Translations under genes and position numbers: made by a program
Shown: in pieces, positions 1 through 64,000 of the stretch
Numbering within the stretch: the stretch's first letter is position 1
Layout of the letters: each line of letters begins with the position of its first letter
Source: Octopus vulgaris
Lineage: Eukaryota
Direction: 5' to 3'
Length of the DNA: 64,000 bases
Assembly (NCBI GenBank): GCA_951406725.2
Contig: OX597815.1
Coordinates: 139,996,001-140,060,000, forward strand
Notes under the pieces: model-generated
Databases searched by the model: none
Seen by the model: the letters and a program-made list of their open reading frames with translations, nothing else
What the model was told of the DNA's origin: nothing

Positions 1-690
1 CATTGTATTGTAAGAAGCTCCCCGCGCTATTTCTCCATTTGCTTTTATGCATACACACATGTACACACACACACACACGTACATACACATATATACACAT
101 GCACATATTCTCAACTATGAACGTCTAGAAATGTTGATGATAAATTTAGGAACTGCACTGTTCTAAAACAAACTGCAAGGAAGTCATACAAAAATAGGAA
201 AAGAACGTCAACGAAAAAAAAAAAAGCCAAAAATAGAAGGTAGTCGGGTTATCATTGCAACACAACCACACACATGCATACAAACACACACACACACACA
301 CATAGACACACACATACATATATACGCATACTTATATGCACCTATAAAAACACACACGCATAAACACATACACACATATGCGGTTGTACGTATATATGTA
401 CGAAAGTTTATATGTATATATGCATGCATGCATATATGTATGTATGTGTATGTATGTATGTATGTATGTATGTATGTATGTATGTATGTATGTATGTATG
501 TATGTATGTATGTACGCATGTATATATGTGTTGCACACTATAGTTGAGAAAGGCAAAACAATGAAGAATTCTATCATGGAACAATGGTATGTATCAGCCT
601 GGGTGGTAGGCTCTCTCTACACCTGCTGCAAAGCAGTGTATATCCCAGAGGACTGAGAAACCGCATCAAGCTATGGCATTGCTTGGAATC

Positions 691-872
691 ATGTATGTAT
701 GTATGTATGTATGTATGTATGTATGTATGTATGTATGTATGTATGTATGTATGTATGTATGTATGTATGTATGTATGTATGTATGTATGTATGTATGTAT
801 GTATGTATGTATGTATGTATGTATTACGTATGTATGTATGTATGTATGTATGTATGTATGTATGTATGTATG
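691..872. repeat. (TATG)n microsatellite; one of many similar arrays (e.g. 430-515, 1521-1703, 1876-2063, 56494-56638, 60080-60150)
   Basis: Direct tetranucleotide repeat; source of the MYVC/IHTY pseudo-ORFs. Confidence 0.97.
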
Positions 873-874
873 TG

Positions 875-1220
875 ATCGGGTATTCAGTCCGATTATTTCT
901 ATGTCATCTTCGGAGTCATAAAGCGAAACAGATGAGTGACAACCTGGCCACTGGTGGTGGTGTTACACACCATACTAATCACATCTGTCAGAGATATGGA
1001 AGAGAGTGTAATTCGGCAGGAGGACTTAAACGACATGCAAAGGTACATGAAGCCCAGTTACAACCACAGCCGGCTATTACCGGTAAAGGTTTTAGCTGCC
1101 AATTCTGTATAAGACATTGTAGATCTTTAGATGAGCTAAAAAGTCACATTCGATCACAGCACCAATAACAGTTAAGCTTCGTGCAATGGCCATACTCGAT
1201 AACGAGGGGGCAGCCATCTT
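875..1220 (+). mobile_element. 3' end of a non-LTR retrotransposon (RTE/CR1-like) with two C-terminal C2H2-like zinc fingers, inserted in (TATG)n
   Basis: Translation HICQRYGRECNSAGGLKRHAKVH ... FSCQFCIRHCRSLDELKSHIRSQH*, then a short UTR ending GGCCATACTCGATAACGAGGGGGCAGCCATCT; TATG arrays on both sides. Confidence 0.55.
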
Positions 1221-1299
1221 GTATGTATGTATGTATGTATGTATGTATGTATGTATGTATGTATTCTCATGTATATAGTTGCATATCTAGGTAGGCTCA

Positions 1300-1515
1300 T
1301 GTATATTTAAATGATAAACTTCTGGAAAGTTTTACAGATTTTTACAGTTCCAGTTGATAGCTTGGATCTGTAGTCATCGAATAAGCTTTCTCCTTTCTGG
1401 TTTTGAGAAGCCTAATTTCTCAAGATTGGTATATCCCATTGCCCCAATAATTACAGGTATAAACCCGAACTTCTAATCTGGATAGAGTAACTGCAGATTT
1501 CTCAACATTTCAGCA
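1300..1515 (-). mobile_element. C-terminal fragment of a restriction-like-endonuclease (RLE) clade LINE
   Basis: Minus strand reads AEMLRNLQLLYPD*KFGFIPVIIGAMG..LEKLGFS; similar to the fragment at 30235-30525. Confidence 0.6.
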
Positions 1516-1519
1516 TGTG

Positions 1520-1551
<32 letters not shown>

Positions 1552-2058
1552 TGTATGTATGTATGTATGTATGTATGTATGTATGTATGTATGTATGTAT
1601 GTATGTATGTATGTATGTATGTATGTATGTATATGTGTGTGTGTATGTATGTATGTATGTATGTATGTATGTATGTATGTATGTATGTATGTATGTATGT
1701 ATGTCTGAGTGTATTTAAATGCGCTTGAGCTTATCAGTACAAACATTACTGTCAGTTTCTCGCTAATCCTTTGATTTACTGACGCATCTGGTGACTGTAG
1801 GTCGAAGAAAGTGTAAGAATCTAGCAGTAATAATTGTTCTGTTAAATTTATATGTAAGTATGAATGTATGCATCTATGTATGTATGTATGTATGTATGTA
1901 TGTATGTATGTATGTATGTATGTATGTATGTATGTATGTATGTATGTATGCATGTATGCATGTATGTATGTATGTATGTATGTATTTATGTATGTACGTA
2001 TGTATGTATGTATGTATGTATGAATGTATGTATGTATGTATGTATGTATGTATGTATG

Positions 2059-2102
<44 letters not shown>

Positions 2103-3024
2103 AAAATGTATGCATAATACACACATACACATACGTTCATTTATATCTCTGTGTGCGTACATATTTATATATATATATCTATACATACACACACATATAC
2201 ATATATATATACTATGTGTGAAAAATATGTATACAAGCATACTCATACACCCACACATGTATATACACACACACACACGCACATACACGCGCGTACACGC
2301 ATGCATAATGTATATAACATTCAAATGTTAAAAATGAATACCACAGAGCAAAGAAAACTTCAGCCTTCTTTGTCGGCAAATAAAATTTAAAAGCAACAAG
2401 TGCTTCTGTTATTTGATCTGACTTCATGTATGTATTGTGCAGAGGAATGGATGTAGGGTAGAGTGTGTGTGTGTGTGTGGGGGGGGGGATCGGCCGGCTC
2501 GTCCTTTTTACAGGAAATGTCTGTTGTCAATAAATTCCGTGTTGCTCCTATTCAGTAGATTGATGTGGAAAGGTTCAGGGCTGATGTCAGCTAGTGACCC
2601 ACCTTTCCTGGGATTGCTGGGGTAAGTTAGTGTGGTTGGTGGTTAATTTGAACTGATATATATTATGAGTGGGAAGGAATGTATAGACAAGGGGGAGAGT
2701 CAGAGAAGAGGTTTGATGGTGTTGTTATTGTTGTTGGTTCTTGGTTCGTGGTTCTAAAAGAATGTATGTTTTGGGAAAGAAAACATTGCTTTAGAGTCTA
2801 TTGAAGTGCAGTGGAAGTTTTTGAAGTGGGTCAATCTTACTAGGGATTGTCGCTCCAGTAAACAGTACTTATTATGTTGGCTTTTGATGCATTGAATAGC
2901 GGTATCCATTGAAACGGGATTTGAATTGAGGCAAAAATAAACTAAATAACTACATAGCAGTCTAACATTCAGTTGCGTCTGTTGCCATACTGGGTTTGTC
3001 TTAAGGCATACCCATATTGTGAAG

Positions 3025-4648
3025 ACTATTTCAAACGAATAGGACGCAATGCATTGCGTCGCCATAAATATACAACGAGAGTTGTTTTGAAAGTAATACG
3101 AAATTTGGCATAACTTTTTTTTTATTAACGTAGATCGCTTAAATTGTATTTGTTGGATGCCCAACGCTAATCTGTATAAATGTTGTAACTGTGTGTAGGT
3201 GCCCCTTGGTAGATTGCATCGTCCGGAGTGGTGGTGATGGGTGGTGGTGGTGGAAGGAAGCCTATATTGGTATTTGGGCGGCGAGCTGGCAGAAACGTTA
3301 GCACGCCGGGCGAAATGCGTAACCGTATTTCGTCTGCCGTTACGTTCTGAGTTCAAATTCCGCCGAGGTCGACTTTGCCTTTCATCCTTTCGGGGTAGAT
3401 AAATTAAGTACCGGTTACGCACTGGGGTCGATATAATCGACTTAATCCGTTTGTCTGTCCTTGTTTATCCCCTCTGTGTTTAGCCCCTTGTGGGTAGTAA
3501 AGAAATATATATTGGTATTAAGAGCGTTATAAAGGGATTTATACAGTAAGTTCCAGTAAGATATTGAGTTGGTTATATTGTCTATTTCTCCGAGATTCAT
3601 GGACTTGGAATGTAATGCTTTCGTTTGATTTCCTTATCAAATGAGAAAATTGCAGGAAGTTGTATTTTTCTATAGGGTTCTGACATTTATCCAAGTATAG
3701 AGTGCAACAATTTGTTTATGTGCAATTGTTTATTTAGACCTAGGTCAGTCGGATATAATATCAAAGCATTCTGACTTCGAACGTCCTTCCTTCTCCAGAT
3801 AACAATGAGATTTGTTCCGAAAGCAATTCAGAAATGGACTTATTCTTTTGCATGTAGTGACATACGATGTTCAGATTGCGCATGTAACTTTTCCTCTACA
3901 CAATGGCGCTACTCATAATAGTCTTCATTACAAGTGATGCATTTACACCATTATTGAATCCAACTTTGAAATCCTATTAGAAAAACATTAGGTGTGCACT
4001 CAAGTACTCACTTCTTTACGTTTACTTTCACCTCGACTAGACAACCCAATTTACTGATTGTCTGATTAGTTGCCAAAGATATGTGTGGTCGTGCATTGCC
4101 ATCGTGAATGCAGATCCTTTTCAGATTCTTGTTCGGTCTCTTTTTCATAATGGCTTCTATAAGCGTTTTTTGAGCGTCACCTCCCAAATCTGTCATCTGA
4201 CTTTTGGGTGTTGAACTTTTTAGACATTCAAGTGACATGTGTCACTCGTCTAACTGCACGGATCAATTCGACCCTGGCGAGTCGTGTCAGTCGTAGCAGT
4301 TAACAATCTCCTACCGTATGATTTGTCTTCAGTGCTGGTTTACCCCTTTTTAAACTTCTTCATCCATTTATGCACGATGTCATCCTCATAAACAACCTGT
4401 GGTTTTCTATGAATCTTAACAAGCCTGCACCCTAATGACGGCATGTTTCTTCTGCTTGAAACCCATTATTTACAAAAAGAACACGAAGAGGAGGTACTAT
4501 AGAAGAAAAGTTATTTTATTAACAAGTACAATTTGAGAGATCTACGCTAATTAAAAAGTTATGCCAACTTTGGTATTACTTTCAAAACAACTCTCGTTGT
4601 ATATTTATTGAAACGCAATGCATTATGTCATTCTCGTTTGAAAACAGT
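3025..4648 (-). mobile_element. Degenerate Tc1/mariner transposon bounded by ~130-bp inverted repeats (3025-3155 / 4520-4648), with nested insertions
   Basis: Arms share AATGCATTGCGT..ATAAATATACAACGAGAGTTGTTTTGAAAGTAAT..TTGGCATAACTTTTT. Minus strand gives VHKWMKKFKKG*TSTED (~4320-4375; mariner HTH region) and IHDGNARPH (~4083-4113; HDNARPH motif). Confidence 0.75.
3277..3507 (+). mobile_element. tRNA-derived SINE, family A (Nin/Deu-like central domain)
   Basis: Head GGCGGCGAGCTGGCAGAAACGTTAGC, B-box-like GAGTTCAAATTCC, GCCTTTCATCCTTTCGGGGTAGATAAATTAAGTACC; 12-bp TSD TATATTGGTATT (3263-3274 / 3508-3519); multiple copies in the window. Confidence 0.9.
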
Positions 4649-5249
4649 AGACTGTTCTTTGAGGGGGGATTTGATTGCTTAAATCTTACAGTCTTCTCTA
4701 TAAACACCATATTCTCAACATATGTACGTTTGCGTATACTTTCGGGACACCCTACAATAATAATAAGAAAAGTGTTTTAATCTGGAACAAATAAAATTTT
4801 GTCAACAGATAGGTTGTGCAAGAAATTACTATGGATACAAAAAAAGAAAACAAAAAACAAAAACAAAAAAAAAAAGGATGATTCAGTCTATCTGTGTCTT
4901 AAGCCAAGCTTTGTTATGTTTCGGCCGCATTAATAAGACTTCATGAGCCGTGGACAAGGATTACTCGCTAATGCACAAGCAAATTGCCTTTTAAGCAAAC
5001 AACATTAGCTTCTTTCCTTCGCGAACAAGCAGAGGAATGCAACAAGATTAAAATACAAGTGACTGATAACAGTAAATATCTACAATGCTGAGTTTCTGCC
5101 AGCTTCTACAAAACATTTTTGAATTGGGTCCAAATGCAGTTTTGGCAGTAATGGTGCTTGACAGTCAATCTTGAATCCTTGTTCTGTTGCTAGGACTGCA
5201 GCAGAAATGTTGATGAAAAAAAAAAAAAAAGAAAGGATACTTATCCCTG

Positions 5250-6420
5250 GTTAAACTTCAAAGGAGGTAAACTTGAATGCGTAGCATGTGAAAACTTCAC
5301 CAACTTGAAACTTTTCAATTCTAAGGGTTTATGATTGTCCAATGAATGGCAGTTCTACCAAGTATCTTATTATGGAACTAATCGAACAACACGCTTGAAG
5401 TCTTTTAGAGAAGAAAAGAAAAAAGGAAGAAAATTGTTGATCACAGAATATCAAAAGCCTACGCTGTTGCTCTCTGTGTTGAAAACAGAGCTAGAGAAGA
5501 TGCCATAGAAAATTATTTGACACCATGAATAGTTTGCATCTAAAGGCAAGTTGTTCAATATTTCTTTCTGCATATTATTTAGCTCAGAATGACAGACCAT
5601 AATTTTGATCCCTTTGGTGTACTGGAACTTCAAAAGAAAAATGGTATTGATATTAGAATTAGACTTCGTTCCTGCACTAGTGCTACAAAGATAATTAATG
5701 GCATATCCATTAATATGAAAATGAAAATTTGCCAGCTTCTCGAGCAGATAATTGGTAAACTTTCTGTTCTCATTGAGGAATCAACAAGCATGAGCATTAA
5801 GATTGCCCTTAAAGTGTATTTGTCATGTGAAAGTGGTAAGGAAGTTGATCCCTATTTTATGGTTTTAAGCCTAATTGAACTGCCTGATCAGAAAACTGCA
5901 ACTATTTCTAAGCATCTATTGAGCTGTTTTATCAACCATGAGTTTGACGACGCTTGTAGTATTTACTAGTGACAGGGCGAGCATAATGTTTGATGTTACA
6001 TCTGGTGTTACAACAATTCGCAAGAAACAGATTGGAAGTTGCAATTAGTGATTTGGTGGGTGGAGTTCATAGAATTAATCCACTCTGTTTACAGTAGACC
6101 ACCTGCGAATCAAAAGCAACTGTATGAATGTGTTTCTCAACTAAAGCAAAACACTTTCAAAATTCGCCTTGTTCTGGACACCGGCTGACAAAATTATGAA
6201 AGGCCATGCCTTCATTTTGAAAAAAGCAATGGAAGATGAAACAAAATTTGGGAATGACAAGAATTTATTAAGATCTGTTGAGAATACTCTCTTCAGAACT
6301 GTTTCTATTGGACTATAGCGATAATCTATGATGCAATGTATAACAGCATGGTAAACGACTAGAAGCTGAAAGGGTATTTGAAAAGGTGAAATTAAGAAAA
6401 ATATCCTATGCAAGCTATAA
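5250..6420 (+). pseudogene. Degenerate hAT-superfamily transposase (KIAA1586/ZNF862-like)
   Basis: KLSVLIEESTSMSIK..VYL..LSLIELPDQKTATISKHLL (first catalytic DES/T region), followed out of frame by FTSDRASIMFDVTSGV (SDGASVMxGxxSGV-like); many stops and frameshifts; boundaries approximate. Confidence 0.7.
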
Positions 6421-6635
6421 TTTTATTATCCTCGTTGATCAACTACAACATAGCTTCTCAATTTTATCTTTTTATTTCGATATAAACTTATATTTTCTAC
6501 ATGTTCACCGCCCCCCCATTCACTTTCTCTTCGAGTTTACACTTCTATTTATACACATGAGTTGATTGAGTAACAGATGCCATAGAAAAAATTGACAACT
6601 TTCAAGCATGTACAATTGCGTATATATATATATAT

Positions 6636-6701
<66 letters not shown>

Positions 6702-7261
6702 TACGTACAAGTAATGACATCTAATGCTACAGGTATGTAGTGGCCGTCTTTTTTGCTTGCATGGAAATACAAGTAAATTTTGACAAATGGCTTTTATATT
6801 ATACTTAAGCTTATTGTAATTTACATGCATATATTATATATCAGTTTTGTTTATTATTGTTCCTAATGTTATCGCTCTTGTAATCATTGCCGTTTGTGTT
6901 GTGATTTACACTAACTAGCAGTTTGTCATAATAATACATTTAAATTTATTTTAAACGTAGAAACACAAAGACTACAAAAGCTGTGCGGATGCATCTGTCG
7001 CACTCTGCTACCTTCTTTGTTCCCAGTACGTATATAATATTTTTTACTGTTCTCTCCACGGAGTGATACCGCCCCTTTTGAGGAGTATTGATTTACCGTT
7101 TCCTATGAGTCGTATAAAAAAACTTGCAAATTCCCTGGAATGTTTTCAAACTTCTGAACCTTAAAGTACATATAGATCCCAGCTAAATGAAATGTGTGTC
7201 GTCGTTAAAGGTTACTGAGCCCTTGAAACACGGTCTAATTGTGGAGAAACTTGAATTCATA

Positions 7262-7658
7262 TCTTTATATATAAAAGTGAAGTTGTGTGTCTGTCTCCTA
7301 CGATTCAGATTCCTAACTACTCCCACATTTTGCGGTGCAGTTTAACCAAAACCGGGTATCTTATAGCCATGATTCATATCGAGCCCTTCTGGGTATTAGC
7401 GCGCGTCTATGATGAGTCTACGATTTAAAAAAAAAATTACCATCATTTTTTCCAATTTAATGCTTTTTTTCGCTATTATATAAGGGAAGTAACTCTCTAA
7501 AAATGTCTACGATGAGTCAACAATTTAAAAAAAAATTTACCATCATTTTTTTTCCATTTTTAATGCATTTTTTTGCTATTTTTTGGCTATAACTCTCTAA
7601 AAATGCTTATATAGTTATTTCCCTTACAAACCCGAGCAACGCCGGGCGATACTGCTAG
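7262..7658 (+). mobile_element. Non-autonomous Helitron
   Basis: Starts TC after host A, ends CTAG before host T, subterminal hairpin CCCGAGCAACGCCGGG, no TSD; internal ~100-bp tandem duplication (GTCTA.GATGAGTC..AATTTAAAAAAA..TTACCATCATTTTTT twice). Confidence 0.85.
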
Positions 7659-7698
7659 TCTCTTTATAAGACGTTTAAGTATTTGTCGTTCTTTATAC

Positions 7699-7909
7699 CG
7701 ATGTTCCTCAAGGTGGGGCAACGTCCCACCAGCGAGCCGTGTCAATATTTTGGTGGGAAGCGGAGCATGTGAATAAAACTGGCAATAAATTTTACATTAA
7801 AACCTCTTTTGAATATGTACCCGCTATATACTAACTTTGTTAGTTCATAGTGGGGCGCACGTTTGTTTTTGAAAATGGCGCGTTGATCAAATAGAGTTGA
7901 GAAACACTG
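7699..7909. mobile_element. hAT-type MITE
   Basis: Imperfect TIRs CGATGTTCCTCAA / TTGAGAAACACTG; 8-bp TSD CTTTATAC / CTCTATAC. Confidence 0.7.
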
Positions 7910-8741
7910 CTCTATACTAAAAAAATGTGTTAGAGATCTTGTGGAAGATCGTAGATGCCACTTTGTCCAGTATTTACACCCATTACTGAATTGTTCACAA
8001 CTTCTTCCTTCTTGTACTGCTAAATGTGAGAAGAAATTATCCGTTAGCAACAATACGCTCAAGAATTATCATGCGTGATGTGTTAACACTTATACATGCT
8101 AAACTAGTCGGATTTCCTGTAGTTCAGTGGAAGCCTGAGTTGCATATCATATCTTGGCTATGGTACCACATTCAACAGATGACACCAGGACAATTATAGA
8201 CAAACGAATACAAATTACACCTGACCCTTGTTCAATTTATTTTGACACTTCTCATTGATGGTATTTAGGAAGTTGGTAATTACATTAAAATTGGCAAAAA
8301 TACATGATTATTTTCTGTTTTCTTCATTTGCTTGATAATTATATTTTATAATAATTAGTGAGTGCAAGTTGCCCTGTGCACCGTGCAATACTTTGTCATA
8401 TTATTAGATAAAGTATTATATGTCTTATTGTACCGCTTAGGTACTGAAATATAGTAAGTTAAACTATTAGTGATAGTTGGGTGTGACATACATACCCAGA
8501 AAAGACAGGAGAGACTGAGAAAGACCGAAAGGAAAAGAGAGAGAGAGGTAGAGAGAGAGATAGAAGGAGAAAGAGAGAGAGAGAGAGAGAGGGAAAGGGA
8601 GATAGATAGAGAGAAGAGATAGTGAAGCAGTAAGAATTTTGTCTGCTCCAGCGTCTAAAATATTATCACTGCATCCCTCGGCGATTATGCGTGTCTGTAC
8701 AATCTCTCATTTCTCCTTCCTTCTTTCCTTCCTTCCTTCCT

Positions 8742-8816
<75 letters not shown>

Positions 8817-9370
8817 CTATCTCCCTCTATTCTCTCATTCTTTCTTTATATATATCACAACACTTTGTATAACAGCGCTCATAAAGTACCACACTGAAAA
8901 TTACACTCTAGCACTCGTCTTGATGTCTCCTTCCGGACTATTGCATAAAAAAGATATTCATCTAATTTGTCTTGTAGCATCTTCAACTCTTTACTCTTTT
9001 ACTTGATGTATTATTGCCTTTTCATTTAGGATTCTGCCATCGATTTTGTCGCATGAATGTTGAGATGCGCAAAGGGGTTTTATGAACTTGGGTTCCTCTA
9101 TTGATATAAACATGTTTTAACTCTTGTCCCACTTACTTCTCACCAACAATGGCATTAGCCTCCTCATTGTTCTTGTGTTAATATTTTTCCATGTTTACCA
9201 TAAATTAAGGACACCACAGAACATTAAAAAATAGTGATTCTTCAGAGCAAATTATTATATGAGATCTTTTTGCATAGAAACTGGAATGAGGAAAATGAAA
9301 TGATTTTCAAGAAGAGAGTAAAAGCGATTGTCGGGGAGTTGAAATGTAGGATCATTTTATATATATATAT

Positions 9371-9572
9371 GCAGCACGGAATTTTGTCAGTGAACAGGTC
9401 GCGGTTTGAAAGCGACGAAAATATTTTCACAAATTAAATTTTAATGTTGAAGTGAATCTAACGGGTTTTGTGTTTCTTTAATGGCTTATAAACACTTTCC
9501 GCGCTGCAATTGTTTTCGTTCCAGCACGCGGTCTCAGATCAGGTCACTTGCTATGCAAGTACACCTCCGTAA
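9371..9572 (+). mobile_element. Short non-coding Penelope-pLTR-like repeat between (TA)n arrays; homologous to 60608-60808 (minus)
   Basis: ~200 bp match to the reverse complement of 60608-60808; contains a hammerhead-like motif. Confidence 0.75.
9383..9433 (+). ncRNA. Type I hammerhead-like motif with GUGAACA (G3/C8) core, copy 1
   Basis: tttgtca-GTGAACA-g-gtcgc(ggtttgaaa)gcgac-GAAA-atat-TT-tcacaaa; one stem I mismatch relative to copy 2. Confidence 0.55.
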
Positions 9573-9597
9573 TACATACATATATATATATATATAT

Positions 9598-9628
<31 letters not shown>

Positions 9629-9977
9629 TATACATATACACACACAAGCGCGCGCACACACACGCACACATATATGTAGTATACGTGTGCATAATAATGT
9701 GTAGTATATTATATATGCATATATATGTATACATATACATGTATACATATATTATTCCAAAAAATATGTAACTCCTTATTTGGACGCATGGTCTTTTGAC
9801 CACTTAGGGATAAACAGGGGAGATATTTATTTAGATATGGTAGGGAGGGAGTTAACAGTAAAGTTACGCACTTAAGTCTTAGTTTTCAATTGCATTTCGT
9901 GAATATAAAGAACTAATATTATGATAGAGAAGAAAAAGCGCAAGGTAATAAATTCAATTAAATTTTTTTTTACTTAT

Positions 9978-10072
9978 AATCCACCGATGAGTACAAAAAG
10001 ACATTATATGACAATAAATATGCATCTATCTTTTATATCATGGTCTTTTTGACAGAAACAGCTGTCTAGGTT
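9978..10072 (+). ncRNA. Degenerate type I hammerhead motif with long stem II and palindromic stem III
   Basis: aatcca-CCGATGA-(gtacaaaaagac...gtctttttgaca)-GAAAC-agct-GTC-taggtt; core has U4>C. Confidence 0.6.
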
Positions 10073-10241
10073 AATTGAATAAATGAAAACTCCCATCATT
10101 TACATCAAAATTTGCTTCATTTCATTTTATTTGATGACATTTATTGAACTCCACTTAATGATTTAATTCTTATAATGATCGTTTACTTATGCATGTGTAT
10201 ATACATACATACACACACACACACACATACACACACACACA

Positions 10242-10572
<331 letters not shown>

Positions 10573-10604
10573 GTATATATATATGTATATATATATATAT
10601 GTAC

Positions 10605-10682
<78 letters not shown>

Positions 10683-11259
10683 AGGCAGAAAGGCCGATAG
10701 GTAGATAGATAGATAAATAAATAAATAGATAGACGTAGCAATATAGTAATCATATTAGCACGTGAAACCGTTAGCTAATGACATATACAGGATTCTGACA
10801 GTATGATGTGTCTCGGTACAGGCAACCGTGGGAGGAGCTGAGGAGAGAAAGTCTCATTTGCTATTCAAGCACAACACTTCTCTCTAGCTGTTCCCGATAG
10901 TAATCATTAGGGACCTTCAGTCCATGTCCTTTGGTCGTTGATAACTTGCGATTTTGATAAAACTTCATGTGAAATTCCCCAATTTTGAAATAAGCAGAAA
11001 CCGAATTTAAGTTGCAGAACATGTTGCAAATTCACCGGTGTCACCCATACTTTTGTCAAATTCCTCATCAGACTCAATAAGACTCATGTTTAAAGTTGCT
11101 TTCCTTGTATGTGCAGCATTGCGTCCTCGTATAGTTTTCAGTTCCCGAACTGAGCATATCCCAGATTTGTGAAATAAAATGATACGTAGGTTCTGGAGAA
11201 GTGACTGAGTATAATACCTCTTTAGCGTTCAGATCATTCTGCTAAATGTTATGCTTATT

Positions 11260-11644
11260 TACTACTTCCGCCTTAGCGAACGCTGAGACATTGTTTTCAG
11301 ACGTGTTTCTTTGTTTGTTTGTCTGTCGACAAAATATCTCAAGAACCGCAGGACGGATTCGGATGAAACTTTCAGGGATGTTTGGACTTGTGACTGGCAT
11401 GAACTGATTAGATTTTGGGATCGATCTGGTACCGGACAAGGATTCTGGATTATTTTTCTTGTTTTCCTTTTTTTTTTTTTTACTTAATTTTTGAGAGCAG
11501 TCGGGTTCATTTTTAGTGTTCTTGTTTGTGACAGCAGTCAAGCTTATTTCAGATATTCTCATTTTAAAAATCATCTCTGGCTAATCGTTGAGAGGACGAT
11601 GGTGTTGCCTTGGCGGAGGTTTGCGCTCTCTGAGTGCTCTTGTT
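11260..11644 (+). mobile_element. Helentron-associated non-autonomous element (HINE/DINE-1-like)
   Basis: Subterminal inverted repeats ACTTCCGCC / GGCGGAGGT, (TTTG/TCTG) microsatellite near the 5' end, 3' hairpin GCGCTCTCTGAGTGC, ends in TT-rich sequence. Confidence 0.75.
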
Positions 11645-13164
11645 CATATTATTTTGATTTAATCATGCATTACACTGTGTAACACGATTTGTGTCCTTGG
11701 GTAGCAGCTGTTATTTCTCATTTGTTTAGCCCCAGAAAGTATGAAAAATGGCTATTATTTCTTTGAAACTTTGCTTTTGTTACGATATTTATCAAAACTC
11801 TAAAGAATCCCTCTCAACACACAGCTACTATGCTTCACCACGACTCCTGCTCATGTTCAGAGATGCACATATTTTAAGGGACATGCTCAAGTGATTAAGC
11901 TCAAGCAAGGGACAAACACATCTGTAAAATTGAGCAGAATACTTGTCATAACAATATTTCTGCTTCAGCTCCTCAACGCTGGATCTGTCTGAAATGGTAA
12001 GGAAAATAGGCCAGTTTCTAAACTTTGATATCCAGGTCACAGAAGCAGAGCTTGAAGGGAATAGCAGTAATTTCCCTCGATTTCTAGACAGAAGCAAATA
12101 GGAAATAATACTCACTGACCAAATGTTAAAAAAAGATAAAAAAATTTTACTCAGTGTTATCTCGTAGTTTTGCAGCTTTTGATGATGTAATTATTTATTT
12201 TTAGAGTGACTTTGTAGATTAGATTTGAGAAGCTGGCTCAAGCTGCTTTGAGCATAAAACAAGTAGAATATTTGGGTTGGATATGGCCTTCTTAAATGCT
12301 AAAAAAATATTCTTTCAACAGATATTCCAGGTTTTGTCTTTGTGCAGCAAAGTCTTCAGTACTATGTTGCATCAGTTGGTTTCATAGTCGTTGAAATCCA
12401 CGAAAAACCACCTCCTTGTGTTCGTCTTACTGAAGAATTTAGGAAAAGTACAAAAAAATTAAAAGATTTGCATATGATATCTATGAATCAAATATGAAAT
12501 GTCGTCGTGTCTTGGGAGCATCATTACGCCAATAATAACAGTAACACACTTCTTTATTAATAGTCACTAACAATAAAGAAATGGAACCGAACCAGTGCGT
12601 GTGTTATTAGTTATCAATGGCATAATGACCTTCCCAAGACAACGAAATTTGTTTCAACATACGAATTCACACCAAGGCTCTTGCAAGCCAAATAAAAACA
12701 AAAAAAAAACAAAAAACTAAATAAAATACGAAATTTTATCACACTGTTTTCTGTGAATGAGAACTGACTCTTCTTACAGACAGTGTATACAATGCAGGTG
12801 AAATAAAAAAAAACAAAATGAGATAAAAGTGGTTATCACTTGACTCTGAGGAAGCGTATTCCTCCCGCATACCTCATTAAGATAAAAATGTGCGGGGATG
12901 AAATTCAGGTCAGATTCAAAGCGTAACAGACAGAACAAACGCGCGCGCGCACACACACGTGAACGCGCGAGCGCGCGCAGTGTTATTTTAGTAAACAGAC
13001 GCTAGAAGATAAATTGCGATGAAGGATAATAAGATGATGACGACGACGACGGCAACGATGATAGCGACGATGACAATATTTGAGGTTAATGAGGTTATTG
13101 ATGTTATTATCGTTGGTATGCGCTTTCTTTTTCTGAACTGAGTAAAAAGGATAATGCTTTTGAA

Positions 13165-13203
13165 TAGTGGCGTAGCAGTAGCAGTAGTAGCAGTAGCAGC
13201 AGC

Positions 13204-13239
<36 letters not shown>

Positions 13240-13830
13240 GGTGGTAGTAGTAGGAGGAGGAGTAGGAGCAGTAATAGTAGGGGCAGCAGCGGCAGTAGTA
13301 GTGGTAGTAGTGGTAGTAGTAGTAGTAGAATAGTAATAGTAGTAGTAATAATGGTAGTAGAAGTAGTAGTAGTAGTAGTAGTAATAGCAGTAGTAGCAAT
13401 AATGGTAGTAGGAGTAGTAGTAGTAATAGTAGTAGTAATAGTAGGAGCAGCAGCAGTAGTAGTGGTAGTAGTAGAGTGGTAATAGTAGTAGTAGTAATAA
13501 GGGTAGTAGGAGTAGTAGTAGTAACAGCAGTAGTAGTAATAGTAGTAATAGTAGAAGCAGCAGCGGCAGCAGCAGCAGTAGTAGTAGTAGTAGTAGTAGT
13601 AGTAGCAGTTGTAAAGTAGTAATGAGTAGTGTAGTAGTAGTAGTAGTAGTAATAGTAGTAACAGTAGGAGCAGCAGTAGTAGTAGGAGGAGAAGCAGTAA
13701 GAATAGTAGTAGGAGTAGCAGCAGCAGCAGCAGCAGTAATTATTGTAGTAGTAGTAGTAGTATTATTAGTATTATTATTATTATTATTATTAGTAGTAGT
13801 AGTAGCAATAGTAGTTGTTATTATAGTGGT
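13165..13830. repeat. Compound (TAG/CAG/TAA)n trinucleotide array
   Basis: Direct inspection. Confidence 0.95.
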
Positions 13831-14269
13831 AGTGATGTTGGTGGTGAAGTTGAAGTTGGTGGCGATATAGTCTCCGTGTCTGAGGTGGTGGTTTGATGCT
13901 GTAATTGGGAACTACGGTGGTTTGAAATTGCTGCGATAAGAAACCGCATCCTGTTTCGGAAATTTTTGCTTGACTGTGTTGCTTGACTGTAGTTGTTTAG
14001 CCCTCGAGTCAGTCCTGATAGCTCTGACTTATGTTCGAAAACATTCCAGTCGTCATATTCCTGTCTTTTATTTCTTTGTGCAGGGAACCCAAAACTACAC
14101 TATCCAAATTAGCCAATTTGTTTTGCAGAAAGAAAAGTTAGATTTTACGCGTGAGTGATTTAGCTGCTATTTCTTGTAGATCTAGAGACTAAACACAAGT
14201 TTCCTCATTGGCTTGTTTGATTCTGTCGTTGCCGTTGTTAAAAATGATGGTTATTATTTTCTTTTTTTC

Positions 14270-14659
14270 TTTTACTTGTTTCAGTCATTTGACTGCGGCC
14301 ATGCTGGAGCACCGTCTTTAGTCGTGCAAAATCGACCCCAGGACTTATTCTTTGTAAGCCTTGTACTTATTCTATCGGTCTCTCTTGCCGAACCGCTAGG
14401 TGACGGAGACGTAAACACACCAGCATCGGTTGTCAAGCGACGTTGGTGGGGGGTGGGGGACAAACACAGAAGCACAAACATACACACACATACATATATA
14501 CAACGGGCTTCTTTCAGTTTCTGTCTACCAAATCCACTCACAAGGTTTTGGTCAGCCCGAGGCTATAATAGAAGACACTTACCCAAGATGCCACGCAGCA
14601 GGACTGAACCCGGAACCATGTGGTTGGTAAGCAAGCTACTTACCACACAGCCACTCCTG
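14270..14659 (-). mobile_element. tRNA-derived SINE, family B
   Basis: Reverse complement of head GGAGTGGCTGTGTGGTAAGTAGCTTGCTTACCAACCACATGGTTCCGGGTTCAGTCC; internal CA/TA tract; tail CAGCATGGCCGCAGTCAAATGACTGAAACAAG. Confidence 0.9.
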
Positions 14660-14680
14660 TGGTTGTTAATTGTGTGTGAA

Positions 14681-14988
14681 GGCGCGTGGCTTAGTGGTTT
14701 GTGTATGCAGCTCACCAACACGAGTTTGATTCCCAGCGACACGTTATGTCCTTGAGCAAGACACTTTATTTTCTCGTTGCTCCAACTTACTCAGCTGGCA
14801 AAATGAATAGTACCAGTATTTCATAGATCCAGCCTTGTCACATTCTGTGTCACGCTGAATCTCCGAGAACTACGTTAAGGGCACGCATGTCTGTGGAGTG
14901 TTTATCAACTTGCGTGTTAATTTGACAAGCAGGCTGTTCCGTTGATCGTATAAAACAGAACACTCGTCGTAGTGATCGACGGAGTGCC
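14681..14988 (+). mobile_element. tRNA-derived SINE, family C
   Basis: A-box GGCGCGTGGCTTAGTGG, B-box-like GAGTTTGATTCCC, then TGTCCTTGAGCAAGACACTT; related heads at 19088-19366 (-) and 31541-32020 (+). Confidence 0.75.
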
Positions 14989-15064
14989 CAGCAAAATGTG
15001 TGAGATCTGTGGAGAACTCAATTGTATTCTTTGTTCTTCTTTTGTGGAGCGAACTGGAGCCATA

Positions 15065-15425
15065 GCACGACTAGAATAACCCATGAATGATCAGATAACC
15101 CGTTTGTACTCTAGTATAACATATGACTGATCAAATATCTTGTTTGCAAACTGGTATGACTGATCAACTATTTTGTTTATACATTAGTGTAACCTTTGAT
15201 TTATCTAATACTTTATTTGTACTCTAATATAACTTACGATTGATACAGTATTTCGTTTGTACACTGGTAAAATTAATCATTGATCTAAGAACTCATTTGT
15301 ACTCTATTAATCTATGATTGATCTAGTACCTTGTTTGTACTCTATTATAATCTGTGATTGATCGTGCATCTTGTTTTGTATACTGGTATGGCAGATGATT
15401 GATCTAATATGTTTGTACACTATTA
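15065..15425. repeat. Degenerate minisatellite, ~40-bp unit, about 9 copies
   Basis: Recurring TTGTTTGTAC(A/T)CT..TATAA....TGATTGATC at ~40-bp spacing. Confidence 0.85.
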
Positions 15426-15652
15426 TGTTGTATGCACAGTGGCATATGAATAATGAATGAGAGACATCATGAAATGTTCATGGTGGTGTGTGTGTGTATG
15501 TGTATGTGTGTGTACGTGTGTGTACGTATGCGTGTGTGTATGTGTGTACCATATATGTATGTATGTATATGTGTATGTATGTATGGATGTATGTATAAAT
15601 GTATATGTATATATATGTATGCGTATTTAAATATACATACGTTTATGTACAA

Positions 15653-15714
<62 letters not shown>

Positions 15715-17124
15715 ATGTATATATATATATGTATACACACACATATATATATATATATGCATGTGTGTATGCGTGCGTTGGTGTAAGCATGCATGTATGT
15801 TGTAGTGTGCAATAAAATTACCATTACCTGCAGCTGCTGCCAACTACACGATATCTACCTGCAACATACCAAAGAATGTCTTTGCAACAAAATTTACCAA
15901 TTTCTAAACAGCTGCACCCCAACTTTATATCTCGTGTTTAGCTTATCCCCTCCCACCACCCTATTCACAGCTTTAAATACCAGCATTTTATTTCCCTCCA
16001 GATTCTGATAATCCTGCACAAATGGTAGATTTTTTTTTCTTTAGAAATGGAGAAATAGTTGAAGACTTACCATTTATTCCTTTTGGCAGGTTTGACTAGA
16101 ATTGAAATAAGATAGAGAGAGAAAGAAGGAGAAGAAGAAAGGAAGAAGGTATGGAAAAAAGAAGAGAAAGAAAGAAGAGAAAGAAAAAGAGAGAAAGTCT
16201 GACACAATAGAAAGACGAAGGCAAAGAGAGAAAGAAAAATCAGGGAGAAAGGAAACAAGAAAAATTGAAAAGAGAGGAAATGAGAAAAAAAAAAGAAATT
16301 GAGAGTTAGATATGGCGAAGGAGAAGGATGAGATGAAGGGAGAGAGAAAGAGGGAGAGGAGAGAGGGAGAGAGCTTTAAAACAAGAAGTAAAAGAAAACA
16401 GCATAATGCAAAAATTGAAGAGAAGTAAAGATTTTAAATTCCAAAGAATTGAGGAAGATGCGAAGGAAAGCGAAAAGATTAAGGAATGTCAATGTCTCCC
16501 TAATTGGCACTGCACTAACAAGAATGATTCTATTTTGTGTGTTGAGATAGCAGTGAGGTAGATTCTAAAATTATAGATAGGTATCAGTACATTCTGTAGC
16601 TGAACATTCAACAATGACACCAAGATAAGTTGCTGCAAAGAAATGCACAAATATGCATGAATAACACGTATTTTATGCACTAATGTGCATGCATAACACA
16701 TGTAGCATATGCACAAATGCAACAGAGAAGCGAATGAACAAGTACAGCAGAATCATTGGATGCGCAAATCAAACACATGCGAATTTGAAAATGTTAACAT
16801 GACAGTTTATTTTTTTTAATGAGTGAAAAAAAAAATTACCTCATCAAAAATAAAATATACGAAAACAAATAGAATTTTGAAACCATCTGTCGAAGAAGTG
16901 ATATTAATCTTGGGTGGTTTGACAACTTTTTGACAGTTCTTGGTGCTTGTTGTGGTTGTAAATTTAATTATAACAGACAAAGCTTGCTATCAGCGCTGAT
17001 CATCATAGCATTAGTGACCAACACCTTAATAATATTTTCTTTTTGCAATATTTTTTCTTAAATACAGTTCGATGTAAAAATCATTCTCAAACAGAAACAA
17101 ACATGTGAGCTTATTTGCTAGGTC

Positions 17125-17563
17125 ATCGTTGCAGTCGTCGTCGTCGTCGACGTCCTCCTCCTCCTCTTTCTCCTCCACCTCCTCTTTCGGTAGCCACAAT
17201 GAATTTGTTTATCATCAACATCATCATCATCAGCAGCAGCAGCAGCAGCATCACCACCACCACCAACACCACGACCACCACGACCACCACGACCACCACA
17301 CGACCACCACCACCACCACCACCACCACCACCACCGCCGTCGTCGTCGTCGCCGTCGTCGTCACCACGACCACGACCACCACGACCACGACCACCACGAC
17401 CACCACGACCACGACCACGACCACCACGACCACCACGACCACGACCACGACCACACCACGACCACGACCACGACCACCACGACCACGACCACCACGACCA
17501 CCGCCACCGCCACCGCCGCCACCGCCACCGCCGCCGCTGTCGTCGTCGTCGTCGTCGTCGTCG

Positions 17564-17651
<88 letters not shown>
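17125..17651. repeat. Compound trinucleotide array (TCG, CAT, CAG, CAC, GAC)
   Basis: Direct inspection; similar arrays at 18850-19083 and 49414-49830. Confidence 0.95.
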
Positions 17652-17652
<1 letters not shown>

Positions 17653-18050
17653 TTTAGGAACATCATGTATTTTGAAAAGTTTCAAGGTTACACGTCATCG
17701 CCAGTTATCTCTCCGTATTCGTGAAATTCTCGTACGTTACAGAAATGTCTTTGGTTGCTTCACATGTTGTTTTTGCGTTCCATCTGTTTGTTGTGTAGAA
17801 CATACGCTGTGTCAGTCGTGTTTATAGTATTGAGTGGGGATCATGTTTTTTATGCGTTTTACTGTTGCATCACGATTGGGTAGAATGAGTTGCAGGAGTT
17901 GTCCAATTGTTATGTGGGTTGTAAAGAGACTGTCTTGCCCGTTGCGTCAAGCAGGACATTCTTTTGTAATATGTATAATGATGTAAAACTTACGATGAAG
18001 ACGGAAAAAAACAAACAATACCCGTAACTTACATTTAAAACTTCAATATA

Positions 18051-18388
18051 GGCGCAGAAGTGGCTGTGTGATAAGTAGCTTGCTTACAAATGACATGGTT
18101 CTGGGTTCAGTCCCACTGCGTGGCACCTTTGGCAAGTGTCTTCTACTATAGCCTCGAGCCGACCAAAGCCTTGTGAGAGTTGGTAGACGAAAACTGAAAG
18201 AAGCTCGTTTTGTATGTATGTATACACACACACACATGTATATATATATATATGCGTGTGTGTGTGTGTGGTTGTGTTTCTGTGTTTGTCCCCCAACATC
18301 GCTTGACAACCGATGCTGGTGTGTTTAGGTCCCCGTAACTTAGCGGTTCGGCAAAAGAGAATCGATAGTACTAGGCTTACAAAGAATA
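18051..18388 (+). mobile_element. SINE family B
   Basis: GGCGCAGAAGTGGCTGTGTGATAAGTAGCTTGC..GGGTTCAGTCCCACTGCGTGGCACC. Confidence 0.9.
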
Positions 18389-18931
18389 ACACACACACAC
18401 ACACATGCTATAACGTAAGATTTCGCGCTACGATTGTTGCAGCTGATAAGCGGTATATTCTTTAAGTGCAGAGTATATTTCGAGATATTATCTTCGTATA
18501 TCAAATACTGAATGATAGCTGAGCGTCAGAAGTGTCTAAACAACTAAACAAGATCTCCTGAGACCATGCTATCTCTCAAAGAAGAAATGATACTATAATG
18601 ATGTGCAACAGTAAATATGTGAAGGGATATATGGAATTAAATGCCTGGTATTAAGGTGTATATATATATAAGGTGAAGAATGCTAGTGCTGCTAAGCTTT
18701 TCAAGTATGGTTCAAAGAAAGTAATTCCATTCTTAGCGCTTAAGACTTAATTTGAAGTGTTATAAGAAATTTGATGGGATTTTATATGGCTTAATGGCAT
18801 TATATAGGAAATGTTATATAAACAGTGGGGAGTGCAGCAAAAATAGCAAATAATGATCGTAATAATGAGGATGGTTATGATGAAGATGATGACGATGGTG
18901 ACCATGATGACGACAATGACGATGATGACAA

Positions 18932-18997
<66 letters not shown>

Positions 18998-19049
18998 CAC
19001 AACCACCACTACCACCACCACCACCACCACAACCACCACCATCACCACC

Positions 19050-19083
<34 letters not shown>

Positions 19084-19087
19084 AACA

Positions 19088-19366
19088 ATTCCTCTCCAAG
19101 GCACAAGTCTGGACAAAGTTGCTTACGGAAGACCAGCAGTCGCCCATGCATACTGGCTTCTCCCTTTTCCACGCCACCCATATTGTCCAAGGAAAGCAAA
19201 GGCCGATACAGCTTGGCAAAATGAAATCGCAACTCATTTCTACAGATGATTGAACTGAAGCAACGTGAAATAAAGTGCCTTGCTCAAGAACACAACACAG
19301 CCCGGTCCAGGAATCGAACTCACTACAACATAATTGTGAGCCCGATGTTCTAACCATTGAGTCATG
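19088..19366 (-). mobile_element. SINE with family-C-like head
   Basis: Reverse complement contains GAGTTCGATTCC and GTGTTCTTGAGCAAGGCACTTTATTTCACGTTGCT. Confidence 0.7.
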
Positions 19367-21004
19367 CACATTTACCTGTATACACGTGTTCACGCACAAA
19401 CTACCCGTCCAAAGAATAGCGTTTGTTTTTTTTATAAATGTTTGGCTTTGGGAATGAAGTGACAAATGGTAGTTTGCAATGTGCTGCTAATTACAGTTGG
19501 CATTATTCCGCCGTCTGTTACCGAAACCTCTGTGACATTTTGTATGATATCTTCTGTATCAATAAATTAACTGCCGTGTGACATTTTCTGTATGACATTT
19601 TCTGTAGTCAAGAAGCTGACATCTATGTCACATCTTAAGTGATATCTGTGGTCAAAAGTAGCTGAGAAATTGACAGTTATGTAAAATTTTCTGTGGCATT
19701 TCTGTGCTCGAAACGTTGATATCTCTGTGATAATTTCTGTTTGTGACATCTTCTATTTTAAGTTGATGGCATCCAAAAGGAAGACAAAGTCCCTTGTGTG
19801 TAGGGACCAACATTAGTGCCGCTATCTGGTTGTCTCTATAGTGAGTTTCATCAGTGCCGCAGTCTGGTTTGTGGTTTAAAGAACATCCGGTTGTAGCATT
19901 ATGTTAGATACTTCATTACTGGAAATGAATCTAAATTATTAAATATCTTCCGTGATACAACAAAGTGAAATGAAATAAGTTTCTCATTTTGACATCGTTA
20001 ACTTGGCGTCAGACCAATCTATAATGTATGATTAGAATATTACTGAAAATTAGTTTGAACTAATTAACTAAAAGCTCTAATAGGATTATTTCAAATCACT
20101 AATTAATGTGTCAGCCCCGTTGGCTTTCAAGAACTGCTCTTATTTGTTATTCCAAATGTCTTGTTGAACCCTGTAGGGAATTAAAATTCACTTCTCACTC
20201 GTGAGAAATAGCGAAAAATGTCTTACTAAATGGAGCGGCTAATCAGTAGAGTTTTATTGCAGGCTTGATTGACAAACAGCTACTTTTCCATGTGGGATCA
20301 CTAACTTATTCGACGGTAAAGCAATTATTTTGCACATTTGCTATGTATAGGTGATGCCACAGCCTAAATAACTAAATACGCAGACATAAATACTCCAGTT
20401 AAAATCGATACAGGCTATCTCTTTGATTTCAATTGTACTTATATAGGTTTCGAAGTTTCTCTTAAAGGGAAAAGTGAAACGAAACTCCGCCGAGGTTATT
20501 TTAATTACGTAGCCGAGGATCGACTGACAGGAAGTGAATGGTGTTTAGGTTATAGCTACCTTGAGGGGCATTCAGGTGTTGTGTATTAAAATAAATACTG
20601 ACAGGCCATTAGAAAGTGTAATGGATTTTAATAGAGTCTTGGGAAGCGTCATCTGCATTAATTTGACGGAACTGAGTGTGGAATGTTGACTTATACATTC
20701 ATTTATGCATGCGTACATACATATATTACGTACATACAGATACACACATGCACGCACGTACACATGCACACTCAGAGGCATATAAACATACACATATACG
20801 CATGGATATGATACATATATATGCACACATTCATGTATATATAAATATATATATATATACGTTTGTATATACATATATATATACATACATATACATACAT
20901 ATACATACATACATACACATACATACATACACATACATAATACATACATATATACATACATACATTCATACATACATACATACATACATACATGCATACA
21001 TACA

Positions 21005-21074
<70 letters not shown>

Positions 21075-21075
<1 letters not shown>

Positions 21076-21360
21076 GTGTAGGAGTGCCTGTGTGGTAAGA
21101 AGCTTGCTTGCCAAGCACATGGTCCCGGGTTCAGTCCCACTGCGTAGCACCTTGGGTAAGTATCTTCTACTGTAGCCTCGAGGCCGACCAAAACCTTGTG
21201 AGTGGATCTGGTAGATGGAAACTGAAAGAAGCCCATCGTATATATATATATGTGTGTGTCTATCTGTGTTTGTCCTGCCACCATTGCCTGGGGTCGATTT
21301 GTTCTGCTAAAAGCTGTACTCCAGCATAGCCACAGTCAAATGACTGAAACAAATAAAAGA
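21075..21360 (+). mobile_element. SINE family B (internally shortened)
   Basis: Same head and 3' tail as the 14270 and 18051 copies. Confidence 0.85.
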
Positions 21361-21391
<31 letters not shown>

Positions 21392-21479
21392 CTTCCTATA
21401 TGCAGTTCACTATTTTTCTCTCGTTCTGGTCTAACGACCCTCCATAAATCTTAAATTTTATATTAGAATTTATGGGAGC

Positions 21480-21665
21480 AACTACTTTGAAGACTCACAT
21501 TGTCGTTGAATGCTCGAAATGAAGAGTAGATAGGCAGCAGACAACTGTGTTTACTTTTCCTGTTTTCCTTTTTTCCCCTGGTGTTTACGTATTCCGCTCA
21601 TTTCCCCCTTATTTGTTTACGCATTTCATGCTATTTGCACTGTTGGTAATGTCCTGTACCCATAT
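21480..21665. repeat. Dispersed pLTR-like repeat; diverged inverse homologue at ~32498-32650
   Basis: GCTCGAAAT..GAGTAGA..CAACTG ... ATGTCCTGTACC shared in opposite orientation. Confidence 0.55.
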
Positions 21666-21779
21666 ATGCATGTGTGTATATATATATATATTATATATTA
21701 GGAATACTATTCCCTCAAATTATTATTATTATTATTATATATATATTACCTATATGTATAAATATATATTACACACACA

Positions 21780-21846
<67 letters not shown>

Positions 21847-22089
21847 ATATATATATATATACATTACCTATATATGTTTGTTTGTATATGCTGTGTTTGT
21901 GTATGCTTGTGCAATTAATGTGCATCAGCCCTTTATCATTCTTATATTATGTTTATAGGCTTATGTGTATGTGTGTATGTGTGTATGTGTGTGTGTGTGT
22001 GTGTGTGTGTAGAATTGATTTACGTAGATGATTAAGGTGAACATATATTGATTGGTGTTGAAGTTGTGTGGTTATTCCATCATATTTTC

Positions 22090-23100
22090 CTGTATTTGCG
22101 GGAGTTGATGTGCAAGGCAAGTATGCTCTGAAGATCTCAATCTTATTGTTCAATTTTATATTATTGGATTTTAATCCGTGAGCTATCCGGAACTTCCCAG
22201 TTAGGCAAAGAGAACATCTCTTGGTTCTTCTACCCAGAATTTTCCATTTGATGGTAAATGGTATTCTTTTCCTTGTAGTTTCCAGACTCCAGACTAGTTG
22301 CGTGATTTCTGTTGTCCTCTTTCCCGGATGTTTGAAGAACCTAACATGTGAATGGTACTGTTGCTTAAAACGATCCTGTACCATACTCACATATTATTCT
22401 CCGTTCTCTGTTTGGCTGGTTCGAACTGGTGCAATGGTGGCTTCATATACTATAGACTTCACTTTACATTCTCGTTGTTGCGGGTAGTCATCCTTTATCA
22501 TGCAGGAACATCCTTGGTTTTATTCGGATTCGATTTTTGGGGTGATTTTTGGCCTCATGTAAGGTCTGCAGAAATAGCTGATTTTCTCAGAATGCCTATT
22601 GATTATCTTATACTTGCTTTTGTTTTTGTCTCCTGATTCAAGGTTAGATATATACTTAATTTCATCTTTGGGTTCGCTGTCTTCGAGTACTTCATTATAG
22701 TAAGGAGCTGTTTATGAAATATCTATTTTGAGGAAGATAAGCTGGAGATCCTGCAGCTAATATTGAGGACTAGGTTTTTAAATACTACGGGTGGCATGAC
22801 TCTCTGTTAATATATCTTAACCTTTCATTGAGTTTATGGTACAGTTTATAAGCATCTGTAGTTAAATCTAGGTTAACATCTGGGAAATTAGCATTAGTGA
22901 GCTTAGTACCTACTGTTATTTATAGTCTTAAGTTGCTAAGGGTCTCAGTTAGGTCTTTACAAAATTTATTTATGGTATGGGCGTTGCATTTATGCATGAT
23001 AATTAAAGTATCGTCGCGGTAGAGATCAATGGTGCGGTTGTGGAATTTTTCCTTAAGTGTTTGAAGGATGAATAATCTAATGAAGTTGCTCACACTGAGA
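22090..23100 (-). mobile_element. Old degenerate Penelope-like element (RT C-terminus + GIY-YIG endonuclease)
   Basis: DLYRDD RT motif (~23010-23030); GCSC..YP..ECKVKSIVYEATI..YVSMVQDRFKQQYHSH..VWSL..FTIKWKIL..CSLCL..KLNNKIEIF, collinear with the element at 41469-42508; multiple stops. Confidence 0.85.
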
Positions 23101-23204
23101 CTCTTTAAAACATTGCCTAGCATATTTGTTCCCGCTGTCTGTGATTTAGTTCAAGTCCTGTCGTAGTCAAATTTGCTTTTTATCTTTTCGTAGTCTGTAA
23201 AGGT

Positions 23205-23241
<37 letters not shown>

Positions 23242-25158
23242 GGCTATAGTCAGACTTGGAACAGGATGAGCTTATCTGAGTATAAAATGCCTAAGACAGG
23301 CTGAATATCAGGGTGGTTCCCTTACGACTCCATCAGAATTTGATAGATCCCTGAAGGAAGAAGCTGTCCTATTTAACATACTTTTCAAATGAATCAGAGA
23401 ATGCAGTGACCTTCAACGTTGCATCACATTCTTCCGCATTACGAAATAACATAACATCTATTAAATCGAGAGTAAATTTTGAAGTTGTGTGCAGTACAAT
23501 AAAATTAGCTTGTTTAACATGTGGTGCAAAGAGATGGTTGAATGATTAAAAACTTTACTTAGTAACTTTGTGGTTTAGGGTTTGATACCTTATGCAATTG
23601 TTTTCTACTGTAGCTATATCGACTAATGACCTATGAATGACATTTAGTGGACGAAAACTGTACAGAAGCCAGTCGAAATGGACAGTTTCTGTTCTAGAAG
23701 GGTAGACTTAATCCGTTGCTCACCTTAACACCATCAGTCGGTTCTTCGATTCTTTTCGCGGAACCCACTCTCTTCACAAGGATTCTGATGTGTGTCCAAT
23801 TTGAAGATGGCTTCTTCATTTTCAATACCATAAGAGATTGTTATGGGCGCAATCTTTCCTCCTTTAAGTTATAAATAAAAGAAATTATGTCATCATTTTA
23901 TTAAAGAACATCGAAAAAAAGTTTTGTAAGCGAAAATAAGGAAGCAATTAAGTTTTCAAAACTGGTGTTTTCACCATTTCTTTAATTAACGTAACGTATA
24001 AGGACAACGAGCTCGATTGCCATTATGTATCAACACAAATAACTGCTGGGACCAATTGTACCATTTGTAATACACGAAATCTGGTTTAGAACAAAAATTA
24101 TTTCTTGGTTCCTGTCTTTACTATCTATTTTGCTCAACCCACGGCAATGTTAGATTTGTTTATTTTGATTCCTCACAGAAAAAAAGAAGGAAGGAAATGA
24201 GAAAAAATGCGTCCTTTTGAAGTAAAACGAGAACAAAAAAAGATAGAAATTATATTATCGAAAGAAAACTGATTTAGAGGAAAAGTTTCAGCGAAAATAT
24301 AAAAGAAAAATATAAGAGAAAAACGCAGGAGAAAAAATATATATAAGGAAAATATAAATGAAAAATATAAGACACAAATTTTAAAGAAAATAGGACAGTA
24401 AGAAAATAGAAACAGAAAATGCCAACAGACGAAACATTAAGAGGAAAAAATATATATAAAAAAGAAGACACTTTCAAGAAATACAGAAGAATATTTAAAA
24501 AGAGAAATGTCACGGATAAAAAAATATACAAAAAATAAACGAGTAAAAAGAAACATAACATGAAAAACAGTAATAAAAAGTGAAAACTGAAGAAGTATCG
24601 GGGCATTAAACTAAAGTTATATATCTTTTCTTTTTACAGTAATGGATTGTCAACATTTGTAGTTACTGCAACCATTACTAGTGTTGTTTAATCGTATGCG
24701 AGGGTGTGCAGTCATACAAAACTGCTGATACCAGTCTTGTAGCTTATCTCATCCTGCTTCTGCCACTGCCACAACTAGGTGGTAACGTCTAGACCAATTT
24801 CTCTATATTTAGTACTGCTTCCGATTTTAATATTATATTCATTCAAAATTCTTAGGTAGTGATAGTGATATGGCTTTAATGATATTAATGGTGCTTTTCA
24901 ATTATTGCAGGTTTGTGTTTAGAGAGAAAACAAAGGCACAGAGAAGCTCCTTCCCTCCACTACTTCCTTGCATAGCAAGTTCTAATGCACTAACATAGAT
25001 TGGTCGTGTATTCAAATGTATTTTATTAAATCACCATTAATTATTTTCTTTATTTATGGATGATTTAAAATTATATGTGGGAGGTAACCGACATCCTTTT
25101 ACAACATCCCATAAGCTCAACTGAAGTGTGCAAACATTTTATGGTTTATTTTATTTAA

Positions 25159-25590
25159 GGCGGTGACCTGGAAAAATCGTAGGTACGCCGGTCAAAATGC
25201 TTAGCGGTGTTTAGTCCGTCTTTACATTCCAAGTTCAAATTCCGTCAAAGTCGATTTTGCCTTTCATCCTTTCAAAGTCGATGAAATAAGTACCAGTTAC
25301 GTACTGGAGTCAATGTAATTGACTCTCTCGTTCCCTTCTCAATTTCATGCCTTGTGCCTATAGCAGAAATAATTATCTAATTAATCTGTATTAGCGCGAC
25401 TGACAAAATGCTTAACTGCATTTTTCTCGGCTCTTAACGCTCCGAGTTCAGATTCCGCCACGATCAGCTTTGCCTTCCATCCTTCCGGAGTCCATTAAGT
25501 AAGTACCAGTTGGGCATTTGGGTCGATGTAATCAACGTAACCCTTCCCTTAAAAAAATGTTGGAATCCTGCCAAAATTTGAAACGGTTAT
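25159..25590 (+). mobile_element. Two tandem diverged copies of SINE family A
   Basis: Two occurrences of AGTTCA(A/G)ATTCCG..TTTGCCTT.CATCCTT..AAGTACCAGTT. Confidence 0.75.
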
Positions 25591-27404
25591 TTAGTTAATC
25601 CAAGAAAAGAGAAGGGGCAGGAAAGATAGAATAGAACACCGAGACATGAGAAGATTGACCATAGTTTGTTAGGTTAGCACAATTGATATTCACTATAAGG
25701 CTAGTGGCTGGAAGGGAAATGATTGACTAGGCTTATAGAGAGAAAGACTAACCGAGGAGCAGAGATTGAGTCAATAGTTTTGTAAATTGGTCTTGGAGAT
25801 TTATTTAGTGTGGGCGACACATAAACGAAATTGAAGGCGTCGCATAGACTAAAGTAAGAAAAAGATACAATATTTGAAATTGAGAAGAATCGGAAATAAC
25901 TGAGATATGAAATCACCGGCTTTCTACAAAAACCTGGCTACAGGAACATATCACAGAAATGTATTCTTTGTCTTTTCAACTACATCACTGAAATTGTCAT
26001 CTTATTACTGTAGGCTGCCAGATCGAAGATTCTTCTGATGCAAATATTTTACAGAAGTTTCTTTGAAGGTCACTTCAGGAATTTTTGATGTTTGTGTATT
26101 TGATATTTTTTATTGTTATATGTGTATTCACTTTTGACAATATTGTTGACGTCAGTTACCTCCCTTTGATCTCGCTTGTTTATGGAGAACAGTTAGCATT
26201 TGATGAAGCTTTTTGACATAATCTTCTAATGTCTGCAAGTGTTTTCTCTGTTTCATCAGCCTACATTGTTATTCTACAGATAACTTGATGCTATCACTAA
26301 AATATCGTACACTGAGCATAATCTGAAATACGTTACTAGTAGCAACAGGTATATTTTAACGAAAAATCATTTGATCATGCGCAGAAATTTAAATACATCT
26401 CGGCTCAAGATGTTTTATTATTGGATAGAATTTTGTTCTATGGAACTGACAGCTGGCTCATCTAGAAGATCTTTTAGGGAAAGAAACCTCTCATTTTGAG
26501 AAGAATGTGATCTATGAAGCTGTTCATTACCTCTTCTCGTGTACCCCAATGTTAACTTTTCAGGAATTTGGAATAATTTAATGGAAATGGCTCCAATGTA
26601 TTACTGATTCCTAATCTGTCAAACACTGCGGGACAAGCGGATGACATAGCCATACCGTGAATACATGTACATTGTTGTCAGAGGACTTTGCATAAATTCA
26701 TAAATAATGATTATTAAAACTATATGAATAAGGATTTCTGGTCCAATTATTGACAGAAGGCGAGGGATAGGCGATTGAACATGACCAGATAGTACATGAC
26801 TATACTACATTACTATATGACTGCATCACTTGACCACATCACATGACAGGTATAAATTCTATCAAACCTAGAACGTTCAATAACAAAGTCGGCCGTGATA
26901 AGACATGGAAATACGAAAGACAATGGTATGGTGTATTTTCTCCGAAGCTCTACATTCAATGCACTGTCTTCAACTGAGGCAGCAGTTAGAAATAAGAGCC
27001 AAATTCCTCCAAATTCAACTCTAGCGTCTTAAAATGATATTAAATAAATTATAAAAAATATATAGTCTAAGACATAAAAGAAGCTGATGTCTAGCGACGT
27101 GGTCTCAGTTTTAGTTTCAGAAAAACAAAACCGAAAAAATTCTGTGTGTGTGTGTGTATGAATGTAGCATTTCTATGTGCTTATATTCACAGAAAGATAT
27201 TATTTCCATAAATATATAACTATATATCATATATCATGCCATATATATATATATATATATAATCAGCCGAAATTCCAAGGATGATCCGGTTCTTGACTGA
27301 AGATTGAAGGCTTCGAATGTCCCGTCCGTGTTTTTTGTATCGTCTCCTAAATGTTTTGCGTTCTTGTCCCAGTTTGTATTTTTATACACTCACACACAAC
27401 ACAC

Positions 27405-27491
<87 letters not shown>

Positions 27492-27552
27492 CACACACAC
27501 ATATATATATATGTATGTATATATATATGTATGTATATATATATTATCATTA

Positions 27553-28022
27553 ATAGCAATGTGCACCAAAGTAGAACAAAGAGCAATAATCCGATTTCTC
27601 TGGTCGAAAGATGTGTCAGGTGCATCGAAAGCTTTTAGTACAATACAGGGGCACTGCACTACCGCGTAGAAGTGTGTATGAGTGGATCGAGAAGTTTAAA
27701 AGTGGCCATGAAGAGGGAGCAGGACACTCGTCAAGCTCCACAACTGACGAGAAGATTTAGCAAGCTCTAGAGATGGCAATGGTGAACCGGTTCATCATTA
27801 CCATTTCTCACATCACTGCTCATTGTTCTTCTTGAGTGCACATTGCTAGAGGAGTGGCCACACTTACACTGTAAAGCCAGAAACAAAAATGGCACGATCA
27901 TGCTCAAAATTCGATCACGTGACCACAAGAGTACCTACTATAAGCACGCATGCGCAGAAGGTAGTGTGATAATGATAAAGATATGTTAAGGTGATAGTGC
28001 AGATAATTTTTGACTTTTCCTC

Positions 28023-28025
<3 letters not shown>
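27553..28025. mobile_element. Mariner derivative made of two opposed 5' ends
   Basis: Plus strand gives CTKVEQRAIIRFLW..LPRRSVYEWIEKFKSG (mariner N-terminus). Minus strand gives TIR TACGAGGAAAAGTCAAAAATTAT at 28003-28025 leading into a second AGCAATGTGCAC..AGAACAA. Confidence 0.7.
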
Positions 28026-28103
<78 letters not shown>

Positions 28104-28129
28104 GGGGCGAGAGAGAGATACATACATGC

Positions 28130-28352
28130 ATAAGTGCGAACATGTGGTTAGTTAAAATAAATTTGCGATATATTTCAAATTATAAAGGTATGGGGAAAAT
28201 TTACTGTAAATGGCGTAAAACCCCATATGGTGGTTTTACACCTTTTACCATAAGGGACAATTTTTGTCTCCACGAGAACTGCAGTGAATTTACCTTTAGC
28301 AGTTGAAATATATCGCAAACATGTTTTAACTAACCTACAGTTCGCGTATGCC
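28130..28352. mobile_element. MITE with ~60-bp imperfect TIRs
   Basis: GCGAAC..GGTTAGTTAAAA..TTTGCGATATATTTCAA..TAAAGGT vs ACCTTTA..TTGAAATATATCGCAAA..TTTTAACTAACC..GTTCGC. Confidence 0.75.
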
Positions 28353-28396
28353 AAATCATTGCTTGGCGCTGATACTGTTGAGTGAGTGTGTGTGTG

Positions 28397-28448
<52 letters not shown>

Positions 28449-28475
28449 AGACGGAAGCAGTATTAACACCAAATG

Positions 28476-28888
28476 GTAATCTTTATATCCATCTTAACAT
28501 GGCAGTCTTGTTAGAACACCGAATACTGTATTATTAGTCTCGAGAGATCCTGTTATATAGGCACTTGGTGCATAAGAACATACACAGCTTATAGCAGACA
28601 AGAATCGTTGGCCATGAATGCCGGAATTCCTATATCACAAGATTTCATTCTACCGGAAATCATCAGTGTGTCACTTCACGCTAGTCAAATCTCACTGACA
28701 CGGCATATAGATATATAAATCACGTGATATGGGAATTCCGGCACCCATGACAGACGACACTGGTCTGCTACGATCTATGTGTGTGTTTTTCTGCACTAAG
28801 CGTCTATATAAGAGAATCTTTCAAGACTAATAACGCAGTGTTCGGTGTTCTAACTAGACATCCAATTTAAGTTGGATATAAAGATTAC
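28476..28888. repeat. ~410-bp imperfect palindrome (fold-back/MITE-like)
   Basis: GTAATCTTTATATCCA..GTTAGAACACCGAA..TATTAGTCT..TAGCAGAC..TGCCGGAATTCC.ATATCAC mirrored at 28720-28888. Confidence 0.85.
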
Positions 28889-29939
28889 ATCCAATATGGC
28901 TGGACAACAAGATGGCGTTCGACTCTGTCTCTCACTCATGGGTGGTAAACAGAATCATTAAACTTTGCAAAGTAACGGCTGCTATAATGAATGTGAATTA
29001 TTCTTCGATTGATTTCCTTTCAAAATTAAATACATGCATACACACACATACATACACGCATATGTATACACGGCTAAATACTTTGTGACACTCGCACAAA
29101 GACACACATTATACTTCACCCGGAAACACAATATTTTCTCAAAGGAGTGTAGTTGTTTCCTATACAAAATTATTATTAATGAAAATTGACGTAGAAATTG
29201 GGGGATCAGTAGTATTTCTTTGTTTAGTTGTGATTTATGACCTCACTTCTTTGTTATTAAATCTCATATTAGCAATTAACGTTTTTCACCTGCTGTTTGA
29301 TGAATGGTATGTTCTTATTATTGCAGGTTAGCTAACGAATAGCAGTTACTGAATGCATTGAGCGACAGAGATAGAAGCAGCATATCCTTTTGTCTGGATT
29401 GACAGATTTTCTTGCTGTGATAGTTCAATGAGATTTGTTGCAATTAATGTTCTGATGCTACCTAACAAGATAGAAACACGTATCCATAACTAACTGTCCT
29501 CATGTCTCCAGAAAAAAAAAAACGAAAGCAAAACCAAACAAAAAATATTTTCTTTGACTTGTTGTTTTGGAAAATTCTAGATTCGTAAGATTATATCAGC
29601 CTCTTATTGGGATTCGGCTGCTGGTGTCACCAAAGCGAAGATAATTTTAATAAATAAAGATTTTTATAATTTTTCATATAATTTCATTCGTATTTGTTGT
29701 CCAAATTTATGCCACTGACTCCTCTGTGATATTTCTCTTAGCTAGGTTCCCACCACCACACACACATCGATAGCTAGTTAGCTAGATAGGTTACTAGATA
29801 CATACATGCATACATACGTACATACATACATACATACATACATACATACATACATACATACATACATACATACATACATACATACAGTACATAGATATAT
29901 ATTCACACTCACATACCTATCTCCAATCAGTCGCTATGA

Positions 29940-30122
29940 ATGACCGCTAAATCCACAAGTTTTTTTTTTAATTCTCTCTCTGTTTATTTCCTCGTGTTCC
30001 TTTCTGCTGGAGAGCGTAGGCTCGAAACGTAAAAGACTTTCTCACCTTCTCGAGCGTTATACTAATACACCTGCTTGTTGTTTATACACCTGTCTTCATC
30101 TTTTGTTTTTCTTTAAACTTCA
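29940..30122 (+). repeat. pLTR-like dispersed repeat with hammerhead-like remnant; inverse homologue at 57568-57735
   Basis: GAGCGTAGGCTCGAAACGT(A/T)AAAGACTTT ... GAGCG.TATACTAATACA.CTG shared by both copies. Confidence 0.75.
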
Positions 30123-30234
30123 ACCACACACACACACAATACATACATACGTATGTATGTATGTATGTATGTATGTATGTATGTATGTATGTATGTATGT
30201 ATGTATTTTTTTATGTATGTATGCATACATACTT

Positions 30235-30525
30235 ACATAATAAAAACATCAATTCGGTGCGAACGTAATGGACCTGATATTGTTCGGTGTAAAACCATGC
30301 ACTGTTGTAGAGGTCAGTTGTCCCGCTGGTGTGAATGTACAATCAAAATTACAGGAAAAAGAGAACATTTATGGCAAATTAATGTGCAACTTACAGCTCT
30401 TTTTCCTTGACTATCAATTCTCATTTGTACCTATTATCATACGTGCATTAGGTTAGGTACCAACCAATTTGCACAAAAACCTAGAAATACTCGGTTTCAC
30501 GGAAAAAGAGCAAAAGAAATGACAC
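30235..30525 (+). mobile_element. RLE endonuclease fragment of a non-LTR retrotransposon
   Basis: NGPDIV / KPCTVVEVSCPAGVNVQSKLQEKENIYGKLMCNLQL..FVPIIIRALG; PD..E..K-type motif. Confidence 0.7.
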
Positions 30526-31540
30526 GGATTCTTTCAACGAAAAATCACACACACACAGTTTATGGATTAGAGACAGGTATTCTGTGTATAGAATACACTT
30601 CGATGTGCTCAAGAGATTTGAACTTGTGAGGTAGAGGAGTAAATGTAAGGACAAGCAAGTTAGACAACACACACATATATATATATATATATGTGTATGT
30701 GTGTGTGTTAAATAGCTACATTCTCTCTTCACCTAGGACCTACATGTCTGCTTTGTCCCGACGTTCTTTCAACATCTTACCTCTCAGAGCACACATTGAT
30801 CCGATTAACAAATGTTCTCACTGCATGTGAGCCTCATCAAACCCCCTTACATGGTCTTGAGGCCCAGTGAAAATCAGGGTCACCGTTCTCTAAGTTTGTC
30901 AATCATTTTTGAAAGTTCTGTTTGAGTTGACAGCAGACGTGGACAACCCCAGAATAACCTCAAATTCATATGTAATCGATCGCAATGACATTGGAATACA
31001 TAATTACTATTGATTTACCGTTAATATATGTTCAAAGAACATTGAAGTTCGTGGAATAATTGCTTAATGTCAATTGTATTATCGATTAGATGATTGCTCA
31101 AAGCATAATATTTATTATTCATCCTCACACATTAGACACTGACATATTTACATATGTTCATACGCACATGAATACGTATGTATGACTACATAAATATGTA
31201 TTTATGTGAATAAATACATACATTTACGTAGACGTATAAGCATATATTACATATATATATAGAAGCACACACGCATATATACGTATATATATACATACAC
31301 ACACACATATATATATATGTATACATACATACATACATATACACATACACACACACATATATATGTTTACTTAAATATGTCTGTAGAATACTCGCCTATA
31401 TCTTACTCTAATTCAACGACTAGGTCGTTCGGTCGAGAACGGACATCAGGACACTCATACATCCTTCAGGACAGGAGAGTTAATCTTACATATATATATA
31501 TTTACACACACACACACACACACACATACACACACACACA

Positions 31541-32020
31541 CATGGCCTAGTGTTTAGAGCAGTGGTTATCAACCAGGGTTCCGCCAGTACAGTCCAGGGG
31601 TTCCGCAAGAAGTTACAAAACTGCTAAAATCGGCAGTAATTTTTAATTCTCCTGTGCATATATGTATGCATAAGACTATTAAATTATTGCACAGGGGTTC
31701 CTCGAGCCAGTGGAATGCTTCCTTGGGGTTCCGCTCCAGCAAAAATGCTGAAAAGCTCTGGTTTAGAGTATTGCACTCACGATCGCTAGATCGTAATTTC
31801 AGTCCCTAGACCGGGTGGTACGTTGTGTTCTCGAGAAAAACACTTCATCACACGTTGCTCTGTGGTTACTTAGACATTTGACGTGTAGCTCACCGCGCAC
31901 CTGTTCAGATAACGTTGATTTGATGGAGATAGTGAGCTAATGTGCAGCGCGAACGTTTGATCACGGGAAACAAATCATTGGTGCAGGTCATTCGGCAAAC
32001 GATGAACGCTCATACGTCGT
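31541..32020 (+). mobile_element. SINE with family-C-like head, interrupted by a hAT MITE
   Basis: Removing 31560-31768 restores CATGGCCTAGTGTTTAGAGTATTGCACTCACGATC..GTTGTGTTCTCGAGAAAAACACTT. Confidence 0.65.
31560..31760. mobile_element. hAT MITE with perfect 8-bp TSD
   Basis: TIRs CAGTGGTTATCAAC / GCTGAAAAGCTCTG; TSD GTTTAGAG at 31552-31559 and 31761-31768; subterminal GGGGTTCC repeats. Confidence 0.9.
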
Positions 32021-32077
32021 CTTCGACGTGAGAGTCCGTCATCATCATCATCATCACCACCACCACCACCATCATCG

Positions 32078-32115
<38 letters not shown>

Positions 32116-32148
32116 TACATATATACATACACACACATATATAATATA

Positions 32149-32183
<35 letters not shown>

Positions 32184-32186
<3 letters not shown>

Positions 32187-32412
32187 CTTTACTACCCACA
32201 AGGGGCTAAACACAGAGGGGACAAACAAGGACAGACAAAGGAATTAAGTCGATTACATCGACCCCAGTGCATAACTGGTACTTAATTTATCGACCCCGAA
32301 AGGATGAAAGGCAAAGTCGACCTCGGCGGAATTTGAACTCGGAACGTAACGACAGACGAAATACGGCTACGCAGGTCGCCCGGCGTGCTAACGTTTCTGC
32401 CAGCTCGTCGCC
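32184..32412 (-). mobile_element. SINE family A
   Basis: Near-identical reverse complement of 3277-3507; flanked by (TA)n. Confidence 0.92.
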
Positions 32413-33015
32413 TTTATATATATATATATATATTGACACACATGTACCTACATAGATACATACATACGTATATATGTATGTAGCTATGCTTATCCGGTAC
32501 AGGACATCACAAAAACGTAAACAAACATGAAATACGAAAATAAAGTTGGGTACGCACCAAAACGAGAGAAACAAATGGAAAACAAAATAACATAAAAAAC
32601 GACCCTTCACCAGTTGTTGGCTCTCCTTCTACTCCTTATTTCGAGCAATATGTTTGCATACATACCGGCGAGAGACAGTCATGGACGGGCAAGCTACTTG
32701 TCCTTAAGCCGGAACTACTAATACATTGTCATCGTAAGGAATTACAAGGTCATAGGCCTGTGAATTGCAAAATTGCATTTAACTTACAAACTCTACATCG
32801 TGGCATGAAAAGTCGTACCGTTAAAATTGTAAATACTCTTACGAGTAAGTGAAGAATACAACCGTTCAATGAGCTTCAGAATGAGTACTGTACGAACGTC
32901 TCTCCTAAAATATATGACATCAACCAGCGAAAGTATCTCTTATGATGTTTGTTGTAAAACTACCGAATAGAAAATTACGTGGGAAATATATAAGAATTTG
33001 ATATTCCTTTCAACT

Positions 33016-33182
33016 ATAAGCACAAGGCCTGAAATTATGGGGGAGGAGGTAAGTCGATTACATCGACCCCAGTGTTTCACCGGTACTTACCTTGGCGGCA
33101 TTTGAACTCAGAACATGGAGACAGACGAAAATACTGCTAAGCATTTCGCCCGGCGTGCTAACGATTCTGCTAGCTCGCCGTC
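33016..33182 (-). mobile_element. SINE family A variant with internal deletion
   Basis: CATTTCGCCCGGCGTGCTAACGATTCTGCTAGCTCGCCG head in reverse; lacks the central domain. Confidence 0.8.
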
Positions 33183-33194
33183 TTTAAGAGTTTG

Positions 33195-33500
33195 TTATTT
33201 TGGATAGACTTTTTTGTTCATATGATTTTTTATCATGCCCAATGCTCCAATTATTAGTGGTGTTGTTTTCACCTTTATGCCCCACATATTGAATACTTCA
33301 ATTTGGAGACCTTTGTACCATGACATTTTCTCCACTTTGTTTTGAGCAAAATTTTGGTCAGAAGGGACTACAATGTCTATCAGTAAGCAGGTATTTTTTT
33401 CCCCCAATTCTTGATTATTATATCTGGGCAATTAATTTTGATTTCATTGTCAGTTTGAACAGACATATCCCAGATGATTGTGAACCGATCGTTGTCATGT
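33195..33500 (-). mobile_element. R4/Dong-like LINE, C-terminal RLE endonuclease fragment
   Basis: IWDMSVQTDNEIKINCPDII.. / CLLIDIVVPSDQN..KVEKMSWYKGLQIEV..MWG..PLIIGALGMI. Confidence 0.8.
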
Positions 33501-33997
33501 ACCTCGTTTGGCTCTATTATTTCTATTGAAAAGAATCTTTCCTGTTTGGTGATGATAATGAAGAAGCCAAGTTTACATTACTGTCCATATTATATTCAAA
33601 CATTTCTTCTCTAATTGATCGATATTGATCACTCAAAGATTGATGATGATATGTTTGACATTTGACATCAGCATGGAATATTTAGAACAACTGAATCGAT
33701 AGAATACCGAATAAACTACGGTTCGCTTCGTGCTCTTAGCACTCGCTCTCCTCAATTTTCAATCTAGCTATGATGCCTTGGTGCAGATATCTACTCAAAG
33801 GAGTGGGAACTATATTTTAGAGGCCAGCGGTGTATGTTTTCCAATAAGAAGCATTCCAGCGAAGAAAAAGTTGCATCAGAGAACATAACTTTTAGAGTTT
33901 GACATGTTTACTCTTCTTAGGCAAGGCATCTATCTTTAAATGTTTTGCAGACAACTTAGCTCTTTTACCTTTTATCTTTTTCTTTGTTCATGTATTT

Positions 33998-34200
33998 TTA
34001 ATTGTTTCAGTCGTTGGACTGCCGCCATGCTGGGGCACAGCCCTGAAGGGTTCAGTTGAACAAGCCGACTCCAGTACATATTTTAAAGCTTAGTACTTAT
34101 TCTCTAGGTCTCTTTGCCGAACGTCTAAGGTACGGAGACGTAAACAATTCAACACTGGTCGAAAAGCGTTGGTCAGGGACAAACACAGCACAAACACAAA
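33998..34200 (-). mobile_element. 3' half of SINE family B
   Basis: TTGTTTCAGTCGTTGGACTGCCGCCATGCTGGGGCAC.. matches the family B tail. Confidence 0.7.
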
Positions 34201-34350
34201 GGTACGCACCCTACCCATATATATAGTACTAATAGGCATCCGTCTGTCTCGAGAGGCCATGGATTTGTACGCGAAGAAACTGTGTCAGCTGGTGTCAGTG
34301 GTGCAGCGTTTGCTGCGGCTGTTGATGCCCACACGCATATATATATATAT

Positions 34351-34541
34351 TTCCAGAGCTGCTCTCTGCCTGACTTTATTACCTCCGATGTTATACCGTC
34401 TTTCCTTGGCGCCTTTCTGTTTTCCATCAAGCCGATGGCTCTTTCAACCTCACTGACAAGGATAGGTGGCACATTTTCTTCCTGTTGGAGTGGTGGTAAC
34501 GGCTGGACATTTCTGGTAGACTTAAAGAGCTTGGTTATCAC
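34351..34541 (-). mobile_element. Inverted 5' segment of the adjacent RTE LINE
   Basis: Minus strand VPPILVSEVERAIGLMENRKAPRKDGITSEVIKSGREQLWK, the RT domain-0 region that normally lies upstream of QAGF. Confidence 0.85.
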
Positions 34542-35709
34542 GTCATCTCGACGAACAACAACCGAGGGAACAAGCCGGCTTCCGGAAGAACTACAGTACG
34601 ATGGACCATATATTTACTCTAACACAACTGCTTGAGCGAGCTAATGAGTTCAAGCTGCCTCTTTGCGTTGCGTTTGTAGACTATGAGAAGACCTTCGATA
34701 GCGTGGAAACCTGACGCAGTGCTAAACTTGCTGCAGAGGCAAGAAGTCGAGGCGCAATATATGCAACTGCTCAGGGAGGCAAATTCCGGATGCACCGCCG
34801 ACATAGCTCTACTGTCATCACCCGTACGAGTGCCAGTCGAGAAGGGAGTGAAGCAAGGCGATACGATCTTCCCAAAACTTTTCACCGCATGTCTCGAACA
34901 GATCATCAGAGGCATTGACTGGCAAGGCGGTGTCAACATCAATGGCCAGCTCCTCACCCACCTCCGTTTCGATGACGACATCGTACTCATCACTGAAACC
35001 ACGGATCAGCTTCAGACCATGCTGACGGAGCACGACATCAAAAGCTCTGCAGACAACGTACCAACCGGTCGAATGGTGATCGGCAGTGATGAAATAGAGG
35101 AGGTAAAGGAATATGTCTACCTGGGACAGGAAGTGAATATGTGCCGAGATATCAAAAAGGAAATCTCAAGGAGAGTAAGGGCCGGATGGAAGGCGTTTAA
35201 TGGCATAAGGGATGTGCTCAAGGGAAGGTTGGACAGGACCACCCGCGCCAACCTCATCAACAGTACAGTTCTACCTGCAATGTTATATGGTAGTGAAACA
35301 TGGGCTACCACAAAGGGAGAAGAGCAGAGATTGGTAACGGCTCAAAGAGCCGTAGAGAGTTCAGTGCTTGGTATCTCGTTGAGAGAGCACATCAGTAGCG
35401 AGATCATCAGAAAGAAGTCCGGCGTGAGGGATGTCATCGCAGAGTATACACGCAACAAGTTTAGATGGGCTGGACACGTCGCCTGGCTCACCAATAATCG
35501 GTGGACCCGCGCAGTTGTCGAGTGGTACCCGCGCGAGCGGAAACGCCCACCCGGAAGGCCTCCACGACGGTGGAGTTACGATTTCAGGAGGACGATTGGG
35601 ATCACGTGGATGAGAAAGGCGCGATCCAGAGAGGAGTGGACAGCGTGCTGTGACCAGCGGTGTCAAATGGACGCCTGACGGACTGGTCGATGAAGGTGAT
35701 CAAGGTGAT
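34542..35709 (+). mobile_element. 5'-truncated RTE-clade LINE reverse transcriptase (frameshift near 34708) with 3' end
   Basis: LDEQQPREQAGFRKNYSTMDHIF..FVDYEKTFDSV / KGVKQGDTIFPKLF / HLRFDDDIVL / YVYLG / LYGSETW / RWAGHV / RPPGRPPRRW; tail (AAGGTGAT)x2 then (TA)n. Confidence 0.95.
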
Positions 35710-35747
35710 ATATATATATATATATATATATTCGCCATGTTGATTTG

Positions 35748-35843
<96 letters not shown>

Positions 35844-35872
35844 ACATACATACATACATACATACATACATA

Positions 35873-36094
35873 CACGATAGGGTGCTGAAAACTCCGTGGC
35901 TTTTGATAAAAGAAAATATTGAAGGATCAGTTAATTGTGCTTTAGGTTAACATATTCCCCTCTCAGATTCATACACTTATTGCAGTGGTCCTTCAGTTTT
36001 TCGAAGCTCAGAAAAAGAACTCGGAAAGTTGGGCCTCCAGCCAGGACTTTCGCAATACTCTTAAAGCCAGGAACCTTTCAACCCCCCCACGTGT
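35873..36094. mobile_element. Mariner-type MITE (same family as 61723-61944)
   Basis: GGGTGCTGAAA.. / ..GGAACCTTTCAACCCCCC TIRs; shared internal GGATCAGTTAATT..CTCAGATTC..ACACTTATTG. Confidence 0.75.
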
Positions 36095-36103
36095 CTCCCC
36101 CCC

Positions 36104-36148
<45 letters not shown>

Positions 36149-36149
36149 C

Positions 36150-36312
36150 TCGGGGGCGTCTTTCAGTTTCCGTCCACTAAATCTACTCACAAAACGTTGG
36201 TCGGCTCGAGGGCTGCAGTAGAAGACACTTGCCTAAGCTGCTGCGCTGTAGACTGAACTTAAGACAATATGTTTTTGACGCAAGCGCTTTACCCACAAAC
36301 TACACCTACGAC
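36150..36312 (-). mobile_element. 5' half of SINE family B
   Basis: TCTTTCAGTTTCCGTCCACTAAAT..GTAGAAGACACTTGCC..GACTGAAC. Confidence 0.75.
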
Positions 36313-36810
36313 TATGTACATATTATGTATGTATTACTACATTATGCATACATTAAGCACTGTTCTTCTGCATAATACTAGCAAGGTGAAAAAGAAAATA
36401 TTGATATCGAGATATCTTAGCATTTCTTTAATAACATTTCTAGACTTTGTCACATTGTCATAAGTCACACTTTCACTCTTACGCATTTGCGCACCCAAAA
36501 ACAAATGCTTACTAACAATTGCATTGTATCTAAGCACCTAGAGGCAATATTAAAATATACACCCCTCCCCGCATAAAACATTCATGTATGTACATACTCT
36601 CACACACATATACTTCTAAGACATATAAACATATACACGAATGCACACGCACACACACATACTCACACACACATACACACACACACACACACGCACACAC
36701 ATACATACACATAGAGAGGAGGTGGGTTGGGAGAGCGGAAAAGAAAAACAACGGAATAATATAGAATAGACAGATAATTATAGATAAATAGATAGACAGA
36801 CAGGCAGATG

Positions 36811-36868
<58 letters not shown>

Positions 36869-36902
36869 GACATAGATAGATAGACAGATAATTAGAAAGT
36901 TT

Positions 36903-36968
<66 letters not shown>

Positions 36969-38138
36969 TAGATTGACAGATAAATGGATGAATGGATAGA
37001 CAGACACAGACAGACAGACACACACACAGACAGACAGACAGATAGATTGGTAGACAGATAGTTAGACAGATAAAAACATAGATAGACACAAACCGGCAGA
37101 TAGGCAGACAAACAATAACTAGAGTGTTACATAGATACATAGATAGTTAGAAAGAAAGAAAGACAGATAGATAGATGGATAGATGAATGGATGGATGGAT
37201 AGACAGACAGACTAATACATAGCTAGCTGGATAGATTAGTACATACATAGTTGTAGAAATAGTAACAACGTTAAAATAGAGAGACAGATACAGAGAAGAT
37301 AAATCTCTAATGCATTGTAGAACACACACCTGTTAGGAATAGTCTAAGTTAATTGTGTAATATATAACTTAGCTCCCGGGTCATATTCAAACTGGCAGTA
37401 TGGGTGATACAGCACATGAAACATCTCACTAGGCAATCATGTTAAAATATAATCCTTTAATCAAGCTGTCACTTTAACCAATAGTAGTTTAGAATAAATT
37501 TCCTAGTGGAGCATAATGTTATTGCAATTTTTGGCAGTAGTCCAAAAACAGAGGACTTGAACGTGATCGATTTGAAAATAATTGTATTCCCCTGCAGATA
37601 GCCAGGATGAAGTTTTGGCACAGGTGATGAAAAACAAAAACGCTAAAAGTATTATAAAAAATAAAAAAAATATATAAAAAAAGTTTAAGTAAACGCGAAA
37701 TTTGGATATCAACCTTTTGAGTTGTGAAATTATTAGACAGTTTTCGAAAGCGGAGCAAGATAGAGAACTATTGGTGTGTGTCGTTACAGTTTGGTGCTCT
37801 GCACTAACAAATATGATAGCTGCGGGAGAGCTATTCCACTCTATAGCGTCAGAATTAGTTTATCGTTATTGGTATTTCATAGAGTCTTTACGAATGAATT
37901 GCAGACAGTTCTAAGGAGGTGGTGGAGGTAGTGGTGTGGATAGTTTGGAATGGAAGAATTTGTGAGTTTATCTTCTATTTTTTTTTCTTTCTTATCGAAT
38001 AGACTTTTAAAGATTTTGCTTAAATAAGTACATGAAAATGATATCTAGACACAAAAATGGACAACACTGTTTCGTATACATACGTACGTACATACATACA
38101 TATGGTTATATGCACATAGACACATATATGCACTCATA

Positions 38139-38182
<44 letters not shown>

Positions 38183-38202
38183 ATATATAAATATGTGCAT
38201 AT

Positions 38203-38242
<40 letters not shown>

Positions 38243-38248
<6 letters not shown>

Positions 38249-38710
38249 TATATAGAAGGAGCTTCTACAGGACTAGTACTGTTTCATTCAAGAGAAATCT
38301 TCAGGAAGCTATTTAACAAGAATTGTATTAGCATTTATACATTTAGGCAGGTTTAAAGGAGTGGTGGTGGGGGACTTTTTTGGGGGTAGGCATAGCGCAA
38401 AATATCATACTTGGGGGAGTGGTCAAGGAGTCAGTGGTAAGTTAGATGAAAGAATAGATAAATAAAAAAATAAATAAATAAAAAATAAAAAAATAAAAAA
38501 ATAAAAAAATAAAATAAAAAAATAAAAAAATAAAAAATATAAAAAATATATATAAAAAAATATATATATAAAATATATATATAAAAAAATATATATATAT
38601 AAAAAAAGGGGGATAGAGTTATAGGTAAATAAGGAGATTCTCACTTATACCTATACACACATGTATACGTATCTACACACACATACATACATACACATAT
38701 ATATACACAC

Positions 38711-38756
<46 letters not shown>

Positions 38757-40156
38757 CATATGTACACACATACATACATATCTACATACACACATACATA
38801 CACCCGCCCACATATACAAATTTATACACATGCACATGCCTATACCTGTCTACACATACACACACGTATATATGCATACACTCACTCCCATGCATGCACG
38901 CATACACACATGTATATATATATATATATATATACCCACGACCACACATACATATATACACATAAAAATATATATTCATACGCACATACACTCATGCACA
39001 CACAACACACCTAGTTCCCTATATACACATATTTACACCTATATATACATACACCTATGTACACATATATATATATATAAACATATACACGCATACATAT
39101 ATATACATGTGTGCACATACATACATACACACATATATACATACACATACACATACTCATGTGTACCTATACATACCTACACATACACACATACATACAT
39201 ACAAATATACATATACATATATATATATACAATCCAATACAGGCCCATTCCCTAATTTTAATTTTATTATCTTCATTTATTACTTTTGTTATCTTTGATC
39301 GCTAGGGCTAAGAATCCTGGCAATGGCTGCATGTCCATTTGTCTGTCTACTAGAAGGCAAGTACTCATTCCCGCACGCACACTCATTAGCACGTACATTC
39401 ACCCATTCGTACACTCATACACATACACGTACGCACGCGTTATATTCATACATACAAACATCTACATACGTTCACGTATATACACATACTTACTCGTACC
39501 TACAGATTCGTGTCTACACTTTAGGAGGCTAGTCTATACATATACACCAATAAATATATATATATATATATATACCCGCATATACATACACACACACACA
39601 TATATACTCCTACATACAGATACATACCTATATATATATATATATATACACATACATACACATACACACATACATATACACACACATACATACACATATA
39701 TATACATACACAAACATATATACACACATATATATATACATACACACATACACACATACATACGTATACATACATACATACATACATCCATACATCCATA
39801 CTTACATGCATTTATACGCATACACACACCCATCTATATATATGTATATATATATATATATATATATACACACTCACACATACATATACAAATCTACGCA
39901 CACACATACATACATACACGTATACGCATACACGCACATACACATATACATGCGTACCCATACACGTGCACACACGCACGCGCATCCATATATATACACA
40001 CTCACACATATATATACACGTGTGCAAGCATACATACATACTCATACGCGCACACATACTTACAAACACATATATGCACACACTTACACACATATATATA
40101 CATACACATATACATGCATACATACATATATGCATACATACACACACGCACTCATA

Positions 40157-40190
<34 letters not shown>

Positions 40191-40261
40191 CATATATATA
40201 TACATATATAGATATATATACACATACATACACATACACATACATACACACATATACACAC

Positions 40262-40296
<35 letters not shown>

Positions 40297-40802
40297 TACA
40301 TATATACACATATACATACATATACATACACACACACATACATATATACATATACACTGATACACATACCCATACATACACATGCATATACTTATATCAC
40401 TACATACTCACATATATAAACATATACACATATACACACATACATATATACATGTACATACACATACGTATGCATATATATATATACATATATATACACA
40501 TATATATATATATACATATATACACACACACACACACATACATATACACATATACATGTATACATACGCAAAAAAGATACACATATATACACATACACAC
40601 ACACAGACAGATGCATATACATACATATATATATATAAACTACATATCTATATAAATACATACATAATACACATATACACACACATATATATACATTCAT
40701 GCATATACATATACAAGTATACATACACATACATACACACACACGCGCACACATACATATACACACACACATATACAAATACATACATACACACATACAC
40801 AT

Positions 40803-40843
<41 letters not shown>

Positions 40844-40928
40844 CATGTACACATACACATATGTATATATATATCAACAAGGGAGGGTAAAGTTAATTAG
40901 TTATTAATCAATTTCATCAAGTGTTCAG
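38243..40928 (-). repeat. Left inverted arm (3' UTR/pLTR in ORF sense)
   Basis: Reverse complement of 42509-45203, including unique islands such as GATCGCTAGGGCTAAGAATCCTGGCAATGGCTGCATG; mirrored ORFs in the track. Confidence 0.97.
38260..38310 (-). ncRNA. Type I hammerhead ribozyme motif (copy in ORF sense)
   Basis: Minus strand agcttc-CTGAAGA-tttctcttgaat-GAAA-cag(tactagtc)ctg-TA-gaagct. Confidence 0.75.
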
Positions 40929-41208
40929 TATGTAAAGGGACCATTATTATTTTGAGTAAACAATGTTAGAGGGAAAAAAATTCTCTAAGTAGTGGAAGAG
41001 GCTAAAAAACTTTATTGGCTGCTATTTCTAGAAAGTTTAGTATGTGGCAAAGTAATTTATTTTATTTTCCTAAGCCCTAATTATATAATATTTTATACAT
41101 ACATACACATACATAAGCACATACATTTACACATACATATGCATATACATATATACACATATACATACAAACACATATACACATATACACACACACACAC
41201 ATACAAGC

Positions 41209-41240
<32 letters not shown>

Positions 41241-41468
41241 GCAAATATATATACATATATATTTTTACATGCATACATACACACACACACACATAATACA
41301 TGCGTATATTCCTACTGTACCCATGCATTTCTATACATATATACATACATACATACGATACACATATACAAGCGTGCACATATAATATGTGAAAGGTCTT
41401 AGGAGAAAAGGTAATCGGGGGTGCTAGGGGAACAGTGGGGTTGGGGGGGGGGTTGGGGGGGGTTGTCA

Positions 41469-42508
41469 TCAATCAGGTTGCCGGGTAGGTCTATAGTTCT
41501 TGTAGTTCGCATACTTCTTATGCATGCAATTTGGGGAGTGTTCTGAAAATTTGTTAAGGAGAGGGCCTTTGGCGAACAGGATCTCTAGGCTCTCTGATAT
41601 GCATAGGTCACAGCAGGTATGTCCTCCTGTGTACGAGCGCGCCTTCTGTAGTAGTTTCCACTTGGTCTTGAAGGGGATTGAGTTCCTTTTAAGGTACCAG
41701 ATGTGGGCGGCGAGGGTAGTTTGGTTGGATTTATCCTGTCGCCGGAACGAGTGTGTATGTGCATACCAGCGGGTCTTAAAGCTGTTTGACGTCATTCCAA
41801 TGTAGGATTTACTTTTATCGTCAAGGCCTGATCTTACCTCGCATTTATATACTAGGTCCCTCTGTAGGCAGTTGTTGTTGAGGGGGCAGGTGGTTTTATC
41901 ATGGCAGTTGCAATTGCTATCGGACGTTGGATGGGCCCCGGAGAAAGTAGATATGTTAAGTTTTTTCACATTGTTGTTGGCTAGGTTCCTGGCTAGGTTG
42001 GGCGTGGTAGAGTAGGAGAGTCTAATAGTGTTCTTATTTAGGATAGTGTAGTACTTATGTTGGGTGGGGAAGTGTTTCTGTAGGAGAGTGAAAAAGATCT
42101 TAGCTACAGGTGTAGCGACCTCACGGTTGAAGGGGGGTTGTACCAGCTAATGTGTCTTCGTCTATTTTTCCTGGGCTGGCGTGGGGCTATACTAGTGTAG
42201 GTAATCTTATCTTTAAAACCACTGCGGGCCAGGGCCTCGTTGTAATAGGGGGCTGCGGCCTTAAAGATATCTTCCGTGGCGGACAGGCTAGAGATTCTAA
42301 TTGAGACACTTTTTACTAGGTTATCTAATATATTTCTGGGGTGGTTGGAATTGATATCTATATATCTAAGGGATTCATTTGGTTTGTGGTACGGGTAATA
42401 AAGTGAGGTTTTTAAGTCGAGGGTGACATCTAGGAAGTTAGCCTTAGTTAAGTTGGATTCTAGGGTAATCCTAAGGCCTAAGTTTTTAAAGAAGGTGTGA
42501 AGATTTTT
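41469..42508 (-). pseudogene. Penelope-like ORF, 5'-truncated: RT thumb, CxCx5Cx5C linker, GIY-YIG endonuclease with CCHH residues (Naiad-like)
   Basis: KNLGLRITLE..ANFLDVTLDL..YHKPN..SNHP..YYNEALARSGF..ISWYNPP/FN..NKNTIRLSYS..CNCHDKTTCPLNNNC..LVYKCEV..SYIGMT..FKTRWYAH..HIW..CDLC..LLNKFSE..CMH; single 1-nt frameshift in the G6 run at 42132-42137. Confidence 0.93.
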
Positions 42509-42593
42509 CTGAACACTTGATGAAATTGATTAATAACTAATTAACTTTACCCTCCCTTGTTGATATATATATACATATGTATATGTGTACATG

Positions 42594-42638
<45 letters not shown>

Positions 42639-43138
42639 ATGTGTGTATGTATGTATTTGTATATGTGTGTGTGTATATGTATGTGTGCGCGTGTGTGTGT
42701 ATGTATGTGTATGTATAATTGTATATGTATATGCATGAATGTATATATATGTGTGTGTATATGTGTATTATGTATGTATTTATATAGATATGTAGTTTAT
42801 ATATATATATGTATGTATATGCATCTGTCTGTGTGTGTGTATGTGTATATATGTGTATCTTTTTTGCGTATGTATACATGTATATGTGTATATGTATGTG
42901 TGTGTGTGTGTGTATATATGTATATATATATATATGTGTATATATATGTATATATATATATGCATACGTATGTGTATGTACATGTATATATGTATGTGTG
43001 TATATGTGTATATGTTTATATATGTGAGTATGTAGTGATATAAGTATATGCATGTGTATGTATGGGTATGTGTATCAGTGTATATGTATATATGTATGTG
43101 TGTGTGTATGTATATGTATGTATATGTGTATATATGTA

Positions 43139-43173
<35 letters not shown>

Positions 43174-43242
43174 GTGTATATGTGTGTATGTATGTGTATG
43201 TGTATGTATGTGTATATATATCTATATATGTATATATATATG

Positions 43243-43276
<34 letters not shown>

Positions 43277-43772
43277 TGAGTGCGTGTGTGTATGTATGCA
43301 TATATGTATGTATGCATGTATATGTGTATGTATATATATGTGTGTAAGTGTGTGCATATATGTGTTTGTAAGTATGTGTGCGCGTATGAGTATGTATGTA
43401 TGCTTGCACACGTGTATATATATGTGTGAGTGTGTATATATATGGATGCGCGTGCGTGTGTGCACGTGTATGGGTACGCATGTATATGTGTATGTGCGTG
43501 TATGCGTATACGTGTATGTATGTATGTGTGTGCGTAGATTTGTATATGTATGTGTGAGTGTGTATATATATATATATATATATATACATATATATAGATG
43601 GGTGTGTGTATGCGTATAAATGCATGTAAGTATGGATGTATGGATGTATGTATGTATGTATACGTATGTATGTGTGTATGTGTGTATGTATATATATATG
43701 TGTGTATATATGTTTGTGTATGTATATATATGTGTATGTATGTGTGTGTATATGTATGTGTGTATGTGTATG

Positions 43773-43822
<50 letters not shown>

Positions 43823-44690
43823 TATGTATCTGTATGTAGGAGTATATATGTGTGTGTGTGTATGTATATGCGGGTATATATATACATATGTATATTTATT
43901 GGTGTATATGTATAGACTAGCCTCCTAAAGTGTAGACACGAATCTGTAGGTACGAGTAAGTATGTGTATATACGTGAACGTATGTAGATGTTTGTATGTA
44001 TGAATATAACGCGTGCGTACGTGTATGTGTATGAGTGTACGAATGGGTGAATGTACGTGCTAATGAGTGTGCGTGCGGGAATGAGTACTTGCCTTCTAGT
44101 AGACAGACAAATGGACATGCAGCCATTGCCAGGATTCTTAGCCCTAGCGATCAAAGATAACAAAAGTAATAAATGAAGATAATAAAATTAAAATTAGGGA
44201 ATGGGCCTGTATTGGATTGTATATATATATATGTATATGTATATTTGTATGTATGTATGTGTGTATGTGTAGGTATGTATAGGTACACATGAGTATGTGT
44301 ATGTGTATGTATATATGTGTGTATGTATGTATGTGCACACATGTATATATATGTATGCGTGTATATGTTTATATATATATATATGTGTACATAGGTGTAT
44401 GTATATATAGGTGTAAATATGTGTATATAGGGAACTAGGTGTGTTGTGTGTGCATGAGTGTATGTGCGTATGAATATATATTTTTATGTGTATATATGTA
44501 TGTGTGGTCGTGGGTATATATATATATATATATACATGTGTGTATGCGTGCATGCATGGGAGTGAGTGTATGCATATATACGTGTGTGTATGTGTAGACA
44601 GGTATAGGCATGTGCATGTGTATAAATTTGTATATGTGGGCGGGTGTATGTATGTGTGTATGTAGATATGTATGTATGTGTGTACATATG

Positions 44691-44741
<51 letters not shown>

Positions 44742-45270
44742 ATATATATGTGTATGTATGTATGTGTGTGTAGATACGTATACATGTGTGTATAGGTATA
44801 AGTGAGAATCTCCTTATTTACCTATAACTCTATCCCCCCTTTTTTATATATATATATTTTTTTATATATATATTTTATATATATATTTTTTTATATATAT
44901 TTTTTATATTTTTTATTTTTTTATTTTTTTATTTTATTTTTTTATTTTTTTATTTTTTTATTTTTTATTTATTTATTTTTTTATTTATCTATTCTTTCAT
45001 CTAACTTACCACTGACTCCTTGACCACTCCCCAAAGTATGATATTTTGCGCTATGCCTACCCCCAAAAAAGTCCCCCACCACCACTCCTTTAAACCTGCC
45101 TAAATGTATAAATGCTAATACAATTCTTGTTAAATAGCTTCCTGAAGATTTCTCTTGAATGAAACAGTACTAGTCCTGTAGAAGCTCCTTCTATATAATA
45201 AATTAATTTTACTCTGCTATGTATTGAGTACCTTACTTACTGTGGTTAACCCCGAATCAACCCGGGACCT
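42509..45270 (+). repeat. Right inverted arm plus unduplicated tail (45204-45270)
   Basis: Begins CTGAACACTTGATGAAATTG (mirror of 40909-40928); ends ..GGTTAACCCCGAATCAACCCGGGACCT. Confidence 0.97.
45136..45186 (+). ncRNA. Type I hammerhead ribozyme motif; predicted cleavage after GUA at 45180
   Basis: Stem I agcttc/gaagct, CTGAAGA 45142-45148, short stem II (ttc/gaa), GAAA 45161-45164, stem III ACAG/CTGT. Confidence 0.75.
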
Positions 45271-45272
45271 AC

Positions 45273-45344
<72 letters not shown>

Positions 45345-45624
45345 GGATCTATATATCTGTATATATTACATACACATGCACACGCGCACGCGCACGAGCA
45401 CAAACATATATACATAGCACTTTTAAAGACGTTTTCTCCATATACTAATACCACTCTCTGTAGGCATTGTTTAGACATGGTGAAAGCACTGTCTTGTAGC
45501 CACTGTCTCCATTTCATATTGGAAAATTGCAATCTATAAGCACTATTTCTGCATCGTAATAACGCTCCAGGCACAATTAGTCTACAGTAAAATTACTGTT
45601 CTATTACTACGAAACTATAAACAA

Positions 45625-45945
45625 CTGACGCGATAAATAACAGCAATGTAAACAACAATTAACTGTGGAAACAGCAATTAACATTATAAACAATAGTTAT
45701 TAATAAAAAAAAACAACAGTTTACATTATAAACAATAATTACTAATGAAAACAAGTTTACATTATAAAGAATAATTAAGAGTGTTAACGGTATACGCAAA
45801 AATAAATGCTATAAACATTAATTAACACAAAACGCAATAAACAGGCAATTGACATAGTCAACAACAATTAATACTATAAATAATAATCAACAATATAAAC
45901 AACCGTGAACATCATAAACAATAATTAAGAATATATATACAACAA
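45625..45945. repeat. Degenerate AT-rich ~20-bp tandem repeat
   Basis: Recurring (T)ATAAACAA(T/C)AATTAAC-like units. Confidence 0.7.
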
Positions 45946-47874
45946 TGAGCTGTGTAAATAGTGAGAACAGAAAGGGGAGATTTATTTTATAGCTAAGAGG
46001 AAATGCCTTCAGGGAGTTGTTGCATCCTGAATTCAATATGGTGGAGAGTGACATAAATAAAACAGTGAATCGGAAAATTTCGATTAACTGAGATTATCTT
46101 TGTAATTAGTAGATAAATCGTGTTGTAAAATTAAGTCCCATGAGGGCTTTTCTGCAGCTTGAGAATTCAACTGGTTGATTTTATAGTGAGTTAAGTTTCT
46201 CCCAGGATCTACTTACCTTTCTTTTCCAGAATTCCAGTGAAGACTATTGATTAAACTGTAAACGAATGTGTAGTACCGAGGCATATCTGATTTACATAAT
46301 AATACTATCTTTATAGTAGTAAGTGTGCATCAGTTATTGAAGCTGAAACCGTTCTGCTGTTTTCCCTGTAGGTCATTATAGTACATATCAGTCACACCAC
46401 CACTAATATCACCGTCACGTTTCTCAACAGTAACAGCCGGGGTTCCTTATTTAATAAACATTCAAAATCTTTAATAATCATCCAAAGAAACTGATCCTGA
46501 GATCGAATCATTGAATTTCCCTTTCCTAGGCCAAATACCAGAAACGGTTATTTAAAATTGCATATAAAAAAATATATATAAGCAAAACTAATAATCTCGA
46601 AAAGATTTACACGAATTTGCAGCATTAATACTAACAGAACAGCTTCGAAACGTGATAATGTTAAGTATTCGGGAGCCATTATTACATCAGATTGAAAAAG
46701 CATCAAGAAATTAAGTCAAGAATTAGATAGGCAAGACTGATTTTAATGAGATTAAGCATTTATTGTGAAATATACGAGTAGCAATAAGAGCAAAGAAAAG
46801 AGTTTTAGAGGCAAAGACAGAGTCCCGTCTGACATTTAGTTAAGGACATAGCGCATTAACATAGAAATACAAATAACTGTCAACGTTGCAGTGAAGTGAC
46901 TCTTTAGAAGTATTCTGAAGGTGTCCTATGTAGACAGTGACAAACATCGAGGGCCTTAGATAATCAAAACTTACGAGAAAGCTTCTCAACGACGTAAGAC
47001 GTTACACTCAGCTTATGAGAAGAAAAAGCTTCGAACACTTGGTGATAAGAAGGAAACTGAAAAGAAAGAGAAGATAGAGGAGACCGAGAAGGACAAGATG
47101 GCCTTAGCAGCGTAGACGGACCCAGTAACGTGCCAAGTTGCGAGTGGAACGCGCGCAGGTGGAGGTCCTTGACCGCCGAAATCTGTTGGTATGTCACGTA
47201 AAAAGTGTATTCGATTAGATTTCTTTTGAAAATTCTATAATACTGAACACATTGCTGATTATGTAAAATAAACTTATAAATTGAAGAGCAATTGATAAAG
47301 CTAGACACAGGCTATATAAGAAGGCTACTGTCGCCCTGAAATACTGCAAAACTTAAATTAATCTAATTGATATTGAATATTGGCAGCACGGTAGTAAAGT
47401 TTGCAAAAGCAAATAAACTGAATTTGTTTTTTGTAACAAGATAATAAACACTACTGCGTGTTCCACAATATAATTGAAGAAACAGGTGAACTAGTGTGGT
47501 CTATAAATCAGCAACCAACTGAATATACAGCACCATTCCAGTGTTAGATATTTACACAAAGACAGAATCAATATGTTGTCTGTCATGCAACGGAGCTGAG
47601 TCTGAATATTTGCTGCCAAATGTTACAGTTATAAACTTTCACCAGAAACTGTTCTTCCAAGTAAACATTTAAATCTGAAATTTGCATTGCAATTGTTGTT
47701 CAGGAATATAAACGGTGATGTTAGTAGGAACCATTTGCATGGTGTCTTGGATGTGAATATATTAGCTGACATTTGAATTTAAATAAGTCAATCAGTTTTC
47801 CAAATAGGTTAGTGACACCTGAACTAATAGACTACGTACAGGTGATTGTCAAAATATGATAGATCGACAAGACC

Positions 47875-47912
<38 letters not shown>

Positions 47913-48106
47913 CAACAGCAATAACAAATTAAAAGAAGACCACTGTGACAGCAACAATGATAAACCAATGAGGTTTTTAATACAATTGGTCACCTACAAG
48001 AAATAGCAGCTAAAACAATTCTTTAAATCCATACCCTGTTGTTTTGAATAAAGGAAAGACATTGAGCAAAGTAATCCCTAATATATACAATGCCTAATAT
48101 ATACAA

Positions 48107-48332
48107 GGCGGCGAGCTGGCAGAAACGTTAGCACGGCGGGCGAAATGCTTTGCGGTATTTCGTCTGCCGCTACGTTTTGAGTTCAAATTCCGCCGAGGTC
48201 GACTTTTCCTTTCATCCTTTCGGGGTCGATAAATTAAGTACCAGTTTCGCACTGGGGTCGATGTAATCGACTTAATCCGTTTGTCTGTCCTTGTTTGTCC
48301 CGTCTATGTTTAGCCCCTTGTGGGTATTAAAG
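48107..48332 (+). mobile_element. SINE family A
   Basis: Near-identical to 3277-3507; possible TSD ATATATACAA. Confidence 0.92.
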
Positions 48333-48509
48333 ATATATATGTATATATATATATATATATATACAATGTTGAAAGGATTTTGATCATGAGTTCTGCTGGA
48401 TCAGGACCGACCTCAGGCTAAACAACAACAACGGATCAATTTTATCCGGAAGAAAGATCAGCCAAATTTCCCTCAAATACACCTTACTTCCTTAATAAAG
48501 GACACGTTG

Positions 48510-48586
48510 TACAGGGTGTCTCAAAAATCATTGCTGGGTTTCAATTTTTAATAACTTCCTTAACTTTACTTGTGGGACACGCTGTA
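48510..48586. mobile_element. Tiny Tc1-type MITE remnant
   Basis: TACAGGGTGTC ... GACACGCTGTA terminal inverted repeats with TA ends. Confidence 0.55.
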
Positions 48587-49467
48587 TAACATAGTGTGAA
48601 GTAGACTACTCCCGAAAATAAGACGCGAGGGTCATAGTTGGGTTGTGTTCAGAACTTGTATCGTGCGTGGGGTGTGGGGTGGTGGTGGATGCGTATGTTA
48701 AACAACTACCACAACAACAACAGCTACACGCATAATTGTTCCTGATATTAATATAGGCATAATTAGAAGTTTTCTATAGTAGAGAGTGATGAGGGGTTAT
48801 GGCATTCATGCCCTTCCAGAAGATGATAGTGACTTACGATGGAGAAAGTGATTTTCACAGCAAGCTTTAAGTGGATCGCGATCTCGGTTCTCCAAAACTG
48901 AGTTCTGGTGGCATTCAGTTTTTCACTCACTCATAGTATTCTCGTTCCTACACACACACACACACGCACACACACAAACACACACACACGCACACACACA
49001 CATACACACACACAAACACACACACTTCCACTCACTCACGCACACATACATACACACATACACAGGCACACACAGGCACACACACATACACATACGCTCA
49101 TACACACAGATACACGTTCACGCACATACACACACACACACACATGCAGAGTTGTGTATGTGTGCGTACGATTGAAACGCCACTACGCCTTAGATTTTAC
49201 CGTTTATTTAGTATCTTCATGACTTCTTATTAGTTTTTAATGTAGACTCTTGGGTTCACACGAACTTAGGCAACCGATTCCATCATCATACAAAAATATA
49301 CATATACACACAACTGCACAGCGGGAACACAAGCAGAGGATTTCTGTAAGTGTCACGCGCCTAATCTCACTACTTCAGATAACCGCATTATCAACACCAT
49401 TAATTACTACTGGCATCATCATCATTATTATCATCATCATCATCACCATCACCATCATCACCATCAC

Positions 49468-49512
<45 letters not shown>

Positions 49513-49586
49513 ATCATCATCATCATCATCATCATCACCATCACCATCATCACCATCACCATCGTCACAATCGTCACCATCACCAC

Positions 49587-49633
<47 letters not shown>

Positions 49634-51189
49634 CTACTATCATCACCATCTTCACTACGACCACCACTACGACCACCACTACACCACCACGACCACCACG
49701 ACCACCACAACCACCACGACCACCACGACCACGACCACCACAACCACCACGACCACCACGACCACGACCACGACCACGACGACCACCACCACCACCGCTA
49801 TTACCACTGTCACTACCGTCACCACCACTCAGTGAGAGCCAAGGTTGTGAGCTAAAAGTTCATGAAATCAACAAGTTTTTGTATATCAGATAAATATAAC
49901 GAGTTCTTCGGACCAGGAACGAAACCCCTGACTTTCGACATTTGGGTAATTGTACAACTGTAACATTTACGTCCTCAAAAAACAGCAGGGTTAATTAAGT
50001 GAAGCGAAACAATTTCTACCGAGAATCGTAACAGTGCTTCAGAGTAAACACGCTCGCATTCTACCCTCTGTTCTATGGTTCTCATCACAAACTTATCAAA
50101 CAACTTCAAAAACTACGTAACATAATTTATTAACAGTATGTAGTCGCTTCGCAGAGCATCAAATAAATCACTATTGAAATGTCTTCGATGAAATATGAAA
50201 CAAATAACACCCTCACCGCCCACAGCCAATACTATATTGAAGCACCGGCTGCAATGCGTATCATATGTTTCTGTCGGGGCACCGTTATTGGCATGCCATT
50301 CATTAAATTTGCAATCTATCTGAAATGCGTCTGTTGCTAGCATAGAAAAGATATGTAGATTACTGTTACGCTAAGTAACATTGAATATAAATACTAGTCG
50401 TTGTAGCCTCATGTAAAGAGAAGAATACAATCACCAATTCCTTAATGCGACTTCCGGTGCGATGAATAAAGTTCCAATTCAGAGAAGGTTCTGCACATTT
50501 GAAAGCGTAACTTTGCATGTCAATGATGCACCAAATATTTGATCTTTCAGTCTCTTGTTTGACGGAAATTCTTTTAGCTGACAGCAAAAACGGAACTCCT
50601 CCCATATCTAGCTAAGTTTCCTTAAATAAACTCATTGTTCGAAATTGACAGCAAAAACTAATTTTAAGAATAACTTAAGGTTAATCATCATGTGGTATTA
50701 AGGCACAGACTTACGCCTCTCCCATCACGTGAGCGCGCGCACACACAAAGATATGCAAATATATACACACATATATTGCTTTCTGTCTTTCTTTAATCTT
50801 TTCTATCTTTCCTTTTCGTCTTCCTTCAGAACATGCACAAACACACTTTTGCACACACGTACGCAAACATTTACCGCTCTCTACACATACCACCCCCTAC
50901 CTCTTCTTACACAAAAACACACATTTATGCTCACACACATGCATAAAACTGCATTCACACACGCACAGTATTTATACATATATAGACGTAAATCTTGCTG
51001 CTCTCATCCGTTCGGACACAAATACACATGCGCACATCACTCACTCAATGTACAGACAAATGACATATTCAAAGAAAGACTATAATGCATGTGTGTGTGT
51101 GTGTGCGTGCGCGTGCGCGTATACACACATAGACTGACACAAATACAGGTGCATGCTTCTACATACATTATAAACACACACAAATTATT

Positions 51190-51365
51190 CTTTTATTCTT
51201 TTACTTGCTTCAGTCGTTTGACTGCGGCCATGCTGGAACACCGCCTTTAGTCGAACAAATCGACCCCAGGACTTACTCTTTGTAAACCTAGTATTTATTC
51301 TATTAGTCGGTTGTCAGGCGATGTTGAGGGGGGATAAACATAGACACACAAACACACACACACAT

Positions 51366-51441
<76 letters not shown>

Positions 51442-51585
51442 CGGGTTTCTTTTAGTTTCTGTCTACCAAATCCACTCATAAGGCTTTCGTCGGCCCGAGG
51501 TTATAGTAGAAGACACGTACCCAAGGGACTGAACTCGGAACCATGTGGTTGGTAAGCAAGCTACTTACCACATAGCCACTCCTGC
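51190..51585 (-). mobile_element. SINE family B with internal (CA)n
   Basis: Matches 14270-14659. Confidence 0.88.
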
Positions 51586-51589
51586 ATAT

Positions 51590-51622
<33 letters not shown>

Positions 51623-51758
51623 TATATGTATATATATATATAATATAAAATATGAATAAACACGTTTGTATGAGTATATATATGTATGTGTATGTATGTA
51701 TGTATGTACGTATGTATGCATGTATGTATGTATGTATGTATGTATGTATGTATCTATC

Positions 51759-51817
<59 letters not shown>

Positions 51818-52468
51818 GCACGCATATATATTCATTAATATATGCATAGAGGCACTCATAAATGTATGTATAAAAATATACATAGACGTACACATATACA
51901 TTTATATATAAATATATATACACACATAATTCACTTTTACTTACCCACACCCCACACTGTGACACGCTATCCCAAGATGCAGCACAATGCAGATATATTA
52001 GTCACCTGTGCGCACCTCTGCAATTACCCCGTCCCACACAGTTGCACGCTATCCCAGAATGCATCATGTTGCAGTTATATTAGTCACACAAACCAAACTA
52101 ATTAGAGCAGGTATTTTTTTTAAAAAATTATTGAAAATATATAAATATAACTTTTGGTAGGTGGTGGTAGTACAGGTGGTGGCGTTGGTGTGGTTGTTTT
52201 CTTGGTGGTGGTGGTTGTGGAGGTGGTATTGGTGTTAGCAGTGGTTGATGCAGTTTAGGTGGAGGTGGCAATGTGTTTAGAAATGAAAGAGTAACAAGGT
52301 GTTAGCCTGATTAATAGCGGTTGACAAGTTGTGCTATTAGGTTATGTTTAGCCTCAGGTCTGCTCTCATCCAGCAGACATATGCTCAAAGACATTCCAGC
52401 CATGACCACGCCGCCTTTTTTCTTTTTTCAACCATAGAGTGCAGTGAATTACATACTGGTTTCACATT

Positions 52469-52670
52469 TTTGCACAAGGCCAGTAAGTCTGGGGAGGCGG
52501 GGAATCGATTACATCGACCCTAGGGTTCAACTGGTACTTATTTTATCGATCTCCGAAAGAATGAAAGGCAAAGTCAAACTCGGCGGAATTTGAACTGAGG
52601 ACGCGAAGACGGACGAAATTCCACTAAGCACTTCGCCCGGCGTGCTACCGATTCTGCTGACTCGCCGCCT
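52469..52670 (-). mobile_element. SINE family A (diverged)
   Basis: GAAAGGCAAAGTCAAACTCGGCGGAATTTGAACT..CTTCGCCCGGCGTGCTA..CTCGCCGCC. Confidence 0.85.
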
Positions 52671-53889
52671 TACATTGGTTTACATATTAAAACGACAAAG
52701 CTACCGCGGGGTACAACGGTGTGATACAGCGGTATAGTGGTGAAATGATATAGTACATAGTATAGCAGTGTAGCCGTATAGTGTAGTGTTGCAGTAGTGT
52801 AGTACCTAGTACATTAGTAAGTAGTTTTAAGTGTGGTTTTAGTAATGAAACGTTATACAACAAAAGCTGTAGTGTACTGTAGGGGTGTTATGCGTATTAC
52901 AATGTTGTAGTGGTACTGTGTAATATAGTAATATTGCGGTACTGCATTAGTATAGTAATGTTAGTTTCAGTGTTTATATATTTTAAGTAATGTACTGTGA
53001 AACCACAATCTTCTCAGAAATGTTTATATATTACATGAATTGGTGTGTTATTTTTATCAAATTCTGACACAAATACAATTGGAGGTTGTGACCTAAACAA
53101 AATACAATTTCTATTCTTACTGGTGAAACTGATGTACTTCATTCCATTTGGTTTCAATGTAGTTAACTTTTCTTCATACTTCACCTACATTGCTGTGTGC
53201 AGTAACACTTTTACTATTAATAACAAATAATGTGTAGAAAAGGAGAGCTGCACAATCGCCCACACACAAACTCACACACTTATAGAAAGGCAGACAAAAA
53301 GCAACGAAACCATTATTAATTCCCAAGAGATTTAAACTGTTTAAGAGTGCCACATGCAGAGAAGTTCTGCTCACGAAACGTTTTTATACCAGTTTAATCG
53401 AGAATTCTGCTTCTGTCTGATTGTCTATGTTTCTAACTTAACCTTTAAAATATACATTTGGTAAACCTCAACATAAAGATCACAGGTTTCCAAAGAAACG
53501 TAATTATTTCCCAGTTCATATATAAATCGTTTCTTTCGTCAATTCGAAAGCTTTTCAAAATAAGCAGATTTTTTTTTTCTTCTATTGTTCGTATATATGC
53601 ACGAAAAGATGTTTGGACTCCGTATAAAGGGCAATAAAACACCAGTTGCACTGATATGTGTATATATGTATATATATGTGCAATAAGAAGTTTATATGTA
53701 TGTACATTTCTTACGGAGAATCTATGGTTAGCGTCTGAAGAAGTTCAGCTATGGAGACGATAGAGAAGAAAACGAAGAGTAATCATTAGAATATATGTAT
53801 GTTTAAAGGTCTCGGCTGATGCCGTTATTTCTTTTAACTCCAGATGAAGCATCATTAAAAATCTTCTATCTAGAACCACAATATCTTTT

Positions 53890-54118
53890 ATCTTTTATTT
53901 GTTTCAGTCATATGATTGCGGCCATGCTGGGGCACCGCCTTGAAGGGTTTTAGTCAAACAAACTGACAGCAGGACTTATTATTTTTTTTGCACCTTGTCC
54001 TTAATTCTATCGGTCTCTTTCTTTTGTCGAACTGCTAAGTTACGGGTACCTAAACACACCAGTTGTCAAGCAGTGGTGGGGGACAAACACAGATACAAAG
54101 ACACACATATATAGATAC

Positions 54119-54203
<85 letters not shown>

Positions 54204-54395
54204 ACGGGTTTCTTTCAGCTTCCGTCAGCCATATCTACTCACAAGGATTTGTTCGGCCCGAGGCTATAGTAGAAGATATTAGCCGAAGGTGACACGCAGT
54301 ACGACTGAAACCAGAACCATGTGGTTAGGAAGCACCCACACAGCTACAACTGCTCCTATATAGCCACGCCTGCGCCTATATAGCCACGCCTGCAC
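53890..54395 (-). mobile_element. SINE family B (diverged) with a 20-bp tandem duplication at its head
   Basis: Family B tail and body; CTATATAGCCACGCCTGC repeated at 54356-54395. Confidence 0.8.
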
Positions 54396-54982
54396 CTAAT
54401 ACTGTACATTTCCTTCAGACATATTCTTTTACAACTATATTATCCAATTTAAATTATAGGATGTAGGGTGAAGGGAATTCGGTTGTTATTGCTAACATAT
54501 CCAGTCATTATGTAGAGGCTATTTCTCTCGGTGACTCGTATAGTTTACCATAAACGGAAGTGTTAGCCAAAAGACAGTACAAGTATGGATTATAACATTG
54601 CATACATTGTTATATATTTACCTATTTTACATACATCATGCAAGATAAATTCCATTTTTTGAAACTATAACCACTTCGAAAGACGGTAAACAAACCACCT
54701 GATAGAAATTGTGATCGACTCTAAATGAGAAAGTAAGATAATTTCAGGAATCAGGTATTATCCAAAACTGTCATCCATAAAGAAACTGATTATGTTGTGT
54801 TTTTTTTTTTCTGGAAACAACAGGATAAGAACGGTTTTATGTATCTCTCTCAATAAGCGTCATCAGCACAGCAATTTTTCTACTTTGACTTCTGAATACA
54901 TAAAATATAGCCCGATACAAAAGAGTAGAGAACATTTATAATTTAGAGTAATCAGTATAATCAATAGAGAATATATAAAAAA

Positions 54983-55053
54983 ATGAAAAAAAAAACAACT
55001 CGAAGAAATTATATATATATATATATATATATAATTTCTTCGAGTTGCTTTTT

Positions 55054-55059
<6 letters not shown>
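54983..55059. repeat. Near-perfect palindrome centred on (TA)n
   Basis: ATGAAAAAAAAAACAACTCGAAGAAAT-(TA)n-ATTTCTTCGAGTTGCTTTTTTTTCAT. Confidence 0.9.
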
Positions 55060-55115
<56 letters not shown>

Positions 55116-55761
55116 ACGTTTGTATGTGTGTGTTTGTATGTGTATTTTGATGCATCAGTTATTTTTTTTACCAGATGTCTTTATGCTTTCGATTGAAGAA
55201 TACTGTAAACAATATTAGCAATAAATGTAAAATACAACCACATCTTTGATTGATTTATACATAATATCAATATTTGGTCGTGTTTTTACAATGATGGTTA
55301 GAATTTTTATTTGCCAACGATATTGTTTTGTCTACAAGCGAAATAACTTCCTGAAAACGGAACACTTATTTCTCCTCAGTTAGTTATTATATCGCACACA
55401 GCGATAAGAATCACTACCGCACGCAATCACTACCCAAATATATATATTGGCAAGAAATTTAGACAAATAGATTTGCGAGCTGTTGCATATTAACATAGCT
55501 ATGATTTAGCGACGTTGAAGAGCAAGCAGGACGTATTTCCAGAGGGACCACAAAATTTTGTAACAACGCATTTCATGTTTGAGTTAATGACACTTTATGG
55601 GCAAATTAACTGACAGGCTAAAGATTGATTTTTTTTATAGCATTGTCCATGATCTTTACAGAAATATCGACCTTGGCGTACGTCTGTTTATTTGCCCACA
55701 CGTTACATATAATAGGATTGTGCCGACGCTTAGATACTTCTGCACAGTTTGGTTATATGCA

Positions 55762-55817
<56 letters not shown>

Positions 55818-55824
<7 letters not shown>

Positions 55825-55968
55825 ATTATATAGAAGGAGCTTCCTGAAGATTTCTCTTGAATGAAACAGTACTAGTCCTGTAGAAGCTCCTTCTATATAA
55901 TAAATTAATTTTACTCTGCTATGTATTAGTACCTTACTTACTGTGGTTAACCCCGAATCAACCCGGGA

Positions 55969-55971
<3 letters not shown>
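55818..55971 (+). mobile_element. 154-bp non-coding mini-insertion of the same Penelope-like family: inverted 26-bp end + hammerhead + tail
   Basis: 55838-55971 is essentially identical to 45136-45270 (1-nt deletion); 55818-55843 is the exact reverse complement of 55883-55908; (TA)n on both flanks. Confidence 0.92.
55838..55888 (+). ncRNA. Hammerhead ribozyme motif, third copy
   Basis: CTGAAGA 55844-55850, GAAA 55863-55866, GTA 55880-55882. Confidence 0.75.
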
Positions 55972-56064
<93 letters not shown>

Positions 56065-56473
56065 ATGTGTGTGTGTATATATATGTATGTGTATGTGTAT
56101 ATATGTATGCACGTATGTGTGTATGTGTGTGCGCGTGTGTGTGTGTGTGTGTGTGTGCATCATTGATTTGACTAGGATTTCATGTTTAACTTTTGACGGC
56201 TTCTTCCACGTGGTTGAATAAGCTCTAAAATCCCTGTCGATTCCATAAATGAATTATCAATAAATAACTCTACAATATTAAGGGTCACACCATAAATAAA
56301 CGTTTTGTTGTTACCTACAAGTCGATGAACAATACTAGATAATACATACATTCATGCATACATTCATACATTCATACATATGTCTGTTTAGTGTTGTATG
56401 TTGGGAAAATAGAGTACTCAGAACCATGGCTGAGGCCTGAAGTTTCTGTGTCTCAGAGTAACAGGAGTCTGAC

Positions 56474-56521
<48 letters not shown>

Positions 56522-57567
56522 TGTATGTATGTATGTATGTATGTATGTATGTATGTATGTATGCATGTATGTATGTATGTATATATGCATGCATGCATGT
56601 ATGTATGTATGTATGTATGTATGTATGTATGTATGTATATTTGTTTGTTTGTAAATAATAGTATAAGTGAAAAGGTGCGAGAGGTGAAGATAAAATCACT
56701 TTTCCATATGATTACAGCCGTTTCGTAACTTTCTTCATGTAGAATTATTAATTTCAATATGCAAAATGAAAAACAAAAAGATCAAAAAGGCATCGGGGGT
56801 GGGGTGGGGGGGGGGGCGATGCATATCCTGCACGCAGATAATTTTTTTTGCAAATTATAGTGTAGTTTACAATGCATTGCTTACCCATGCTTTTTAATTG
56901 AACTGAATTAAGTTTTGTAAGTGTTGGACTAAAAGAGGATTAGAAGCCTAAGAAGGTGACAACTAAAAGTAGACTTGATCGATGTCTACGCCAAACCCAT
57001 ATGAGTTAAATTTACAAATGACTAAATAAATGATTGTTCAAATGATAATCATGATTATGAAAAAGAAAGCGAACAAAATGAAATACTTATAGAAAATTTT
57101 GCATAGAATTTGAGAAGTATTTTCAACGTCCTTCAACAATGGCAGGTGAATCAAACGTACTGTAGTTCGTTGTAGGATATAAATAATATGACCACTTGCT
57201 TATCGGGAAATACGTAAGTTCGATTTAAAAAACAAAAAATTTCTTTCTTTCTTTTAAGTATTACCATTATAGGTATTTATACACCGGTGAAATTAAGAAA
57301 TCTACTCGAAAATAAACGAAATCCTCGAATCCATTACTGGACACATACACACACACACACACACGCGCGCAGACACACACAGACACACACACAGACACAC
57401 AGACGCAGACACACACGCACACTAAGTATGTATGTATGTATGTATGTATGTATGTATGTATGTATGTATGCACTCACACATGTTTACGTGCAAAGGCACA
57501 CCATGATCCATACACATGGACGAGGGTCGAATCAAATGATATATATATATATATATATATATATAGC

Positions 57568-57735
57568 GAAAGTTTACAAAAAAAACAAAAGACGAAGACA
57601 GGTGGTGTACAAAACAAACAGATGTATTAGTATAGCGCTCAGGAATAGAAAAAGTCTTTAACGTTTCGAGCCTACGCTCTTCTACAAAAAGGTACACAGA
57701 AAAAACAAGGAGAGAAAAAAATGTGTGTAGTGGCT
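57568..57735 (-). repeat. pLTR-like dispersed repeat, homologue of 29940-30122
   Basis: AAAGTCTTTAACGTTTCGAGCCTACGCTCTTC. Confidence 0.75.
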
Positions 57736-58597
57736 AGTACTATTCCGTGATGATAAGATCAACCAAAAAGTACTCCATCTGGTGAGAGATAGATAGGATT
57801 TAATTGACATAATACATGTTTTTATGTGCTAGTAATAGATTATTGTGCTGAGAACATGCCTAAACGATGCATACTCTGTGTGCACATGAATTCTTTCACA
57901 AAAAATCTGCACAGTCAAAACATTTTGATTTACCTGTCTGCCAGTTTTCAAAATAATCAAACCAAATTTTAATCATTTCGAGCCACCTACCTGATGGGTA
58001 TTTCTGCCAAATTTGGTGAAATTTGTTCAGCTGTTTTCCAGTATTTTGCAAGCACACAGACAAACAAACAAAAACGAATGATTACAATACCCTGCTTTCG
58101 CTTATGTTTGCATCAATGTCTGTGTATAGTATTATATAATAGAATTGTGTAATCATAAATTAATGCAAATAAAGAAAGCTTGCTCATCAGATCACCAGAA
58201 CATCATAGCATATTAATTTGTGAATATCCAATTGCATTCTATAATGTTGAGTATATTAATGAAAATATGTGCGTATAATTTTGCACACTGGAGTTAGTAA
58301 CACCATATGAAGAAAGTTATAAAACAGCTATAATTATATACAAACGATAAGGAAAAAATAAACCTATCGTCAGTTACTACCGTCTGACTTATGCTTTATT
58401 TATACCTCGCAGAAAAAAAATATTGTTTGGATTTCCTGGATTTTCAGTTACACGAACATATTACATCACATTACATGGTAATTAATTTCTACGTAAACTG
58501 ATAGCCGACTCTGAATGGGGAGCTTACTGTGAAAGCGGCATGGTTATCTCAATTCATACTTTATACACACACACACACACACATGCATTTATGAGGG

Positions 58598-58692
<95 letters not shown>

Positions 58693-60607
58693 GTGTGTGT
58701 GTATCTGTATGTATCATTTTTTATCTCCTTGAGTACTTCCTATAATTAAGCAGCTGGTTTGTAACGAACAAAGCTCTATTATTGGAATTTCGGATGCCAA
58801 CAAAATATTGAGTTACATCTTGAATTTTAAAATAAGTCGAGTTTATTTTCACTAATCCGGTTACTGACTGAATTTGCAGATTCTAAGTTAGAGGATCTCT
58901 CATTCCTTTTCTGTCAGAAACACCCAACTTTTCCGAATTAATACATGGACACTGTGCACCAGTAATTATAGGTACAAATGTACATGTACAATCTTGATAG
59001 AGACGATTGAATAAATGTTCGGTTTTCCGTAATTTTGCATGAAATGTTGTCTTCTACTGGGGTGCTGGCCCCTCCAACAGTAGTTAGACTCCTATAAGAG
59101 TATTGATTGATTTCTATTAGACTGTTTTCCAAAACAGTATATGGCTTATATTTACGTCCCAAACAGTATGTGGCTTATATTTACGTCCCAAACAGTTACG
59201 TTAGTTATGATGTGACTGTATGAAGCGTACGTTTTTATGGTGATGTCCCACTAGTATACCCCATGATAGAATACAAGAAATACAGTCACTATCAGGAGTA
59301 ATATTGGTTTCAAATCTTGGCACAAGGGCAAAATCGACTTACCCCCTCGATGGCGGTCCCTTCTACGGAATACATTGTATTTTGTTTTAGCAATAATGAC
59401 ATACTTCATATGTCTACATAAGTGAACAACTCAAGTTCTCATGCATAATGTTCATATACTTTACAGTTTCAGTCGCATCTTAGCAGTTCAAGAACTTCAC
59501 CGTCTGTATGTTCAACTGGTATTTTAGCATCCATCTCTTCATCTTGGTTGGCGAAAGTGTAAACATTCGAAGAGCCATGAACCGTGTCATGATTCCCAAG
59601 ACAAGCTATTCTTCTAGGCAATACTGGCACCGTTCTCAATGTGGTCATGCATCACCTTTTGTCGGCATACGGAATGTTTCTTCTCCTTGTCTTTGTTTGC
59701 CCAAAAGCACATAGCATGTTATCATGAAGTGAATTTTTTTCTTGATCAATTAACCACCGGTCTGTGAGTTGTTTTATTCACTTTGAAGCGTTTATTTGTT
59801 GAGGCATTTGTATTTTGTTGCCGTTGCTTGGCAGATAATATCTGAGAGATATCATATCATATTACTGATATCATACGATATCAAAGCTGTCCGAATTGAT
59901 TTTGTTCCTAATTTCTCTGTATTTTATTCTGAGATACAGCCTGTCAACACCACTATTCCCGTGGAAGCTTCCAATTGAAAATAGGATCTTGAGGGTTTTA
60001 ATATCTATGGAAATATCTATGGAACGGTTTTCTTCTGCAGACCAGAGAAATATCATCTATTTTTCTGACAGATATGCGTGTATGTATGTATGTATGTATG
60101 TATGTATGTATGTATGTATGTATGTATGTATGTATGTATGTATGTATGTATATACGAATGTATGAATCTGCACGCGTATGTGTGTGTACGCAAGCATGTC
60201 ACTGCTTTTTGGTATAACTTTGAAGCATTCTGGCAACACAGCGACGCACTGTCTTCTGTTGATATGTAGAAAATCCTTCATCTGATGTCATACTACATAA
60301 AAATTGTACAAAAATCCCGGATGTGTGTTATAGGGTTCTCAACGAGAGAATACCAACCGAGTACATTCTTTCCAACTCTCGTGATTTTATTTGCCTTGTT
60401 TATGATTGCATTTCGGTGTTACGTGGTTAATAGTTGCTGCCGAATGAATATGATGCGACATTCAATAGCTCTTTGAACTGAAGTTAACTCTTTGTCGCCT
60501 TGTTTTTATTTTAGGTAAAAATTGATTAATAGTTGTTAATAGTTCTTCAGCTTTATCATCAACGACCCGGAACTTGTGTTTGTATTTAGTAAAAGTTTTA
60601 ATGTAAA

Positions 60608-60860
60608 TTACGGAGATGTACTTGCATAGCAAGTGATTTGATCTGAGATCGTGTGCTGAAACGAAAATAATTGCAGCGAGGAAGGTGTTTGTAAGCCATT
60701 TAAGAAACACACAAAAGCCGTTCGATTCACTTCAACATTTAAGTTTAATTTGTCAAAATATTTTCGTCGCTTTAAGACCGCGACCTGTTCACTGACAAAA
60801 ATCCGTGCTTTTGTGTGTTTCTTAAATGGCTTACAAACACCTTCCTCGCTGCAATTGTTT
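60608..60860 (-). mobile_element. Non-coding pLTR-like element with tail, hammerhead-like motif and inverted partial copy
   Basis: 60608-60808 matches the reverse complement of 9371-9572; 60807-60860 is an inverted copy of 60665-60718. Confidence 0.85.
60749..60799 (-). ncRNA. Type I hammerhead-like motif with GUGAACA (G3/C8) core, copy 2
   Basis: Minus strand tttgtca-GTGAACA-g-gtcgc(ggtcttaaa)gcgac-GAAA-atat-TT-tgacaaa; 7-bp stem I, 5-bp stem II. Confidence 0.6.
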
Positions 60861-61369
60861 AATGTAAATGTTTCGCCTATATTCCATGTGCTGGAATATA
60901 TAAATATACTTTATCGAGTAGCGCAAATGTCTGTATGAATATAGGAACAACAAACATCTTGGATCACTGATTTGCGCATGGAAAGGATTCTGAGGACCAG
61001 GCATTTTCATCCGAGGGTAATATTCCCTCGTTACGTGTTCTTAGTTACAAGATCCACCATAGAATATATTCTCGTCTATCTCTAAATACCTGAGGTATTC
61101 CTTGTTGGATATCGTAGAAATAATCAGGCTGTTAACAGAGATATCAATAGAGACAGCTTGTATCCAGGAATATTTATTTTGGTTAGTCTTTGTTTCTTTT
61201 TTCTTTAAGAATGTCATCATCAAATCAAAGCTTTTCTTTATATATTCCAAGTTTTTCACATATTTCTTCTGATCGTCCACGACCAAGGTATACCATGAGG
61301 TCAAACATATACAGTTCATATTTCATCAGCAAAATGATTAAGATTCACTACTAGTATGAGCAAGAGAGA

Positions 61370-61436
<67 letters not shown>

Positions 61437-61722
61437 TGTGTGTGTGGTGTGTGTACCTCGTTGAAATATACCTCTGCGTTGGGGTAAATTTCAGTGAGAT
61501 ACATTCTCCTAGGTTTTCAAAGGAGACACATTCTCTTAGGTTTTCAGAGGAGGACATAACTTATTGATTAATTTCAGAATGGTTTTCCATAAGGAAACAG
61601 GATTGTTTTTGGCTTTGATGGGATTGAGTGACTGAGTGGATATAGACATCATAAAAACATAATAGATACGGACACGTCAAGTTGACTGGTACGTCACAGT
61701 AAATTTGACACTTCTCTTAGTG

Positions 61723-61944
61723 TACGAGGGGTGCTGAAAAGTTCCCACCTTTAGATGAAAGAAAATACAGGAGGATCAGTTAATTATGATTTTTATTCAC
61801 TAAATTCTCTTCCTCAGATTCGCACACTTATTGTAGCAATTCTACAGTTTTTCAAAGCCCTGTAAAAGATCTCAGAAGTTTGTGCCTCCAACAAGGCCTT
61901 TCGCGACACCCTTAAAGCTAGGAACTTTTCAGCACCTGCTCGTA
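61723..61944. mobile_element. Mariner-type MITE
   Basis: TA-CGAGGGGTGCTGAAAAGTTCC ... GGAACTTTTCAGCACCTGCTCG-TA. Confidence 0.85.
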
Positions 61945-62193
61945 GATTTACATCACTTCCTCGTAGAGTCATATCACTTCTTCGTAGAGTCACACCATTT
62001 TTAAAGTCGTTACTTTAAAAGTGTTTCAAAATTACATTATTTTACTATTTCGACTGAGACATACCTACGTTTATCAGGAGAGCAAGAGAGTATATATATA
62101 TCATCATCTTAACCTGGCTTCGGGTATCACGATTCAGGAAAGCAACTGTCAATGTGTATTGCAGGCTAGAAGTATATAAACACGCATTGTACA

Positions 62194-62291
<98 letters not shown>

Positions 62292-63107
62292 TGTGCGTGT
62301 GCGTGTGTGTGTGTTTGTGTGTGTGTGTGTATTTAAACCAGCAGAAGTTACAAACTGATTCAAGAGCCGAGAGTTTTGTGCATTGGCACTTATAGATTAT
62401 ATCTGTAGAGGGAGAGAATGAGAGTGTATGTAGAACACGTAGATAAGAGAGAGAACACTTATACATAGGGGAAGTGTGAGGCAGTATTTATAGACACAGA
62501 CATATGGACACAAAACTTTGATATGAATGAAGAAAAAACAAAAAGTTTCTAAATTTTTCACTGTGATAAGAAATATAGTGAGTAGCGAGAAGTTTGTGAC
62601 AAGAACATTGATCTTGTAATCTGCAGCATCCAGAGAAAACATCAGTGAATTATTATCTTTCTTAGAGACATTCTATTGGAAAAGTAATATCTAGTCTCGT
62701 CCTTTCAAAGAGCTGTTTCAACGGAAATATTAAAGAAATATCTTTTAAAACCTCCAGTTAAAACTTCTAACAGATGTAAACCCAGATCTGCAGTAGTTTC
62801 CCGAGATAGAGAAGAAAAATGTGTTGTGTTGTAGAAGTAAGAAAAGGAAAGTATTGACCGTGAACTGGAATAAAGCTGAAGGGTTCTATATCATCTGGGT
62901 ATTTTTAGTAGGAAATATTAATGCATTGGTGAATATACAGGGTCAAAATAATCGAGTTGTTTTTGCTTGCCGCTCGGCCAGCATTAAGACAGCGAATTGG
63001 CAGAGTCGTTAGAACAAGCGTTGGAGAGAATATCTCGTAGTGTTTATTCCGACTCTCTGCAGTCAGAGCTAAAATCCTGCTGAGAGCAATTTTGCTTTTG
63101 CTCTTTT

Positions 63108-63552
63108 CATTAAGCCCTTCGCTCCCGATGGAGCATAGCCCATCGAACACTTTTCTCTACTTTTCTTGACGCTGTCTTTCCTTTCTGTTTCTTTCCAGTT
63201 GGACCCCTGCTTTCCCAGCTCCGCCTCAACATCCCTTCTCCAGCTATTTTTAGAGCGTCCTCTCTTCCATCGCCCCTGTGAGTTTTAGGTCGTATGTCTC
63301 CCTCGGAGAATGTCTTCCTCTGTCTGGTCTTGTTGGTTTTAAATTATCGATGCTTCTGTAACGATATTGTTTTCCTAGATAGGTATATTGGCCCCATGCA
63401 AATCCATTTTTACCTTTGGGAAGAGCCGACCCACATTAGTCTGGCCTCCAACCTTTGACCTGTCCAGCATGGAAGGCTTTACATGGAGCTTGCACTCCGC
63501 TGACAAAGCTCCCAGGGGTATGAGGCACACAAACTACGACACAGCAACAAGA
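63108..63552 (-). mobile_element. Internally deleted RTE element (5' UTR-like part joined to the ORF 3' end)
   Basis: Minus strand NSQGRWKRGRSKNSWRRDVEAEL..NW..VFDGLCS (RTE C-terminus); 63450-63552 ACCTTTGACCTGTCCAGCATGG..AGCTCCCAGGG..GAGGCACACAA resembles the reverse complement of RTE 5' UTRs. Confidence 0.65.
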
Positions 63553-63745
63553 ACTGAATCGTATAGTTTGATCTTTACGGGTTTGATAAATTGAGTTCTA
63601 ATTCAGGGTAGTTTATTGACTGGCCTGTTAGAAGATTCTAACTGTAACATCTGCAACAAGTTGACAGCCTTTCCTTCATTATTGCAAAGAGGGAAGACTT
63701 GTATTCATAAGGAATGGTCAGTCTTATAAAAAAAAATACAAACCA

Positions 63746-63944
63746 AATTTTGTGCATTATTTACATTATTTACATTCGACGGATATTTGTCCTCATCTTG
63801 TTTGTTGTTAACACAACGTTTCGGCTGATATACCCTCAGCCAAAACGTTGTGTTAACAACAAACAAGATGAGGACAAATATCCGTCGAATGTAAATATTG
63901 TAAATAATGTACAAAATTCTTCATCTCTTAAATATAGAACTGTA
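63746..63944. mobile_element. 83-bp-arm hairpin with unduplicated tail; pLTR fold-back remnant
   Basis: Arms 63746-63828 / 63836-63918 (3 mismatches), loop TATACCC, tail 63919-63944; arms carry cagcc-GAAACGTT-gtgt. Confidence 0.8.
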
Positions 63945-64000
63945 TTAGTCTTGTCCAGACCTGAAAAAAAGAACACGTACTTGACTAATTAGACCCTAAT

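Follow-up and report, generated by a model that had tools for sequence, protein, structure and literature searches.

How did a Penelope-like element (PLE) come to lie as two long inverted arms with a tail at one end only? The question is raised by a 7-kb stretch of Octopus vulgaris DNA (38243-45270) within the 64,000-nt segment analyzed here (contig OX597815.1, positions 139,996,001 to 140,060,000; hereafter the window). A reading from the sequence alone had described this stretch as a PLE insertion into (TA)n, a description borne out by the RT and GIY-YIG pieces within it and the (TA)n on both flanks.

Anatomy of the inverted insertion

Self-BLAST returned a single inverted match of 2708 columns at 98.4% identity, 38243-40928 against 45203-42509. 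In a global alignment the arms differed by 7 substitutions and 7 indels, with every indel falling within a (TA)n, (CA)n or (ATAC)n run, and the earlier description of the arms as nearly identical was thus accurate. Between them lies a 1580-bp spacer whose minus strand carries coding sequence in two frames, 42508-42107 and 42146-41472, matching positions 364-498 and 494-709 of 712 in a profile of full-length relatives; one base is missing near 42131 compared with family contigs. Because the coding pieces start at profile position 364, the junction at 42508/42509 interrupts the RT immediately past the YRDD motif region, in agreement with the sequence-only reading, which had placed RT-thumb/GIY-YIG coding sequence in the spacer and the cut in mid-RT. 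The features are listed below.

38136..38242: left (TA)n target flank
38243..40928, minus strand: arm 1, the distal 3' UTR of the ORF-bearing half, which stops at putative start site 1 and has no tail; 71% purine-pyrimidine alternating
38260..38310, minus strand: type I hammerhead motif of the ORF-bearing half (motif scan), predicted cut after 38266
40929..41468, minus strand: proximal 3' UTR (arm and spacer are natively contiguous in family contigs)
41469..42146, minus strand: RT C-terminus, CxCx5C linker, GIY-YIG endonuclease (CxxC/E/N/CxH) and stop codon
42107..42508, minus strand: RT fragment, from just past YRDD through the thumb
42508..42509: head-to-head junction of two 5'-truncated halves, with a 1-nt overlap and no palindrome
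42509..45203, plus strand: arm 2, an inverted 5'-truncated copy of the 3' UTR
45136..45186, plus strand: type I hammerhead motif of arm 2, with a Hydra-type core, predicted cut after 45180
45204..45271, plus strand: tail of about 65-68 nt, from putative start site 1 to putative start site 2
45211..45232, plus strand: hairpin 1, a degenerate version of the bulged hairpin of the clade, within the tail
45272..45366: right (TA)n/(CA)n target flank
55818..55971, plus strand: mini insertion, a further copy of this family within pure (TA)n

In contrast to the canonical PLE insertion unit, a target-site duplication cannot be read here inside (TA)n. A ~2.7-kb dsRNA, as a candidate ADAR/siRNA substrate, had been suggested for any read-through transcript; Pfam recognized no host exon around the insertion in the 142 of 315 candidate frames searched. 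The hammerhead motifs lie on opposite strands, and a read-through RNA would therefore carry a single sense ribozyme motif and one antisense copy, rather than being bracketed by ribozymes as had been proposed. Family contigs in runs X19, X18 and X1 depart from the window sequence at 42509 in both directions, one into the upstream ORF and the other into the native continuation of the arm. Neither a contig bridging 42508/42509 nor an empty site was seen among the pieces listed for the four runs aligned to 41375-42562, a comparison in which contigs cannot show absence. The family is very abundant in the runs compared.

The layout is not unusual. PLEs are known to carry an inverted 5'-truncated copy together with a tail at one end (PMC3846280, PMC8557442), and 5 of 78 related loci are inverted, none of the five having both ends on its contig. 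Penelope-13_HM of the Hydra clade (Craig et al. 2021, PMC8557442) has the inverted copy, 966 nt long and 5'-truncated, with a ribozyme on each strand. The canonical unit (Pen2a_Av and Pen1_Av, PMC3846280; Fig. 2 of PMC8557442) shares the 5' inverted copy and the tail at one end, and Pen1_Av (PMC3846280) also shares a long spacer (0.9-1.5 kb) ahead of its 3' pLTR. Its arms measure about 0.2 kb and its tail 30-40 nt, compared to 2.7 kb and about 65 nt in the window, and the window insertion, unlike the canonical unit, has neither a direct pLTR nor a junction palindrome. The insertion itself, extreme as it is, represents an ordinary case of a known arrangement.

Placement in the Hydra clade

Penelope/Poseidon, Neptune, Nematis and Naiad had been put forward as the clades for comparison; the motifs instead point to Hydra, absent from that list. 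In the profile of relatives the RT is followed by a GIY-YIG endonuclease (EN), fused at the C-terminus in one ORF, as in an EN+ PLE. The linker carries CxCx5C at residues 79-87, and CX2-5CxxC is absent. Within the EN, C179, C182, E185, N198, C207 and H209 are invariant across 15 sequences, with CxxC and CxH around E and N and no conserved cysteine pair within the GIY-YIG core (no CCHH). These linker and EN traits are shared with the Hydra clade (PMC8557442), as is the (TA)n target, seen in both insertions of the window. A canonical sense hammerhead motif was found near the 3' end by motif scan, with its core laid out as in the File S2 rows of PMC8557442. YRDD is present in 18 of 18 long relatives, which by eye resemble published Hydra proteins. 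Of the N-terminal RWK and DKT motifs that mark the Hydra clade, alongside a lack of IFD and CxC, the 18 long relatives carry DK[TS] in 15 cases and RW[KR] in 7, with DKG in none; the window copy itself has no N-terminal half.

Other clades fit less well. Neptune and Nematis need both a CX2-5CxxC linker finger and CCHH in the EN, and both are absent here. For Penelope/Poseidon one expects no linker finger and CCHH in the EN, the reverse of what was found, while Naiad and Chlamys have an N-terminal EN and no canonical hammerhead, as opposed to the C-terminal EN and hammerhead motif of this element. By its predicted protein and ribozyme motifs, we place the element in the Hydra clade of PLEs. It appears to be a different family from Hydra-1_Obim, which has other ribozyme stems and another RT sequence (compared by eye).

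A predicted model of the EN (pLDDT 87) matched I-TevI best (Z 9.6, rmsd 2.4 over 89 residues), followed by T4 EndoII and UvrC; Foldseek gave nothing under E 0.001, with T4 EndoII top-ranked. Pfam returned no GIY-YIG match, recognized neither ORF piece and missed the full-length relatives too, and a PDB sequence search found no match. An exhaustive protein search yielded 6579 relatives, and a word-indexed search for longer relatives found none. Rfam on 36000-58000 gave no hammerhead among the 150 of 179 matches listed, which were essentially simple-repeat miRNA matches, and an exact 30-nt ribozyme pattern had no match in metagenome contigs.

The element departs from its relatives in length. Hydra-clade elements are 'generally short', under 3 kb (PMC8557442), and the 3' UTR of the window element alone is 3.2 kb. 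As shortness is there a tendency and not a defining trait, we regard the element as a variant whose length is compatible with Hydra membership. Its stop-to-ribozyme distance of 3202 nt exceeds the whole of each of 14 complete published Hydra-clade consensus elements (2084-2729 bp), and the corresponding distance is 102-549 nt in 36 of the 78 related loci. The UTR is 68% microsatellite-like, compared to at most 3.1% for any whole locus among the 78. A 3.2-kb microsatellite-like 3' UTR is new relative to the Hydra-clade relatives.

A duplicated hairpin at the ends of insertions

In the relatives, a covarying bulged hairpin occurs twice, about 60 nt apart, between the ribozyme and the ATG. A hairpin pattern matched 43 times in 31 post-ribozyme stretches, the same stretches from whose inspection it had been devised, against a shuffle mean of 1.14 and a maximum of 4 (500 shuffles). 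Where both copies were present (17 stretches), they recurred at a period of 54-68 nt (median 60); hairpin 2 ended 7-36 nt before the ATG (median 20, n=31). The pair above the 2-nt bulge, which is not in the pattern, was C-G in 26 of 42 cases and U-A in 15, with one case unpaired, and the next two upper-stem pairs formed in 30/37 and 27/29, counts that are not independent events because several loci are related families; other bulge lengths failed. The hairpin is not strand-symmetric: its 2-nt 3' bulge is fixed and its upper stem contains some G-U pairs. The stretch upstream of each copy is A/T-rich. Rfam on 10 loci reported two hammerheads and no family for the hairpin, which is also absent from the main text of PMC8557442. 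By eye, this hairpin can also be seen at the end of the published Hydra-2_Amil consensus. Our literature searches found no description of the motif or of twin priming in PLEs.

The ends of insertions keep register with this hairpin. Among 18 non-duplicate alignment breaks (including 5 subfamily or intermediate breaks and one end at -65, and with TA overlap moving measured ends by a few bases), 12 lay within 0-12 nt on the upstream side of a hairpin (7 at hairpin 1, 5 at hairpin 2) and none between +1 and +54, for a crude binomial P of about 6e-6. A duplicated hairpin with insertion ends just before either copy is new for the Hydra clade.

In the window, a model built without it ranked 45197-45236 first in the 64 kb at E 0.71, the next, a chance match, being at 0.98. 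This copy folds weakly (about -1 kcal/mol) and lies 31 nt past the predicted ribozyme cut, compared to 34-72 nt in relatives. The window's insertion ends fall at -7, -4 and +61 relative to hairpin 1, and hairpin 2 of the window family is unseen because it would lie beyond the insertion end.

The tail is family sequence, since a second insertion in the window (55838-55970) carries it with one base missing. This mini insertion is 154 bp long with (TA)n on both sides, and consists of a 26-nt inverted arm ending at site 1 and a 134-nt half ending at site 2, joined through the 6-nt stem I of the hammerhead. Its ends are the same two sites as those of the large insertion (the equivalents of 45206 and about 45271), and it repeats the tail-at-one-end pattern. 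The longer half holds the tail (55906-55970), so that the earlier assignment of the tail to the shorter, ORF-less arm stands for the large insertion and not as a rule. We do not take the 26-nt arm as proof of run-off at the ribozyme cut, as joining at stem I would give an identical sequence; within the last 270 nt, 10 joints of 6 nt or more are possible, stem I among them. Each of the two insertions in the window had one site-1 end and one site-2 end (2/2), where free choice would give this 1 time in 4. Given ends just upstream of either copy, the tail is therefore one period of the hairpin duplication, and the duplication would account for a tail at one end only, provided that each hairpin is a likely starting point for copying.

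Origin of the two halves

The left half has no tail and the right half no spacer. Each half thus has family sequence not found in its partner, which means that neither arose by fold-back copying of the other and that two primings are likely; two cDNAs primed separately and joined at their truncated ends, as first suggested, remain the best reading. Taken as a whole, we consider it probable that the locus is a recent Hydra-clade insertion of two 5'-truncated head-to-head copies in (TA)n, likely made in one event in which both strands primed at two predicted, hairpin-set starts. In this scheme, a tandem transcript would run 3' UTR, hammerhead, hairpin 1, hairpin 2 and next ORF; each hairpin would be bound by an RT-EN protein, and the endonuclease would nick both (TA)n strands. 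Each DNA 3' end would then pair with a short A/U-rich stretch just 5' of a hairpin and prime cDNA, 4.27 kb from site 1 and 2.76 kb from site 2. The cDNA 3' ends would be joined (by a 1-nt overlap in the large copy, by hammerhead stem I in the mini copy) and each filled in, and the tail, being the distance between the two start signals, would appear on one end only. Both enzymes probably used the same RNA molecule, with the first cDNA displaced by the second enzyme; of all the steps this is the weakest. Two RNA sites would not call for a protein dimer.

L1 twin priming offers a parallel to this scheme, since there too cDNA is primed on the element RNA by both strands of the target, and the joining of the products involves little homology. 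The second L1 primer begins far upstream, which yields an inversion without overlap, unlike the window insertion, whose putative starts lie about 60 nt apart at the 3' end and would therefore yield an inverted duplication. Passages of PMC11167929 (Frangieh et al. 2024) on Poseidon of Anolis carolinensis in vitro describe a PLE protein that cuts and extends both strands of an AT-rich target from two RNA start sites; these internal RT starts lie downstream of the hammerhead and delimit the tail, and a dimer is predicted. The same passages differ from our case in the clade, in starts inside the ORF in an AC-rich stem loop and in priming reported without homology, and they describe no duplicated hairpin.

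Two primings could also have occurred with the hairpin acting at another step, as an endonuclease signal in DNA or as a 5' UTR element serving translation or as a promoter, and with the ends set by the A/T-rich stretches alone. The closeness of hairpin 2 to the ATG favors this, as do the A/T-rich upstream stretches, where target pairing alone could favor these places, and the D. virilis tail, cited in a passage of PMC11167929 as required for endonuclease recognition in DNA. We nevertheless find it unlikely, because the 0-12 nt register holds to both copies in different families, and the strand asymmetry, 3' bulge and G-U pairs fit a single-stranded RNA fold.

Two independent, opposite insertions might have been fused by deletion or homogenized by gene conversion, or an inverted master retrotransposed whole. 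The abundance of the family is in keeping with this, and related elements do stack in one (TA)n (L002, L018, L036 and L050). Those pile-ups are tail to tail with intervening (TA)n, however, in contrast to the head-to-head joint of the window, which has none. The arms diverge by 0.26% (0.11-0.54%), under a rough family diversity of 0.58% (P about 0.01), the latter figure being based on the contig depths of a different region and perhaps of different individuals. With the same layout repeated in the mini copy, we hold these routes to be quite improbable. Copying of the second arm from the first, by cDNA fold-back, by an RT switch onto its own product or by self-primed antisense RNA (as proposed in PMC3846280), would account for near-identical arms, for the palindromes reported at inverted junctions in PMC3846280 and for the perfect hairpin at the mini copy's joint. 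Yet the tail could not have come from copying the left half, nor the ORF from copying the right half, and the large junction has a 1-nt overlap and no palindrome, making this very unlikely. An assembly or library fold-back artefact, with which the lack of a bridging contig among the pieces listed for four runs would agree, is the least credible account, given the 7 positions at which the arms are unlike, the differing sequences of the two flanks, the independent presence of the tail in the mini insertion and a breakpoint that is no mirror axis, with 1.58 kb of unique spacer between the arms; the runs may derive from individuals without the window insertion.

Beyond this locus, we propose more tentatively, at somewhat less than even confidence for the whole, that the Hydra clade carries a twin-priming cassette of two hairpins, each predicted to dock one RT, and that the window family is also a microsatellite carrier. 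If so, the RT start would be fixed in the A/U-rich bases upstream of each hairpin, a single RNA would be copied from both break ends, and a telomerase-related RT would have a defined RNA docking signal. The cassette would account for the one-sided tail and inverted arms of Penelope elements, the origin of which is called an open question in PMC8557442 and in a passage of PMC11167929; with a twice-occurring covarying RNA motif that registers both classes of insertion end, this question becomes a direct experiment. The hairpin is also a boundary marker that curators can use for Hydra-clade elements, which Pfam does not pick up. Finally, the 3.2-kb microsatellite-rich UTR suggests how so abundant an element could seed a genome with simple repeats and with target sites of its own: if the proposal is true, the family would spread about 2 kb of microsatellite per long insertion, including 16 of its own (TA)n target tracts.

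Anatomy and identity of the insertion

The large insertion consists of a left half (arm 1 and a spacer with part of the ORF) and a right half (arm 2 and a tail), which meet head to head at 42508/42509:

38243 to about 45271: large insertion
38243-40928, minus strand: arm 1
42509-45203, plus strand: arm 2
45204 to about 45271: tail

When we compared the window with itself, 38243-40928 matched 45203-42509 in inverted orientation at 98.4% identity over 2708 columns, and alignment showed that the arms differ by 7 substitutions and in the length of microsatellites at 7 places, in an animal host genome rich in microsatellites. This agreed with the inverted repeat described in the sequence-only reading, and the coding content claimed for the 1580-bp spacer was likewise borne out, with a GIY-YIG domain and part of an RT encoded on its minus strand in two different frames. 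Three changes look private to the window copy, because public family contigs hold one base more near 42131 and differ from it at 41579 and 42176. From 42509, some family contigs run into ORF sequence further upstream and others follow the arm into its native continuation, so the junction is a rearrangement with a 1-nt overlap; no piece bridging it was present among the public contig pieces listed.

The insertion is real, and its architecture is already known. According to PMC3846280 and PMC8557442, Penelope-like elements (PLEs) typically include a 5'-truncated copy in inverted orientation and may bear a tail at one of their ends, and File S1 of PMC8557442 includes Penelope-13_HM, also of the Hydra clade, with an inverted copy of 966 nt. 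Five of 78 related loci have an inverted piece joined on the 5' side (L018, L043, L054, L072 and L076). At the inverted joints of L043 (156-194) and L054 (133-202), the forward copy keeps the whole ORF and starts in the leader (the stretch between ribozyme and ATG), either at a hairpin copy or inside one.

An exhaustive protein search returned 6579 relatives of the element protein, with identity up to about 40-48%, and the predicted fold of its C-terminal piece matched I-TevI, T4 EndoII and UvrC in structure comparison of the model. The motifs of the element are those listed for the Hydra clade in the account of PMC8557442, namely a CxCx5C linker, absence of CCHH, CxxC and CxH flanking the conserved E and N, a hammerhead in sense orientation and a (TA)n target. 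Its hammerhead core has the layout seen in the rows of File S2 (PMC8557442). Hydra-1_Obim was rejected as its identity on by-eye comparison.

Other repeats also occur in the window:

22130-23099, minus strand: remnant of an older and diverged Hydra-type PLE from a different family, interrupted by stops and frameshifts and matching profile positions 322-693
34680-35675, plus strand: LINE reverse transcriptase fragment, 332 codons (Pfam RVT_1, E 2.5e-5)
54983-55059: short palindrome, each arm about 27 bp, centred on (TA)n and followed by a long (TA)n tract; it may be two element ends that face each other
3277-3512, 32156-32421 and 48097-48363: a repeat of SINE-like size (235-267 bp), present three times at 92-94% identity

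Pfam, applied to 142 of 315 candidate frames, found no host exon around the insertion, only the LINE fragment.

An oversized 3' UTR and a duplicated hairpin

The stop codon and the predicted ribozyme cut of the element lie 3202 nt apart, compared to 102-549 nt (median 151) in the 36 of 78 loci that allowed both to be located, a range in which short contigs would conceal long UTRs and several loci belong to one family. The 14 complete consensus elements in the supplement of PMC8557442 are 2084-2729 bp in whole length. Alternating purine-pyrimidine makes up 68% of the UTR and 12% of the window outside it, and the UTR includes 16 (TA)n tracts of at least 6 units. Public contigs identify its first 0.6 kb as a family trait, while the remainder is seen in the two arms only. 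Within the Hydra clade, the family is a new variant with a long UTR.

Downstream of the ribozyme, the relatives carry a hairpin pattern (NCTC, an insert of 6-26 nt, GAGN, usually ACT). It gave 43 matches in 31 stretches, one per family, whereas 500 shuffles gave 1.14 on average and never more than 4; the pattern had been first seen by eye and then made on the sequences in which it was counted. Two copies are present in 17 stretches, spaced 54-68 nt apart (median 60), and the end of the second is separated from the ATG by 7-36 nt (n = 31). We aligned 41 of the 43 matches with the window, leaving out L020, which closely resembles L027, and the second match of L034, where the outer bases do not pair. 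The common fold has a 4-bp stem, then a 3' bulge of 2 nt and an upper stem, and the alignment does not fit a bulge of 0, 1 or 3 nt. Covariation is evident at the first upper pair, which lies outside the pattern (among 42 sequences, 26 have C-G, 15 U-A and 1 no pair), and the next pairs form in 30/37 and 27/29. At the outer pair, where the choice of matches favoured pairing, 37 have G-C, 4 have U-A and the window has A-U; related families inflate all these counts. By eye, the published consensus Hydra-2_Amil has the same hairpin at its end. We found no description of the duplicated hairpin in the literature searched, older reviews lying beyond that scope.

Insertion ends and the hairpins

Alignment of 40 two-hairpin leaders to all loci yielded 24 breaks, of which 18 were scored after removal of 6 flagged duplicates. 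Seven fell 0-12 nt upstream of hairpin 1, five fell 0-4 nt upstream of hairpin 2 and none fell from +1 to +54; five others were subfamily or intermediate breaks, and one was an end at -65 (crude P about 6e-6, with TA overlap shifting measured ends by a few bases). In a by-eye list of 21 tail-bearing ends, 12 of them without a TA run, (TA)n begins 51-67 nt past hairpin 1 in eight and at 37 in one. A model of 40 hairpin instances that left the window out ranked 45197-45236 first in the 64 kb; its E value of 0.71 over the whole window is weak alone, but falls to about 5e-4 when the search is limited to the 100 nt that follow the cut. Relative to this hairpin, the window ends lie at -7, -4 and +61. 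By this register, in relatives and window alike, the Hydra-clade tail is one period of a duplicated signal. The tail of the Anolis element, as PMC11167929 describes it, is bounded by two internal start sites.

Two Hydra-type elements lie tail to tail in L002 (2546-2693), L018 (2257-2396), L036 (2411-2500) and L050 (2541-2682); the members of each pair belong to different families or subfamilies, with one (TA)n or TA-rich tract between them.

Two probable primings and a proposed mechanism

The left half holds 1.58 kb absent from the right, and the right holds a tail absent from the left, which means that neither half can be a copy of the other. Two primings most likely made the large insertion, as the sequence-only reading had proposed in the form of two joined cDNAs. 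Arm divergence (0.26%; 0.11-0.54%) is below the family diversity, roughly 0.58% as estimated from the depths of contigs over the ORF; this points to a single template or to closely related ones. A second event is present in the window:

55818-55971, plus strand: mini insertion of the same family, in pure (TA)n

Its inverted arm of 26 nt ends 3 nt from the arm 1 end position and meets, through hammerhead stem I (6 nt), a half ending with the same tail, here carried by the longer half; in its tail hairpin the GAG, otherwise invariant, is short of one base. Both window events have one end of each kind, for which free choice gives 1 in 4. Both target strands are cut and extended in the Anolis element, according to PMC11167929.

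Alongside the observed anatomy, motifs, covariation and register of ends, we propose that RT would bind each hairpin, that nicked (TA)n strands would pair with the A/U-rich bases directly upstream, and that two cDNAs would extend toward the RNA 5' end, halt early and become joined. The weakest step is a single RNA serving both primings, which would require strand displacement; the RT in question is not known to have an RNase H. The main rival keeps the two primings and gives the hairpin another job.

A transcript spanning both arms could pair over 2.7 kb; among the sequencing runs listed for the element, none was recorded as RNA. It would hold only one sense ribozyme, contrary to the earlier suggestion that ribozymes bracket it. 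The ribozyme fold lies 5.4 kcal/mol above the best fold in native context and 1.2 in the mini insertion, where it is predicted to be nearly lowest in energy because the joint lengthens stem I to 26 bp; low activity is reported for metazoan PLE hammerheads in PMC4209133. The value of the insertion lies in the duplicated, tail-defining hairpin and the oversized microsatellite UTR.

Follow-up and report, generated by a model that had tools for sequence, protein, structure and literature searches.

Structure of the mini-element

The window, a 64-kb stretch of DNA, carries a 154-base hairpin at 55818-55971. This mini-element represents the tail end of a Hydra-clade Penelope-like retroelement (PLE), copied head to head at very short length, and is a tidy minimal case of a known insertion layout; its family was not matched to any named one. 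Its parts and flanks are as follows, with plus numbers counted from the predicted cut.

55765..55817, no strand: left (TA)n target microsatellite, with one additional T adjoining the arm
55818..55843, minus strand: short inverted arm, copying +1 to +26 past the predicted cut and ending at one of the recurrent short ends of the family
55838..55843, plus strand: 6-bp arm overlap, corresponding to stem I's native 5' strand and to 45136-45141, where 5' breakpoints of the family cluster
55838..55888, plus strand: type I hammerhead-like motif, called from motif and helices in the sequence and from likeness to Hydra-clade motifs in the supplement of PMC8557442
55889..55971, plus strand: long-arm tail, up to the family long end (+89)
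55972..56053, no strand: right (TA)n target microsatellite

The short arm (55818-55843) is the perfect reverse complement of 55883-55908, and pairing is lost at both outer edges of this 26-bp inverted repeat. Because the GUA triplet occupies 55880-55882 and base 55883 is the first past the predicted hammerhead cut, the repeat begins directly after that cut. A sequence-only reading of this DNA had described a 26-mer that inverts the sequence following GUA and lengthens stem I from 6 to 26 bp, with the arms joined through a 6-bp microhomology at stem I; both the exact complementarity and the position of the microhomology were confirmed. Homology to two other copies in the window (45136-45274, plus strand; 38310-38243, minus strand) starts only at 55838, and the upstream sequence of those copies differs, so that stem I measures 6 bp in its native form and is extended to 26 bp in the mini-element by the arm that the junction supplies.

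The right end of the mini-element (55971) corresponds to position 45270, where the large copy described below has its long end, and a single deleted base is the sole difference between 55838-55971 and that copy. The long arm runs intact across the predicted cut site. A target duplication is unreadable, since (TA)n lies on both flanks. The fold had a z score of -7.1 and was matched by none of 200 shuffles. Perfect inverted repeats of at least 16 bp with arms no more than 100 bases apart number four in the 64 kb and are thus not rare here.

The large copy and the identity of the family

The window also contains a 7-kb head-to-head insertion at 38243-45270, which carries a remnant of an RT/GIY-YIG open reading frame (ORF).

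38243..41468, minus strand: 3' region of the large copy, with an intact hammerhead (core 38304) and a short end at +23 into (TA)n
41469..42508, minus strand: 5'-truncated ORF remnant in two frames, with RT thumb region, CxCx5C linker, GIY-YIG-type endonuclease, CxxC and CxH
42509..45270, plus strand: inverted arm of the large copy, with an intact hammerhead (core 45142) and a long end at +90

The minus-strand arm spans 42508 to 38243 and includes the truncated ORF, and the opposite arm (42509-45270) aligns with 40928-38243 over 2708 columns at 98.4% identity. The long-end arm is without the ORF and the ORF arm is without the long end, so the large copy needs two cDNAs; each arm has a feature that the other lacks, and they therefore cannot be mutual fold-backs. 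In each of the two window insertions, one end is long (+89/+90 from the cut), the other is short (+23/+26), and both lie in (TA)n. The 3' region of the large copy (~3.2 kb) is mostly microsatellite and was duplicated together with the element.

The ORF remnant had 6579 relatives at E values up to 0.001, of which the full-length ones measure about 700-760 aa. Across 28 sequences, C79, C81 and C87 of the linker and C179, C182, E185, N198, C207 and H209 were invariant. The GIY-YIG-type domain of the remnant has no internal cysteines, and CCHH is absent. The RWK/DKT part is missing from the truncated copy, and DKT is invariant among the relatives. Pfam gave no GIY-YIG match on the remnant and a weak RVT_1 match in one of six relatives; the RT and GIY-YIG calls are therefore based on motifs and the published alignment.

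Elements of the Hydra clade are described as having a C-terminal GIY-YIG domain without the internal CC, a CxCx5C linker, and CxxC and CxH around the E and N residues; they also carry a type I hammerhead close to the 3' end, insert into (TA)n and show an inverted 5'-truncated copy and a one-sided tail (PMC8557442). The features listed in that description were found in the window family also. By its motifs, the linked copy at 41469-42508 places a GIY-YIG domain C-terminal to the RT; it has the CxCx5C linker, lacks CCHH and carries the CxxC and CxH motifs that surround E and N. Its hammerhead is of type I and lies close to the 3' end, and its target is (TA)n. The family differs from the published description (PMC8557442) in its tail, which is ~63-67 bases here and 30-40 there, and in its ~3.2-kb microsatellite-rich 3' region, 3-bp stem II and 8-base stem III loop. 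The remnant shares 58 of 95 residues with Hydra-1_Obim (counted by eye), and the hammerhead differs despite this match, which makes the families distinct. The likeness to Hydra-1_Obim, together with a general character of the DNA that recalls octopus genomes, suggests a cephalopod host. Two window motifs had no match in the supplement of PMC8557442. Pattern scans for copies of the mini-element family in metagenome, genome and viral contigs found none, a word-index protein search gave no match, and no Hydra-type relatives were found in viral contigs.

Two further remnants lie in the window. The first (21953-22600, minus strand) is a second, older remnant akin to the Hydra-type endonuclease region, with no intact hammerhead called beside it. 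The other (34173-35678), which matches Pfam RVT_1 at E 2.5e-5, is a broken remnant of a non-LTR reverse transcriptase, one piece of which lies on the opposite strand.

Hammerhead-like motif and predicted folding

The mini-element motif comprises a core at 55844-55850, a 3-bp stem II (55852-54/55859-61), GAAA at 55863-66 and a 4-bp stem III (55866-69/55878-81) with an 8-base loop, and the predicted cut falls between 55882 and 55883. The core CUGAnGA, GAAA, NUH and three helices are thus all present, which bears out the type I hammerhead-like motif of the earlier reading, and the core is intact in all three window copies. Rfam models did not match it: the whole window gave no match at the gathering score, and 55700-56100 gave 32 matches at E values up to 10, none of them to a hammerhead family. 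The assignment as a putative hammerhead rests on the motif, the helices and likeness to Hydra-clade hammerheads in the published set (PMC8557442).

The extended arm had been expected to yield a more stable hammerhead. This held for stem I, whose predicted pair probability in short constructs rose from 0.39 (native) to 0.99 (extended), the native value being 0.01 in a longer context; stem III rose likewise from 0.30 to 0.72. It did not hold for the whole active secondary fold, which was predicted at 0.0003-0.012 in native contexts and moved from 0.012 to no more than 0.034 with the extension. Stem II still had a pair probability of 0.10 with the extended stem I, and the predicted active fold remains at about 3% because of this weak stem. 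We know of no promoter for the mini-element copy. A plain 26-bp helix would offer no loop for contacts between helix I and helix II, and the cleavage products would probably stay paired. Such contacts are required for efficient hammerhead cleavage (PMC7229834), and metazoan PLE hammerheads are reported to cleave poorly in vitro (PMC4209133).

Other head-to-head elements in the window

A head-to-head mini-element of another family (63746-63918) is joined across stem II, 5 bp long, of a partial hammerhead. One arm begins at the 5' foot of the helix, the other where the 3' strand of the helix begins, and both continue through the GAAAC-GUU site without a cut. Its geometry equals that of the mini-element, on stem II instead of stem I. 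The CUGAnGA half is absent, and the hammerhead call is therefore drawn from motif likeness. A pattern scan of viral contigs for this family found none.

At 60607-60856 (core 60792, minus strand), a hammerhead-like arm has its start 10 bases 5' of stem I; the inverted arm, 50 bp long, starts ~36 bases past the cut. This copy and its sister at 9373-9573 begin at nearly the same base. The motif has the C3-G8 pair swapped to G3-C8, a 7-bp stem I, a 5-bp stem II and a very short stem III; no match scoring at least 13 occurred in 20 shuffles. An inward-facing inverted repeat around a (TA)n run, in a tail-to-tail layout, was also seen at 54971-55071.

Ends and breakpoints in public contigs

Contigs, not reads, of four public runs (12070, 2363, 2091 and 1310 contigs; handles X1 to X4) were aligned to 44987-45268, and 24 of 162 loose-end rows were listed, by a ranking rule that is not stated. 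Loose ends into (TA)n occurred at 45203 (+23) in 19, 12, 12 and 14 contigs of the four runs and, among the rows listed, at 45207 (+27) in 10, 2 and 4 contigs of the first, third and fourth runs. These recurrent short ends (+23/+27) agree with the window short ends at +23 and +26. Because they recur in four runs, the short arm is likely to be a second, separately primed cDNA of 20-26 bases, which supports the second cDNA that had been put forward as its probable origin.

The sole 5' breakpoint cluster among the 24 of 162 rows listed falls on the 5' foot of stem I (45136), with 19 contigs in X1 and seven in X3. None of these rows has a breakpoint at the cut (45181). A peak at GUA, for which the sequence-only reading proposed to test among breakpoints of the family, is thus not supported by the rows listed, which have their cluster at the foot of stem I; a small cluster at 45181 is possible among the other 138 rows, and a copy that spans just the 23-27 bases between a short end and the cut would escape alignment because of its length.

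The loose letters of X1 at 45136 agree with the reverse complement of 45140-45161 at 20 of 22 positions (21 with the common 45146 variant), and with a mini-type arm at 7 of 20 (both by eye). The commonest X1 junction at this position is therefore an AGCT-centred palindrome whose two arms both run through the cut. The X3 cluster is mixed (agreement 0.64), with 9 of the last 14 letters suiting the palindrome. One additional joint reaches 45136 without stem I homology (45197, G, 45136). The mini-type junction was not seen again in these contigs, for which no strand-change joint was listed. Palindromic junctions of very high-copy repeats may be library artefacts. A restriction-ligation origin of the AGCT palindromes was thought unlikely, given a second AGCT (45183-45186) and longer reference palindromes without a listed cluster.

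Summed contig depth, which is not copy number and did not enter the argument, climbs from upstream into the hammerhead in X4, with no clear rise in X1 or X3. We dropped the loose ends at 44990, 44999, 45044, 45061, 45208 and 45209 because they resemble subfamily or indel variants, as well as the single-contig X2 ends at 45152, 45188 and 45264 and the X2 row at 45208, which share a common linker-like string.

Arm starts in related loci

An ORF search retrieved 87 Hydra-type loci of other families from other hosts, and their arms were curated by hand. We counted 22 arm starts near a hammerhead, leaving out reciprocal hits, microsatellite matches and three boundaries of diverged subfamilies (L027, L078, L083). 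Also left out, as lying far from a hammerhead, were the ORF-internal starts in L018, L034, L040, L043, L045, L072, L077 and L080, the inverted arms of L015, L039, L068, L076, L078 and L085 and those inside the L081 and L084 ORFs. Loci L078-L087 come from contigs that are filed under bacterial genomes and carry microsatellites and Penelope elements of the animal type, likely through host contamination.

Five of the 22 arm starts, from four events, lie 9-15 bases 5' of the core, where 0.73 would be expected under a uniform distribution (P about 0.006 for at least four).

L053, 1426: arm starting 9-15 bases 5' of the core
L054, 2280: arm starting 9-15 bases 5' of the core
L081, 6097-6313: arms starting 9-15 bases 5' of the core, twice
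L087, 8010: arm starting 9-15 bases 5' of the core

In L053 and L054 the element is full-length and has the hammerhead at its beginning. As a side result, arms of Hydra-type elements often start just 5' of stem I, and we did not find this stated in the open-access literature searched.

One of the 22 starts falls exactly at the cut without stem overlap (P about 0.12 for +1/+2 if uniform over 360 bases). It belongs to a head-to-head mini in L087 (7260-7384) flanked by (TA)n runs, in which a 51-base inverted arm (7260-7310) starts from exactly +1 with a 1-base overlap and no stem homology. Another copy of the L087 family has a 4-base duplication at the cut site (5683-5686). The short arm of L038 passes through the cut into stem II, and L072 (511-556) contains a spacer-less palindrome with a 23-base arm and an ORF-internal truncation point without native microhomology. 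None of 90 hammerhead calls in the 87 loci had a stem I longer than 11 bp, and hence the mini-type junction was not seen again in these relatives.

Comparison with known systems

In the Poseidon element PAc of Anolis, both strands are nicked at AT-rich sites and uncut RNA is the main template; two internal start sites downstream of the hammerhead set the long and short ends in vitro (PMC11167929). The long and short ends in the window fit two such internal start sites. PAc belongs to another clade, and its 5' junctions and inversion points are not mapped in the consulted sections of Frangieh et al. 2024 (PMC11167929).

Penelope elements of Adineta vaga have head-to-head inverted pLTRs with overlapping arms, junction palindromes and microhomology-mediated 5' joins (PMC3846280). 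The window family resembles them in its head-to-head arms, overlap and junction palindromes, whereas self-priming is proposed there and, in the consulted parts of that paper, the junctions are not related to hammerhead helices (PMC3846280).

Non-LTR retrozymes are likewise short and non-coding, carry a type I hammerhead and are kin to PLE pLTRs (PMC7229834; bioRxiv 10.64898/2026.07.22.740005). They are, however, direct tandem repeats that yield circular RNAs (PMC7229834), and the mini-element is a single head-to-head copy. We rejected its assignment to the non-LTR retrozymes, as the window holds no tandem copy of it.

Origin of the junction

The mini-element was probably formed from two separately primed cDNAs in (TA)n, joined by annealing over the 6 bases of stem I. 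The endonuclease would nick both strands of (TA)n. A first cDNA would start at +89 on uncut (or religated) RNA, copy the whole hammerhead and stop at the 5' foot of stem I, as is usual for the family. A second cDNA, begun at +26, would carry a copy of the 3' strand of stem I, to which the last 6 bases of the first cDNA would anneal; any overhang would then be trimmed and the gaps filled.

Stem I of a type I hammerhead has, by definition, a 3' strand that starts at the cut, so that the coincidence of inversion point and cut site is built in, whether the RNA was cut or uncut. The earlier reading had offered this coincidence as a possible sign of cleavage, but every junction mediated by stem I must appear to start at the cut. 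The arm of the mini-element could begin anywhere from +1 to +7, and evidence for cleavage must therefore come from other junctions. We agree with the reading that one copy cannot discriminate between the explanations, as either route gives the same product; the mini-element alone does not show in-cell ribozyme cleavage.

The stop at the foot of stem I may be an RNA 5' end, set by a start site or by a nuclease halted at the fold; it may also reflect snap-back of the finished stem, or a splice acceptor. A pyrimidine-rich stretch (45123-45137) ends in TAG (45135-45137) at the foot of stem I. The intron of Penelope in D. virilis ends at helix I (PMC4209133); most Hydra motifs in the published set examined carry no AG at the splice-acceptor position (PMC8557442).

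A less likely alternative, though one that we take seriously, is that the second cDNA was primed at +26 on hammerhead-cut RNA, ran off the template at +1 and annealed through its free end to the copy of the 5' strand of stem I in the first cDNA, which would make the junction a genomic footprint of germ-line cleavage. One reading of the arm has it start exactly at +1, it ends at a recurrent initiation end, and the core has stayed intact in the three window copies. Outside the window, the inverted arm at L087 7260-7310 starts at +1 with no overlap of the stem and so leaves run-off a live option, and the 4-base duplication at the cut site of L087 is in line with it. Against it, a single start at +1/+2 among 22 is within chance, no loose end falls at 45181 among the 24 of 162 listed, and the long arm and the dominant junction type derive from uncut RNA. 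Cleavage of the PAc hammerhead is moreover dispensable in vitro, and no RNA-seq reads started or terminated at its cut (PMC11167929); the poor in vitro cutting of metazoan PLE hammerheads (PMC4209133) also argues against run-off.

It is improbable that a single cDNA folded back, its 3' end snapping onto its own copy of stem I, growing by 20 bases and being captured by (TA)n through the AT-rich end of the extended cDNA. The short arm does lie entirely within the long arm with identical sequence, self-priming has been proposed for palindromic PLE junctions (PMC3846280), and the spacer-less palindrome of L072 has a 23-base arm that ends at no standard site. Fold-back, however, does not predict an arm ending at the family-wide short end and is unable to produce the large copy. 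Inverted repeats seed fold-back chimeras, and the junction was not seen again among the contig rows listed, but an assembly or library artefact is very improbable, as each end is a genuine family end within (TA)n and further examples of this layout turn up both elsewhere in the window and in contigs unrelated to it.

What the hammerhead does in PLEs is described as unclear (PMC8557442). In the open-access literature searched we found no paper that maps PLE inversion points onto hammerhead helices. The mini-element suggests a test for cleavage, in which junctions that overlap at a ribozyme helix are discarded and the remainder is counted. Tentatively, and at odds that we would put on the low side, Hydra-type junctions could preserve traces of two RNA 5' ends. 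The main one would lie just upstream of the hammerhead in its uncut state, with the ribozyme fold, a start site or a splice acceptor marking where the transposing RNA begins, and the minor one would lie at the cut. If this is true, the mini-element and L087 would be fossils of germ-line hammerhead cleavage, and the question of PLE hammerhead cleavage in vivo would become answerable by counting genome junctions.
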